From: Alphaproteobacteria bacterium
Lineage (GTDB): Bacteria > Pseudomonadota > Alphaproteobacteria > JAOXRX01
Direction: 5' to 3'
DNA length: 64,000 nt
Assembly: GCA_025800285.1 (NCBI GenBank)
Contig: JAOXRX010000037.1
Location: 52,651 to 116,650 of the forward strand
Positions 1 through 64,000 of the stretch are shown here, piece after piece; within the stretch, counting starts at the first letter, position 1; the number at the start of each line of letters is the position of its first letter. The notes below the pieces were generated by a model that saw only the letters and a list, made by a program, of their open reading frames with translations, had not been told where the DNA came from and did not search any database. Both the position numbers and the translations under genes were made by a program.

Positions 1-7493: not shown

Positions 7494-8750
7494 ATGACAA
7501 AAAAATTTGATACATTTGATATATCAAAACAACTTAAAACAAGGCTAGCTAAAATGAATTACATTACCGCTACAGATATACAAGCACAAACTATTCCTGC
7601 AGTATTAGCTGGTAAAGATATTCTAGCATCATCCCAAACAGGTACTGGGAAAACAGCTGCATTTTTAATACCCATTTTAACCCTACTAAATAATAACAAG
7701 GGGCATAGAGCCTTAATCATAGCTCCAACAAGAGAGCTAGCGAAACAAGTTTGGTCTGTAGCGAATGAAATGATGGGCACAAACAAACATACAGCTTTAC
7801 TTATAGGTGGTGATAGCATGCCTAAACAGGTTGCTCAATTAAAACATAATCCTAAACTTATAATTGGTACACCTGGGAGAATCAATGATCACTTATCAAA
7901 AAGAAAATCCCTAAAATTAGACAATGCTCACTATTTAATTTTAGACGAAACTGATAGAATGCTAGACATGGGCTTTGGAGTTCAAATAGATGAAATAATT
8001 ACTCATATGCCAAAAGAGAAGCAAACAATTATGTTCTCTGCAACTCTACCAAAAGGAATCATAAAAGTTTCAGAAAAGTATTTAAAAGACCCTGCTAGAA
8101 TTTCTTCTGGAGAAGCAAATACTATAGTTGATAAAATAAAAGAAAAAATTATAAACACTGAAGAAAGATTTGAAGAATTAATTAAAGAGTTAAAAAGAGC
8201 TTCAGGATCTGTAATTATCTTTGCAAGAACACAAAGAAATACAGAAAAGTTACATACTAAGCTACACAAAAACACTAATTATAAAGCCGACTATCTTCAT
8301 GGAGGCTTAAGACAAAATAAAAGAGAAAGAGTAGTAAAAAGATTTAGAGATGCTAAGTTTAAAATATTAATTGCTACAGATGTTGCCTCTAGAGGATTAG
8401 ACATACCTCATATCGATCATGTTATTAATTACGATCTACCTGACAGTCCTGAAGATTATATACATCGCATAGGGAGAACTGCTAGAGCAGGAAAAGAAGG
8501 TGAGTCTATTTCTATAATTTCTAGAAAAGATGAGCATAAATGGTGTGCAATACAAAGATTCTTACAAGGAGAAGAAGCTTCTCCAAAAGACACCAAGAAA
8601 AAAAGAAAAAAGAAAAAGAAGAATAACTCTCTTTATAAGAAAAACAAAAAAGGCAATCCTGGAAAAGATAAGAAAACATCTAAAAGAGACGGTCATATGA
8701 AAAATCATAAAAACAAGACCTCAAAGAATAAGGGGAAAAGAAAGAGCTAG
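7494..8750 (+). CDS. DEAD-box ATP-dependent RNA helicase (RhlE-like) with a Lys-rich C-terminal tail
   Basis: Q-motif region; SSQTGTGKT (motif I); PTRELA; SAT; HRIGRTARAG (motif VI). Motif II reads DETD (gac gaa act gat). The tail is KKKRKKKKKNN...KNKGKRKS. Confidence 0.85.
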   Translation: MTKKFDTFDISKQLKTRLAKMNYITATDIQAQTIPAVLAGKDILASSQTGTGKTAAFLIPILTLLNNNKGHRALIIAPTRELAKQVWSVANEMMGTNKHTALLIGGDSMPKQVAQLKHNPKLIIGTPGRINDHLSKRKSLKLDNAHYLILDETDRMLDMGFGVQIDEIITHMPKEKQTIMFSATLPKGIIKVSEKYLKDPARISSGEANTIVDKIKEKIINTEERFEELIKELKRASGSVIIFARTQRNTEKLHTKLHKNTNYKADYLHGGLRQNKRERVVKRFRDAKFKILIATDVASRGLDIPHIDHVINYDLPDSPEDYIHRIGRTARAGKEGESISIISRKDEHKWCAIQRFLQGEEASPKDTKKKRKKKKKNNSLYKKNKKGNPGKDKKTSKRDGHMKNHKNKTSKNKGKRKS

Positions 8751-8765
8751 TAAGTTCAATAAACA

Positions 8766-8794
8766 TTGACAAATTGTCAACTTTAATATACATT
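8766..8794 (+). promoter_or_regulatory. Candidate typA promoter, TTGACA-17-TACATT; its -35 lies within a palindrome
   Basis: TTGACA at 8766-8771 and TACATT at 8789-8794, with a 17-nt spacer. TTGACAAaTTGTCAA (8766-8780) is a 7+7 inverted repeat. Confidence 0.4.
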
Positions 8795-8821
8795 TATTGC
8801 AAATAATAAAAAGGAAATATC

Positions 8822-10639
8822 ATGGAATTTAGAAATATAGCAATCATTGCCCATGTTGATCATGGCAAAACCACTCTTGTTGACAATATGCTGAAACAAA
8901 GTGGAGCTTTTGAAGCTCATAAAGAAATGGCTGACAGAGTTATGGACTCTAACGATTTAGAAAAAGAAAGAGGAATAACAATTTCTGCTAAATGCACTTC
9001 AATTGAGTGGAAAAACTATAGAATCAACATTGTTGACACTCCTGGTCATGCTGACTTTGGAGGAGAAGTAGAAAGAATACTAAGTATGGTTGACGGAGTT
9101 GTATTGCTAGTTGATTCTGCAGAAGGATGCCTACCTCAAACTAAATTTGTTTTAACAAAAGCTTTAGGCTTAGGGCTAAAGCCGATGGTAGTTGTAAACA
9201 AAGTTGATAGAGGAGATGCAAGACCTCACGAAGTTCATGATGAAGTTTTCGATTTATTTGACAAAATTGGAGCGAATGACGAACAACTAGACTTCCCAAC
9301 ACTGTTTGCAGTTGGAAGAGATGGTTGGGCTGTGGAAGATTATGAAAATGATACTCCTAAAGATTTGTCCCCGTTATTTGACTTAATAATAGATCATGTT
9401 CCTGCACCAACTTGTGCTCCTGAAAAACCATTTGCTATGCTAACGACTCTTATAGAATCAGATCCTTATGTTGGCAGAGTTCTAACAGGTAAAGTTTATA
9501 ACGGAAACATAAAAGTTGGCTCTCCTATTAAAGCTATCTCTCTTGATGGTAAGACAATAGAACAAGGCAAGGTTACAAAAATTATGGCTTTCCGTGGAGT
9601 AGAAAGAACATCTGTAAGTGAAGCTATCGCTGGAGACATTATTTCTATAGCTGGATTATCAAAAGCAACTGTAGCAGATACAATTTGTGATTTATCAGTA
9701 GAAAAGGCTTTTGAAGCACACCCAATCGATCCTCCTACACTTTCAATGACATTCTCTGTTAACGATTCTCCGTTCGCAGGTCAAGAAGGAGATAAACTTA
9801 CTTCAAGAGTAATTGCAGCAAGATTATTTAAAGAAGCTGAAAGCAATGTAGCTCTAAAAGTTGAAGAAACTGAAGATAAAAATAGCTTTATTGTATCTGG
9901 TCGTGGAGAACTACAATTAGGAGTGCTAATAGAAACTCTTAGAAGAGAAGGATTCGAACTTTCTATCTCAAGACCTCATGTTGTTTATAAATATGAAGAC
10001 GGTCAAAAACTAGAGCCAATTGAAGAAGTTATTATCGATGTTGAAGATGAGTTCTCTGGTATAGTTATTGAGAAAATGAATAAAAGAAAAGGTATTATGT
10101 CAGACTTAAGACCTTCTGGCGATGGAAAAACAAGAATAACATTCTATACTCCATCAAGAGGTCTAATCGGTTATTTATCTGAGTTTAGAACAGATACAAG
10201 AGGAACTGGTGTTATGAATAGATTATTCCATAACTACGAACCGTTTAAAGGAGAAATTGAGAAATATAGATCAGGAGTTCTAATCTCTATGGGAAACGGA
10301 GTCGCAGCTCCATTTGCTTTATTCAACTTAGAAGCAAGAGGTGTAATGTTCATTGATGCTGGTGTAAAAGTTTATGATGGCATGATTATTGGAGAACATT
10401 CTCAAAGCAATGATTTGGAAGTAAACCCTATTAAAGGTAAGCAACTTACAAACATCCGTGCTTCTGGTAAAGATGAGGCTGTTAAGCTTACAACCCCGAT
10501 TACAATGAGCTTAGAAGAGGCAATTTCATACATTCATGATGATGAATTAGTTGAAGTTACTCCTGAGAGTATGAGACTTAGAAAAAAACATTTAAGTGCT
10601 ATTGACAGGAAAAAAGCTTTAAGAGCTAAAAACAAATAG
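8822..10639 (+). CDS. typA: Translational GTPase TypA/BipA
   Basis: 605 aa. It has AIIAHVDHGKTTL (G1), DTPGHADF (G3) and NKVD (G4) motifs and a BipA-type C-terminal domain. Confidence 0.95.
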   Translation: MEFRNIAIIAHVDHGKTTLVDNMLKQSGAFEAHKEMADRVMDSNDLEKERGITISAKCTSIEWKNYRINIVDTPGHADFGGEVERILSMVDGVVLLVDSAEGCLPQTKFVLTKALGLGLKPMVVVNKVDRGDARPHEVHDEVFDLFDKIGANDEQLDFPTLFAVGRDGWAVEDYENDTPKDLSPLFDLIIDHVPAPTCAPEKPFAMLTTLIESDPYVGRVLTGKVYNGNIKVGSPIKAISLDGKTIEQGKVTKIMAFRGVERTSVSEAIAGDIISIAGLSKATVADTICDLSVEKAFEAHPIDPPTLSMTFSVNDSPFAGQEGDKLTSRVIAARLFKEAESNVALKVEETEDKNSFIVSGRGELQLGVLIETLRREGFELSISRPHVVYKYEDGQKLEPIEEVIIDVEDEFSGIVIEKMNKRKGIMSDLRPSGDGKTRITFYTPSRGLIGYLSEFRTDTRGTGVMNRLFHNYEPFKGEIEKYRSGVLISMGNGVAAPFALFNLEARGVMFIDAGVKVYDGMIIGEHSQSNDLEVNPIKGKQLTNIRASGKDEAVKLTTPITMSLEEAISYIHDDELVEVTPESMRLRKKHLSAIDRKKALRAKNK

Positions 10640-10691
10640 ATTATAAAAAAGCTTGCATTTTTTATAAAAATGGAGTAGCTTACTGGAATAA

Positions 10692-10719
10692 ATAAGGAGA
10701 GGTGGCTGAGTGGCTGAAA
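10692..10719 (+). repeat. Orphan copy of the 5' end of tRNA-Ser: a 28-bp direct repeat of 10872-10899
   Basis: ATAAGGAGAGGTGGCTGAGTGGCTGAAA occurs identically at 10692-10719 and 10872-10899. The first copy is not followed by an anticodon arm, a T arm or a 3' acceptor strand. Confidence 0.85.
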
Positions 10720-10875
10720 ATACGCTTAGTCTTCTCAAGAAGCAAAGCGACTGCAAGAAGACTTAGTCTTTTGCCCGAATACGAGCCTAAAAGGCGAAGT
10801 ACCGAGGGAAATCGTGGAGCTTTTAAGTTAGAGTTAAATAGTTTTTTAAATCTAGCTTCACAATTGGTTATATAA

Positions 10876-10966
10876 GGAGAGGTGGCTGAGTGGCTGAAAG
10901 CGCGCCCCTGCTAAGGGTGTATAGGGCAACCCCCTATCGAGGGTTCGAATCCCTCTCTCTCCGCCA
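10876..10966 (+). tRNA. tRNA-Ser (anticodon GCU), class II, with encoded CCA
   Basis: Acceptor GGAGAGG / TCTCTCC with a G-U pair at position 7-66. Anticodon stem-loop CGCCC-CTGCTAA-GGGTG. Long variable arm. T arm GAGGG-TTCGAAT-CCCTC. Discriminator G followed by CCA. Confidence 0.95.
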
Positions 10967-10977
10967 TAAATAAAAAA

Positions 10978-11001
10978 GTCGTGCATAGCACGGCTTTTTT
11001 G
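10978..11001 (+). terminator. Rho-independent terminator after tRNA-Ser
   Basis: GTCGTGC-ata-GCACGGC hairpin (one G-U pair) followed by TTTTTT. Confidence 0.7.
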
Positions 11002-11153
11002 TTTATAGGAGTGAAGTTAGGATTAGAAACTTTATGAGTAAATCTTTGATTTACGAATGGTTCGACAATTGAACTTCATTTCATAGGGCAGAGCCCGCAT
11101 GAAATGTTAGTGATTGCAACTTTTGAAGAAACCTTAGTTTCTGATAAAAGTAA

Positions 11154-11440
11154 TCCCTCTCTTTACATAATATTTTTCAATTTATATTCGATGAATTAGG
11201 AATAGATAAAATAGCGAAGGAAGTTAATAAACATTTCTCAAATCAAGATATAGACATCATTGTCATAGATCCATGGAGAAATATCTACGAACAAGGATTG
11301 TCAGGAAAAAGCTCTGTCGATCCAAATGCTGATATTATAGCTTTTTTCAAAAGCCGTATTGAAAGTTTGCGAGAAAAAACAAATCCGAATGCTGGAATTG
11401 TGATAGCTCACCATACAAATAAGAACCAAGAATTAGAACA
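11154..11440 (+). pseudogene. Remnant of a RepA/AAA_25-type (RecA-fold) plasmid or phage replication ATPase
   Basis: The frame is open from 11154 without an upstream ATG. The translation ...IDIIVIDPWRNIYEQG...ADIIAFFKSRIESLREKTNPNAGIVIAHHTNK matches the Walker-B strand and the downstream 'vvlvHHtsK' block of RepA-like ATPases. There is no Walker A, and the frame decays into hydrophobic junk by 11501. Confidence 0.5.
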
Positions 11441-11514
11441 CAAAATATTATTAATATATATATTTGTTTTTTCATGGTTGTATTATTACGACCTTTTATA
11501 ATTTAAAATTCTAT

Positions 11515-11895
11515 TCATAACGAAAGTTTGTAATTAATATATATGCTAAAAGACAATATAAAATTGTAATACATAAAGTATATTATAGCCATGCAAAAAT
11601 AATAACCAATACATATGAAGCGACTTTTTAGTTTATTCTTAATATCTAAAACATTATTTTTTGTTTTCCAAAATATAAAGGAATACAAAAAAACAATCAA
11701 AAATATCATAAGTAAAGAAAAATAAACATTAGGGCAATCCCCTTTTATACATACATATTTGTTATAATAATCTTCGTTAAATATAGAAATCATGTAATTT
11801 TTTATGGATATTATACTAATTGTTATAAAACCGAAAAGCCCTAGTATAAAAATTATGCTTGGTATATTATTTGCAATTTTTCTAAATTTATTCAT
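11515..11895 (-). CDS. Small 3-TM membrane protein: candidate immunity protein or holin-like partner of the upstream enzyme
   Basis: 126 aa consisting almost only of hydrophobic helices. It lies 38 nt downstream of the Tlde1-like gene on the same strand. No family recognised. Confidence 0.55.
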   Translation of the reverse strand: MNKFRKIANNIPSIIFILGLFGFITISIISIKNYMISIFNEDYYNKYVCIKGDCPNVYFSLLMIFLIVFLYSFIFWKTKNNVLDIKNKLKSRFICIGYYFCMAIIYFMYYNFILSFSIYINYKLSL

Positions 11896-11933
11896 AATAA
11901 TAATTGTTTAACATATAGGCTTATATAATGCAA

Positions 11934-12557
11934 TTATTTTTTATATTGAACTATTAAATCAATAGTTCCTATTTCTGATATTGATCTAAATTCTTCTAAA
12001 AAACTTTTTATTTCAGATGTTAGATCTATGCATCCTATAGAACCAGGATATGTACCTCCATGGATAGAAAACCCACTTCTTCCTTTTGTATCAGTTCCCT
12101 TTTTGGGATCAAGCCATACTCTTCCATCTCCCCATGACTTTTCCCCTCCCGGAAAAGTTCCACCATAAAATATACCTTTAAATTTATCCCAATCACTTCT
12201 ATTATCAGTATACTGAATATCAGGTCTTACTTTATATTCTCCTTCAGGAATTGGACCTTTATTTTTTTTATCAGTATCTTCAGGATGTTGATATCCTGGT
12301 TTACCAGAAACACCATTCCAAGATTTAATAACCTCTTCCGCCCAAATGAGTTTTAAAATTTTGCCATTAAATAATAAATAAGGTTTTCCTTCTCTTTGAT
12401 ATATTTTCTTTAAATGGCATCTACAATTTGGATGTATAGGTAGTTTAGGAGCATCTTGCATTTTATCAAACCTTTTTCCTTGATGTTCTTTGCATTTATC
12501 ACAAATATTGTCTCCTTCGTTTTGATAAACCCAATCATAAATTTCATATTGTTGCAT
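11934..12557 (-). CDS. MuF-type Cys/His knuckle fused to a Tlde1/DUF2778-like (L,D-transpeptidase-fold) peptidoglycan-acting domain
   Basis: Residues 19-47 read CDKC...PIHPNCRC, the terminal motif of Phage_Mu_F/SPP1 gp7. Next come LLFNGKILKL...SWNGVSGKPGY, GPIPEGEYKV and GRSGFSIHGGTYPGSIGCIDL. This is the DUF2778/Tlde1 pattern, with a conserved His and the S-x-G-C catalytic Cys. Confidence 0.7.
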   Translation of the reverse strand: MQQYEIYDWVYQNEGDNICDKCKEHQGKRFDKMQDAPKLPIHPNCRCHLKKIYQREGKPYLLFNGKILKLIWAEEVIKSWNGVSGKPGYQHPEDTDKKNKGPIPEGEYKVRPDIQYTDNRSDWDKFKGIFYGGTFPGGEKSWGDGRVWLDPKKGTDTKGRSGFSIHGGTYPGSIGCIDLTSEIKSFLEEFRSISEIGTIDLIVQYKK

Positions 12558-13129
12558 TATTTTTCTCCTTTTCTTGAGATTGGTAAATTATTATTTACTT
12601 CTGTTAATTTTTTATCTAAATTAATTTTCTTTTTCCCCCAGCAGTATTCAGCATAAACATTGTTAAAAGCTCCATCCTTAATAGCTCTTTTAATTTCTAA
12701 CAAAGGATAAAAAGAGCAAATTTTTTCTAAAAAAGATTTAGTTTTATTACCTAAAATTCCATCCTCTTTTAGAGCTATGATTTCTGTTATTTGATGTTCT
12801 TTTTTATATCCTGTGAGAATATTTAATCCTCTTTGCAAATCTTTTAAAGCTTGTTCTTTTCCTACTCTCTTTGAATGAGTCTGCAGAAATTCATTTAATT
12901 CAGATATTTTCTCTTTAGTTGAAGAGGGTTTTATTACTTTATTCTCTTTTATTGCTACCACAGGAGGTTCTTCTTCAATTACTTGCTTTTTTAGTTCTGG
13001 TTTTTTAGCGACTTTCTTTATAGGCCTTTCTTCAATACCATATTCTCTTTTTAAAAAGGATTTAATCTCTTGCTCAAAAAGGTGTTGTTTATAAGCCTTT
13101 TTAATATTTTCATAATTAAAATTTATCAT
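12557..13129 (-). CDS. Hypothetical protein with a Lys/Glu-rich linker and a PG_binding_1-like segment
   Basis: 190 aa. ALKDLQRGLNILTGYKK...LKEDGILGNKTKSFLEKI resembles the peptidoglycan-binding three-helix repeat (LQ..L..lGY...DG.fG..T..a...fq). Its stop overlaps the next start by 1 nt. Confidence 0.55.
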   Translation of the reverse strand: MINFNYENIKKAYKQHLFEQEIKSFLKREYGIEERPIKKVAKKPELKKQVIEEEPPVVAIKENKVIKPSSTKEKISELNEFLQTHSKRVGKEQALKDLQRGLNILTGYKKEHQITEIIALKEDGILGNKTKSFLEKICSFYPLLEIKRAIKDGAFNNVYAEYCWGKKKINLDKKLTEVNNNLPISRKGEK

Positions 13130-13141
13130 TATATTTGCTCC

Positions 13142-13170
13142 AATAAAAAAGCCCTGTCTTGCGACAGAGC
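13142..13170 (-). terminator. Terminator-like hairpin plus U-run in the leader of the cassette (possible attenuator or insulator)
   Basis: On the minus strand, GCtCTGTC-gcaa-GACAGGGC is followed by TTTTTTATT and then the SD GGAG 8 nt before the ATG at 13129. Confidence 0.4.
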
Positions 13171-13196
13171 ATAGGTATTTCTTTTTCTAATTACCT

Positions 13197-13225
13197 TCTA
13201 TAGGACATTATTCCTAACTTGTCAA
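13197..13225 (-). promoter_or_regulatory. Candidate promoter for the cassette, TTGACA-17-TATAGA on the minus strand
   Basis: The reverse complement of 13220-13225 is TTGACA, and that of 13197-13202 is TATAGA. The spacer is 17 nt. Confidence 0.3.
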
Positions 13226-13311
13226 GTAAAAAATAATTTATTTGTTTTATTCGCTTTATTGTCTTTTTTGCTGGACTTTCTCTGAAAGTTATGGCTTTGT
13301 TGTGTTGTGCC

Positions 13312-13325
13312 GCGACTCGAGTCGC
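13312..13325. repeat. Perfect 14-bp GC-rich palindrome GCGACTCGAGTCGC
   Basis: Read directly from the sequence. It is flanked by GTTGT...ACAAC, which could extend the stem. It is an isolated GC-rich element in AT-rich spacer, 25 nt upstream of a strong SD. Confidence 0.9.
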
Positions 13326-13350
13326 TAAAACAACTAAACCAGGAGGATAT

Positions 13351-13440
13351 ATGGAATTAGAGATTAAAAAGAAAGTAGGTTTAAATCTATTTAAAATTCG
13401 CAGAGAAAAGCATTATCAAATTAATTCTGATTACTATTAA
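13351..13440 (+). CDS. 29-aa mini-ORF resembling the N-terminus of an XRE-family HTH protein (probably a truncated relic)
   Basis: AGGAGG lies 4 nt upstream of the ATG. The translation is MELEIKKKVGLNLFKIRREKHYQINSDYY*. VGLNLFKIRREK resembles the 'iG.rlk.lR.ek' start of Cro/CI-type HTH proteins, but the ORF stops before the recognition helix. Confidence 0.3.
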   Translation: MELEIKKKVGLNLFKIRREKHYQINSDYY

Positions 13441-13505
13441 AGACTGCATACAAAATATAATTTTAGCATATTATTATAATTAACTTTCTCACAATATTAA
13501 AAAAG

Positions 13506-13534
13506 TTGCAAACATGCTAATTTTATGATATATT
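13506..13534 (+). promoter_or_regulatory. Sigma-70-like promoter, TTGCAA-17-TATATT
   Basis: TTGCAA at 13506-13511 and TATATT at 13529-13534, with a 17-nt spacer. It lies about 60 nt upstream of the 13593 ATG, which has the SD AAGGAG. Confidence 0.5.
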
Positions 13535-13592
13535 AACAGTGCACAGAACAAAGATTGTTTTATAATTAAACAAAATTAAGGAGATAAAAAAT

Positions 13593-14522
13593 ATGTTAAA
13601 GATGAGCGAAAACAAAAAAATAGATACTACTTTAACAACTGTTTTATTAGCTGGGGTTTTTGCAGTAGGAAAGAAACATAAAGGCTTTATTCCCGAAGCA
13701 GAAATGAATTTATTAAAAGACTCTTTAGAAAGAGTTAAAAGTGCTAGCATTTTACATAGAGGTGTATCCCTTTTAGGAACTAAAACACCAGGATTTGCTA
13801 TAAAAATTCTAGATACTTTTTCTCATGGATTAGCATATCAGTATGCAGAAAGAAATAGAATATTTCGTGAACAATTCTCTCAAATGCACAGCATTTATGG
13901 CTCAGACTTATCTATAGTAAATTTAAGGGCTGGTCTTGATTTTATACCGGATTTATATGCTTATAATAACAATTTAGAAACTATAAATATTGATAGCGAG
14001 GAAATTTTAAGTCAAAGAAAATGGTTATTGCAAGAGAAAAGACCTGAGCTATTCTATAACTCTAAAGAAGTTCCTTTGAACTTATCATTGGAGAATGATA
14101 TTTCTAAAATACAAAACTTTTTAAAAGATAAACCAACTTTAGTTATGGCTAAAGGATTGTTTCCATATTTAGAACATGATAAAGTTAAGCTTATTTTACA
14201 AGAAATAGCAAAATCACCTAAACCATCAATGCTTACATGCTCTTTTTTAAATTCTTTAAATGGAAATACAAAAACTAAAAAAGAGGAATCTACTAAACAA
14301 AGCATGAATTATAAATCAGCTTGGAGCCCTAAAGATTTTACAGCATTAGCAACAAGCTTAGGCATGCAGGTTCAATTTGCACTAAAAGCCTCAACTTGGA
14401 TGAGTGAAGCTATAATAAAATCTGGAAAAATAAACCCTCAGCAATTAGATGAAACTTGGGATATAGAAAACATGGCGACAATATCTAATGCAAGACATTC
14501 ATATATACCTTCAATTAGTTAA
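13593..14522 (+). CDS. Putative SAM-dependent O-methyltransferase of the leucine-carboxyl-methyltransferase (LCM) type
   Basis: 309 aa. The layout resembles LCM-family enzymes: N-terminal TTLTTVLLAGVFAV, then RNRIFREQF..., VNLRAGLDFIPD (the 'lGAGlDtr' position), INIDSEEIL ('fEvD.p.v') and VMAKGLFPYLEHDKVKLILQEIA ('EGl..YL....v..ll..i'). The sequence is divergent. Confidence 0.45.
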   Translation: MLKMSENKKIDTTLTTVLLAGVFAVGKKHKGFIPEAEMNLLKDSLERVKSASILHRGVSLLGTKTPGFAIKILDTFSHGLAYQYAERNRIFREQFSQMHSIYGSDLSIVNLRAGLDFIPDLYAYNNNLETINIDSEEILSQRKWLLQEKRPELFYNSKEVPLNLSLENDISKIQNFLKDKPTLVMAKGLFPYLEHDKVKLILQEIAKSPKPSMLTCSFLNSLNGNTKTKKEESTKQSMNYKSAWSPKDFTALATSLGMQVQFALKASTWMSEAIIKSGKINPQQLDETWDIENMATISNARHSYIPSIS

Positions 14523-14553
14523 TTCAAAACCTTATACAAAAAAAATCTAAGTA

Positions 14554-15450
14554 CTAATGTGTTCTACCAGCTAGATATTGAGCTAGCTCTATTAACAAAC
14601 TTACATCTTTGTTAAATATCTTTAACTCATCACAAGCTTCCTGAGTTAATTTATCAACTGCTATTTGTGCTTCTTCCAGCCCATACATAGAAATAAATGT
14701 TGTTTTCTTATTAGCCTCATCTCTTCGTAATGGCTTACCTACTAATTTTTCATCACCAATAACATCTAATATATCATCCGTTATTTGAAAAACAATGCCA
14801 AATTTTGTTGCATAATTATACAAAGCTTTTCGCTCCTCTTTAGAAGCCTTTCCCAATATAGCTCCAGCCAAACAAGAGAATATAAACATTTTACCTGTTT
14901 TAAGAAACTCCATTCTTTTCATTGTCTCAAAGGACAAAGATCTTTTTTCAGATAGTAAGTCTAGTATTTGACCAGCAACCATCCCCTTTGCTCCAATTGT
15001 TTTTGAGAGTTCTAAAGCAATTTCGCTTCTTAATTCAGCATCCGATATATTGCTTGGATTAGAAATAATCTCATAAGCTAAGGGTATTAAAGCATCACCA
15101 GTAAGTATAGCAGTTGCCTCATCATATCTTATATGGTTTGCGGGCTGTCCTCTTCTAGTATCGGCATCGTCCATAGAAGGAAGGTCATCATGAATAAGAG
15201 AATAAGCATGCACGAACTCTATTGCACTAGCCACTTTTAAAGCCTCTTTTCTAGAAACTCCAAATAGCTTTGATGTTTCTACTACTAAAAATGCTCTAAT
15301 TCTTTTAGCCTTTGCCATAGAAGAATATCTCATGGATTCATATAGGAAACTCTCTTCTTCCGTTCCATTTGGGATTAAAGCCAGCATTTCAGCCTCAATA
15401 TCTTTAACTACTCTTTTTATTTCTGATGATAAAGCTTTGCTGATATTCAT
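14554..15450 (-). CDS. ispA: (2E,6E)-farnesyl diphosphate synthase / polyprenyl synthetase
   Basis: Motifs LIHDDLPSMDDADTRRG (FARM) and FQITDDILD (SARM). I place the start at the ATG at 15450 (MNISKAL), 1 nt after the xseB stop. The track ORF extends to 15507, inside xseB. Confidence 0.85.
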   Translation of the reverse strand: MNISKALSSEIKRVVKDIEAEMLALIPNGTEEESFLYESMRYSSMAKAKRIRAFLVVETSKLFGVSRKEALKVASAIEFVHAYSLIHDDLPSMDDADTRRGQPANHIRYDEATAILTGDALIPLAYEIISNPSNISDAELRSEIALELSKTIGAKGMVAGQILDLLSEKRSLSFETMKRMEFLKTGKMFIFSCLAGAILGKASKEERKALYNYATKFGIVFQITDDILDVIGDEKLVGKPLRRDEANKKTTFISMYGLEEAQIAVDKLTQEACDELKIFNKDVSLLIELAQYLAGRTH

Positions 15451-15451
15451 G

Positions 15452-15667
15452 TTACATATCCTCTTCTTTTGATACTTCTCCGTTACTACTAACGGCAATT
15501 TTTTCAAGTTTTGTTTTTGCTTCTTTTAATCTAGTTTCACAGATTGATGCGAGCTTAACACCTTTTTCATAATTAGCCAAAGCATCTTCAAGTTTACCTT
15601 GTCCGCTTTCCATAGATTTAACAATTAGTTCTAGCTCTTTTAAAGCATCTTCAAAATTAGTATCCAT
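15452..15667 (-). CDS. xseB: Exodeoxyribonuclease VII small subunit
   Basis: 71 aa. FEDALKELELIVKSMESGQGKLEDALANYEKGVKLASICETRLKEA is the canonical XseB helix-turn-helix hairpin. xseB-ispA synteny is preserved. Confidence 0.85.
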   Translation of the reverse strand: MDTNFEDALKELELIVKSMESGQGKLEDALANYEKGVKLASICETRLKEAKTKLEKIAVSSNGEVSKEEDM

Positions 15668-15677
15668 ATCTTTCTCC

Positions 15678-16643
15678 TTATTTAAAAACCCCTATCACAC
15701 TCATCATATCTTCTGGAATCTCACTTATAAAGTGCATCTCCTCTTTTGTACTAGGATGAATAAAAGCTATTTCTTTTGCATGCAAAGCTTGTCTATCAAA
15801 GCATCTCAATATCGCCTTTTGTTCATCTGTAAATTTATATTTATTGATTTTGCTTCTACCATAAACTTGATCTCCTAAAAGAGGACAACCTATATGAGTC
15901 ATATGAACTCTTATTTGATGAGTCCTTCCTGTTTCAAGTTTACATTCAACTAAACAAAGCTTTCTCTCAAATGTTTTAAGAGTCTTATAATTTGTGATTG
16001 CCTCTTTACCAGCATCTTCACCCAGAACAGACATTTTTTTACGATTCGTTTTACTTCTTCCAATGTTAGTTAGGATTGTTCCTGATGATGGAGATGGATT
16101 TCCCCAAACAATAGCATTATAAACTCTAGAAAGCTTTCTCTTTTCTAACTGCTTTGATAAATGTTTATGTGCTTTATCGTTTTTCGCAACGATCATCAAG
16201 CCACTTGTATCTTTATCTAAACGATGAACAATTCCCGGTCTTTGTACTCCACCTATGCCAGAAAGGCTATCTTTACAATGGAACAGTATAGCATTTACTA
16301 GAGTCCCATCATAATTACCAACAGCAGGATGCACAACCATACCTACTTCTTTATTGATAACTAGAACATCATCATCTTCATAAACGATGTTTATAGGTAT
16401 ATCTTGTGGTTCTGGGATTGCCTCTTTAACTTCTGGAATTTCAACGAAAAACACATCTCCTTTTTTAACTTTTGTTGCTGGAGATATTTTTTCATAATTT
16501 TTACTTTTTACATAATCATTCTCTATGTAATTCTTTAATTGGTTTCTGGATATTTCTGGCAGAGATTTCGCCAAACAGAAATCCAATCTTTTTTTATTTA
16601 ACTCTTCTGATATTTGAACTTTTAACATACAGCTTTTATACAA
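15678..16643 (-). CDS. rluD: 23S rRNA pseudouridine synthase, RluD type
   Basis: N-terminal S4 domain (RLDFCLAKSL), the catalytic motif HRLDKDTSGLM and GRTHQIRVH. Confidence 0.85.
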   Translation of the reverse strand: MYKSCMLKVQISEELNKKRLDFCLAKSLPEISRNQLKNYIENDYVKSKNYEKISPATKVKKGDVFFVEIPEVKEAIPEPQDIPINIVYEDDDVLVINKEVGMVVHPAVGNYDGTLVNAILFHCKDSLSGIGGVQRPGIVHRLDKDTSGLMIVAKNDKAHKHLSKQLEKRKLSRVYNAIVWGNPSPSSGTILTNIGRSKTNRKKMSVLGEDAGKEAITNYKTLKTFERKLCLVECKLETGRTHQIRVHMTHIGCPLLGDQVYGRSKINKYKFTDEQKAILRCFDRQALHAKEIAFIHPSTKEEMHFISEIPEDMMSVIGVFK

Positions 16644-16678
16644 TAGATTTTTACAAAAGACAAATTATTTCTTTTTGA

Positions 16679-18823
<2,145 letters not shown>

Positions 18824-18851
18824 TTTTTATATAATATAATAAATCTATTTA

Positions 18852-20027
18852 TTAAGATACATTTTCCAACCAAGATTCATAAAGTTTTTTCTGGTTGTAA
18901 TGCTTATTAGCCATAGCCTGCCTTAACTTGTCTTTGATTTCCGGCCAACCATCAACTAATTTTTGCAAATCATCATTCTTAAGAACAAGCAGAGTACTCT
19001 CTGTAACAGAGGTTACACTAGCAGTTCTGATTCCACCACCGCCAAGAGCACTAACTTCTCCAAAAAATTCTCCTTCTCCTAAACTTACAACACCATGCGA
19101 AAGATCCATTTCCATTTCACCCTTTGCAATAAAGTAAAGAGCATTTGATATTTCTCCTTTTTGAATTACTACAAATCTAGCAGGAACAAGTTTTTGCTTC
19201 AATACGGAAGTAATCTGAGCAAGTCTCTCTGGATCAAGCCCCTTAAAGAAAGGCACTTTTGACACCATGGAAAAGTTTAACATAAAGTCTTTTCTTTTTA
19301 TCTCTCTTGCAAAACCAGCAGCTAACAAACCTGCAGGCAAAGTAAACATAGCAATACCCATAACCGCAATTATACCACCAAACATTCTACCCGCTGGAGT
19401 TAAAGGCACAATATCTCCATAACCAACTGTTGTCATAGTAGCAACTGACCACCACATAGAAGCAGGAATGCTAGAGAATGTATCTGGTTGAACATCCTTC
19501 TCAAGCACCCAAATAACACCTGAAGCGAAAACAAATACTATAAGCATTGTAAACAATGCAGCAAACACAGGTTTTCTCTCATAGTAAAGCACTTCCCCCA
19601 GAGTTTTCAATGCTGGAGAATACCTAATAATCTTAAGTATCACAACAAGCTCTAGAATTAAAGCTGTATTTGGATTAATAGGAAATAGGAACCAAGGTAT
19701 AAAAGCTAAAAAGTCTATTACAGACAAAAATTGTGTCATAAACTTCAATCTACCAAAAACTGGATGGCGATTTTCTTCTCTTCTATCTTCCACACAAGAC
19801 CAAAGTCTCAATATAAACTCAACAAAGAAAACAGCTTTTGCTGTTAAATCTATTGATTTAAACCACATTGAGAAACCTTGATTTATAGCTTCTACACTAT
19901 CTAAACAAAGGGAGAAAACATTAAACAGTATTAGAGATATAATAAAAACTCTAAATATGTTGTACCCATCATTATATCTATTATTATCAGATAGTATGTC
20001 AAATGTTTTTTGTCTTAGTCTTACCAT
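18852..20027 (-). CDS. Cyclic-nucleotide-gated K+ channel (MloK1-like: 6-TM pore plus a C-terminal cNMP-binding domain)
   Basis: Selectivity filter TTVGYGD. The CNB-domain motifs are FFGEVSALGGGGIRTASV and a preceding beta-roll (VIQKGEISNALYFIAKGEMEM). Confidence 0.85.
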   Translation of the reverse strand: MVRLRQKTFDILSDNNRYNDGYNIFRVFIISLILFNVFSLCLDSVEAINQGFSMWFKSIDLTAKAVFFVEFILRLWSCVEDRREENRHPVFGRLKFMTQFLSVIDFLAFIPWFLFPINPNTALILELVVILKIIRYSPALKTLGEVLYYERKPVFAALFTMLIVFVFASGVIWVLEKDVQPDTFSSIPASMWWSVATMTTVGYGDIVPLTPAGRMFGGIIAVMGIAMFTLPAGLLAAGFAREIKRKDFMLNFSMVSKVPFFKGLDPERLAQITSVLKQKLVPARFVVIQKGEISNALYFIAKGEMEMDLSHGVVSLGEGEFFGEVSALGGGGIRTASVTSVTESTLLVLKNDDLQKLVDGWPEIKDKLRQAMANKHYNQKKLYESWLENVS

Positions 20028-20106
20028 AAAAAATAAAATCCCTTGTTTTTCTTAAAAATACAAGAGATTTCATTTTTTGTCAAATATTTAATTTCTGTTA
20101 AATAGA

Positions 20107-21045
20107 TTATTTAGTCATTTCAAAGAACTTATTTCTTCTGTCTTCACGAATTTCTTCTCTAGACATGTTCTCATAAGATTTAAGAGATGCTAAAATTGTT
20201 TCTTTAACTGCATCCATCATTTGGTTTCTAAATCTATGAGCACCACCTATAGGCTCTTTAATAATTTCATCAATAATACCTAACTCTTTTAAGTCTTTTG
20301 CTGTTAATCTAAGAGCATTTGCAGCATCTTTTGTGAACTTCCCACTTCTCCAAAGAATTGAAGCACAACCTTCTGGAGAGATAACAGAATAAACAGAGTT
20401 TTCTAACATAATAACTTTATTTGCTGTTGCAATAGCTATAGCACCACCAGATCCACCTTCTCCGATAACAACTGAGATAATTGGGACTTGAACATCAAAA
20501 GAAACCTCCATTGATTTAGCAATTGCTTCTGCTTGTCCTCTTTCTTCAGCTCCAAGCCCTGGATAAGCACCAGCTGTATCAACTAGAGTAATTACTGGTA
20601 TATTGTATCTATCTGCAAGTTGCATAAGTCTTTGAGCTTTTCTATAACCCTCAGGGCAAGTCATACCAAAGTTATGTTTAATTCTGCTTTCTGTGTCAGA
20701 ACCTTTTTCTTGGCCTAGTATCATACAAGTAACCCCACCAATACGACCGATACCACTTATAATAGCTTCATCTTCAGAGAACAGTCTATCACCAGCAATT
20801 GGCATAAAATCTTCTACAAAGTATTCTATATAATCTTTTGTGTGAGGTCTATCTGGATGTCTAGCAACCTGAACCTTTTGTTCTGGAGTCAACTTTTCAT
20901 AAGTTGATTTTAAATGTTTTTCTAGTTTAACACTTAATTTTTCAATTTCTGAGCCTATATCTACTTTATTCTCACATGATAAAAGTTTCAGCTCTTTAAT
21001 CTTATTCTCTAATTCAGATATATCTTTTTCAAAATCTAAAATCAT
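20107..21045 (-). CDS. accA: Acetyl-CoA carboxylase carboxyltransferase alpha subunit
   Basis: 312 aa with ARHPDRPHT, LVDTAGAYPG, ERGQAEAIA and GEGGSGGA motifs. Confidence 0.95.
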   Translation of the reverse strand: MILDFEKDISELENKIKELKLLSCENKVDIGSEIEKLSVKLEKHLKSTYEKLTPEQKVQVARHPDRPHTKDYIEYFVEDFMPIAGDRLFSEDEAIISGIGRIGGVTCMILGQEKGSDTESRIKHNFGMTCPEGYRKAQRLMQLADRYNIPVITLVDTAGAYPGLGAEERGQAEAIAKSMEVSFDVQVPIISVVIGEGGSGGAIAIATANKVIMLENSVYSVISPEGCASILWRSGKFTKDAANALRLTAKDLKELGIIDEIIKEPIGGAHRFRNQMMDAVKETILASLKSYENMSREEIREDRRNKFFEMTK

Positions 21046-21133
21046 AATTCTTCCTGTTTTTTGTTAGCGACAAGAAAAACCCTAACACAATTATAAAAAA
21101 AATGCTAGAGTTTTTTATATCAAAAAAATTTAA

Positions 21134-21742
21134 TTAGTTTAAAACTAACTGTCTTTTAGCATCAGAAGTAAAAGAAAGCTTAGGCTTAACTTCTTTAGCT
21201 TTATCATATTTAATAGAGTTTTCTCTCTCTGAGAATGAGTATTCTTCTTCATATTTCTTTAAAAAGCCTCTATTCATAGCATTTTGAACACTGCTTCTTT
21301 CAAGAACCTCTAGTGGTAAAGCTCTTTCAAGAACTTCTTCATAAAAGTTATCAGCATAACCAGATGCATGTTTTTCAATACCTGTAACAACTAGATCTTC
21401 ATTTTCACCTCTTGACATAAAGAGATCTGACAAACTATCTAAAAGGAAAGGAATTCTTCTACAGTCACACACTTCCAAACCCTTCTCTACCACACATCTG
21501 TGCTCTTTAATATCTTCAGGTATCAAATCTTTAAATAATTCTGGAACTCTACTTGAGCTAAATAATCCTTGATGAACAGTGATTAAGTTAATTGTCTCTT
21601 CAACTAAGTCTTCTCTTAGAATATTTCTATCTTTTAAGTTATCTTTATACTCTTTAATAGTTCTAGCTATTAATTTACTTTTTTCTGCTGTTCTTTTTTT
21701 CATTTTCTTAACTTCTGCTATTGTTAAAACTCTCTCTGACAT
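21134..21742 (-). CDS. Hypothetical protein, third gene of an orphan operon
   Basis: 202-aa charged soluble protein with no recognised family. It lies 15 nt downstream of the previous ORF on the same strand. Confidence 0.5.
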   Translation of the reverse strand: MSERVLTIAEVKKMKKRTAEKSKLIARTIKEYKDNLKDRNILREDLVEETINLITVHQGLFSSSRVPELFKDLIPEDIKEHRCVVEKGLEVCDCRRIPFLLDSLSDLFMSRGENEDLVVTGIEKHASGYADNFYEEVLERALPLEVLERSSVQNAMNRGFLKKYEEEYSFSERENSIKYDKAKEVKPKLSFTSDAKRQLVLN

Positions 21743-21757
21743 TTATTTTCACCTTTC

Positions 21758-22303
21758 TTAGATTATCGATAACAACTTTCCTCTTGGTATAACTTTTCCA
21801 CTTAGTGTTTTTATTTTTACATTATTATTATGTAATTTTTGATATTCAATATACTTAATATCCTCTATGAAGTCTCTAAAATCATCAAGAGAACCACCAG
21901 TTTCTTTTATTTGCTGATAACCCTTAACTTCAATTTCAGACCTAATTCTTTTATCCGCAATAACACCTGCAGGAAGAGATTTAGCCACATCTACCATATC
22001 AACTCCTTTATCATTAGCTCGCTCTATTGCAAAAAACATTAAATCTCTATTTTCAATTTTCTCTGCAAAATCTTTCGGCATATGAGACATAACATCAACT
22101 ATTTCAATTAAGTTAGCAGATTTAAGAGCCTGCTTCAATATATGTCTATCATATCTGAATTCTTCACCCATGATTTCTGAATATAGCATAGAAACACTAT
22201 TCTTATACCCCTTTTTTTCAGAAGCCATCATGGATATTAAAATCCTAGCTTTAGCTTTTTTATAAGATTCTTTTTCGAACTCAGCCTTATATTTATTAGA
22301 CAT
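21758..22303 (-). CDS. Hypothetical protein, second gene of the orphan operon; it carries two copies of an (E/D)(I/M)V..(A/M).(S/H)(L/M)P motif
   Basis: 181 aa. IEIVDVMSHMPKDFAEKI and VDMVDVAKSLPAGVIADK are both present. Its start lies 1 nt after the upstream stop. Confidence 0.5.
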   Translation of the reverse strand: MSNKYKAEFEKESYKKAKARILISMMASEKKGYKNSVSMLYSEIMGEEFRYDRHILKQALKSANLIEIVDVMSHMPKDFAEKIENRDLMFFAIERANDKGVDMVDVAKSLPAGVIADKRIRSEIEVKGYQQIKETGGSLDDFRDFIEDIKYIEYQKLHNNNVKIKTLSGKVIPRGKLLSII

Positions 22304-22304
22304 T

Positions 22305-22553
22305 TTAAACCCCTAAGTCTAAAGCTTTAGTTTTTATCAGACCCTTACCAGATAAAGAAACAGATTCTTCTTTTCTTCTTACATCAGATATATACTTTTT
22401 CAATCCCTCTTTTTGTTCCTTTGGACATTTAGAAATTAGTATAGAAGCATTATTTATTAAATTTTTTACAGGAAGAGAGTGAGCCAAAGCTACAATTTCT
22501 TCTGGTTTTGCTTTTAAAATAGCCCTGATTGCTTCTCTTTTAAATTTTTCCAT
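22305..22553 (-). CDS. Hypothetical protein, first gene of the orphan operon; it carries one copy of the same motif
   Basis: 82 aa. EEIVALAHSLPVKNLINN is present. A canonical promoter precedes the gene. Confidence 0.5.
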   Translation of the reverse strand: MEKFKREAIRAILKAKPEEIVALAHSLPVKNLINNASILISKCPKEQKEGLKKYISDVRRKEESVSLSGKGLIKTKALDLGV

Positions 22554-22585
22554 ATTAGTTACCTTTTATTATTAAGTTAAGATTA

Positions 22586-22614
22586 ATTATATCATAAAAT
22601 TTCATTTTTTTCAA
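22586..22614 (-). promoter_or_regulatory. Consensus-like sigma-70 promoter, TTGAAA-17-TATAAT, on the minus strand
   Basis: The reverse complement of 22609-22614 is TTGAAA, and that of 22586-22591 is TATAAT. The spacer is exactly 17 nt. The promoter lies about 30 nt upstream of the 22553 start. Confidence 0.55.
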
Positions 22615-22647
22615 TACAAAAAACATAGGGTTAAACCTATGTTTTTT
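22615..22647. terminator. Terminator after lpxC (bidirectional form)
   Basis: AACATAGG-gttaaa-CCTATGTT stem (22621-22642), extended by flanking A-runs and T-runs. Confidence 0.7.
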
Positions 22648-22674
22648 ATACATTAAATATATTTATATTTTTGA

Positions 22675-23625
22675 CTACATTGCCATTTTTAGATTAAAGG
22701 CAGCATTCATTTCATCTTCAACAGTCATATCAACCATTTCCCATGCTGATTTATCTGCAAAGATAGCTCTTAATAGCTTATTATTTAAGTCATGTCCTGA
22801 TTTTATCCCATGGAATTTACCTATTATAGGAGCTCCAGCCAAGAACAAATCACCAATTGAATCTAGAATTTTATGACGAACAAACTCATCTGCATACCTT
22901 AAACCATTTTCGTTTAAAATCTTATCATCTTCTACCACAACAGCATTTTCTAAAGACCCACCCAAAGCTAGCCCCATAGATTTTAAAGCTTCAACATCCT
23001 TAAGCATACCAAAAGTTCTTGCTCTAGAAATCTCTTTCTTAAAAGCTGTTTCATCTAAATGCATGTCTTTATCTTGTTTACCAATAGCTTTACTATCAAA
23101 ATCAATTGAAAAACTAAATGAGCTCTTTTCTGCAGGAGTCATAACCACAGATTTATTTCCCTCATCAACAACAATTTCTTTTAAAACTTTAATTGCTTTT
23201 CTTTTCTCATTTTGTTGCTTGATGCCAGCACAATCAAATAAGAATACAAAAGGTTCTGAAGAACCATCCATAATAGGAACTTCTGCACCATCAATTTCAA
23301 TTAAGATGTTATCTATACCACAACCTCTAACAGCAGAGACTAAATGCTCTACAGTACCAACACTTGCTCCAAATTCATTTGCAACAACTGTACATAACTT
23401 AGTATCAACAACATTATCCCATGTTGCGTTTATTATATTTTTTCCATCTTCTAAGTCAGTTCTGACAAAAACAATCCCTGTATTAGCTTCAGCTGGCATA
23501 AATGTCATATTTATGTCTTTACCTGAATGCAATCCAATACCATTACAATGTATTTCATCTTGTATTGTTTGTTGAAACAATATATTGCTTTTATTTTTTC
23601 TTGGCATTTCAATAACTTTATTCAT
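22675..23625 (-). CDS. lpxC: UDP-3-O-acyl-N-acetylglucosamine deacetylase
   Basis: 316 aa with GIGLHSG, TVEHLVSA, FVRHKILDSIGDL and KSGHDLNNKLL motifs. Confidence 0.95.
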   Translation of the reverse strand: MNKVIEMPRKNKSNILFQQTIQDEIHCNGIGLHSGKDINMTFMPAEANTGIVFVRTDLEDGKNIINATWDNVVDTKLCTVVANEFGASVGTVEHLVSAVRGCGIDNILIEIDGAEVPIMDGSSEPFVFLFDCAGIKQQNEKRKAIKVLKEIVVDEGNKSVVMTPAEKSSFSFSIDFDSKAIGKQDKDMHLDETAFKKEISRARTFGMLKDVEALKSMGLALGGSLENAVVVEDDKILNENGLRYADEFVRHKILDSIGDLFLAGAPIIGKFHGIKSGHDLNNKLLRAIFADKSAWEMVDMTVEDEMNAAFNLKMAM

Positions 23626-23770
23626 AAAAATTCACCTTCCTGACTTCATATTTATCACGACTATAAATAGGAGTAAACAAATTTTGTGTTACATTTTGTA
23701 ATGTTTTATAAAAAAAGCTCCCTCTTATCAATAAATTAGAGAGAGCTTTTAATAAAATTAAAGATATATA

Positions 23771-26209
<2,439 letters not shown>

Positions 26210-26464
26210 TTAGTTTATTTATTTTTAACACATTTACGATTCGGAATGCAAAGGAAAAATGCAAAAAAACCATCTTTTCCCCTCAGCTAAGTCATTGATA
26301 TTGTCGAGTTTTTTTCTTCCCCTTCTAAAAACATGTTTAAAAACGAGTTATGCATAGACTTAATTAAAAATAAATAAATAAAAATGATGTTTAAGCTATG
26401 TTGAGAAAGGTTAAATTAGCTTATATAAAAAAAGTTAAGATTGTTTATTGTATATAATAACACA

Positions 26465-26498
26465 ATAAATAAAGCCCCGACCAAAAGATCGAGGCTTT
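26465..26498 (-). terminator. Probable terminator after fabG
   Basis: AAAGCCcCGA / TCGaGGCTTT stem with one mismatch (26471-26498). A T-rich tract follows on the minus strand. Confidence 0.5.
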
Positions 26499-26530
26499 AA
26501 CAATTATCTAAAATTGAATTAAAATCTATT

Positions 26531-27274
26531 TTATACTCTTGCCATTCCACCGTTAACATTAATAGTTTGACCTGTAATGTATCCTGACTCTTCTGAAGCT
26601 AGGAAAATAACAGTATTAGCTATATCTTGAGATGATCCTAATTGTTTCATAGGAATGTTAACTGTAAGAGCATCTTTTTGCTCTTGAGTTAGTTTATCTG
26701 TCATTGGAGTTGCAATAAATCCAGGTGCGATAGCATTAACTGTAATTCCTCTTGTAGCAACTTCTACAGAAAGAGATTTACCCATAGCAATTAATCCACC
26801 TTTTGATGCAGAGTAGTTACATTGACCTGGGTTACCTGTAACACCAACAATAGAAGCCATATTGATAATTCTTCCATATCTATTTTTCATCATTGGTTTG
26901 ATAGCAGCTTTTGACAGGAAGAATGGCATTCTTAAGTTAACACTTAAAACTGAATCCCAATCAGCATCTGACATTCTCATTGCTAAACCATCTCTTGTAA
27001 TACCAGCATTGTTAACTAAAATGTCAACAGCCCCAGCAATTTCCACAGACTCTTCAATAAGAGCTTTAGCATCATCTTCTGTTGCTAAATCTTTTACGAT
27101 TGTGAATACTCTTGAGTCATCACCTAGAGAAGCTTTTAAAGCATCAAGACCTTCAGCACCTCTATCAGTTAAAACCAAAGTTGCTCCTTGAGCAAATGCA
27201 GTTTCTGCAATTTTTCTTCCAATACCACCAGCGGCACCAGTTAGTAACATAACTTTACCTGTTAAATCGAACAT
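26531..27274 (-). CDS. fabG: 3-oxoacyl-ACP reductase
   Basis: 247 aa SDR with TGAAGGIG, NNAGI, the catalytic YSASKGG and the C-terminal GQTINVNGGM. Confidence 0.9.
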   Translation of the reverse strand: MFDLTGKVMLLTGAAGGIGRKIAETAFAQGATLVLTDRGAEGLDALKASLGDDSRVFTIVKDLATEDDAKALIEESVEIAGAVDILVNNAGITRDGLAMRMSDADWDSVLSVNLRMPFFLSKAAIKPMMKNRYGRIINMASIVGVTGNPGQCNYSASKGGLIAMGKSLSVEVATRGITVNAIAPGFIATPMTDKLTQEQKDALTVNIPMKQLGSSQDIANTVIFLASEESGYITGQTINVNGGMARV

Positions 27275-27350
27275 TATATTTCTCCTTAAGTTATTAAATA
27301 TTCTTTAGAACTTGTAATCTTATAACCTTTTTTATTTAAAAAAGCAAGTT

Positions 27351-28247
27351 TTATCTTGAGAAGCAGTCAGGCAAAGGAGCCTCTACACTAATCATTTTCT
27401 CTTCATTTGATGGGTTTGGAAAAGTTATTTTCTTAGCATGTAAATACATTCTATCTTTAAACTCTTTAAGATAAACTTTCTTACCACCATATTTACCATC
27501 GCCAATTATAGGACAACCTATCTTTTGCAAATGAACCCTAATTTGATGCATTCTTCCTGTCTCTGGATATAATTCAAACAGAGTAGCTTTATTCTCATAT
27601 TTATCTAAAACCTTATACCTTGTAACCGCTTCCTTACCATTTACACTAACAACTACTCTTTCATTATTTCCTAACTTCTTCATTAAAGGATAATTTATAA
27701 CCCCTTCTTTTTTGCTGGTACTGCCCCACCCCCATGCGACATAAACCTTTTTAATTGTTTTCTGTTTAAAGCCTTCTAACATTTTATGAGCTGTTTTATT
27801 GTTTCTAGCAAGAATTAAAACTCCAGATGTTTTCTTATCTAATCTATGAACAAGCTTTGGATTTTCTTTATTCCCAAATCTTAAAACCTCAAGCATAGAA
27901 TCTAAATTTTTAAAAGAGCCAGAACCTCCTTGCACTGCAAGCCCCTCCGGCTTATTAATAACTATAACATTATCATCCCTATACAAAACAGATTCAATTA
28001 ATAATTTTCTATCTCTTTCGTTTGGCTCATACTTTTTCTTTTTAGACTTTATAACTTCAACTTCTGGACAACAAACCTCATCATTAAAACAAACTCTTGC
28101 ATTTATTTTAACTTTTTTCCCATTAACTTTAACCTTACCTGTTCTTATAAACTTTTGAGCCTCTACTGCAGAATTAACAAGCTTATTTTTTAATAACCAC
28201 CTATCTAACCTGCTATTATCGTAATCTTTTTCAATCTTTTTTATCAT
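27351..28247 (-). CDS. RluA-family pseudouridine synthase with an S4 domain (RluC-like)
   Basis: RLDRWLLKN (S4 domain), HRLDKKTSG (catalytic Asp) and GRMHQIRVH. Confidence 0.8.
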   Translation of the reverse strand: MIKKIEKDYDNSRLDRWLLKNKLVNSAVEAQKFIRTGKVKVNGKKVKINARVCFNDEVCCPEVEVIKSKKKKYEPNERDRKLLIESVLYRDDNVIVINKPEGLAVQGGSGSFKNLDSMLEVLRFGNKENPKLVHRLDKKTSGVLILARNNKTAHKMLEGFKQKTIKKVYVAWGWGSTSKKEGVINYPLMKKLGNNERVVVSVNGKEAVTRYKVLDKYENKATLFELYPETGRMHQIRVHLQKIGCPIIGDGKYGGKKVYLKEFKDRMYLHAKKITFPNPSNEEKMISVEAPLPDCFSR

Positions 28248-28308
28248 ATTAACGATTTTATAATAAATTACATGTTATTACAATAAAAAAGTTCAGGGGG
28301 AGGACTTT

Positions 28309-28377
28309 ATGAATGTTATAATGTTAACAATGCAAGCTTTTATAGCTTACTTCACTGTTATTTTATTTTTTTCTTGA
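28309..28377 (+). CDS. Candidate 22-aa hydrophobic micro-protein
   Basis: GGGGGAGG lies 6 nt upstream of the ATG. The translation is MNVIMLTMQAFIAYFTVILFFS*. The ORF is below the track's length cut-off and I found it by reading the spacer. Confidence 0.3.
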   Translation: MNVIMLTMQAFIAYFTVILFFS

Positions 28378-28404
28378 TTTTAGAGAACTGCTTTTTTATA
28401 ATAC

Positions 28405-29079
28405 TTGCGAAAAGGAAAAACAAGCATTATGGGAAAAATATTAACAGTACTAAAAACTATATTTATAGACAAAATGTGGGATAACATCGAATTCTGGCAT
28501 TTATTCTTTTTAACTGTACTTATATCATTAACAATTATAAAAATTTTATATATAATAGACAGAAATTTTGGAGCTTTTAAGAAAAACAAACAATATGATT
28601 TGTTAATATATAGAAAAATATCAGCCTTTGCTTCAAATGAAGAGATTCTGCTTTTTCTAGATGACTTACTTAAAAACCTTAGGTTTAAAAAATCAGAACT
28701 AAAACAAATTGAAGATTTAATTTCTTTACTAAGAAATAATAACAATAGATATAAAAGTGAATTATTGAGAATGCATGTAGATAAAATCTCAAAAGACTTA
28801 AATGTTTTAAAACACTTTTTGATTATAAACTTTTCAGAAGAAGAGTTAGATTCTATTAGTGAAGACTCATATCTAGTTCTACTACCAGAAACATTAAGAA
28901 CTCTTAATGACAAGAATAAAAAAGAGATATTAGTGCAAGACAACATGGGTGCAGAAATTATAGCTCAAAAGCAAGAATTCTACTTCCAAAAAGAAAGAGA
29001 ATTAAAAGAAATTACTCAAAAAGTTAAAAACGAATACAATTCATATGTAGCTTTAATAAAGAGATATCTAAATGTTTAA
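28405..29079 (+). CDS. Hypothetical membrane-anchored coiled-coil protein upstream of ftsB
   Basis: 224-aa ORF with one TM helix (FWHLFFLTVLISLTIIKILYII) and a Lys/Glu/Leu-rich remainder. The likelier start is the ATG at 28429. Its stop overlaps the ftsB start. I prefer it over the antisense ORF 28380..28946. Confidence 0.5.
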   Translation: MRKGKTSIMGKILTVLKTIFIDKMWDNIEFWHLFFLTVLISLTIIKILYIIDRNFGAFKKNKQYDLLIYRKISAFASNEEILLFLDDLLKNLRFKKSELKQIEDLISLLRNNNNRYKSELLRMHVDKISKDLNVLKHFLIINFSEEELDSISEDSYLVLLPETLRTLNDKNKKEILVQDNMGAEIIAQKQEFYFQKERELKEITQKVKNEYNSYVALIKRYLNV

Positions 29080-29374
29080 CTCAAACAAAATAAATAAAAA
29101 AAACATAACTAGTGCAATATTGGTTATATTTATAATATATTTTATGTTTTACTTCCTATTTGGACGATATGGCTTTATTGAACACTCTAAAATACAAAGA
29201 GAAATTGTTGTACAATCTAAAGAACTTGAAAACATAGAAAACAGCAATACAAAGTTATCAAACAATATAAACTCTTTAAAGAGCCATAGTCTAGACAAAG
29301 ACTTACTAGATGAACAAGTTCGAAGAAATCTTGGATATGTTGATAAAGATGAGGTTGTTATATATTACAAATAA
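29072..29374 (+). CDS. ftsB: Septum formation initiator FtsB/DivIC family
   Basis: 100 aa with an N-terminal TM helix, a coiled coil and a C-terminal DLLDEQVRRNLGYVDKDEVVIYY typical of FtsB. Confidence 0.7.
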   Translation: MFNSNKINKKNITSAILVIFIIYFMFYFLFGRYGFIEHSKIQREIVVQSKELENIENSNTKLSNNINSLKSHSLDKDLLDEQVRRNLGYVDKDEVVIYYK

Positions 29375-29377
29375 AAC

Positions 29378-29408
29378 AAACTCCTCTGATTAGAGGAGTT
29401 TATTTTTA
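29378..29408. terminator. Bidirectional terminator between ftsB and trxB
   Basis: Perfect 10-bp stem AAACTCCTCT / AGAGGAGTTT (29378-29401) with loop GATT, followed by ATTTTTATT. Confidence 0.8.
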
Positions 29409-29425
29409 TTAAACACTAAATATAT

Positions 29426-30346
29426 TTAAGCTAAGAACTTTTCAACTTCTATTGAAGCTTTAGCTCCAGTTCCTGCTGCTATAACAGCTTGCTTATAATT
29501 AGGCTCTGTAACATCACCACAAGCAAAAACACCCTCAACACTAGTCTCTGTTGAATACTCTTTTACTTTAATATAACCTAGCTCATCAATATCTAATGAA
29601 CCTTGAAAAATTTGACTATTTGGAACATAACCAATCGCAACAAAAGCACCGTCCACTTCAACATCAGACACTTCTTCTGTGTTTTTATTTTTAACTCTAA
29701 CTGCTGATAATTTTTCTCCATCGCCTACGAACTCTTGCACTAATGAGTCCCAAACGATTTCTATTTTATCATTATCAAATAGCTTTTGCTGTTGTATTTT
29801 TTCTGCTCTTAGAGCATCTCTTCTATGTATTAAATAAACTTTTTTACAAAAGTTTGTTAAGTACAAAGCTTCTTCCACAGCGGTATCTCCGCCACCTAAA
29901 ACAGCTACAGTCTTACCTTTAAAAAAGAACCCGTCACAAGTAGCACAATAAGACACACCTTTATTTAAATATTTTTCTTCAGATTCAATTCCAAAAGTCC
30001 TTGGTTTTGCACCTGTAGCAATAACAACAGAGTCTGCTTCATAAGTTTCATTATCAGATTTAAGAATAAATGGTCTTTTTGAGAAATCGACTCCTGTAAT
30101 TGTGTCTCTCTTAATCTCTGCTCCAAATCTTTCAGCTTGAGACTTCATCTTCATCATTAAATCAAAACCTTGTATTCCTTCTGGAAATCCTGGGTAATTC
30201 TCAACATCTGTAGTTTTTGTTAATTGACCTCCCTCAACATCTCCTGATAAAATTATTGGGTTTAGATTTGCTCTACCCATATAAACACCTGCTGTATATC
30301 CTGCAGGACCTGTTCCAAGAACAATAACTTTACTTTTTACTGTCAT
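29426..30346 (-). CDS. trxB: Thioredoxin-disulfide reductase
   Basis: 306 aa with GTGPAGYTAG (FAD), the redox centre CATCDG and the NADPH motif GGGDTAVEEA. Confidence 0.92.
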   Translation of the reverse strand: MTVKSKVIVLGTGPAGYTAGVYMGRANLNPIILSGDVEGGQLTKTTDVENYPGFPEGIQGFDLMMKMKSQAERFGAEIKRDTITGVDFSKRPFILKSDNETYEADSVVIATGAKPRTFGIESEEKYLNKGVSYCATCDGFFFKGKTVAVLGGGDTAVEEALYLTNFCKKVYLIHRRDALRAEKIQQQKLFDNDKIEIVWDSLVQEFVGDGEKLSAVRVKNKNTEEVSDVEVDGAFVAIGYVPNSQIFQGSLDIDELGYIKVKEYSTETSVEGVFACGDVTEPNYKQAVIAAGTGAKASIEVEKFLA

Positions 30347-31295
30347 TCTTTATCTCTCCTTCAATTTGCATAGCAACATCTTTTGCATTTTCAACTCTAG
30401 CATAAGAGTAATCTTCTATTTTATCTTTTCCAAGCACTCTTATGATTTTCTTTTTTTTCAGCTCGCAATGAAATTTATCAAATTTTTTACTTCCACCCTT
30501 TAGTTCAATTAAGTAAACGGGCTTACCTGTAAAAGTAGCCTCACTTAACATAGACATAGAATCACTAGAAACAAATATATAATCTGCAATATCCATAAAA
30601 GCAAAATAAGGATTATCGCTTACATTATCATAAATATAAGTATTTCTCTTCCTTTTAAATTCTTTTTTTATTAAATCAAAACAAACCTCAGGAGTTCTTC
30701 TTGAAGCTGTTAATACAATATTTGCTCGTAGTTTTTTAGAAGCTTCCTTAATATCATCACATATTTTTTTGGTTAACTCTAAATCCATAGTATGATTTCT
30801 TGAATTGCCACCAATAAGCACCGCAATTGTTTTTTTGTTTTTAAAGCTTTTAAATAAATGTGCAAACCTTTTTCCTTCAGATTTTATCTTTTTATCTGTA
30901 AGCTTATGCATAGCTCCTGTTGTTAAAATAACATTTTTTGCTCTTAGAGAATCGTGTTCTGGAATAACAATATAGTCAAACTTCTTTCTAGACACTCTAG
31001 GATCTTGTATGCAAATTAAAATAGTTTTTGGATTTTTTTTCTTAATATGCAACCCTACAGAAACAGCTTTTCTACCCGATACAATTAATATATCAGGATA
31101 TTTATCTGAGAATTTTTCTGTAGTAGGATTTATAGAATCAATTCTAATATATGGATTGATTTTATCCCATATTTTTTTTAATGTAATTGTTTTTATTTGA
31201 TAAGAATCTACAAGATTATCTGCTAACCCTATACACTGATTAAGAGTTCCTATTTTTCCATCAGTTACAACCCAACATTTTTTATTTTTAATCAT
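30330..31295 (-). CDS. ELM1/DUF1022-family protein (putative glycosyltransferase-like)
   Basis: The N-terminus CWVVTDGKIGTLNQCIGLADNL matches the 'vWvltDg.aG..nQ..GLAeaL' start of bacterial ELM1-family proteins. The gene overlaps the trxB start by 17 nt. Confidence 0.6.
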   Translation of the reverse strand: MIKNKKCWVVTDGKIGTLNQCIGLADNLVDSYQIKTITLKKIWDKINPYIRIDSINPTTEKFSDKYPDILIVSGRKAVSVGLHIKKKNPKTILICIQDPRVSRKKFDYIVIPEHDSLRAKNVILTTGAMHKLTDKKIKSEGKRFAHLFKSFKNKKTIAVLIGGNSRNHTMDLELTKKICDDIKEASKKLRANIVLTASRRTPEVCFDLIKKEFKRKRNTYIYDNVSDNPYFAFMDIADYIFVSSDSMSMLSEATFTGKPVYLIELKGGSKKFDKFHCELKKKKIIRVLGKDKIEDYSYARVENAKDVAMQIEGEIKNDSKK

Positions 31296-31341
31296 AATTA
31301 AAATCCTAACACTCTTTAAATAAAATTAAAAGAAAAAATAG

Positions 31342-31785
31342 CTAAATAGATTTAGCTATTTTATCAAGTATTACATTTACAATCCCTATTTCTTTCTTAT
31401 CATAGAAAGCATTTGTTACATCTAGATAAGAAGAAATTATATTTGGCTTTGTATATTCACTTGTATTTTCTAAAAGTTCATAAACTCCAGCTCTCAATAT
31501 ACACTGAAGTATTATTTCCAATCTATCCATTTCATATTTTGAAACTGAAGATATTATTCCATCTACATCTTCTTTTCTATTATCATAACCTTCAACTATT
31601 TTTGTTAAAAGATCTAGATTCGCTGGATTAAAATTAATACCGTCTAAATCTTTACCTGTAAAGTAATCATCTTTATCCAAAAGAGCTCTTTTTGCAGATA
31701 CTCCTGTTGTTTGCATTTGATATAACAGTTGTACTGCTCCAAGCCTAGCGGCCATAATATATTCTTTTCCAATTATAGATGTCAT
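31342..31785 (-). CDS. nusB: Transcription antitermination factor NusB
   Basis: ARLGAVQLLYQM and ILRAGVYELL motifs. An ATG at 31755 (MAARLG) is an alternative start. Confidence 0.85.
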   Translation of the reverse strand: MTSIIGKEYIMAARLGAVQLLYQMQTTGVSAKRALLDKDDYFTGKDLDGINFNPANLDLLTKIVEGYDNRKEDVDGIISSVSKYEMDRLEIILQCILRAGVYELLENTSEYTKPNIISSYLDVTNAFYDKKEIGIVNVILDKIAKSI

Positions 31786-31925
31786 ATAAATCCTTTTCTG
31801 TATTTTCTTATTGAAGAACTTTATACAACAAAAGGCTCAAAAAATCAAGGTCAAAAAAAGTTTGTTTTTTATATTTTTTAATGCTAGAATTTTAATACAA
31901 AGAGGAAAACAAGAGAAAAACAAAT

Positions 31926-33308
31926 ATGATTAATGAAATTAAATCTGAAATAGCTTTTTTGAAAGACCATCATCTAGAAAAAGAGGTCTGGAAAGAGACT
32001 CCTCTAGACTTGATAAAGAGACTTACATCAAATATAAAAGCTCATAACAAAGAACAAAAGTCTAAGCTGATTGAAGAAGTTAGAGACTTTATTGCTAAAG
32101 GCAAAGGTAATGACGACTCATTTGATTTTGTAACAAGAGAAGATAAAAAGTTTTACAAAGAAATTCATATATACAGACATAAAAACAAAGTTGTTGCAAG
32201 AATCGATAGGACAATGGATGACGGATTCGGTAAACACACTCCATTTGAGAACTTTGTAACAATTGAATACGATGAAGATAGCAATGAAAAAATACAAGCA
32301 AAAAAAATAAATATTTTAGGATTAGAGTATGTTCCATATCCAGCTAATCTAATCTTTGCTGAAAAACTTTTTTCTCATATAGCAGGAGAAGTTGTAGATG
32401 GGAAAGACCATGACCGCAAACATTATGACGGATTCATTAAAGAGATAGCTCATGAGGTTCCTGATATATTTGCCTCTGATGAGCAAAAAGAAAAAGATAA
32501 AGAGATAGCAGAGGAAAACAAATATAAAATATGGAAAAAAGAAAAAGGTTTAGACTCTGATAGGAAGCTACATAAAGAAGATCTCAGTAACAATATAATT
32601 TATAAGTGTTTAATCCAAGCCTTAGAAGATAGCGATTTAAATAGCATAGATACTGACGGCTTAACAGAAGAAGATATATTAAAGAATCTTGTTAGCAAAA
32701 TACAGCTTAAAAATGATGAGTTAAGTAAAGAACTCAAAAGACAAGCAAAAGAGTTTTTGGATCCAAATTATGGAAACGACAGCTTCAATATGGAGAAAAA
32801 ACTTAAAGATGGTGCTTTAATATACTCTATTGATAGAGATAGAAAAAACAATAAAATAGATGCAAACATAAAATACATGCAAAAAGGGGAGAGAAAGACT
32901 AAGCATATACATATGTTTGACCTTATTCATATGGTTTACGATGAAGATGAAAACAACCCAGGAGAGTTCGTATTATATCAAATGTATATAATGGGTAAGA
33001 AATACCCTGTAACAAAGCAATGGGAATGGCTAGGAGAGAGATTCTATAATTATTTGTTATTTGAACTACAAATATCTGATGATAACCATGTTGATCTAAA
33101 CCAGATGGGAGAAGTTCTTGATATTCTTGAAAACCGCTGGCAAGACCATCGTTATATAGGTAATGAATATCTAGAAGAAAGAAAAGTTCTTTTAGATAAT
33201 AAATTTGAAGACAAGGACGAAAGATACGAAAGACTACAAAAAGAAGAACAACTTCGTATTAAAAAGAAATATGAAGAACTCTATAAAATGGATTTAAAAC
33301 CTTTATAG
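31926..33308 (+). CDS. Hypothetical 460-aa acidic/basic protein built from two homologous halves
   Basis: The halves align in order: LIKRLTSNIKAHNKEQKSKLIEEVRDFI...GNDDSF...TIEYDEDSNEK...ILGLEYVP versus ILKNLVSKIQLKNDELSKELKRQAKEFL...GNDSF...MVYDEDENNPG...IMGKKYPV. No family recognised. Confidence 0.6.
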   Translation: MINEIKSEIAFLKDHHLEKEVWKETPLDLIKRLTSNIKAHNKEQKSKLIEEVRDFIAKGKGNDDSFDFVTREDKKFYKEIHIYRHKNKVVARIDRTMDDGFGKHTPFENFVTIEYDEDSNEKIQAKKINILGLEYVPYPANLIFAEKLFSHIAGEVVDGKDHDRKHYDGFIKEIAHEVPDIFASDEQKEKDKEIAEENKYKIWKKEKGLDSDRKLHKEDLSNNIIYKCLIQALEDSDLNSIDTDGLTEEDILKNLVSKIQLKNDELSKELKRQAKEFLDPNYGNDSFNMEKKLKDGALIYSIDRDRKNNKIDANIKYMQKGERKTKHIHMFDLIHMVYDEDENNPGEFVLYQMYIMGKKYPVTKQWEWLGERFYNYLLFELQISDDNHVDLNQMGEVLDILENRWQDHRYIGNEYLEERKVLLDNKFEDKDERYERLQKEEQLRIKKKYEELYKMDLKPL

Positions 33309-33788
33309 ATCTATTTGATTTAAGAAAGCTGATACTTTTAATTTTATATCATCAGCAATAAGCTCCAAAGATTTCTCAATCTCATTACCTCTTGCTGTCA
33401 TTGTAGTAAACTCATTATCATTAATAGCATAGGAAACATTATTAGAAGTTGTTCCTTTCATTATGACCTTACCTTGTTCTAACATTTGGAAATCAGCTTT
33501 CATCCAAAGCACTTTTCTCGTTGCAACATCATCTATATTAAGTCCTAAATCAGTTGAAGTTATTCTAAGTTTTACTCTAAGTTTATATCTAGCTCCAGCA
33601 CCTGCTGTTGATATTCTATTTTTTAATAAACTTCTTAAAATTTGACCTTCACGATTTGGAATAACATCTACGAACACCTCTCGAGAAACAGATACTTTCC
33701 CAAGAGGAGCTTCGTTTTTATGATACAAAGGTTTAAACCCACAAGAGCATAAAACCATTAGCATTAAAATTATTAAATATTTTTTCAT
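33303..33788 (-). CDS. lptE: LPS-assembly lipoprotein LptE
   Basis: Lipobox MKKYLIILMLMVLCSCGFKPLY; the start taken is the ATG at 33788, 4 nt after the leuS stop. leuS-lptE synteny is conserved. Confidence 0.6.
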   Translation of the reverse strand: MKKYLIILMLMVLCSCGFKPLYHKNEAPLGKVSVSREVFVDVIPNREGQILRSLLKNRISTAGAGARYKLRVKLRITSTDLGLNIDDVATRKVLWMKADFQMLEQGKVIMKGTTSNNVSYAINDNEFTTMTARGNEIEKSLELIADDIKLKVSAFLNQIDL

Positions 33789-33792
33789 AATA

Positions 33793-36270
33793 CTAGTTTG
33801 CAACAATGTTGATAATTCTACCAGGAACATAGATGAATTTTCTCACTGTTTTACCTTCTATAAATTTTTGAACTTTTGGATCAGAAAGAGCCAGCTCTTT
33901 TGCATCATCTTCTGATGCATCTGGAGCTAATTCTACTTCACTACGAAGTTTACCCATAACTTGCACACCTATTGTAACTGTAGATGATTTTGTTTTCTCT
34001 TCATCATACTTAGGCCAACAAGCGAAAGCAATGCTTTCTTTATTACCCAAAACTTCCCAAATTTCCTCTGAAATATGAGGTGCATATAGAGATAACATTT
34101 GAATAAATGGAGCATACATTTCCTTAGAAACAACATCTTTATCAGCCATGTAATTTAGCATTTCCATTAAAGCAGATATAACTGTGTTATGAGAATTTGT
34201 TTCTACTCTTTCACTTACATTTTTAATTGTAGAATGAAGAACATTTTCATCTTTGTCTGATAACTCAACATCACCTAATTTATCTTGCATAGCCCAAACT
34301 CTTTTTAAGAATCTAAACACTCCAACTAAAGAGTTTTCATTCCAAGCAACTGCTTGCTCAAATGGACCGATAAACATTTCATAAATTCTAAGAGCATCAG
34401 CTCCATATTCTGCAATAACATCATCTGGATTTACAACATTACCACGAGACTTTGACATTTTCTCCCCATTTGAGCCTAAAATCAAACCTTGGAATGTTCT
34501 CTTATTGTATGGTTCATATTCTGGCAATACTGCTGTACAAATATTATCATCATCTTTTAAGTAGCTATAGTTATTTGGATTATCTCCTGTTGCAGCATCT
34601 CTTAAAGCTTTATACCAGAAGCGAGAGTATAATAAATGACGAGTCGTATGTTCTTGTCCACCATTATACCAATCAACCTTGCCCCAATAATCCAATGCTT
34701 CTTGACTTGCGAATGCATCATCATTCTTAGGATCCATATATCTTAAGAAATACCAAGAAGAGCCAGCCCAACCAGGCATTGTATCTGTTTCTCTTTTAGC
34801 AGATTCGCCACATTTTGGACATGTACAATTAACCCAATCAGTAGCTCTTGCTAATGGAGCATCAGCATCATCTGTTGGTAAAAATTCATCCATTTCTGGC
34901 AATTCTAAAGGAAGTTCTTTTTCTGGAACTGTAACCCAACCACACTTTGGACAATTAATCATAGGTATTGGTTCTCCCCAATATCTTTGACGAGTAAATA
35001 ACCAATCACCCATTTTATAGTTAATTGCTTTTTTACCACACTCTTTTTCTTCTAGGAAAGATATTGCAGCATCAATAGCCTCTTGTTTACCCATACCATT
35101 TAAGAATTCAGAATTAATATGAGCACCTTCTTGTGTCCAAGCTTCCTCTTCAATATTTCCTCCTTCTAAAACAGGAACTATATCTAAGTTATATGCTTTA
35201 GCAAAATCATAATCTCTTTGATCATGAGCAGGAACTGCCATGATAGCACCCGTACCATAACCTGACAAAACATAATCAGCTACGAATACAGGAATTTCTT
35301 TTCCATTGAATGGATTAATAGCTTTTAATCCTTGAATTTCAACACCTGTTTTAACCTTAGCTTCACCAGCTGCGATTTGTCTTTCTAAATCTGTTTTATG
35401 TCTAGCTTCATCGATATAAGATTTAACTTCTTCTGCATTACCAAAAGAGCTCATATATTTTGTTAATAATTCATGCTCAGGACACACTGCCATAAAAGTA
35501 ACACCAAAACATGTATCTGCTCTAGTTGTGAAAACAGAAAGCTTTTCTTCACCTAAGTTAATTTTAAAATCAATTTCTGCACCAACAGATTTACCAATCC
35601 AGTTTTGTTGAGAGGTCTTAATACTCTCTGAGTAATCAACTGTCTCTAAGCCTTCCAAAAGCTTTTCTGAATAGTCTTGCATTTTCAAAGTCCATTGCGA
35701 CTTAACTCTTTGTTCTACTGGACCTTTACACCTTTCACAATTTCCACCTTCAAGCTCTTCATTTGTCCAGGCTCTTTTACAATGATCACACCAGTTAATT
35801 GTGCTATCAGCTTTATAAGCCAAACCAGACTTATAGAATTTCAAAAACATCCATTGTGTCCATTTTACAAAATCAGGATCTGTTGTAGAAACAACTCTAT
35901 CCCAATCAAAGCTGTAACCAAGTTTTTTCAACTGTTTTGTAAATATAGATTTACATTCATCAACAGCTTCTCTTGGATGTATTCCTGTTTTAATAGCATA
36001 ATGTTCAGCAGGAGCACCAAAAGCATCAAACCCCATTGGGAAAAGAACATTATATCCTTCCATTCTTCTTTTTCTTGACACAGCATCCATAGCTCCGTTC
36101 GATCTAGGGTGTCCAACATGCAATCCAGATCCTGAAGGGTATGGGAACTCTATCAGAGTATAATATTTTTCTTTGTCATTATCTATCTCTGTTTTAAAAG
36201 TATTATTTTCTTCCCAATACTTTTGCCATTTTTCTTCAATTACTTTAAAGTTATATTTTTCATTTTCCAT
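33793..36270 (-). CDS. leuS: Leucine--tRNA ligase
   Basis: 825 aa with the HIGH-type motif (PYPSGSGLHVGH), KMSKS and a CP1 editing domain. Confidence 0.97.
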   Translation of the reverse strand: MENEKYNFKVIEEKWQKYWEENNTFKTEIDNDKEKYYTLIEFPYPSGSGLHVGHPRSNGAMDAVSRKRRMEGYNVLFPMGFDAFGAPAEHYAIKTGIHPREAVDECKSIFTKQLKKLGYSFDWDRVVSTTDPDFVKWTQWMFLKFYKSGLAYKADSTINWCDHCKRAWTNEELEGGNCERCKGPVEQRVKSQWTLKMQDYSEKLLEGLETVDYSESIKTSQQNWIGKSVGAEIDFKINLGEEKLSVFTTRADTCFGVTFMAVCPEHELLTKYMSSFGNAEEVKSYIDEARHKTDLERQIAAGEAKVKTGVEIQGLKAINPFNGKEIPVFVADYVLSGYGTGAIMAVPAHDQRDYDFAKAYNLDIVPVLEGGNIEEEAWTQEGAHINSEFLNGMGKQEAIDAAISFLEEKECGKKAINYKMGDWLFTRQRYWGEPIPMINCPKCGWVTVPEKELPLELPEMDEFLPTDDADAPLARATDWVNCTCPKCGESAKRETDTMPGWAGSSWYFLRYMDPKNDDAFASQEALDYWGKVDWYNGGQEHTTRHLLYSRFWYKALRDAATGDNPNNYSYLKDDDNICTAVLPEYEPYNKRTFQGLILGSNGEKMSKSRGNVVNPDDVIAEYGADALRIYEMFIGPFEQAVAWNENSLVGVFRFLKRVWAMQDKLGDVELSDKDENVLHSTIKNVSERVETNSHNTVISALMEMLNYMADKDVVSKEMYAPFIQMLSLYAPHISEEIWEVLGNKESIAFACWPKYDEEKTKSSTVTIGVQVMGKLRSEVELAPDASEDDAKELALSDPKVQKFIEGKTVRKFIYVPGRIINIVAN

Positions 36271-36776
36271 TAGTTAGCTTTCACCTCTTGTATTTTAAGT
36301 TCTCTTGCTTTTGTTAATATTGAATCTTCAATTTGAGTAGCCATTGCATCATCTATATCTACATCTTGCCATTGACCATTCTCATCTCTCTTTTGCTTAA
36401 ATACAGACACTTTAACACCATCTGCTCTAAGCTGTTTGTCTAAAATATATATGTTTAACTTATACCTATAGCCTTCATCTTTTAATGAAGTTTTCCAATC
36501 TGTTAGAATAACTCCTCCAAATGGATCAGCAGAAGCAACAGGCATGAAAGAAACAACATCTAAAGTTGCTCTCCATAAGAAAGCATTAACACCTATACCT
36601 ATATTTTGCTTTTCCTCTTCATTAGAGAATATATCTAAACCATCTTCTCCAAAAGCTTTATCGTGCTTGCCATAAACAGCTTGAGCCTCACCTCTTACTC
36701 TTGTAGGATATACAGCTTCACCACCACAAGCAGATAAAATGCTTAGCATTAACACTGAAAGGTATATTTTTTTCAT
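36270..36776 (-). CDS. DUF3576-type lipoprotein
   Basis: Lipobox LSILSACGG. LWRATLDVVSFMPVASADPFGGVILTDW matches the conserved core of the alphaproteobacterial DUF3576 lipoprotein that usually precedes leuS. Confidence 0.6.
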   Translation of the reverse strand: MKKIYLSVLMLSILSACGGEAVYPTRVRGEAQAVYGKHDKAFGEDGLDIFSNEEEKQNIGIGVNAFLWRATLDVVSFMPVASADPFGGVILTDWKTSLKDEGYRYKLNIYILDKQLRADGVKVSVFKQKRDENGQWQDVDIDDAMATQIEDSILTKARELKIQEVKAN

Positions 36777-36884
36777 AATAAATCTCCTAATATATTAGTA
36801 GTATTCTTTTAGCATTTTTTTTATTTTTTTTCAAACTCTTTTTTTATTTGATATATTTTTACACAAATGTTATTTATTTTAATT

Positions 36885-37547
36885 ATGAATATAGATTACA
36901 AGATATATAAGAGCTCTAGAAAAACTCTTTCTATAAAAGTACAAAACGGAGAGGTTATTGTCAAGGCTCCTTTAAAGTGCTCTGATAAAATGATTGCTGA
37001 TTTAATTCAAGAAAAACAATCTTGGATAAACAAACATTTAGACATAGAAAGCAAGAAACCTAAACTTTCATTTAATCATGGAGACATTATCCCATTCTTA
37101 GGGAACAACTACAAACTAATAATAGTGAACAAGTCTTTACAAGACAAAGTTATACTAGATGATGAGGAAATAATAGTTTTCTCAAAAAAAGATGACATTA
37201 AAAATCATGAGAAATTATTAATTAACTGGTTTAAAAAGGAAGCTACAGAATTTATCTCAGATAGATATAAAAGCAATGCCACGCTTTTTGATTATAAAAA
37301 AGCTCCTCCATTAAAAATTAGAGAATTTAAAAGTCGTTGGGGATCTTATCATAAAAAAGGTTTATCTGATCAAATAAAAATCAACTGGAAACTTATTATG
37401 TATCCCTCATTATGTATAGATTATGTGATAATACACGAACTAGCACATAAAACTCACAACAATCACTCTAAAGATTTTCATAATCTAGTAGAAATGAAGT
37501 TTCCAAACTGGAAAACAGCTAAAAACATTTTAGACTCTAAGAATTAA
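36885..37547 (+). CDS. YgjP/DUF45-family metal-dependent hydrolase (M48-like)
   Basis: YKIYKSSRKTLSIKVQNGEVIVKAP start and the HELAHKTHNNHSKDF zinc motif. The start taken is the ATG at 36885; the track ORF begins at 36867. Confidence 0.7.
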   Translation: MNIDYKIYKSSRKTLSIKVQNGEVIVKAPLKCSDKMIADLIQEKQSWINKHLDIESKKPKLSFNHGDIIPFLGNNYKLIIVNKSLQDKVILDDEEIIVFSKKDDIKNHEKLLINWFKKEATEFISDRYKSNATLFDYKKAPPLKIREFKSRWGSYHKKGLSDQIKINWKLIMYPSLCIDYVIIHELAHKTHNNHSKDFHNLVEMKFPNWKTAKNILDSKN

Positions 37548-37822
37548 GCCGCTAATTTTAATTTATATTTTCTATAAGATCTAGTTTTAATAATTCTATC
37601 AAACATTGGGGTAAAATCCATACCCTCAACCATTGTATAGTGCATTCCCCCGATTTCAAAAGAGTAGCCATGATCTCCATGAACTACAAAGTTGTCGGCA
37701 ACAACTTTAGACCCTTTAACACAACCATTTGCAATCTCTTTTAACAAACAAATAAGATATTTATCTAAACTTTCATCTCTCTTAACAACAACACTACTAC
37801 CTTCAATACCCTTTAATATCAA
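37544..37822 (-). CDS. Hypothetical 92-aa protein
   Basis: ORF only. No motif recognised. It converges on ygjP with a 4-nt overlap. Confidence 0.4.
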   Translation of the reverse strand: MILKGIEGSSVVVKRDESLDKYLICLLKEIANGCVKGSKVVADNFVVHGDHGYSFEIGGMHYTMVEGMDFTPMFDRIIKTRSYRKYKLKLAA

Positions 37823-37912
37823 AACTACCTCTTTCTTATTAAACTAATAACATTACCAATATATGTTATATAAATAACACATATTTTCAAAAAACACAAA
37901 GTTTATTTTAAC

Positions 37913-38293
37913 TTATTTATATTTTTTTCTTAATGTTGATTTACCACATGATGAACAAAACAAGTGATACGGTTGCAAAACTTTACCACAATGAATACAT
38001 TTAAAGTTATCTTCATCGACCCATTCACAATGCTTGTTATGCTGAATTAAAAAAACAATCAACAAACAAGGTATAAAAACAGCTAAAGATTTAGCAAAAA
38101 TGATTAAATTGAAATGACATACTGATTCGATCAAAAGCATGAAGTAACCCAATGTTAAAACAGAATAAGAGTATAAAGATAAATCCCTCACCTCTTTATG
38201 TTTATGAATTTTTATTACCTGCAACCAATATGCTATTGAAACTATAAATATAGCAGTCCATGAGAAAAACTCAAAAGCGAAATTAATATCCAT
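37913..38293 (-). CDS. SemiSWEET/PQ-loop-like 3-TM protein with a C-terminal zinc-ribbon extension
   Basis: TAIFIVSIAYWLQVIKIHKHKEVRDLSLYSYSVLTLGYFMLLI parallels the SemiSWEET pattern 'vAYaPQ.iK..k.ks..dlSl......l.g...Wl.Y'. The tail is CEW...CIHCGKVLQPYHLFCSSCGK, with CxxC-x10-CxxC. Confidence 0.5.
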   Translation of the reverse strand: MDINFAFEFFSWTAIFIVSIAYWLQVIKIHKHKEVRDLSLYSYSVLTLGYFMLLIESVCHFNLIIFAKSLAVFIPCLLIVFLIQHNKHCEWVDEDNFKCIHCGKVLQPYHLFCSSCGKSTLRKKYK

Positions 38294-38344
38294 TTTTATT
38301 ACCTTTTTACTTGATTTTTTTATTTTTTATGTTATAGCTTAAAT

Positions 38345-38920
38345 ATGATTAAATTACCAGAAAAAAATAAAAAACTCCTATTACATGCATGTTGTGCACC
38401 TTGCTGTTGTGCTATTGCTAAAGAGTTAAAAAACTCTGGTATTGATTTTACTGTTTTTTTCTACAACCCTAACATCTTCCCTTCAAAAGAATATGAGAAG
38501 AGAAAACAGGAGTTAATTAGATATTGTAAAAAAATTAAAGTTCCGCTTATAATAGCTGAAGATGAAAAAAGCAAAAAACAATGGGAAGAAGCAGTAAGAG
38601 GATTAGAATTACAACCAGAAAGAGGCAAGAGATGCTGTAAGTGTATAAATCATAGATTATATAAAACAGCCAAATATGCTTCTAAAAATGACTTTGATAT
38701 AATATCATCAACTCTATCAATATCTAAATTTAAAGACTTTATAATAGTTACAAACTCTGGTAAAGAAGCGGTAAAAGAATTTAAAAATGTTGATTTTTGG
38801 GCTCAAAACTGGAGAGAAATTATAAACCAAGAAGAGCCAAATAAAATATCTCGTGAAGAGAACTTTTATAGACAAAGATATTGCGGTTGCTTCTATTCTA
38901 TCGGAGATGCTTTAAAATGA
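38345..38920 (+). CDS. queH: Epoxyqueuosine reductase QueH (DUF208)
   Basis: LLLHACCAPCC, FFYNPNIFPSKEYEKR, PERGKRCCKC and the C-terminal YRQRYCGC are QueH hallmarks. Confidence 0.8.
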   Translation: MIKLPEKNKKLLLHACCAPCCCAIAKELKNSGIDFTVFFYNPNIFPSKEYEKRKQELIRYCKKIKVPLIIAEDEKSKKQWEEAVRGLELQPERGKRCCKCINHRLYKTAKYASKNDFDIISSTLSISKFKDFIIVTNSGKEAVKEFKNVDFWAQNWREIINQEEPNKISREENFYRQRYCGCFYSIGDALK

Positions 38921-39717
38921 TAAAAAATAAAGACAATATTCCAATTTGGTCAGAAAAAGATTTTGATGGCATGAGAAAAGCTGGTAAGCTAGCAGCTGAA
39001 ACACTTGACTATATAACAGATTTTGTTAAAGAAGGCATATCAACATTAGAGCTTAATGATTTATGTGCAAAGTTCATAAAAGATAATGGAGCTATAGCAG
39101 CCCCTTTAAATTATAATGGATACCCTAAAGAAGTTTGTATTTCCCTTAACAATGTAATTTGCCATGGCATACCTGATGAAAAAACAGTACTTAAAGATGG
39201 TGATATTTTAAACATTGATGTAACGGTTATATTAAACGGTTGGTACGGAGATACTAGCAGAATGTTTACAGTAGGAAAAACATCTGTAAGAGCTCAAAAG
39301 TTAATTGATAAAACTTACGAGGCTCTTATGGCTGCGATTAATGCTGTTAGACCAGGAATGAAACTTTATGAAGTTGGTGAAATAATTGAACAAGTAACAA
39401 AACCTTATAACTTTTCTATAGTTAGGGATTTTTGCGGACATGGATTGGGTAAAGAATTTCATACTCAGCCTATGGTACTACATTATAAAAGCAAATTGCA
39501 TAACAATATAACTCTAGAAGAAGGGATGTTCTTCACAATAGAGCCTATGATCAATGCTGGTAAATACGATGCTAAAATACTAAGCGATGGATGGACAGCT
39601 GTAACAAAAGACAGAAGCCTATCTGCTCAATTTGAGCATTCTATCGGAGTCACAAAAGATGGTGTTGAAATATTCACATCTTCCCCTAAAGGCTTAGACA
39701 AACCTCCATATAAATAA
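38917..39717 (+). CDS. map: Type I methionine aminopeptidase
   Basis: Metal ligands lie in NIDVT (D), GDTSRMF (D), CGHGLG (H), FTIEPM (E) and QFEHSIG (E). The ATG at 38917 overlaps the queH stop (ATGA). Confidence 0.93.
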   Translation: MIKNKDNIPIWSEKDFDGMRKAGKLAAETLDYITDFVKEGISTLELNDLCAKFIKDNGAIAAPLNYNGYPKEVCISLNNVICHGIPDEKTVLKDGDILNIDVTVILNGWYGDTSRMFTVGKTSVRAQKLIDKTYEALMAAINAVRPGMKLYEVGEIIEQVTKPYNFSIVRDFCGHGLGKEFHTQPMVLHYKSKLHNNITLEEGMFFTIEPMINAGKYDAKILSDGWTAVTKDRSLSAQFEHSIGVTKDGVEIFTSSPKGLDKPPYK

Positions 39718-39760
39718 TATATTTACATAAGATTTTGGATTAACTTCTATTTAAAAGCAC

Positions 39761-40525
39761 TTAAGCTTTTAAAAAAATATTTTTAAAATTATCTTCAAGC
39801 TGTTTTTCTAAAGCATCTTCTTCAACACCCTTTAACATTGCTACCTTTTTAAAAGTCTCAATCACATAAGCAGGTTCACACTTTTTACCCCTATAAGGAA
39901 CAGGTGCTAAATATGGAGAATCAGTCTCTACTAAAAGTTGTTCTATAGGACATAAGCAAACTGCATCTCTAACATTAGACCCATTTTTAAAAGTTACTAT
40001 TCCAGATATAGAGATATAGTACCCTTTTTCAATCGCCCATTTTGCCAACTCAATCCCAGCAGAAAAACAATGTATAATAACTTTTGATTTTCCTGTATGA
40101 TACTTATCCATAATTCTCATCATATCTTCATCTGAGTCCCTATTATGAATAACAAGAGGTAAACCTGTATCTTCACTAGCCTTTATATGCTTAATAAAAT
40201 TAGCTTTTTGAGATTCTTTACAAATATCTTTATATGAATAATCTAGTCCACTTTCTCCAATAGCAACACATTTTGGATGCTTTGAAAAAGAGATTAAATC
40301 GTTATAAACTTTTTCCAAATCTTGTTCTAAAGCTTCTGGATGAATCCCAACTGCAAAATAAAGGCTATCATTTTCTTCTGCTATTTTTTGTGATATCTCG
40401 AATTCTCTTCTCTCTGCTGCAATAGTTATCATCTTTTCAACACCAACCGCTTTTGCATTATCTATAACTTGCTTAAGCTCTAATGGTGTCAATTCATCTA
40501 AATGACAATGAGTATCTATAATCAT
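39761..40525 (-). CDS. TatD-family metal-dependent hydrolase/DNase
   Basis: MIIDTHCHLD, AIGESGLDY, VIHNRDS, HCFSG and ETDSPYLAP motifs. Confidence 0.85.
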   Translation of the reverse strand: MIIDTHCHLDELTPLELKQVIDNAKAVGVEKMITIAAERREFEISQKIAEENDSLYFAVGIHPEALEQDLEKVYNDLISFSKHPKCVAIGESGLDYSYKDICKESQKANFIKHIKASEDTGLPLVIHNRDSDEDMMRIMDKYHTGKSKVIIHCFSAGIELAKWAIEKGYYISISGIVTFKNGSNVRDAVCLCPIEQLLVETDSPYLAPVPYRGKKCEPAYVIETFKKVAMLKGVEEDALEKQLEDNFKNIFLKA

Positions 40526-40583
40526 AATTCACCTTTCTTTTATAATCATCAACAAGCTAAAAAGCTATTAATGATATAATAAA

Positions 40584-41876
40584 TTACTTTATCCTTTTTA
40601 ATCTTGCAATAAAGAACCCATCGCTTGATATATGCTCATTTATATCTGAAGGTATTATTCTAATCATACCTTCTTTATTTATAATTGAGGATAATCCCTC
40701 AACCTCTTCAGGTTTTACCGGAAGTAGTTCAAAATTCTTATTACTATCTAAGAAGTTTTTAATCTGCTCTTCACCTTCTTCTTTTTGCAGAGAACATGTA
40801 GAATAAATCATAGTTCCTCCTACTTGAAGAAGATTAGAAATATTCTTTAGAATATCTTTTTGTAAAATTACCAAATCTTTTATCTGCTGAGGCTTTTTAA
40901 AATATAAAGCATCGGGATTTTTTCTAATTGTCCCCGTAGCAGAGCACGGAGCATCAATCAAAATAGCATCAAAATTACCCTCGTCATATTTAGTTGCATC
41001 TGCCTCTTCAATTTTAACATCAAAGCTTAATCTTTCCATATTCTCTGAAAGAATTTTTAATCTTTTATTATTCTTGTCTATTGCTATTACATCTGCTCTA
41101 GCATTTGCAAGCTGAGCAGTTTTTCCTCCTGGAGCAGCACAACAATCTAATACTCTTTTAGATCTTATATCACCTAGCAACCTTGCAGGCAAAGAGCTCT
41201 CAAACCCTTGAACCCACCACTCTCCTGCTGAGAATCCACTTGCATTTGGGACATTCATGCTATCTCTACATTTCAACAAAGACCCAAATTCACTTGAAGC
41301 CTTAGAATATACAACTTCTGCTTCTAATTCCTTTTCCCATTTATCTGGATTTGATTTAACATTAATGTACAAAGGATATCTCTTCAGAGAATATTCCATA
41401 ATACTTTTTGTTTTTTCTATACCATATTGTTTTGTCCATGACTCAACTAACCATTTAGGGAAATTTTGGGAAACATCAATATTATTTAGATTATCTATTT
41501 TACATATTTTTCTAACTACAGCATTAACCAAACCTTTTAATTTTGTTTTCTTCATAAATTGAGTTGCATTTACTGCATTATTAACCACGGCATAATCTGG
41601 AGACTCTGCAAAAAAGTGTTCAGCTGCCGCTACTCTTAGAACATACATGATGTCAATTGGCACTCTTTTAGGATTTGCTAAAAACTTATTAATGACAACA
41701 TCTAATTGCCCCATATGTCTTAAGCACTCATTAACCAATAGCATTGCAAAATTTTTATCATTTTGCTTTAGTTTTGCATATTTTGAGTTACTATTAATTG
41801 CATGGATTAAACTCTTTTTGTCATTTATACAATTCTTTAATATTTGAGCTGCTACAACTCTACTTACTTCTGTCAT
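40584..41876 (-). CDS. rsmB: 16S rRNA (cytosine967-C5)-methyltransferase RsmB/Sun
   Basis: N-terminal NusB-like domain, then DCCAAPGGKT (SAM), IDAPCSATG and YSTCS catalytic Cys motifs. Confidence 0.85.
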   Translation of the reverse strand: MTEVSRVVAAQILKNCINDKKSLIHAINSNSKYAKLKQNDKNFAMLLVNECLRHMGQLDVVINKFLANPKRVPIDIMYVLRVAAAEHFFAESPDYAVVNNAVNATQFMKKTKLKGLVNAVVRKICKIDNLNNIDVSQNFPKWLVESWTKQYGIEKTKSIMEYSLKRYPLYINVKSNPDKWEKELEAEVVYSKASSEFGSLLKCRDSMNVPNASGFSAGEWWVQGFESSLPARLLGDIRSKRVLDCCAAPGGKTAQLANARADVIAIDKNNKRLKILSENMERLSFDVKIEEADATKYDEGNFDAILIDAPCSATGTIRKNPDALYFKKPQQIKDLVILQKDILKNISNLLQVGGTMIYSTCSLQKEEGEEQIKNFLDSNKNFELLPVKPEEVEGLSSIINKEGMIRIIPSDINEHISSDGFFIARLKRIK

Positions 41877-41877
41877 A

Positions 41878-42501
41878 TTATTTTTTCTTTTCTTTAATTA
41901 GCTCGTAAGCTTTGTTTATTTCTGCCATTTTCTTTTCTAAAAGACTTATCATTTCTACAGGCATTCCGCAAGCAATTAAATGATCTGGATGATATTTTTT
42001 CACAAGATAATGATATCTTAATTTAAGCTCTTCTTTAGAAACTCCCTCATTAACTCCTAAAATGAAGTACGGATTTGATAAATCATAAACATTATTTATA
42101 TTACAAATCCTTAAAAAAGAACTATTATCTATTTGAAATATTTTTGCAACACTTCTTATCTCTTCTAAAGCCTCATCACTAAGCTTACCATTTGCTTTAG
42201 CTATTTGTATAAAAGCTGACAATAACTCTTCCAAGACTTCTGGGTATTTCTTAAATTTTTTATAAAGAACCTTTGCATGCAAATCAAACCCTTTAATTTC
42301 TTTAGAGGATAAATCAAATATTCTTTCAACATTGCCTATTTCCTCTTTCTTTGATTTAAAGATATCAAAAAAAACTTTCTTTTTTAAGAACAAATCATCA
42401 TCTCCAGCACGAGCAACTTTAGCAGACAAAGACACGATAGCAGAAGTTGTGTTTATCTGCTGATTTATTTCTTTTATCTTGCCTATGATTTTCTTAATCA
42501 T
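41878..42501 (-). CDS. DjlA-like co-chaperone (TerB-like domain plus a C-terminal J domain)
   Basis: The C-terminal PYFILGVNEGVSKEELKLRYHYLVKKYHPD carries the HPD tripeptide. The middle region resembles TerB/DjlA. The gene overlaps the sufD end by 8 nt. Confidence 0.65.
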   Translation of the reverse strand: MIKKIIGKIKEINQQINTTSAIVSLSAKVARAGDDDLFLKKKVFFDIFKSKKEEIGNVERIFDLSSKEIKGFDLHAKVLYKKFKKYPEVLEELLSAFIQIAKANGKLSDEALEEIRSVAKIFQIDNSSFLRICNINNVYDLSNPYFILGVNEGVSKEELKLRYHYLVKKYHPDHLIACGMPVEMISLLEKKMAEINKAYELIKEKKK

Positions 42502-43180
42502 TTTTATTCTCGTTTATAAGATCAAATATTTTCTCTTTTATAGAATTATCACTAACAAACTTTACAGCTTCATCTAAAAATCCATCAATCAGCATTTCTC
42601 TTGCCAAGGATTCTGGAATCCCTCTACTTTGCAAATAGAACACTGCTGTTTTATCCAAGTTTCCAACCGTATTACCATGAGCACACTGAACATCATCATT
42701 ATAAATTTCTAACTCTGGTTTAGCCATAATTTTTGCATCATCTGATAGTACCATAGCTCTGTGCAACTGTTTAGCTTCTGTTTTAACAGCTCCTTCAGCA
42801 ACCAAACTCTTCATTAGAAGATTTGCTCTTGATTTGTCTTTTGCAATACCTCTAATATTTATTGAGGAAGAACATTTTGGCTTATCATGGAAAACATTTA
42901 TGTTAATATTAGCTTCTTGTTTATCTTTTAAAGAGTAAACACCCGCTATATTCGCTTCACAATTTTCTGACTCCATATTGACACTAATATCTATACTATT
43001 AGCTTTATTTATGAAAAAAGTTTCAAAATAAGATTTTTCTTCTTGTTTTACTTTTAGGCAAACATCATCTTCACTATCTAATAAATACAGATATAGTCTT
43101 GCATTTCTTTTTACGACAATGACATCTTCACTGTGAGCATCTATAATTCTATGTTCTGTATTTTCTGTTACATTAAGCAT
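42494..43180 (-). CDS. sufD: Fe-S cluster assembly protein SufD (short form, 228 aa)
   Basis: PELEIYNDDVQCAHGNTVGNLDKTAVFYLQSRGIPESLAREMLIDGF is the conserved SufD C-terminal core. The gene is translationally coupled to sufC by a 1-nt overlap. Confidence 0.8.
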   Translation of the reverse strand: MLNVTENTEHRIIDAHSEDVIVVKRNARLYLYLLDSEDDVCLKVKQEEKSYFETFFINKANSIDISVNMESENCEANIAGVYSLKDKQEANININVFHDKPKCSSSINIRGIAKDKSRANLLMKSLVAEGAVKTEAKQLHRAMVLSDDAKIMAKPELEIYNDDVQCAHGNTVGNLDKTAVFYLQSRGIPESLAREMLIDGFLDEAVKFVSDNSIKEKIFDLINENKND

Positions 43181-43911
43181 TATGATTTATACCCTGTCTC
43201 TTCCAGCTCAAGAGCAAGATTCTTATCACCTGTTTTAGTTATTTTTCCATCTGCTAAAACATGAATAAAATCTGGCTGTATATAATCTAACAATCGTTGA
43301 TAGTGAGTAATAATTAAGAACGACCTACCTTCACTTCTAAGTCTATTAACACCGTCTGCGACTTCTCGTAGAGCATCAATATCCAAGCCCGAATCCGTCT
43401 CATCCATAATTATCATATCTGGCTGTAGCATAGTCATTTGCAAGACTTCATTTCTTTTCTTTTCTCCACCTGAGAATCCAGAATTAACTCCTCTTTTACC
43501 CATATCAGAATGAATATGTAAATCTTTAATACTTGCTGATAGAGCTTTCATAAACTCTAAAGTATTCATTTCTTTTTCTCCAAGAAACTTTCTCTTTGAG
43601 TTTATTGCCATTCTTAAAAATGTATTATTTGTAACACCTTCTATCTCAACTGGATACTGAAAAGCTAAGAATAAACCATTATTTGCTCTTTCATCAATAC
43701 TCATGTTTAATAGGTTATGACCTTTAAAATCTACATGACCATCAGTTACCTCATAACCCTCTTTACCTGCAAGAGTATAAGAAAGTGTAGACTTACCTGC
43801 TCCATTAGGACCCATTATAGCATGAACCTCCCCAGGATTAATATCTAAGCTCAATCCCTTGATAATTTCTTTATCTTGTACTTTTACTTTTAAGTTTTCT
43901 ATTTTTAGCAT
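43180..43911 (-). CDS. sufC: Fe-S cluster assembly ATPase SufC
   Basis: GPNGAGKST (Walker A), FSGGEKKRNEVLQM (signature) and IIMDETDSGLD (Walker B). Confidence 0.95.
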   Translation of the reverse strand: MLKIENLKVKVQDKEIIKGLSLDINPGEVHAIMGPNGAGKSTLSYTLAGKEGYEVTDGHVDFKGHNLLNMSIDERANNGLFLAFQYPVEIEGVTNNTFLRMAINSKRKFLGEKEMNTLEFMKALSASIKDLHIHSDMGKRGVNSGFSGGEKKRNEVLQMTMLQPDMIIMDETDSGLDIDALREVADGVNRLRSEGRSFLIITHYQRLLDYIQPDFIHVLADGKITKTGDKNLALELEETGYKS

Positions 43912-43924
43912 TTTTATTTCCTAT

Positions 43925-45328
43925 CTAACCTACTGATCCTTCTAGGGATAAACTAATCAATTCTTGTGCTTCAGAGGCAAACTCTAATGGCATCTTAGTC
44001 ATAACATCTGCACAAAATCCATTTACTATAAGAGATACTGCATCCTCTTCTTTTACACCTCTTTGCTGACAGTAAAACAACTGTTGTTCTGAAATCTTAG
44101 ATGTAGTAGCTTCATGCTCTAATATTGAGCTTTTGTTATCATTCTCTACCACTGGGAATGTATGAGCACCACATTTATCTCCTATAAGAAGGCTATCACA
44201 TTGAGTATAATTTCTGGCATTTTCTGCATTTTTTAGCACTTTTACCATTCCTCTATATGAAGATTCCGATTTACCACAGCTAATAGTTTTTGCAATAATC
44301 TTAGAGGTTGTATTCTTCCCAATATGTATCATCTTTGTTCCTGTATCAGCTTGCTGATAATTATTAGTTATAGCTATTGAATAGAACTCTCCTATTGAAT
44401 TATCTCCTTTAAGAATACAACTAGGGTACTTCCATGTTATAGCAGATCCTGTTTCAATTTGAGCCCAACTAATTTTTGCATTATTGTAAGCAGTTCCCCT
44501 TTTGGTAACAAAGTTATATATACCACCATTGCCCTGCTCATCTCCTGCAAACCAATTTTGTACTGTGGAGTATTTAATATCAGCACCATCAAGAGCAACT
44601 AATTCAACAACAGCTGAATGCAATTGATTTTCATCTCTTTGAGGAGCTGTACAACCTTCCAAGTAAGATACAGAAGCACCCTCATCTGCCACGATTAGAG
44701 TTCTCTCAAACTGCCCTGTTTTTTCACTATTAATTCTAAAATATGTGGATAGATCCATTGGGCATTTAACACCTTTAGGAATGTAAACAAAACTACCATC
44801 AGAAAATACCGCAGAATTCAAACAAGCGAAATAGTTATCAGTTGCAGGAACAACTGTAGCTAAATATTTCTTAACTAGCTCTGGATGATTCTTTACAGCA
44901 GATGAGAACGAACAGAAAATTATGCCTAAATCTTCCAACTCTTTTCTATGAGTAGTAATTACAGAGACACTATCAAAAACAGCATCAACTGCAATTTTAT
45001 TTTCCTGAGTCTCATTTATAGGAACACCTAATTTTTCATAAGTTTCTTTAAGCTCTTTATCTTCTTTATTCTCTGGTTCTGAATAATAGAAAATATCTTG
45101 ATAATCTATTTCTGGATAATCTAGCTTAGCCCACTTAGGCTCTTTCATTTGCAACCATTTGCTATAAGCATTAAGTCTAAACTCTAACAACCACTCTGGT
45201 TCTTCTTTTTTAGAAGAAATAAGTTTAATAATTTCTTCATTAAGCCCCTTTGGTATCTTATTGCTTTTTATCTCACTTACAAAACCATATTTATAATGGC
45301 TATTTGCAACTTTTTTTATTTCTTCCAT
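43925..45328 (-). CDS. sufB: Fe-S cluster assembly scaffold SufB
   Basis: 467 aa. YLEGCTAP..., the C-terminal [20 protein letters not shown] and LEGSVG tail are typical of SufB. Confidence 0.95.
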
Positions 45329-45417
45329 AGAGCTTTTTTATAACAGAAAAAGAAAATAAAATCAATTATTGTTTTAAATAAAAAATAAAATTTTATAAAA
45401 TCAAGCGGATAAAAAAA

Positions 45418-45454
45418 TAGAGAAAAAGATCGAAATCTTTTTCTCTATTTACAC
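45418..45454 (-). terminator. Rho-independent terminator after the hybrid kinase gene
   Basis: Perfect 13-bp stem TAGAGAAAAAGAT / ATCTTTTTCTCTA (45418-45447) with loop CGAA. A T-run follows on the minus strand. Confidence 0.75.
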
Positions 45455-45471
45455 TGTTCTTTATGCTAAAA

Positions 45472-48400
45472 TTAATCAGTCCAATTTTCAAGCCAAGCAT
45501 TAAGAGCTGCTTTTGCTTCTTCTAATACTTCGTCTGCTTCTACAGCCATATCTTTTAAATCTTGCATTTCTTCTTTTTGAGAGTCTTTTTCAAGAGCTTC
45601 CATAAAGTTACCAACAATTTTAAGACCAATATTTCTAGACATTCCTTTTAGCAAATGAGCTTTTGATTTTATTTGATCTCTATCATTCTCAGATATTGCT
45701 TCTAGCAAGTCTTTTTGTGCCTCTTGTGAAGATGCTCCAAATTGAGCAACAAGACCTTGGAAAACATCTAAAGAGAAACTTTTCTTAAGATTTCCTAACA
45801 CTTCCATATCTAAATGCTTCATTAATTCTTCTTCTTGTAAATCTATTTTTTCCACAGATCCTCTGTTCCTTTCTAACGCACCCTTTAAATAGTTAGGGTT
45901 AATTGGTTTACCTATAAAGTCATTCATCCCTACTTCTCTACATAACTCTACATCTTTTTGTTTTATATTACCTGTTATAGCTATCACAGGTGTATTTGCC
46001 TTCATTTCATCTGTTAAAGATCTAATTTTTTTAGTAGCTTCTAATCCACTAATACCGGGCAAATCAATATCCATCAATATCGCTAAGAAGTTATTCTTAT
46101 CTATTAGGCTCAAACCTTCTTCCGCAGACCCAACAACTACTGGATTATATTTAAAGGACACCAAATATTCAGATACTATCTTTTGAGAAACAGGATCATC
46201 CTCGACAACAAGAACATAAGGAAGTCCTTTAACTTCTTCATTTTTCTCAATTTGCACAGATACCTCTAAAGATACTGGGTTTTTATGTTTTGGAACAGGT
46301 ATTTTATTCTTTTCTAAGTTTTTGTTAACACTCTCAAAAGAGAATCCTGAACCAACAGCATCTACATTTGCCATTCTAAGCATAGCACCTCTTAGATAAT
46401 CTGGGTCGACAGGCTTACCAATGAAATCATTCATCCCAGCTTTTCTGCAATCTTGTATATCCTCTTCAGAAACATTACCTGTAACAGCAATAATAGGAAC
46501 CTCAGCCTTTTTCTTATCCTCTAAAGACCTTATTCTTTTTGTTGTTTCCAACCCACTCATACCAGGCATATTTATATCCATAAGTATAAGGTCAAACTCT
46601 TCTGCTTTAATCCAATCTATAGCCTCTTTACCACTTCCTGCAACTTTAGTAGTATGGGCATCATTCTTTAAATAGCCTTCAATAATTTTTTGAGAAATAG
46701 CATCATCTTCTACTATAAGAACTCTATCTATTTTATTAGAGCCATCTTCAGATACTTGATTCAAATCTTTTTTCTTCTTCTCTGTATCATCTTCTTTTAG
46801 TTCTTCTTTTACTTCTTTAAGTTTTTCTTCTTTTTTGGCTTTTGTCTTTTTATTATTCTTTTGAGGACCACCTTCTTCTGAAGACTTACCTTCATCTTTT
46901 TCATCTATTAACTTAAATATTTCAAAAAGAGCTTGTTGAATATCTTCTGGAGAAACAGGCTTGCCTAAACAGAAGTTCACACCTTGCTCCATATATCTTT
47001 TCCTGTCTGCTTCCGCCACATTACCAGTAAGAGCAACAACAGGCATATTTTCCACACCTTCTTTTTGTCTTATATACTTACAAACTTCTATACCATTCAT
47101 ATCTGGCAAGCCCATATCTAAGAATACAAAATCAACATCGCCAGCATCTACCATACGTATAGCACTTGCTCCATCAGAAGCATATTTAGGCAATTGACCA
47201 TTTGAAGATAAGTATGACCCTACAACTTTTTGAGAAATAGCATCATCCTCAACAACAAGTACTTCATAAGACCTATCTTTTTGGTTCTCCATATAGTCCA
47301 TTTGCTCTGTTTTTTCTTCAATTGCATCAGCTATATCGAATTCAACTTCCCACCAGAATGTTGAACCATCGCCTTCTTTAGAAATAACTCCTATTTCTCC
47401 TCCCATAGCAACAACAAGCTTCTTACATATACTTAGACCTAGTCCAGTTCCACCAAAGTTTCTTGTAGTTGATTTATCAGCCTGCACAAACTCTTGGAAC
47501 AACTTATCTTTCGCATCTTCTGGAATACCAATACCTGTATCACGGACCTCTGCTCTAATCTTACATCTCTCTCCTGATCTTTTTATACTTCTTAGAGAAA
47601 CATAAACCCCACCCTCTTTTGTAAACTTAATAGAGTTACCTATCAGGTTAAGCATAACCTGTCTAAGCCTTGTTGGGTCACCATTTATAAATTGAGGAAT
47701 AGTATTATCAAAATCAGCTTTTAGCTCTATTCCTTGTTGTTCTGCTCTAGCCTTCATAGTTAGAACAATATTATCTATAAACTTATGTAAATCAAAAGGA
47801 ATGTCTTCCAGCTCCATATGTCCAGAAGAAAGCTTTGAGAAATCCAACACATCATTAAGTAGTGATAACAGTGCCTCACCAGAATAAGTCAAGTTATCTA
47901 GGAATTCTTGTTGTTTTTTATCTAACTCAGTATTAGCTAACATCCTAACCATACCCATAATACCATTCAAAGGAGTTCTAACCTCATGACTTAAGAAAGC
48001 AATATAACCAGACTTAGATTCACTCTCAGCACTTGCTTTATCAGCAATCTGTTGAATCGCTTTACCTCTTTCAGCCATTTTAAGCAATAGATTTGCTTCA
48101 ACTTCTTTTTCTTGCTCTATAATTTTCATTTTATGAGCCTGTTCTGAAACTTCTTTAAAATGTCTCTCTTCTGCTTTTTTTCTTAATATCTCTTCTTTTT
48201 TAGCTCTAATTCTTAAAGATCTTGCTTTCAAAAACCTCACATTCTCTAGAATTGCTGACAAAAATACTGAGAAAAACAAGCAATAAACTATCGGAGCCAT
48301 ATATAGCACAAAGTTATAAACAAAAGACTTCTCTATAGATTTCATTTGAAAAACATCAAATAAGAAAAGAGGTATTAATGCTGCACCCGCTAACAAACAA

Positions 48401-48900
48401 GAAAAACAGTATTTAGAAACTGTTTTTGGTTGTACAGACGAATAATAGCTACCTGTAACAAAGCATGTAAACAATGCAATAATCATACTTGCAAAACTAA
48501 TTGTCTCTTTTATTTTAAATCTAATGGTCGGAATAAAATTCATTGCAATTAAGAACACCAAACAAACTATTAGTGCATTTATATTCTTATTTATTTTTTC
48601 ATTTGTTAATTTTGTACTAAATATGCTTTTACAAAAAGATATGAAAAATATAGCCCAAACCAACATTAGAAAATTTGATATTACAGCAATATCTGTTATT
48701 GATAAGTTTAAGTTAAAAACCTCTACTTCTATCCCCGCTATTTGTTTAACATATATAGCTAAAAGCCCTGAAATAAAAAGTAAAAAAGACCATAAAAACT
48801 TATTGCTCTTTAGTATTTTAAAAAATTTAAAGTTAGTGTATGTTAAGGCTACAACCAAACCTGAGTCTAAATGACTTATTGATTCCATCCAAGAGTACAT
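45472..48900 (-). CDS. Hybrid sensor histidine kinase: about 7 TM, then HisKA, HATPase, three REC domains and HPt
   Basis: Seven hydrophobic helices at the N-terminus; H-box FLSHEVRTPLNG; N, G1 and G2 boxes (NLIGNSIKFT, DTGIGIP, GGTGLGLSI). There are three receiver domains (VLVVEDDAISQKV.., VLIVEDDAISQKI.., VLVVEDDPVSQKI..) and a C-terminal HPt with KAHLLKGMSRNIG. Confidence 0.9.
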   Translation of the reverse strand: MYSWMESISHLDSGLVVALTYTNFKFFKILKSNKFLWSFLLFISGLLAIYVKQIAGIEVEVFNLNLSITDIAVISNFLMLVWAIFFISFCKSIFSTKLTNEKINKNINALIVCLVFLIAMNFIPTIRFKIKETISFASMIIALFTCFVTGSYYSSVQPKTVSKYCFSCLLAGAALIPLFLFDVFQMKSIEKSFVYNFVLYMAPIVYCLFFSVFLSAILENVRFLKARSLRIRAKKEEILRKKAEERHFKEVSEQAHKMKIIEQEKEVEANLLLKMAERGKAIQQIADKASAESESKSGYIAFLSHEVRTPLNGIMGMVRMLANTELDKKQQEFLDNLTYSGEALLSLLNDVLDFSKLSSGHMELEDIPFDLHKFIDNIVLTMKARAEQQGIELKADFDNTIPQFINGDPTRLRQVMLNLIGNSIKFTKEGGVYVSLRSIKRSGERCKIRAEVRDTGIGIPEDAKDKLFQEFVQADKSTTRNFGGTGLGLSICKKLVVAMGGEIGVISKEGDGSTFWWEVEFDIADAIEEKTEQMDYMENQKDRSYEVLVVEDDAISQKVVGSYLSSNGQLPKYASDGASAIRMVDAGDVDFVFLDMGLPDMNGIEVCKYIRQKEGVENMPVVALTGNVAEADRKRYMEQGVNFCLGKPVSPEDIQQALFEIFKLIDEKDEGKSSEEGGPQKNNKKTKAKKEEKLKEVKEELKEDDTEKKKKDLNQVSEDGSNKIDRVLIVEDDAISQKIIEGYLKNDAHTTKVAGSGKEAIDWIKAEEFDLILMDINMPGMSGLETTKRIRSLEDKKKAEVPIIAVTGNVSEEDIQDCRKAGMNDFIGKPVDPDYLRGAMLRMANVDAVGSGFSFESVNKNLEKNKIPVPKHKNPVSLEVSVQIEKNEEVKGLPYVLVVEDDPVSQKIVSEYLVSFKYNPVVVGSAEEGLSLIDKNNFLAILMDIDLPGISGLEATKKIRSLTDEMKANTPVIAITGNIKQKDVELCREVGMNDFIGKPINPNYLKGALERNRGSVEKIDLQEEELMKHLDMEVLGNLKKSFSLDVFQGLVAQFGASSQEAQKDLLEAISENDRDQIKSKAHLLKGMSRNIGLKIVGNFMEALEKDSQKEEMQDLKDMAVEADEVLEEAKAALNAWLENWTD

Positions 48901-48973
48901 AAATGAGATTCTCCTAATAAATATATATATTTTTTATTATTAAATCATTTAAAGCATATTTTCAAGTAAAAAA

Positions 48974-50260
48974 TCAATTAAACACTATGTTAAGCTTATT
49001 AATAGCATCTTTTATAGGAATAAAGAAATTAATCCCTATTGAATATTCGCCTATACCAGAAACACAAATTGCTAATAGATTTCCCTTATCATCTAGCAAA
49101 GGACCTCCGCTATTTCCAGCTTGCACATCAATATCTGTTTGAATTAATTCATAATTAGATCCTTCTTCTTGCCTCCAAGAACTTACCATTCCCTTAGAAA
49201 GAGTGTTTTTTAAAGATGTTAACAAAGGGGTTCCAACCGCATAGACCGTTTCTCCTAGCTCAGCTTGCTGATCTCTTATAGGTAAAAAAGGTAATTTTAA
49301 TCCCTCAGGTACATCTACTTTTAATAAAGCAATGTCTCTAGATTTATGAACCCGTATAATATCTGCATCCATTACTAAACCGTTTTGATTTTCCACAACA
49401 ACAGAATCAACATCCCCAACAACATGATAATTTGTTAACAAATAACCATCTTTAGAGATAAAAAACCCGCTTCCATGACCCGTTGCCGTTCTTATAAAAA
49501 CCGTAGAGTCCATTACTCGATTCATATTTTTCTGTATTTTATCTTTAAAGTTATTTGCTTTTTTTATCTCTAAACCTTTAAAAGGCCACTTTTCTCTTAA
49601 ACTTCTTTTATTTCTTGGTTTTGAAAATATTAATTTTTGAAACTCTTCATTATTTGCTAACTTATTAGCCGCTGAGGCAAAGGCTTCGTTTAACAAAACC
49701 TCTCTTCCAAATAAGTTTCTATTTTTTAATTTATAATACCCTCTAGTTTTTATACTCATAACTATTTCTTTTTTCGCCACTGAATAAACTTGCCAAAAAA
49801 CAGTCATTTCTCCCTCTCCAGAAACACCTTTGAGCCAATAAAAACTTCTATGGTTGCATTCATTCAATTTAATGCCTCTAATTTGAGCTCCAATTCTATA
49901 CCTAGCTCTTTTTTTATCAGAGGTTACTCCATACATTAAGCCAGGATCTCCGACTACATCATATCCTCTTAGGCTCATTTCTTCAAAAAACAAATCTTGA
50001 TAACTCATTTCTTTAGCAATTTTTCTAATCCCCTTCCAAACCAAACTGTCTAAAGAAGAAGAACACTTTAAACTAAGCATTCTTTTACCTATAATTGCTC
50101 CTCGGGGTAAAGAGTAAGAAACTTTATCTAAAATTATTGGCTCTGGCAGATTGTTTTCATATCTATTATGATACTCTATTAATTCAGGCTTTATTATTTG
50201 CATTTTATTACAAGAGCTAATAGCAAAAAGCATAAAAAAACATGTAATTATTTTTTTCAT
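48974..50260 (-). CDS. Lipoprotein with a C-terminal trypsin-like (S1/DegP-type) serine protease domain and an unknown N-terminal domain
   Basis: Lipobox FMLFAISSC. The catalytic triad contexts are TNYHVV (His), DIALLKV (Asp) and GNSGGPLL (Ser). No PDZ domain was seen. The first 230 or so residues are unassigned. Confidence 0.75.
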   Translation of the reverse strand: MKKIITCFFMLFAISSCNKMQIIKPELIEYHNRYENNLPEPIILDKVSYSLPRGAIIGKRMLSLKCSSSLDSLVWKGIRKIAKEMSYQDLFFEEMSLRGYDVVGDPGLMYGVTSDKKRARYRIGAQIRGIKLNECNHRSFYWLKGVSGEGEMTVFWQVYSVAKKEIVMSIKTRGYYKLKNRNLFGREVLLNEAFASAANKLANNEEFQKLIFSKPRNKRSLREKWPFKGLEIKKANNFKDKIQKNMNRVMDSTVFIRTATGHGSGFFISKDGYLLTNYHVVGDVDSVVVENQNGLVMDADIIRVHKSRDIALLKVDVPEGLKLPFLPIRDQQAELGETVYAVGTPLLTSLKNTLSKGMVSSWRQEEGSNYELIQTDIDVQAGNSGGPLLDDKGNLLAICVSGIGEYSIGINFFIPIKDAINKLNIVFN

Positions 50261-50348
50261 TTTTTAATCTTTCTTTTTTAAAAAAATTATCCTATAATCA
50301 TGACGAAATACATTAAAGAAAATTTAACAAATTTACAAGAGGAATTTT

Positions 50349-50696
50349 ATGGAATACGATAAAAATAATATATTTGCAAAGATATTAAGAGGGGAAATAC
50401 CTAACGATACAGTTTATGAAGATGAATATTGTTTAGCATTTAATGACTTGTATCCAAAGTCTGAAGTTCATATCGTAGCAATACCAAAAGGAGAATATAT
50501 CAATTTTGCCCACTTCAATTCTAATGCTAGTGATATAGAAATATCTAATTTCTTTAAGGCTATATCAAATATAATAAGAGAAAAAAACATTGAATTAGGC
50601 TGTCAAATACTTTCAAATTGCGGTGAAAAAGGTGGACAAGAAATTCCTCATTTCCACATGCATATATTAAGTGGGAATAAAATAAAACTTGACTAA
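50349..50696 (+). CDS. HIT-family nucleotide hydrolase/transferase
   Basis: 115 aa with IFAKILRGEIP and the histidine triad HFHMHIL. Confidence 0.85.
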   Translation: MEYDKNNIFAKILRGEIPNDTVYEDEYCLAFNDLYPKSEVHIVAIPKGEYINFAHFNSNASDIEISNFFKAISNIIREKNIELGCQILSNCGEKGGQEIPHFHMHILSGNKIKLD

Positions 50697-50736
50697 AACA
50701 TGCTTACATACTAATTTGTTCTTTAAAGGTTGAATT

Positions 50737-51423
50737 ATGAAAAAGAATTTATTTGTATTAATTTTATTGCTGTGCACTTCTTGCTCTTACCAGAAATATA
50801 ATATTTTTGGTGGTAAAGTTATGTACGCAGAAGATATAAAACCAGAATATAAAAAAGCTCAAGCAGTTAAAGAGTATAAAGAAGAAACAATAGTAGCAGA
50901 AAAAGAAGAAAGCTCTAATCGACCTCAGATAAAAGAGTTAAAAGTTGGAGAGTTTCCTAATATAAAAGACATCCCAACAGAGCCTAAAAACTTCCCTAAA
51001 AAAGCTGACATAGATAATCAGAAAAGAGATCTTTTATCAAAAACTACTGTTATAGAAAGTAACTCTGCAATTATAACAGAGTCAATCTTCTCTGGCTTTG
51101 ATGACGAGTTATTGCAATTTACTGTTTCAGATATAATGAGCAGAAACTTACCGAAAGAATATAAAGATCAAAGAGCCTTACTATCCGCTTCAATTAAAAA
51201 TGAAATATCTGCTGATGATTTATCAGCTATAGAACTAATCGCAAAAGATCGTATTATAAATATAAAACCTATATTACTATCTTTCAATAAAGATTCAAAT
51301 GATGCATTTATTGAAGAGACTATCTCTACACTACTATTAATGGGAATTGACCCTTCAATGGTATATGTAAATAGAAAAAATTCATCTAAAAACCTTAATG
51401 CAGAAGTATATCTGTACTACTAA
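50737..51423 (+). CDS. Hypothetical lipoprotein
   Basis: Lipobox LLLLCTSCS. The remainder is unassigned. Confidence 0.5.
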   Translation: MKKNLFVLILLLCTSCSYQKYNIFGGKVMYAEDIKPEYKKAQAVKEYKEETIVAEKEESSNRPQIKELKVGEFPNIKDIPTEPKNFPKKADIDNQKRDLLSKTTVIESNSAIITESIFSGFDDELLQFTVSDIMSRNLPKEYKDQRALLSASIKNEISADDLSAIELIAKDRIINIKPILLSFNKDSNDAFIEETISTLLLMGIDPSMVYVNRKNSSKNLNAEVYLYY

Positions 51424-51452
51424 CAAAATTGTGAAATCATGAGGAGCATAGA

Positions 51453-53192
51453 ATGAGTTTATCTGTATTAAAGCAAAAATGGGAATTTAAAGAAGCATCT
51501 GAAAGAGATGTTTTACACCTTTCGCAAGTCAAAGGCATAGATGCAAACATAGCTTCTCTTTTAGTATCAAGAGACATAACTGTTGATAATTATGACAAAT
51601 TCATAAACCCTACACTAAAAGATCAAATGCCAGATCCATACACATTAAAAGATTGCGAAAAAGCTTGTAAAATAATCTGCGACTCTATTGAGAAAAAAGA
51701 AAAAATAGTAATATATGGAGATTATGATGTAGATGGAGGAACAGCTACATCTGTATTTATAAATTTTTTAAAACAGTTAGATACAAATGTAGATTTTTAT
51801 ATACCAAATAAGTTAAATGAAGGCTATGGTCCAAATGCAGAAGTTTTTAAAAGACTCGAAAAAGACACAGATTTAATAGTAACTGTTGACTGCGGAACAT
51901 CTGCTTTTGATGTTATAGATAATACAAATATAAAAGTGGTTATAACAGATCATCATATGGCAGAAGAAAGGCTTCCTAAAGCTGAAGCAATTGTAAACCC
52001 TAAAAGACTTGATGACAACTCTGGACTTGATGGCATAGCTGGTGTTGCTGTTGCATTTTTAGTTTGTGTTGCTGTAAATAGAGAGCTTGAAAATCGTGGT
52101 TATTTCAAAAATAGAGAAAAACCTAATTTAGTATACCTATTAGATTTAGTTGCTTTAGGAACTATATGTGATGTTATGAAACTAGTAGATATAAATAGAG
52201 TTTTTGTGTCTCAAGGGCTAAAGATTCTAAACAAACAAAGCAATTGCGGTTTAAAAGCTTTAATAGATTTATTAGACATAAACAAAAAGATAGACACTTA
52301 TCATTTAGGTTATGTTTTTGGCCCAAGAATAAATGCTGGAGGCAGATTAGGAGAGTCTTTCTTAGCAACAAAATTAATGACTTCAAAAAATTATAATGAA
52401 GCTTTTGAAATTGCTAAAAAGCTTAATAGCCTAAACGAAGATAGAAAAGAAATAGAGAGTCGAATACATGAAGAAGCTCTAGCCTATTTAAGCGATGAAA
52501 TTGAAAACAGAGAGCTAAAAAGCAATCTTTCATTTGTATATAATCCTGATTGGCATAGTGGAGTTTTAGGAATTGTTGCATCAAGACTAAAAGAAAAATT
52601 TAATAAGCCTTCTTTTGTATTATGCTGTGAAAAAGGAGTTGCTTATGGTTCAGGAAGGTCTGTAAGTGGTGTAGATATTGGAGCCATAGTAGTACTTGGA
52701 AAACAAAAAGGTCTTATAAAAGACGGAGGCGGTCATAAAATGGCTGCAGGTTTCTCTTGTGATATAGATAGAATCGAAGAAGTTAAGAACTTTATAAGTA
52801 AACAAATAGCAAAAGCTACTGATGGCAAAGAAATAGTAAAAACTTTAAAAATAGATTCTGTAATATCTATAAAAGGAGCGAACAAAGATTTAATAGAAGC
52901 TATAGATTTAATGTCTCCATTTGGGAATGGAAATCCTCAACCTAGATTCTGCTTTCAAGAATTAAAAATAGCCAAAACAATCGTATTAGCTGGCAAACAT
53001 ATCAAATGTTTTCTAAGTTCCCCATATACAAAAGGAACCCTAGAAGCCATTGCCTTTAATGTTATAGATACAAAAATAGGAGACTTCCTATTAGATAAGT
53101 CCAACAATCCAATATCAGTTGTTGGAACTTTAAATACAAACTCTTGGAACGGTCGAGAAACAATTCAATTAATTATAGAAGATGCAAAATAA
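51453..53192 (+). CDS. recJ: Single-stranded-DNA-specific exonuclease RecJ
   Basis: 579 aa with the DHH motifs IYGDYDVDGGTAT, VTVDCGT and ITDHH, and DHHA1 GGGHKMAAG. Confidence 0.92.
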   Translation: MSLSVLKQKWEFKEASERDVLHLSQVKGIDANIASLLVSRDITVDNYDKFINPTLKDQMPDPYTLKDCEKACKIICDSIEKKEKIVIYGDYDVDGGTATSVFINFLKQLDTNVDFYIPNKLNEGYGPNAEVFKRLEKDTDLIVTVDCGTSAFDVIDNTNIKVVITDHHMAEERLPKAEAIVNPKRLDDNSGLDGIAGVAVAFLVCVAVNRELENRGYFKNREKPNLVYLLDLVALGTICDVMKLVDINRVFVSQGLKILNKQSNCGLKALIDLLDINKKIDTYHLGYVFGPRINAGGRLGESFLATKLMTSKNYNEAFEIAKKLNSLNEDRKEIESRIHEEALAYLSDEIENRELKSNLSFVYNPDWHSGVLGIVASRLKEKFNKPSFVLCCEKGVAYGSGRSVSGVDIGAIVVLGKQKGLIKDGGGHKMAAGFSCDIDRIEEVKNFISKQIAKATDGKEIVKTLKIDSVISIKGANKDLIEAIDLMSPFGNGNPQPRFCFQELKIAKTIVLAGKHIKCFLSSPYTKGTLEAIAFNVIDTKIGDFLLDKSNNPISVVGTLNTNSWNGRETIQLIIEDAK

Positions 53193-53193
53193 G

Positions 53194-54093
53194 CTAATTT
53201 AGAAACTCTTTTATTTCTTCCATATGTTGTTCTTTATCTTTTGAAAGAAGGATTAAAGATCTCAAAAATGCTTTTTCATAAAGAGGTCTTGACCCTGTAT
53301 CCATATATAAATCCTCATCATCCTTTACAGGCATATCAATAGAAAAACCTTCATTTTCATACTTATCTAAGAAGTCATTAATTGCATCAACATGAAACCA
53401 CTCTTGATTATGCTCTTCAACTTCTGCTATATATTTAGATATTATTTCATGAGTATTTTTCATGCACTCTTTAGGAATAGCTACAGGAGAAAATCCTCCA
53501 ATATTTGTAGTTGGATTCTTCGGCTTTTCAACAAGTCTTCCCTCTACTAATATAGCATTATTAGATACATCTTCTCTTTTAATGCCCTGAACCAATATTC
53601 TTTTGTCATCATTTAAGAAGTTATTAATAAATTTATTTAAATTTGTATTACTTTCATCTTTTGATATATAGATATCATCTGGGAAGATCATAACACCATG
53701 TCTTCCTTCTGATTGGTCATAAGCAAGAGCTAAACACTGCCCCGTCCCCAAAGCTTTCTCTTGAATAACATATTTTATATCTGCATCCTCTGGAATTTCC
53801 ACTTCTCTTACAACATCTAGAATATCAAATCTGCCCTTAGCTTCTAATTTTTTCTGTATATCAGAATCATCTTTAAAAGCATTTTTAAAAGCATGTATAA
53901 CTTCTTCATTTGAAACTATTATAGTTATGTTTCTTCCACCTATTTTAAATATATCTTTCAGAATATGATCTATTAATCTATAAGAGCCAAATGGCAGTAA
54001 AGATTTATGAGGAAGTCCTTTTGATTGAGGATAATTTCTTGTACTTAATCCTGCACATGGTATTATAAATTCTATATCATTTATTGTTGTCAT
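53194..54093 (-). CDS. Sugar-phosphate nucleotidyltransferase, GalU-like (divergent)
   Basis: IIPCAGLSTRNYPQSKGLPHKSLLPF parallels the GalU pattern 'viPaAGlGTRfLPaTKaiPKEmLPi'. EKALGTGQCL sits at the 'Q..p.GlGhAvl' position. The specificity is uncertain. Confidence 0.55.
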   Translation of the reverse strand: MTTINDIEFIIPCAGLSTRNYPQSKGLPHKSLLPFGSYRLIDHILKDIFKIGGRNITIIVSNEEVIHAFKNAFKDDSDIQKKLEAKGRFDILDVVREVEIPEDADIKYVIQEKALGTGQCLALAYDQSEGRHGVMIFPDDIYISKDESNTNLNKFINNFLNDDKRILVQGIKREDVSNNAILVEGRLVEKPKNPTTNIGGFSPVAIPKECMKNTHEIISKYIAEVEEHNQEWFHVDAINDFLDKYENEGFSIDMPVKDDEDLYMDTGSRPLYEKAFLRSLILLSKDKEQHMEEIKEFLN

Positions 54094-54179
54094 ATTATTC
54101 TCCTTTTTAATATATTTATTTTCTATAGCAACAATAAAAATATTGCAATTAAATTCTAAAACAATTACAATTTGTAATT

Positions 54180-55085
54180 ATGAGAAAAAATAAACTATAT
54201 ATATTGCTATTTATAATATTTGCTACATTTATTATTGTGCACTTATTTGGGAACTATGCTATATCAGTTATACCCACAACAATTTATAACACTAAAGATT
54301 TATATAAAGCTTATGAAATAAAAGATAACAAGCTAATAGCAAGAGATAAATCAAATCTTGTTAGAGAGATTGAAGCTCAAACATTCCCTGGGACAGTATG
54401 GAAGATTGCAGAAAAAATTAAGGTTAATAATATAGAATTATATAAAGCTCAAACTCCTGAATATTGGAACACTCCTAAAGACTTCTATTTTTATATAGAT
54501 GCTAGAAGTGTAAAAACAAAGTTTATAAAACCCAGAGCTAGAAAACTTATTTTACCAAACAAAGAAGATTTATTAGAAAAACTTAACAAGATAAAGAAGC
54601 AAACTCAAAAAGAGTTAATACCATATATATGGGGAGGCAACACTTTACAAGGAATAACTGAAAATAGAAAATTTTATTCAAGAGGTAAAGACTTATCAAA
54701 ATTAAACAAACAAGACAAAAAACAATTCTTTCTACAAGGTCTAGACTGTACAGGACTCTTATACTATATAACAGATGGCTATACACCTAGAAACTCATCT
54801 TGGTTAAGAACATTTGGAGACCCTGTAGGCATAGAAGATAAAAGTATTGATGATATAATTAAAATGGTAAAACCTCTTGATATAATAGTTCATCAAGGTC
54901 ATATAGTGTTAATATTAAACTCTGAAGAAACCATTGAATCAAGATTAAGTAAAGGCGGAGGAGTAGTAATAACTCCAATTAGAGAAAGATTTGAAGAACT
55001 ATTTGAAACAAAAGTTCCTTTAAATCATGCTCCATTAGGCAAAAGTGAAAACAGCTGGTTTGTCATAAGACGATTCGTAAAATAA
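54180..55085 (+). CDS. NlpC/P60-family cell-wall peptidase with an N-terminal membrane anchor
   Basis: Catalytic Cys context QGLDCTGLLYY and a downstream His (VHQGHIVLIL). The N-terminal TM helix is LYILLFIIFATFIIVHLF. Confidence 0.65.
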   Translation: MRKNKLYILLFIIFATFIIVHLFGNYAISVIPTTIYNTKDLYKAYEIKDNKLIARDKSNLVREIEAQTFPGTVWKIAEKIKVNNIELYKAQTPEYWNTPKDFYFYIDARSVKTKFIKPRARKLILPNKEDLLEKLNKIKKQTQKELIPYIWGGNTLQGITENRKFYSRGKDLSKLNKQDKKQFFLQGLDCTGLLYYITDGYTPRNSSWLRTFGDPVGIEDKSIDDIIKMVKPLDIIVHQGHIVLILNSEETIESRLSKGGGVVITPIRERFEELFETKVPLNHAPLGKSENSWFVIRRFVK

Positions 55086-55156
55086 AATTACTTTCTTTTT
55101 TTTTATTTTTATTGTATAAAACTCTTGGAAATAAAAAATATTAGAAAGGGCTATAA

Positions 55157-64000: not shown

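Follow-up and report, generated by a model that had tools for sequence, protein, structure and literature searches.

A decaying, strain-variable integration site at the tRNA-Ser(GCU) gene of an uncultured alphaproteobacterium

The intact tRNA-Ser(GCU) gene and its upstream repeat

The window analyzed here, a 64-kb stretch of alphaproteobacterial DNA, contains a single tRNA-Ser gene, an intact tRNA-Ser(GCU) with encoded CCA (positions 10876-10966, plus strand; called by ARAGORN, Rfam tRNA score 54.9 bits), whose sequence is the same in a sister strain represented by JGI contig L017. Directly 3' of the gene lies a predicted bidirectional intrinsic terminator (10967-11004), a hairpin of -19.2 kcal/mol flanked by an A-run and a T-run that a terminator scan lists on the minus strand. 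The intact tRNA is 96% identical (87/91) to the tRNAs of two unrelated contigs of 45% and 60% GC (L142 and L143), while 79% of aligned columns (75/95) match the tRNA of the syntenic relative L151. Searching metagenomes with 38 nt of the tRNA body retrieved two contigs that have the tRNA alone in common with the window.

The start of this gene is present twice. The sequence ATAAGGAGAGGTGGCTGAGTGGCTGAAA forms an exact 28-bp repeat on the plus strand at 10692-10719 and 10872-10899, the second copy overlapping the start of the intact gene and the first consisting of a 4-nt leader followed by tRNA positions 1-24 (10696-10719). A first-pass annotation had pointed out this repeat at these positions, and the match is indeed far above chance (blastn-short E 4.6e-10 within the window). 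Allowing one mismatch lengthens it to 31 nt (10689-10719/10869-10899); extension of this 28-31-bp core further upstream is not significant (p 0.13-0.68). The 24 tRNA bases correspond to a consensus common to many diverse tRNA-Ser(GCU) alleles and are thus, alone, no proof of a recent duplication. The repeat structure is not an assembly artefact, since an independent Logan contig (L001) shows no difference from the window across the repeat and L017 carries it with substitutions of its own, including a G6->T change in the upstream stub. The Logan contigs break off at 10960, 11103 and 13121-13145, where variants (excision products, L017-like alleles) might coexist.

The upstream copy does not behave as a functional tRNA: over 10696-10875 there is no ARAGORN call and no Rfam tRNA match at E <= 10. 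Under a Ser(GCU)-specific covariance model, 10696-10779 scores 13.8 bits, versus 109.4 bits for the real gene. Over that interval, the model aligns the dead copy differently from the resident-stub reading presented below, and in this respect speaks against it.

The downstream side and its strain-variable cargo

The DNA between the tRNA and the first repeat of its 3' end (10967-11151, 185 bp, plus strand) is the same in L017, where the 21-nt repeat described below comes next, and is probably left over from the inserted DNA closest to the tRNA. It ends at an 11-nt echo of tRNA positions 73-83, AATCCCTCTCT, on the plus strand. The first-pass annotation was right about the existence of this echo but one base off in placing it at 11153-11163 instead of 11152-11162. 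In the whole 64-kb window, a match of this length is expected by chance (E 6.4); in the AT-rich flank, the chance of finding any exact tRNA 11-mer is 0.001, 0.002 and 0.009 within 250, 1000 and 3600 nt downstream, respectively.

Comparison with the sister strain clarifies the nature of the echo. L017 (TypA 99% and DNA 98.4% identical to the window) contains a perfect 21-nt copy of the tRNA 3' end, AATCCCTCTCTCTCCGCCATA, at its positions 5497-5517 (24/26), with a terminator of its own. This copy is followed by about 170 bp (~5518-5685) and then by CCCCCTCTCT-TTACATAAT; a second T-arm piece, GAGGGTTCGAA (tRNA positions 64-74), lies 58 nt past the 21-nt repeat. Two tRNA matches of at least 11 nt are thus observed in L017, versus 0.003 expected under the null. 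The window joins the L017 segments at the microhomology CCCTCTCT, with about 190 bp lost. From this alignment, the window has evidently lost the 21-nt repeat and the T-arm piece by a ~190-bp deletion between CCCTCTCT microhomologies, and the 11-nt echo would be both a truncated att-like direct repeat and the junction of that deletion. Both boundaries, the start of the 3' repeat at tRNA position 73 (T loop) and the end of the second L017 piece at position 74, fit a T-loop site, which is one of the crossover sublocations listed by Islander together with the anticodon loop and the T/acceptor junction (PMC4383910). The exact 25-nt tRNA-Ser 3' end is found in more than 120 IMG/VR contigs, and 48 of its 121 occurrences stand outside a full tRNA and are att-like. 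Two further observations were discarded: the likeness of a hairpin at 11075-11100 to a tRNA variable arm was judged superficial, and the lack of window-L017 substitutions in 10816-11162 is within the normal scatter of divergence.

An open frame without ATG begins at the echo (11154-11501, plus strand) and reads ...IDIIVIDPWRN...AGIVIAHHTNK. The first-pass annotation had recognized in it a RepA/AAA_25-type ATPase devoid of Walker A, and both parts of this reading are confirmed. The homologous part (11166-11438, ~90 aa, spanning Walker B to the HHxxK region) matches phrog_13004 with an E-value of 3.6e-16, and phmmer retrieves 99 homologues at E <= 0.001 among 1.84 billion representatives (best 4e-13); all of the ten best carry AAA_25 (54-86 bits) and four of them also Toprim. 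The Pfam match is below threshold (E 0.0095; 16 bits for a gathering score of 27) and covers profile positions 135-195 of 195. No GxxxxGK[ST] motif occurs in any plus-strand frame of 10967-11300. The fragment also lacks a start codon, a Toprim domain and a C-terminal part, with homology ending near 11438. A word-indexed protein search with the fragment returned nothing, an exhaustive HMMER scan being needed, and a PDB sequence search gave no meaningful match. Based on these profile and homologue matches, the frame derives from the interior of a Toprim/AAA_25 phage replication protein and is a predicted pseudogene fragment, not a functional member of the family.

The phage connection is further illustrated by a Toprim-AAA_25 protein of at least 707 aa on provirus contig L096, to which the fragment is 42% identical. 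We did not retain L096 as evidence of att-site use: the recombinase next to its tRNA-Ser is a large one of the serine family and not a tyrosine integrase, so that this contig shows the phage context of the AAA_25 gene only. The only match among deposited phages is Wolbachia phage WO (gwv_1125, 'AAA25 phage related protein'), the nearest named example of these genes, which belong to phage or integrative-element replication modules. The IIVIDP and NPxAGIxxAHHTxK blocks align with those of all the best homologues (37-57% identity over ~85 residues), as in the RepA- and DnaB-like ATPases of the AAA_25 family (PF13481) that are fused to Toprim primase domains; unlike these proteins of some 270-860 residues, the window retains about 90.

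Most of the ATPase fragment belongs to a 2.2-kb segment (11186-13405) that is missing from L017, where blastn and alignment of the window show 54 unrelated bp instead. The same segment holds a cargo remnant of three minus-strand ORFs (11515-13129). The first of these, p190 (12557-13129), has no family match. The second (11934-12557, 207 aa) combines the final ~45 residues of a head-morphogenesis domain (MuF/SPP1-gp7) with a Tlde1 toxin domain (Pfam Tlde1_dom 32.7 bits, cut-off 30.1); its Phage_Mu_F match scores 17.2 bits (cut-off 29.6) and is confined to profile positions 64-111, with a partial match to TIGR01641 and head-morphogenesis matches in PHROGs. The third (11515-11895, 126 aa) is a predicted membrane protein and possibly an immunity protein, roles suggested by sequence. 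MuF polymorphic toxins are found in temperate phages, where the toxin domain may be Tlde1 (L,D-transpeptidase-like). As in these systems, Tlde1 follows a C-terminal MuF motif (HPNCRC), and a small membrane ORF that may be the immunity gene lies downstream; unlike them, no other phage structural genes are found nearby. The gene is probably truncated, since its MuF domain is down to those last ~45 residues.

The distal edge of the variable region is occupied by an LCM-like SAM methyltransferase gene (13593-14522, plus strand; Pfam LCM E 2.5e-08), either cargo or core, which in L017 is broken by a 67-bp deletion; it adjoins the core gene ispA (14554-15507, minus strand). Identity with L017 drops to 88.9% in 13406-14023, compared with about 98% in the flanks. 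The composition of the region also stands out: GC is 25-30% in 11-14 kb versus 31-37% in the flanks. Searches of all ORFs of at least 120 aa and of the ATPase frame in 10967-14553 against Pfam, NCBIfam and PHROGs detected no integrase or integrase remnant, and no distal tRNA fragment at the far end of the variable region was found in the window.

The upstream stub, its spacer and a predicted ancestral promoter

A TypA search of GTDB representative genomes gave a best identity of 69% and no relative with a tRNA-Ser after typA, so these genomes include no close relative; TypA relatives L019-L021 (89%, 82% and 81% identity) have no tRNA-Ser after typA either. For this reason, synteny was reached from the ispA side, where contigs L151 and L152 display positional orthology: AsnC-SpoU-...-tRNA-Ser(GCU), convergent with ispA-xseB-rluD-ligA.

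This comparison reveals a conserved block upstream of the 5' fragment. The sequence AAAAGCTTGCATTTTTTATAAAAAT matches the DNA preceding the positional ortholog of this tRNA-Ser(GCU) gene in L151 (22/25, 17 exact), a score reached by none of 3000 shuffles (p < 1/3000); the promoter block AAAAGCTTGCATTTTTT lies 49 nt from the fragment in the window and about 60 nt in L151. The predicted ancestral tRNA-Ser promoter region (10647-10682, plus strand; motif AAAAGCTTGCAT) is thus upstream of the fragment and not of the intact gene. Its motif has one exact occurrence in the window and, among the loci examined, is otherwise found only in strain relatives, L151/L152 and one unrelated viral contig. Putative promoter hexamers (-35-like TTGCAT at 10653-10658 and -10-like TAGCTT at 10677-10682, with an 18-nt spacer) are our own reading of the sequence, a promoter scan having made no call there.

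Between the two repeat copies lies a 152-bp spacer (10720-10871, plus strand), which we read as the scrambled body of a dead tRNA copy plus a junction. The first-pass annotation had described a strong hairpin here; the hairpin exists (AGTCTTCT at 10728-10735 and AGAAGACT at 10756-10763), but 'strong' is generous for 8 bp closing a 20-nt loop at -11.1 kcal/mol. A 25-nt internal repeat (10709-10733/10746-10770) is 72% identical. No Rfam family matches the spacer and, at E <= 10 over 10500-11600, Rfam finds the tRNA alone, the rest being sub-threshold noise. The search against mobile-element collections recommended by the first-pass annotation came back empty for the spacer in phages, plasmids and viral contigs, while blastn of 10640-13600 against phages and plasmids had the tRNA as its only match; the pattern of the spacer/tRNA junction has no match in viral contigs.

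A 15-nt stretch of the spacer, GCGAAGTACCGAGGG (10794-10808), nevertheless resembles a tRNA. It matches positions 53-67 (variable arm/T stem) of the L151 tRNA at 14 of 15 nt (p 0.002, or about 0.007 once corrected for the three tRNAs tried) and does not match the window's own tRNA (p 0.47). The variable arm of the L151 type reads GTACTC...GAGTAC. Because the ancestral promoter precedes the upstream piece and an L151-type remnant of a tRNA body follows it, this piece is most likely a decayed resident tRNA-Ser gene and not a copy of the present one, in which case the functional gene would be the later copy, of a different allele. This reading of the resident allele draws on one relative lineage (L151/L152) and one 15-nt match. 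The first-pass annotation was correct that the 5' part of the tRNA occurs twice; its suggestion of an unusual crossover or a tandem duplication appears less apt than a resident-gene stub.

Origin of the two tRNA copies

Overall, we think it rather probable that the locus is the tRNA-Ser(GCU) site of an uncultured, AT-rich alphaproteobacterium, repeatedly hit by mobile DNA and eroded by deletions, with the 5' stub representing the resident gene. The integration site is in decay and differs between strains; genome scars of this sort are already known, and no new system is involved. The proposal of integration at this tRNA followed by erosion, already put forward in the first-pass annotation, is well supported by the 21-nt repeat with its terminator in L017, the 2.2-kb indel, the ~190-bp deletion and the AAA_25 remnant. 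That annotation had also named three findings that would weigh against it, namely a conserved functional element, a translation with no AAA_25 profile match, and flank-like composition together with synteny; we looked for all three and encountered none.

On the 3' side, elements would have integrated at the tRNA 3' end and left direct repeats of that end, the bulk of each element being deleted afterwards. Their leftovers would be the 185-bp stub, the 11-nt echo (21 nt in L017), the Toprim/AAA_25 gene fragment and the MuF/Tlde1 module, with deletion between short CCCTCTCT repeats apparently continuing between strains. On the 5' side, the fragment is most likely the first 24 nt of the resident tRNA-Ser, behind the ancestral promoter, with a body scrambled between 10720 and about 10820. 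The functional gene lies 180 bp further on and would be a second copy with a body of a different allele, most likely brought by an element with a full-length or nearly full-length tRNA-Ser in its attachment region. Such an integration would give two tRNA copies flanking the element, and later deletions would have removed the element together with the 3' end of the upstream copy. The intact gene would probably now be expressed from the ancestral promoter by way of a ~185-nt pseudo-tRNA leader that RNase P would cut off, and its transcript would end at the gene's own terminator. We propose only tentatively that the tRNA-Ser(GCU) was replaced in place by such an element-borne full-length copy, driven by the ancestral promoter through the pseudo-tRNA leader while the stub decays. 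An element carrying a full-length tRNA-Ser of the window's type next to a tyrosine integrase was not found.

Three other accounts of the 5' side deserve consideration. Without any 5' mobile element, a unit of about 180-195 bp, beginning 4 nt ahead of the tRNA, taking in the tRNA and its terminator and reaching about 100 nt downstream, may have been copied in place, the upstream copy then decaying. Such a local tandem duplication would be a simpler account of the identical 4 nt upstream (28/28 identity including this leader) and of the likeness of the spacer tail to DNA downstream of the intact gene: 10824-10871 aligns with 11013-11066 at about 67%, at similar spacing from the core (104 versus 113 nt), with p 0.0002 for that sub-region. 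It also correctly predicts the ancestral promoter on copy 1. However, the likeness of the tail falls to p 0.066 in an unbiased local alignment, and the 104 nt between core and tail show no likeness to the tRNA body or terminator (p 0.92). A perfect first 28 nt beside a 67% tail does not fit uniform decay. In addition, the body remnant of copy 1 fits the L151 allele and not that of copy 2, so that this account also has to assume that the copy-2 body was replaced later. We consider this duplication unlikely.

Less likely still is a site-specific integration of the 5' type, in which an attP carrying no more of the tRNA than its 5' part (-4 to +24) displaced the host 5' fragment and the element was then cut to 152 bp. 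The fragment adjoins the host promoter, as expected, and an upstream 5' fragment in the same orientation is an accepted minority layout, found in 159 of 3919 Islander islands (PMC4383910). In Islander, these 159 islands stand against 3760 others (PMC4383910). The identity block, however, stops within the D stem, at raw position 24, a place not among the crossover sites described (PMC4383910), and no integrase is present. In all five IMG/VR contigs with the 24-mer it lies within a full tRNA and never alone, the junction pattern again having no match, and an L151-type variable-arm remnant in the spacer would be left unexplained.

We give very little credence to selection on fragment and spacer as a functional RNA (processed leader, small RNA or tRNA-like decoy): both strains carry them, the tRNA 5' stub pairs with the next 14 nt and the 180-nt stretch has a better fold than its shuffled versions (z -2.7, 1/200), but the four substitutions in 180 nt between strains (2.2%, at or above the background of ~1.5%) lend no support, two of them breaking predicted pairs (one in the stub), the fold energy of L017 is typical of random four-substitution variants, and neither an Rfam family nor copies elsewhere (window, viral contigs, phages, plasmids) were found.

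The favored reading, a worn-down integration site with a resident stub, can be compared with known systems. The nearest are genomic islands and prophages integrated in tRNA genes with a displaced tRNA fragment (the Islander signature), among them tandem arrays and decayed att-flanked remnants akin to CIME. As in Islander-type islands, an intact tRNA is accompanied by end fragments in the same orientation and on the correct sides (3' downstream, 5' upstream), all on the plus strand; downstream copies of the tRNA end each have their own terminator, phage-type cargo lies beyond, content varies between strains, and the 25-nt tRNA-Ser 3' end is also a lone fragment in many viral contigs. Unlike in these islands, no integrase survives, just 11 nt are left of the window's 3' repeat, the 3.6-kb region has no distal fragment at its end, and the intervals between repeats (5' side 152 bp, 3' side 185 bp, with a further ~170 bp in L017) amount to 152-204 bp versus 2-200 kb in Islander. 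Integration can also leave pseudo-tRNAs and tRNA gene fragments (van der Gulik et al. 2023, PMC9897764). Here too, a partial tRNA gene attributable to the integration of incoming DNA stands beside a complete gene of the same isotype, but in the window it is the partial copy that holds the ancestral promoter, and what is left of its body belongs to another allele than the complete gene.

The locus is a well-resolved example of an ageing tRNA integration site, in which two strains show the successive wear: att-like repeats trimmed by microhomology deletion, loss of a 2.2-kb cargo and a leftover fragment of a replication gene. The integrase and length filters used in island finding discard such a locus despite its real tRNA-fragment signature. 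What is unusual is the 5' side, where the ancestral promoter belongs to the dead copy and not to the live one. If the replacement proposed above is true, annotation pipelines would misplace the tRNA promoter by 180 bp, and we would be observing, mid-decay, the xenologous replacement of a core tRNA gene; integrating elements would then be able to swap the body of a core tRNA, not just to restore its 3' end.

The tRNA-Ser locus and its surroundings

The sole tRNA gene in the AT-rich window (31.5% GC) is tRNA-Ser(GCU) at 10876-10966 (Rfam, 54.9 bits), which starts 236 bp beyond typA (8822-10639). Both copies of a 28-bp repeat, ATAAGGAGAGGTGGCTGAGTGGCTGAAA, stand exactly where the first-pass annotation had placed them, at 10692-10719 and 10872-10899 (blastn-short E-value 4.6e-10). 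An independent Logan contig shows no difference over the repeat, which is therefore not an assembly artefact. The Logan assembly of the same strain (L001, L144 and L145; SRR15960039) breaks at 10960 in the tRNA 3' end, at 11103 in the 185-bp segment beyond it and at 13121-13145 near the start of a 190-aa ORF; low coverage or a mixture of variants in the sample could be the cause. The 11-nt echo of the tRNA downstream, AATCCCTCTCT, is also present, one base to the left of its first placement, at 11152-11162; the chance probability of such a match in this AT-rich flank is 0.001-0.009, varying with the span taken.

Several tRNA-Ser(GCU) alleles whose bodies differ considerably have the 24 tRNA bases of the repeat in common as a consensus, and these bases do not call for a recent duplication. 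The intact tRNA is identical at 87 of 91 positions to tRNAs of 45%- and 60%-GC contigs that otherwise share nothing with the window; it agrees with the tRNA of L151, a syntenic relative, in only 75 of 95 aligned columns.

Since no tRNA follows typA in relatives of 81-89% TypA identity, we followed synteny from ispA. In contigs L151 and L152 (31% GC; identities to the window of 58% for IspA, 77% for RluD and 91% for AsnC), tRNA-Ser(GCU) is convergent with ispA-xseB-rluD-ligA, as it is in the window, and PDT (prephenate dehydratase), SpoU and AsnC lie on its other side. AsnC (4391-4858) and SpoU (5038-5475) have the same order in the window, and this shared gene order on both sides makes the tRNA-Ser locus positionally orthologous. 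An ahpC-lysR-DEAD-typA block occupies the place of the L151 PDT. Comparison of window 4391-10639 with L151 8972-10884, where the PDT gene alone separates SpoU from the tRNA, places a rearrangement breakpoint just upstream of the tRNA promoter that the two share; the promoter block begins 7 nt after the end of typA.

Origin of the upstream copy

The upstream piece is most likely a decayed resident tRNA-Ser gene, still on its own promoter, with the functional gene most likely a copy of a different allele that came later. Upstream of the 5' fragment lies AAAAGCTTGCATTTTTTATAAAAAT (10647-10671), which agrees with the DNA preceding the L151 tRNA at 22 of 25 positions (17 exact), a score reached by none of 3000 shuffles; from this block to the tRNA start there are 49 nt in the window versus about 60 nt in L151. 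The 80 nt that precede the intact gene show no match to the L151 upstream sequence (p = 0.16). Within the 152-bp spacer (10720-10871), GCGAAGTACCGAGGG (10794-10808) matches positions 53-67 of the L151 tRNA, that is, the variable-arm 3' strand and T stem, at 14 of 15 positions (p = 0.002); its match to the window's own intact tRNA is at chance level (p = 0.47). Promoter, positions 1-24 and positions 53-67 are collinear and correctly oriented.

The exact promoter motif is unique within the window; an imperfect block with two mismatches, AAAAGCTTGCATTGTTA (28325-28341, minus strand), falls within DNA of 25% GC at 28-29.5 kb and may be a further promoter of this type. A 25-nt direct repeat inside the dead copy (10709-10733 and 10746-10770; 72% identity, spacing 37 nt) suggests that a small internal duplication helped to scramble it.

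A sister-strain contig, L017 (JGI 3300045489), was reached through TypA homologues (TypA 99% identical). It has the same typA-fragment-spacer-tRNA arrangement, with DNA identities of 98.4% over 7000-11162 and 98.2% over 14091-17770. Its 5' fragment carries G6->T, and the four substitutions in 180 nt between strains, a background-level rate, include two that break predicted pairs. The fragment is drifting. A Ser-specific covariance model gives 13.8 bits for the upstream copy versus 109.4 for the real gene.

In the simplest mechanism we infer, the attachment region of an incoming element would have included an almost complete tRNA-Ser, and crossover would have taken place close to the T loop. 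Integration would then leave two complete hybrid tRNA copies on either side of the element, the upstream one with the host promoter and host variable arm and the downstream one with the element's variable arm. A subsequent deletion would have taken the element and, from the upstream copy, the 3' end with its terminator. The surviving gene could then be reached by transcripts that start at the ancestral promoter, with the leader removed by RNase P.

Local tandem duplication remains an alternative: it accounts for the four identical leader bases and for the resemblance of 10824-10871 to 11013-11066, but leaves the allele difference unaccounted for. Classical 5'-type integration, a class of 159 among 3919 Islander islands (PMC4383910), also remains and fits the configuration, although the identity block stops within the D stem and viral contigs contain no isolated 5' piece of this tRNA. 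To a functional leader RNA, the last remaining alternative, the substitutions lend no support. The 5' fragment itself stands as first annotated; its origin, which the first-pass annotation tentatively linked to an unusual crossover position or a local tandem duplication, has a better-founded explanation in the probable decay of a resident gene.

Probable erosion downstream and the proposed lost element

Beyond the same 185 bp, L017 carries AATCCCTCTCTCTCCGCCATA, 21 exact nucleotides of the tRNA 3' end (24 of 26 with flank), followed by its own terminator hairpin. Positions 64-74 of the tRNA (GAGGGTTCGAA) come 58 nt further on, and then CCCCCTCTCT-TTACATAATATT, equivalent to window 11155-11185. 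Two tRNA matches of at least 11 nt are observed in L017 against a null expectation of 0.003. The window junction at CCCTCTCT unites the first and last of these L017 sequences: about 190 bp were deleted between microhomologies, which cut the 21-nt att-like repeat to the 11-nt echo. The tRNA-derived pieces are similarly spaced: 180 nt from 5' stub to gene start, 204 nt from tRNA 3' end to first repeat and, in L017, about 182 nt from first repeat to a degenerate CCCCCTCTCT (window 10692-11162; L017 5041-5693). These distances may mirror how long the arms of attachment sites are, or the likeness may be coincidental.

More than 120 IMG/VR contigs contain the exact 25-nt tRNA 3' end; 48 of 121 occurrences lie outside a full tRNA, the pattern that att sites should give. 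GC content falls to 25-30% at 11-14 kb, below the flanks. Pfam, NCBIfam and PHROGs scans of the ATPase frame and of ORFs of at least 120 aa between 10967 and 14553 revealed no integrase, and the window retains no distal piece of the tRNA. In a provirus contig, L096 (1427-3847), a large serine recombinase (Resolvase, Recombinase and zinc ribbon) lies about 1 kb away from a tRNA-Ser(GGA) that shares its 3' 25 nt exactly with the window tRNA. Tyrosine integrases are described as the only type known to target tRNA genes (PMC4383910).

A 2.2-kb segment of the window (11186-13405), absent from L017, contains an ATPase fragment and ORFs of 126, 207 and 190 aa. The ATPase frame (11154-11501) reads as first annotated, and no forward frame of 10967-11300 has a Walker A motif. 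Its Pfam AAA_25 match is sub-threshold (E-value 0.0095; 16 bits versus a cut-off of 27) and covers the C-terminal third of the profile; PHROGs gives phrog_13004 (E-value 3.6e-16, positions 214-292 of 363). An exhaustive phmmer search of 1.84 billion representatives returned 99 matches at E <= 0.001 (best 4e-13), in which the aligned part is typically residues 420-550 of a protein about 700 aa long; AAA_25 is above threshold in all of the ten best, four of which also have Toprim. L096 encodes a Toprim-AAA_25 protein (>707 aa; DIIVIDPLRN...NPDAGIILAHHTRK) that shares 42% identity with the fragment; its gene belongs to a replication module that also contains AAA_24 and a DEAD-box helicase. Of about 50,700 phage genomes on deposit, the sole one with a homologue is Wolbachia phage WO (KX522565.1, 57500-58306, against window 11154-11453; 37-40% identity): gwv_1125, annotated 'AAA25 phage related protein' and adjoined by an AAA24 gene. 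Together these matches identify a real internal fragment of a phage-type primase-helicase, at about 11166-11438 and truncated at both ends; it is derived from the AAA_25 family rather than a functional member. The phage WO match is a hint that what was lost here may have been a temperate phage of a type that occurs in intracellular alphaproteobacteria.

The three ORFs (11515-13129, minus strand) look like a truncated phage-borne polymorphic toxin module. The 207-aa ORF joins the final ~45 residues of a MuF/SPP1-gp7 domain (HPNCRC; motif partial) to a Tlde1 toxin domain, which scores 32.7 bits versus a cut-off of 30.1. The 126-aa ORF encodes a predicted membrane protein that could be an immunity protein, and the 190-aa ORF has no family match. 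Further on, an LCM-like SAM methyltransferase gene (13593-14522, 309 aa), intact in the window, is split in L017 by a 67-bp deletion (L017 5771-6795 versus window 13406-14522). Identity between strains drops to 88.9% at 13406-14023, versus about 98% on either side, suggesting that constraint has relaxed or that the stretch was exchanged with a diverged allele.

Significance of the locus

The locus shows the well-known signature of tRNA-targeted integration and decay (PMC4383910, PMC9897764); it falls short of an actual island on integrase and length. Integration followed by erosion at tRNA-Ser(GCU), as proposed in the first-pass annotation, is supported, and all three tests suggested for refuting it (conservation of the fragment, profile match of the ATPase frame, composition and synteny) came out in its favor. 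The locus is mainly of value for capturing island erosion in two strains and for the possible in-place replacement of a core tRNA gene.

Follow-up and report, generated by a model that had tools for sequence, protein, structure and literature searches.

A predicted orphan operon between lpxC and accA encodes a split helical-repeat protein with apparently deeply diverged alleles

Background

The hypervariable region of the Staphylococcus aureus agr locus (agrB-D-C) and the pherotypes of pneumococcal comCD are allelic specificity loci. We compare with them a three-gene operon located between lpxC (upstream) and accA (downstream) in a 64-kb stretch of alphaproteobacterial DNA (hereafter, the window). 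Like agr and comCD, this operon appears to possess a few old and diverged alleles, conserved flanks and a conserved promoter, and an adjoining conserved partner gene, with alleles that may coexist in one population. Unlike them, it has no peptide pheromone, membrane sensor or kinase; it encodes three proteins predicted to be soluble, which share no homology with those systems, and is represented by three haplotypes.

Type II toxin-antitoxin systems are a second point of reference, since here too we find small, apparently translationally coupled genes for putative cytoplasmic proteins behind a strong predicted promoter, with the upstream part being the more variable. The genes are compact, apparently co-transcribed and coupled (a 1-nt gap between the first two genes, A and B, a 1-nt gap between the fused AB gene and the third gene, C, on contig L006, and one promoter). 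The operon differs from these systems in consisting of three genes, or of a large 254-aa upstream protein plus C, in its fixed locus, and in its lack of a known domain and of a conserved operator. The third comparison is with alpha-solenoid proteins (designed DHR, TPR, ARM/HEAT and CID proteins), which the operon proteins resemble in that B is modelled as short helices stacked on one another and A and B together carry a tandem unit of about 35 residues. However, they match none of the repeat families in Pfam, even with a limit of E <= 10, and the model of B is confident over about 70 residues only; to our knowledge, the S/K-L-P signature of the AB unit is not that of TPR, HEAT, ARM or Sel1.

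Results

All three genes lie on the minus strand: gene A (82 aa) at 22553..22305, gene B (181 aa) at 22303..21758 and gene C (202 aa) at 21742..21134, with gaps of 1 nt between A and B and 15 nt between B and C, exactly as an earlier reading of the window (the initial annotation) had placed them. The A-B junction reads TAA-A-ATG (stop of A, one nucleotide, start of B), and because B starts 1 nt past the stop of A, translational coupling is suggested; C has its own AAGGTG ribosome-binding site. The lengths of A, B and C are unchanged in a relative at dS 0.6-0.8, and dN/dS is 0.48 for A, 0.19 for B and 0.13 for C, as against 0.02-0.05 in the flanking genes. Sequence comparison thus confirms A, B and C as real genes, kept intact under apparent purifying selection. 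The fastest-evolving part of the operon is A, with 47% amino acid identity to haplotype L002. Positive selection finds no support, since dN/dS exceeds 1 in no sub-region (maximum 0.71, A residues 1-45). No signal peptide or membrane segment was found in A, B or C, no 19-mer exceeds 1.14 on the Kyte-Doolittle scale, and all three proteins are predicted to be soluble.

A sigma-70-type promoter, TTGAAA-17-TATAAT, precedes the operon at 22614..22586 (minus strand), matching at 11 of 12 positions and carrying the extended -10 TG (TGnTATAAT). It had been described as one of the best in the window; a count over the two strands of the 64 kb gives seven sites that match at 11 of 12 positions, two of them, including this one, with the TG. 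Transcription is predicted to start near 22579. Every haplotype retains the -35, TG and -10 elements, with TACAAT in one of them, and the promoter is conserved in L002, L003 and L006 despite the replaced coding sequence downstream; the 5' UTR varies among haplotypes, and no conserved operator-like palindrome was found at the promoter. Judging from the predicted promoter, the operon is apparently strongly expressed.

Upstream lies the intrinsic terminator hairpin of lpxC (22650..22615, minus strand), composed of an A-run, a CATAGG stem, a 6-nt loop, CCTATG and a T-run. It folds at -16.1 kcal/mol (z = -4.85, with 0 of 200 shuffles as good), and across four haplotypes its stem is invariant while its loop varies; the hairpin is thus predicted, as had been proposed, to insulate the operon from lpxC. 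Between C and accA, a second hairpin (AAAAAACTCTAGCA / TGTTAGGGTTTTT; 21075..21116, minus strand) with TATAAT in its loop is followed by a U-rich tract (fold z = -3.4, 1 of 200 shuffles as good). The C-accA intergenic region is 95-99% identical among haplotypes, above the adjacent genes, and the single change in the stem, U.G to C.G, retains pairing. This element is probably a weak terminator or attenuator, or an accA leader; no known RNA family was matched in the region. Terminator, promoter, three tightly spaced genes and the hairpin before accA together make up a predicted self-contained transcription unit.

No family had been recognised for any of the three proteins, and this holds over a total search space of about 15 billion proteins plus the domain databases, where no relative outside the locus was found. 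Word-index searches of 5.8 billion clusters matched only the lpxC-accA locus of the operon, and 1.84 billion representatives, searched exhaustively with HMMER, yielded only the operon's own locus and its variants; the matches P0006-P0008 from the HMMER search were discarded as spurious, being long, highly repetitive sequences with many short-stretch matches. The module of A, B and C is seen solely at this locus, on a few metagenomic contigs. Two scans of metagenome contigs gave no further alleles or relatives, no C homologue was found in genome contigs, and queries for proteins identical to AccA, LpxC, the K-channel, A and P0004 led to known contigs only. The closest AccA recovered by a pattern scan of genome contigs is about 55% identical, so that the scan supplied no close relative for a synteny comparison.

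Searches of Pfam, NCBIfam, PADLOC, PHROGs, PDB, phages, plasmids and IMG/VR likewise gave no relative of A, B or C. With hmmscan against Pfam-A (E <= 10 for the window alleles, E <= 1 for the other alleles), there was no match to the TPR, HEAT, ARM, Sel1 or PBS-lyase HEAT repeat families, and Pfam, NCBIfam and PADLOC revealed no toxin or antitoxin domain in any allele. PADLOC-DB 2.0 matched A to a 'control protein' alone (12 bits, E = 0.034), with B, C and the other alleles unmatched; PHROGs matches had E values of at least 0.0076 and were to families of unknown function. Neither the 50,697 phage records nor the 72,556 plasmid records searched with tblastn gave a credible match, the IMG/VR scans were negative, and a BFVD fold search gave E > 1. 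Of the ORFs scanned around the operon, none points to a mobile element or a defence island, and the operon's borders show neither a tRNA nor direct repeats beyond chance. The GC content of the operon is about 29-30%, near the value of its neighbours and only slightly low. We rejected a phage, plasmid or otherwise mobile origin, given the absence of matches and of border repeats and the barely lowered GC.

On contig L006, a single ORF of 254 aa (P0005) occupies the place between lpxC and the C homologue and is collinear with A+B. Its N-terminus is homologous to A (Smith-Waterman p ~ 3e-10), its residues 128-228 align with residues 61-160 of B (E = 1e-7 in the exhaustive search), and a single nucleotide separates the stop of AB from the start of C. 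A and B together represent one helical-repeat protein (AB) divided in two, A being its N-terminal and B its C-terminal piece. A sequencing artefact as the source of the split is ruled out by the same A stop and B start in four independent assemblies. A programmed +1 frameshift at GTT-TAA-A joining A and B was also rejected, because L002 has GCT-TAA-A, in which the slippery context is lost, and because A and B are held as separate ORFs over dS 0.6-0.8. The initial annotation had missed both this fission or fusion and the hypervariable allelic cassette that AB constitutes.

A and B hold three copies of a unit of about 35 aa, made of a short helix, an S/K-L-P turn and the next helix. From hhalign sub-profiles and a unit HMM, unit 1 (...EEIVALAHSLP...) is placed at A residues 7-40 (22434..22535), unit 2 (...IEIVDVMSHMP...) at B residues 54-88 (22040..22144) and unit 3 (...VDMVDVAKSLP...) at B residues 89-123 (21935..22039), all on the minus strand; unit 3 is the best conserved block over all three alleles. 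The motif shared by A and B, one unit in the former and two in the latter, had been noticed before and is now backed by statistics. In frame, the DNA that encodes KPEEIVALAHSLP (A, unit 1) agrees with that encoding KGVDMVDVAKSLP (B, unit 3) at 30 of 40 nt, a value reached by none of 1000 codon shuffles, and in hhalign comparisons of profiles built from the three alleles, the A unit matches B2 with P = 1.1e-4 and B1 with P = 0.0046. The three unit-unit profile pairs give P = 1e-4, 0.0046 and 0.0043, and the remaining 12 segment pairs give P of at least 0.038.

A weaker echo of the motif had been reported in C and is not borne out: the unit HMM recovers no unit there. What B and C share is a marginal, collinear similarity (P = 0.002-0.01; P = 0.004 over 174 columns for the AB profile against the C profile), and a distant paralogous relationship of C to B is possible. 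No paralogue of A, B or C was found within the window by tblastn or the unit HMM. In the Cys cluster earlier pointed out in C, C83 and C92 do not vary and position 94 is C, R or H, so that the cluster is conserved only in part. The initial annotation had viewed the three proteins as a lineage-specific module of related helical-repeat proteins; the lineage restriction and the kinship of A and B are upheld, and the inclusion of C through the motif is not.

The AF2 model of B is all-helical, a generic helical repeat of stacked short helices with pLDDT above 80 for residues 90-160 (about 70 residues); the AF2 model of C, at pLDDT 40, is unusable. A resemblance to MgtE-N/FliG-type repeats, previously suggested, finds no support. 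The MgtE_N and FliG models are unmatched in Pfam at the E-value limits given above, comparison with solved structures of MgtE or FliG shows no similarity of fold, and helical character is all that the MgtE N-terminal domain and FliG have in common with the operon proteins.

Three AB haplotypes are at hand for comparison, all from short metagenomic contigs. Between L002 and L006, nucleotide identity is 95.5% in the 3' end of lpxC, 91.8% in C, 98.8% in the C-accA spacer and 96.9% in the 5' end of accA, whereas AB has only 27% amino acid identity. The deep divergence is therefore confined to a short segment, with the lpxC, spacer and accA flanks at 95.5-98.8%. Where L002 and L006 conserve an AB residue, their codons agree 43% of the time, compared with 53% by chance and 85-91% in the flanks. 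Synonymous sites in AB are thus saturated against a background dS of 0.16-0.27, which indicates that the AB alleles are far older than the genomic background. These comparisons point to at least three deeply diverged AB alleles within otherwise very similar genomes. C has 77-81% amino acid identity between haplotype classes. From 20605 to 19419, identity between the window and L006 is 99.4%, with their divergence rising towards AB; L006 switches abruptly from 94% to 100% identity near window position 20605, in accA, which could be an assembly chimera instead of a recombination breakpoint. JGI metagenome 3300045489 contains the window-type allele as well as the fused one, and the two are binned in a single NCBI MAG (locus-tag prefix N4A43).

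Discussion

To account for this pattern, we propose a cytoplasmic complex of a variable recognition protein, AB, and a constant partner, C, with the polymorphism preserved through balancing selection or recombination, and we give this reading a probability of roughly 0.38. The gene fusion and coupling suggest that AB and C would form the complex in fixed proportions. The hypervariable, putative AB solenoid might provide the binding or specificity surface, and the conserved C, we infer, might be a constant partner, adaptor or effector. Balancing or frequency-dependent selection, acting alongside homologous recombination, would maintain the alleles, and such a pattern would be typical of recognition or conflict (immunity, defence, self/non-self, host interaction) and atypical of housekeeping. 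The position between essential genes and the lack of mobile-element or defence-island genes in the scanned surroundings count against this reading. A bolder version, which we consider distinctly unlikely, sees an undescribed intracellular specificity or conflict module, in which a split or fused AB 'reader' with ancient, recombining alleles under balancing selection acts via C, and which arose within, and is confined to, one coral-associated alphaproteobacterial lineage.

The same data may be read, with a somewhat lower degree of belief, as fast-evolving orphan genes of an ordinary kind, whose housekeeping role is minor or private to the lineage and in which the peak of divergence reflects neutral introgression by homologous recombination with a more distant relative, perhaps partly a chimeric contig, and diversity as such is not selected. 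All dN/dS values are below 1, only three haplotypes are at hand, the operon's GC is close to that of its neighbours, and the abrupt switch in accA fits this reading too. Moreover, mosaic divergence occurs elsewhere between near-identical strains of the population (window 27217..27716, plus an indel near 26227), so that recombination alone could yield a local peak. However, in two independent comparisons the maximum of divergence coincides exactly with the AB reading frame, and the promoter, the ribosome-binding site context, the frames and the S/K-L-P units (A, B2) survive saturating divergence. Two alleles are found side by side in one sample, and a distant donor would need its own lpxC-AB-C-accA locus, of which none was found in 15 billion proteins.

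It is improbable that the operon is a toxin-antitoxin-like addiction or abortive-infection module with AB as antitoxin and C as toxin. The small, coupled genes for predicted cytoplasmic proteins behind a strong promoter, the variable upstream and conserved downstream gene, the 1-nt spacing of AB and C in L006 and the very weak PADLOC match of A would all suit such a module, yet Pfam, NCBIfam and PADLOC show no known toxin or antitoxin domain in any allele, AB with its 254-263 aa would make a large antitoxin, and the promoter has no conserved operator-like palindrome. Furthermore, the genes occupy one chromosomal site in every strain seen, neither patchy nor mobile, and flanking repeats are absent.

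Helical-repeat, lineage-restricted and fast-evolving proteins are typical of effectors, and A, B and C could be secreted into an arms race with a coral host or a co-resident eukaryote, although we regard this as slightly more doubtful still. A Tlde1-domain ORF in the window makes a secretion-based conflict repertoire plausible, and one source run (SRR15960039) has been used as a coral metagenome (bioRxiv 10.1101/2024.03.11.584349). Against this, the proteins have no signal peptide or recognised secretion signal, no secretion-system genes lie beside the operon, and the window, with its LysR and AsnC regulators, hybrid kinase and cyclic-nucleotide-gated channel, is unlike that of a reduced endosymbiont; fusion and coupling to a conserved partner better suit the intracellular complex that we prefer.

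Lineage-specific regulation of envelope lipid synthesis via LpxC and/or acetyl-CoA carboxylase is highly improbable, its sole support being the position between lpxC and accA, with possible read-through past a weak, highly conserved hairpin into an accA that has no good promoter of its own, whereas alleles only 27% identical in one population are unexpected for a regulator of two essential and strongly conserved enzymes (dN/dS 0.02-0.05) and Pfam and NCBIfam show no similarity to LapB/YciM, an FtsH adaptor or an ACC regulator.

Conclusions

If the allelic pattern fails, the locus is another lineage-restricted hypothetical operon, whose value lies in a clean annotation of promoter, terminators and gene structure. 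If the pattern is true, the operon would be a compact, strongly expressed cytoplasmic module without homologues, whose variable half resembles the specificity determinant of a recognition system, and AB would be a natural case of gene fission or fusion in a repeat protein. In that case, the locus would offer a way into a new type of strain-level interaction, be it immunity, defence or recognition of a host, in a coral-associated bacterium that is poorly known.

Organization of the operon

The trio lies on the minus strand between lpxC (23625..22675), its upstream neighbour, and accA (21045..20107), its downstream neighbour. A strong hairpin with A and T runs on either side (22650..22615, minus strand; z = -4.85) is followed by a sequence match to a promoter, TTGAAA-17-TATAAT with TG ahead of the -10 (22614..22586, minus strand), and then by ORF A (22553..22305, 82 aa), ORF B (22303..21758, 181 aa), which starts 1 nt past the A stop, and ORF C (21742..21134, 202 aa), which starts 15 nt past B behind the RBS AAGGTG. 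Across both strands of the window, seven sites match at 11/12 positions, this promoter among them, and it is one of two that also have the TG extension. Every haplotype keeps both promoter hexamers (-35 and -10), the TG and the stem of the terminator; variation falls in the loop of the terminator and in the 5' UTR. Because the recomputed ORFs, spacing and promoter rank agree with it, the initial annotation was correct in describing closely spaced ORFs behind a prominent promoter, insulated from lpxC.

The 88-nt spacer between C and accA (21046-21133) is 95-99% identical across haplotypes, with adjoining genes that differ by 5-20%. It contains a conserved hairpin (21116..21075, minus strand; z = -3.4) whose loop includes TATAAT; one substitution, turning a U.G pair into C.G, leaves it paired. 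Rfam returned no match for the spacer, and accA is without a good sigma-70 promoter of its own; the hairpin may control accA, as an attenuator or a leader.

Distribution and search for relatives

The five-gene arrangement (lpxC-A-B-C-accA) recurs on independent metagenome contigs: L001 matches the window without a difference, identity is 97-100% for L003 and L004, and L002 represents a diverged haplotype that retains the lengths of A, B and C exactly at a dS of 0.6-0.8. The preprint bioRxiv 10.1101/2024.03.11.584349 treats one source run as a coral metagenome. In the comparison of the window with L002, dN/dS is 0.48 for A, 0.19 for B and 0.13 for C, with 0.05 and 0.02 for the flanking fragments of lpxC and accA, and we take all three genes to be real. 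Between the window and L003 (strains otherwise ~99.5% identical), C (6303-6911 in L003) differs at 21 positions, of which nearly all lie in the 3' two-thirds of the gene; A differs at three, all non-synonymous, and B at two, both synonymous.

Nothing credible was found for any allele of A, B or C in Pfam, NCBIfam, PADLOC or PHROGs; nor was anything credible returned by profile searches against PDB sequences, by tblastn of phage and plasmid collections, or by IMG/VR scans. Word-index searches with B, C and the profile of AB (A and B as one protein) across 5.8 billion protein clusters returned this locus only. The B profile, run exhaustively with HMMER against 1.84 billion representatives, recovered B of L002 and one credible remote match, P0005, a 254-aa protein of contig L006 (E = 1e-7); three long repetitive proteins from the same search are regarded as spurious. 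A pattern scan of the GTDB species set gave no copy of the locus, and the closest AccA that it recovered is only about 55% identical. Our verdict, as far as such searches reach, is that the module belongs to no known family, and the lineage specificity proposed earlier holds, since the word-index and exhaustive searches give only this locus and its variants. Three further ORFs of 183-460 aa (130-681, 28380-28946 and 31926-33308) have no Pfam match; lineage-private genes seem to be plentiful in this genome, so orphans as such are less surprising.

A and B as one helical-repeat protein

The gene order in L006 is lpxC, P0005, a 202-aa homologue of C, accA and a K-channel gene. P0005 is collinear with A then B, its first 65 residues matching A (p about 3e-10, shuffle-calibrated) and its residues 128-228 matching B 61-160; A and B are the two parts of a single, split protein. 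In L006 only 1 nt separates the fused gene's stop from the C start (TAA-A-ATG), the same arrangement as at the A-B junction of the window. AB is a single gene in one haplotype and two tightly coupled genes in the others, a classical sign that the products would act together, and we infer a complex formed by the products of the trio.

The coding DNA of the A stretch KPEEIVALAHSLP and the B stretch KGVDMVDVAKSLP agrees at 30/40 positions in the same frame, a value matched by 0/1000 codon shuffles (mean 25, maximum 29), and the best A-B DNA match in L002 falls in the same register. When the three-allele AB alignment was cut into six segments and the sub-profiles were compared pairwise, A 7-40 matched B 89-123 (P = 1.1e-4) and B 54-88 (P = 0.0046), and the latter two matched each other (P = 0.0043); the remaining 12 pairs gave P >= 0.038. 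The AlphaFold2 model of B is all-helical (pLDDT 61 overall, > 80 at residues 90-160), and its Foldseek matches were DHR4, TPR and importin-alpha, all at E >= 0.19; the modelled fold amounts to a generic solenoid, nothing more specific. The reading first given to the trio survives in part: helical repeats are borne out by the A/B units and the B model, as are lineage specificity and the promoter, but the suggested MgtE/FliG likeness is absent from the Pfam results and from the fold-search matches listed, and the motif claimed for C is not found there by the unit HMM, which had no match elsewhere in the window either. The similarity between B and C is marginal and collinear (BLASTP E = 4e-4; p in shuffle tests about 0.01 with the window proteins and 0.002 with those of L006; AB profile against C profile P = 0.004 over 174 columns), and paralogy is possible. 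The structure model of C (pLDDT 40) is unusable.

Allelic hypervariability

The AB alleles compared come from only three haplotypes, every one on short contigs. L002 and L006 share 95.5% of nucleotides at the lpxC 3' end, 91.8% in C, 98.8% in the C-accA spacer and 96.9% at the accA 5' end, with AB at 27% amino-acid identity (about 52% nt). Conserved AB residues use the same codon in 43% of cases, compared with 53% by chance and 85-91% in the flanks, at a background dS of 0.16-0.27; such chance-like codon sharing at low background dS indicates that AB synonymous sites are saturated. The AB alleles are thus much older than the genomes that carry them, and have not merely evolved fast in place. 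No region gave a dN/dS above 1.

Divergence between the window and L006 presents the same picture, peaking at AB: identity is 99.4% across the accA 3' half and K-channel gene (20605..19419), 91-98% in the accA 5' half, 75-83% in C, 82% in the lpxC-A spacer and 85-92% at the lpxC 3' end, and AB is unalignable. In L006, identity changes sharply near 20605, possibly through a chimeric assembly; the comparison of L002 with L006 does not rest on this switch. Within C, residues 87-153 (window against L002; dS 1.79, dN/dS 0.07) point to deep coalescence under purifying selection. One JGI metagenome yielded both the window-type allele (L003) and the fused one (L006), and both were binned into a single NCBI MAG (locus-tag prefix N4A43). 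Most assemblies break in or beside the locus (L002, L004, L005 and L006, 926-3776 nt), as strain-level polymorphism would produce, and these breaks may hide further alleles.

Other features of the window

A 207-aa ORF (11934-13129, minus strand) carries a Tlde1 domain (E = 1e-7, 32.7 bits; Pfam cut-off 30.1 bits), an effector domain of the L,D-transpeptidase type that is known in type VI secretion. A 190-aa orphan ORF lies immediately ahead of it, with its stop adjoining the start of the Tlde1 ORF, and the two may be an effector-immunity pair. At ~26227, between fabG (26531..27274) and gyrB (26191..23771), L003 has an extra ~330 nt (1519-1830) with a 100-103-aa ORF, N-terminally hydrophobic (MIKRKAYIIFIIILLSIFLLL...) and absent from the window, a strain-variable small gene directly upstream of gyrB. 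Positions 27217-27716, covering the fabG 3' end and a pseudouridine-synthase gene (27351..28247), differ from L003 at 56 of 500 nt against a background of 0-3 per 250 nt. The stretch looks like a further tract of recombination and shows that the trio is not the only mosaic site.

Interpretation

The anatomy of the operon is solid: an insulated unit of a split repeat protein and a conserved partner, orphan and allelically hypervariable. The strongest rival to the reading that we favour is neutral introgression into unimportant orphan genes, for which mosaic tracts elsewhere in the population speak. Next comes a toxin-antitoxin-like module in which C would be the toxin and AB the antitoxin, followed by effectors secreted for interaction with a host; regulation of LpxC or AccA, suggested by position, ranks last.

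We favour a cytoplasmic complex of AB and C, in which the variable AB solenoid would supply binding specificity and C would be its constant partner. A hypervariable split/fused cassette is unusual, though the data are thin; the modelled fold of the module recalls helical-repeat scaffolds, and its population pattern recalls allelic specificity loci. Balancing or frequency-dependent selection, together with recombination, would keep AB diverse, as in recognition and conflict systems.
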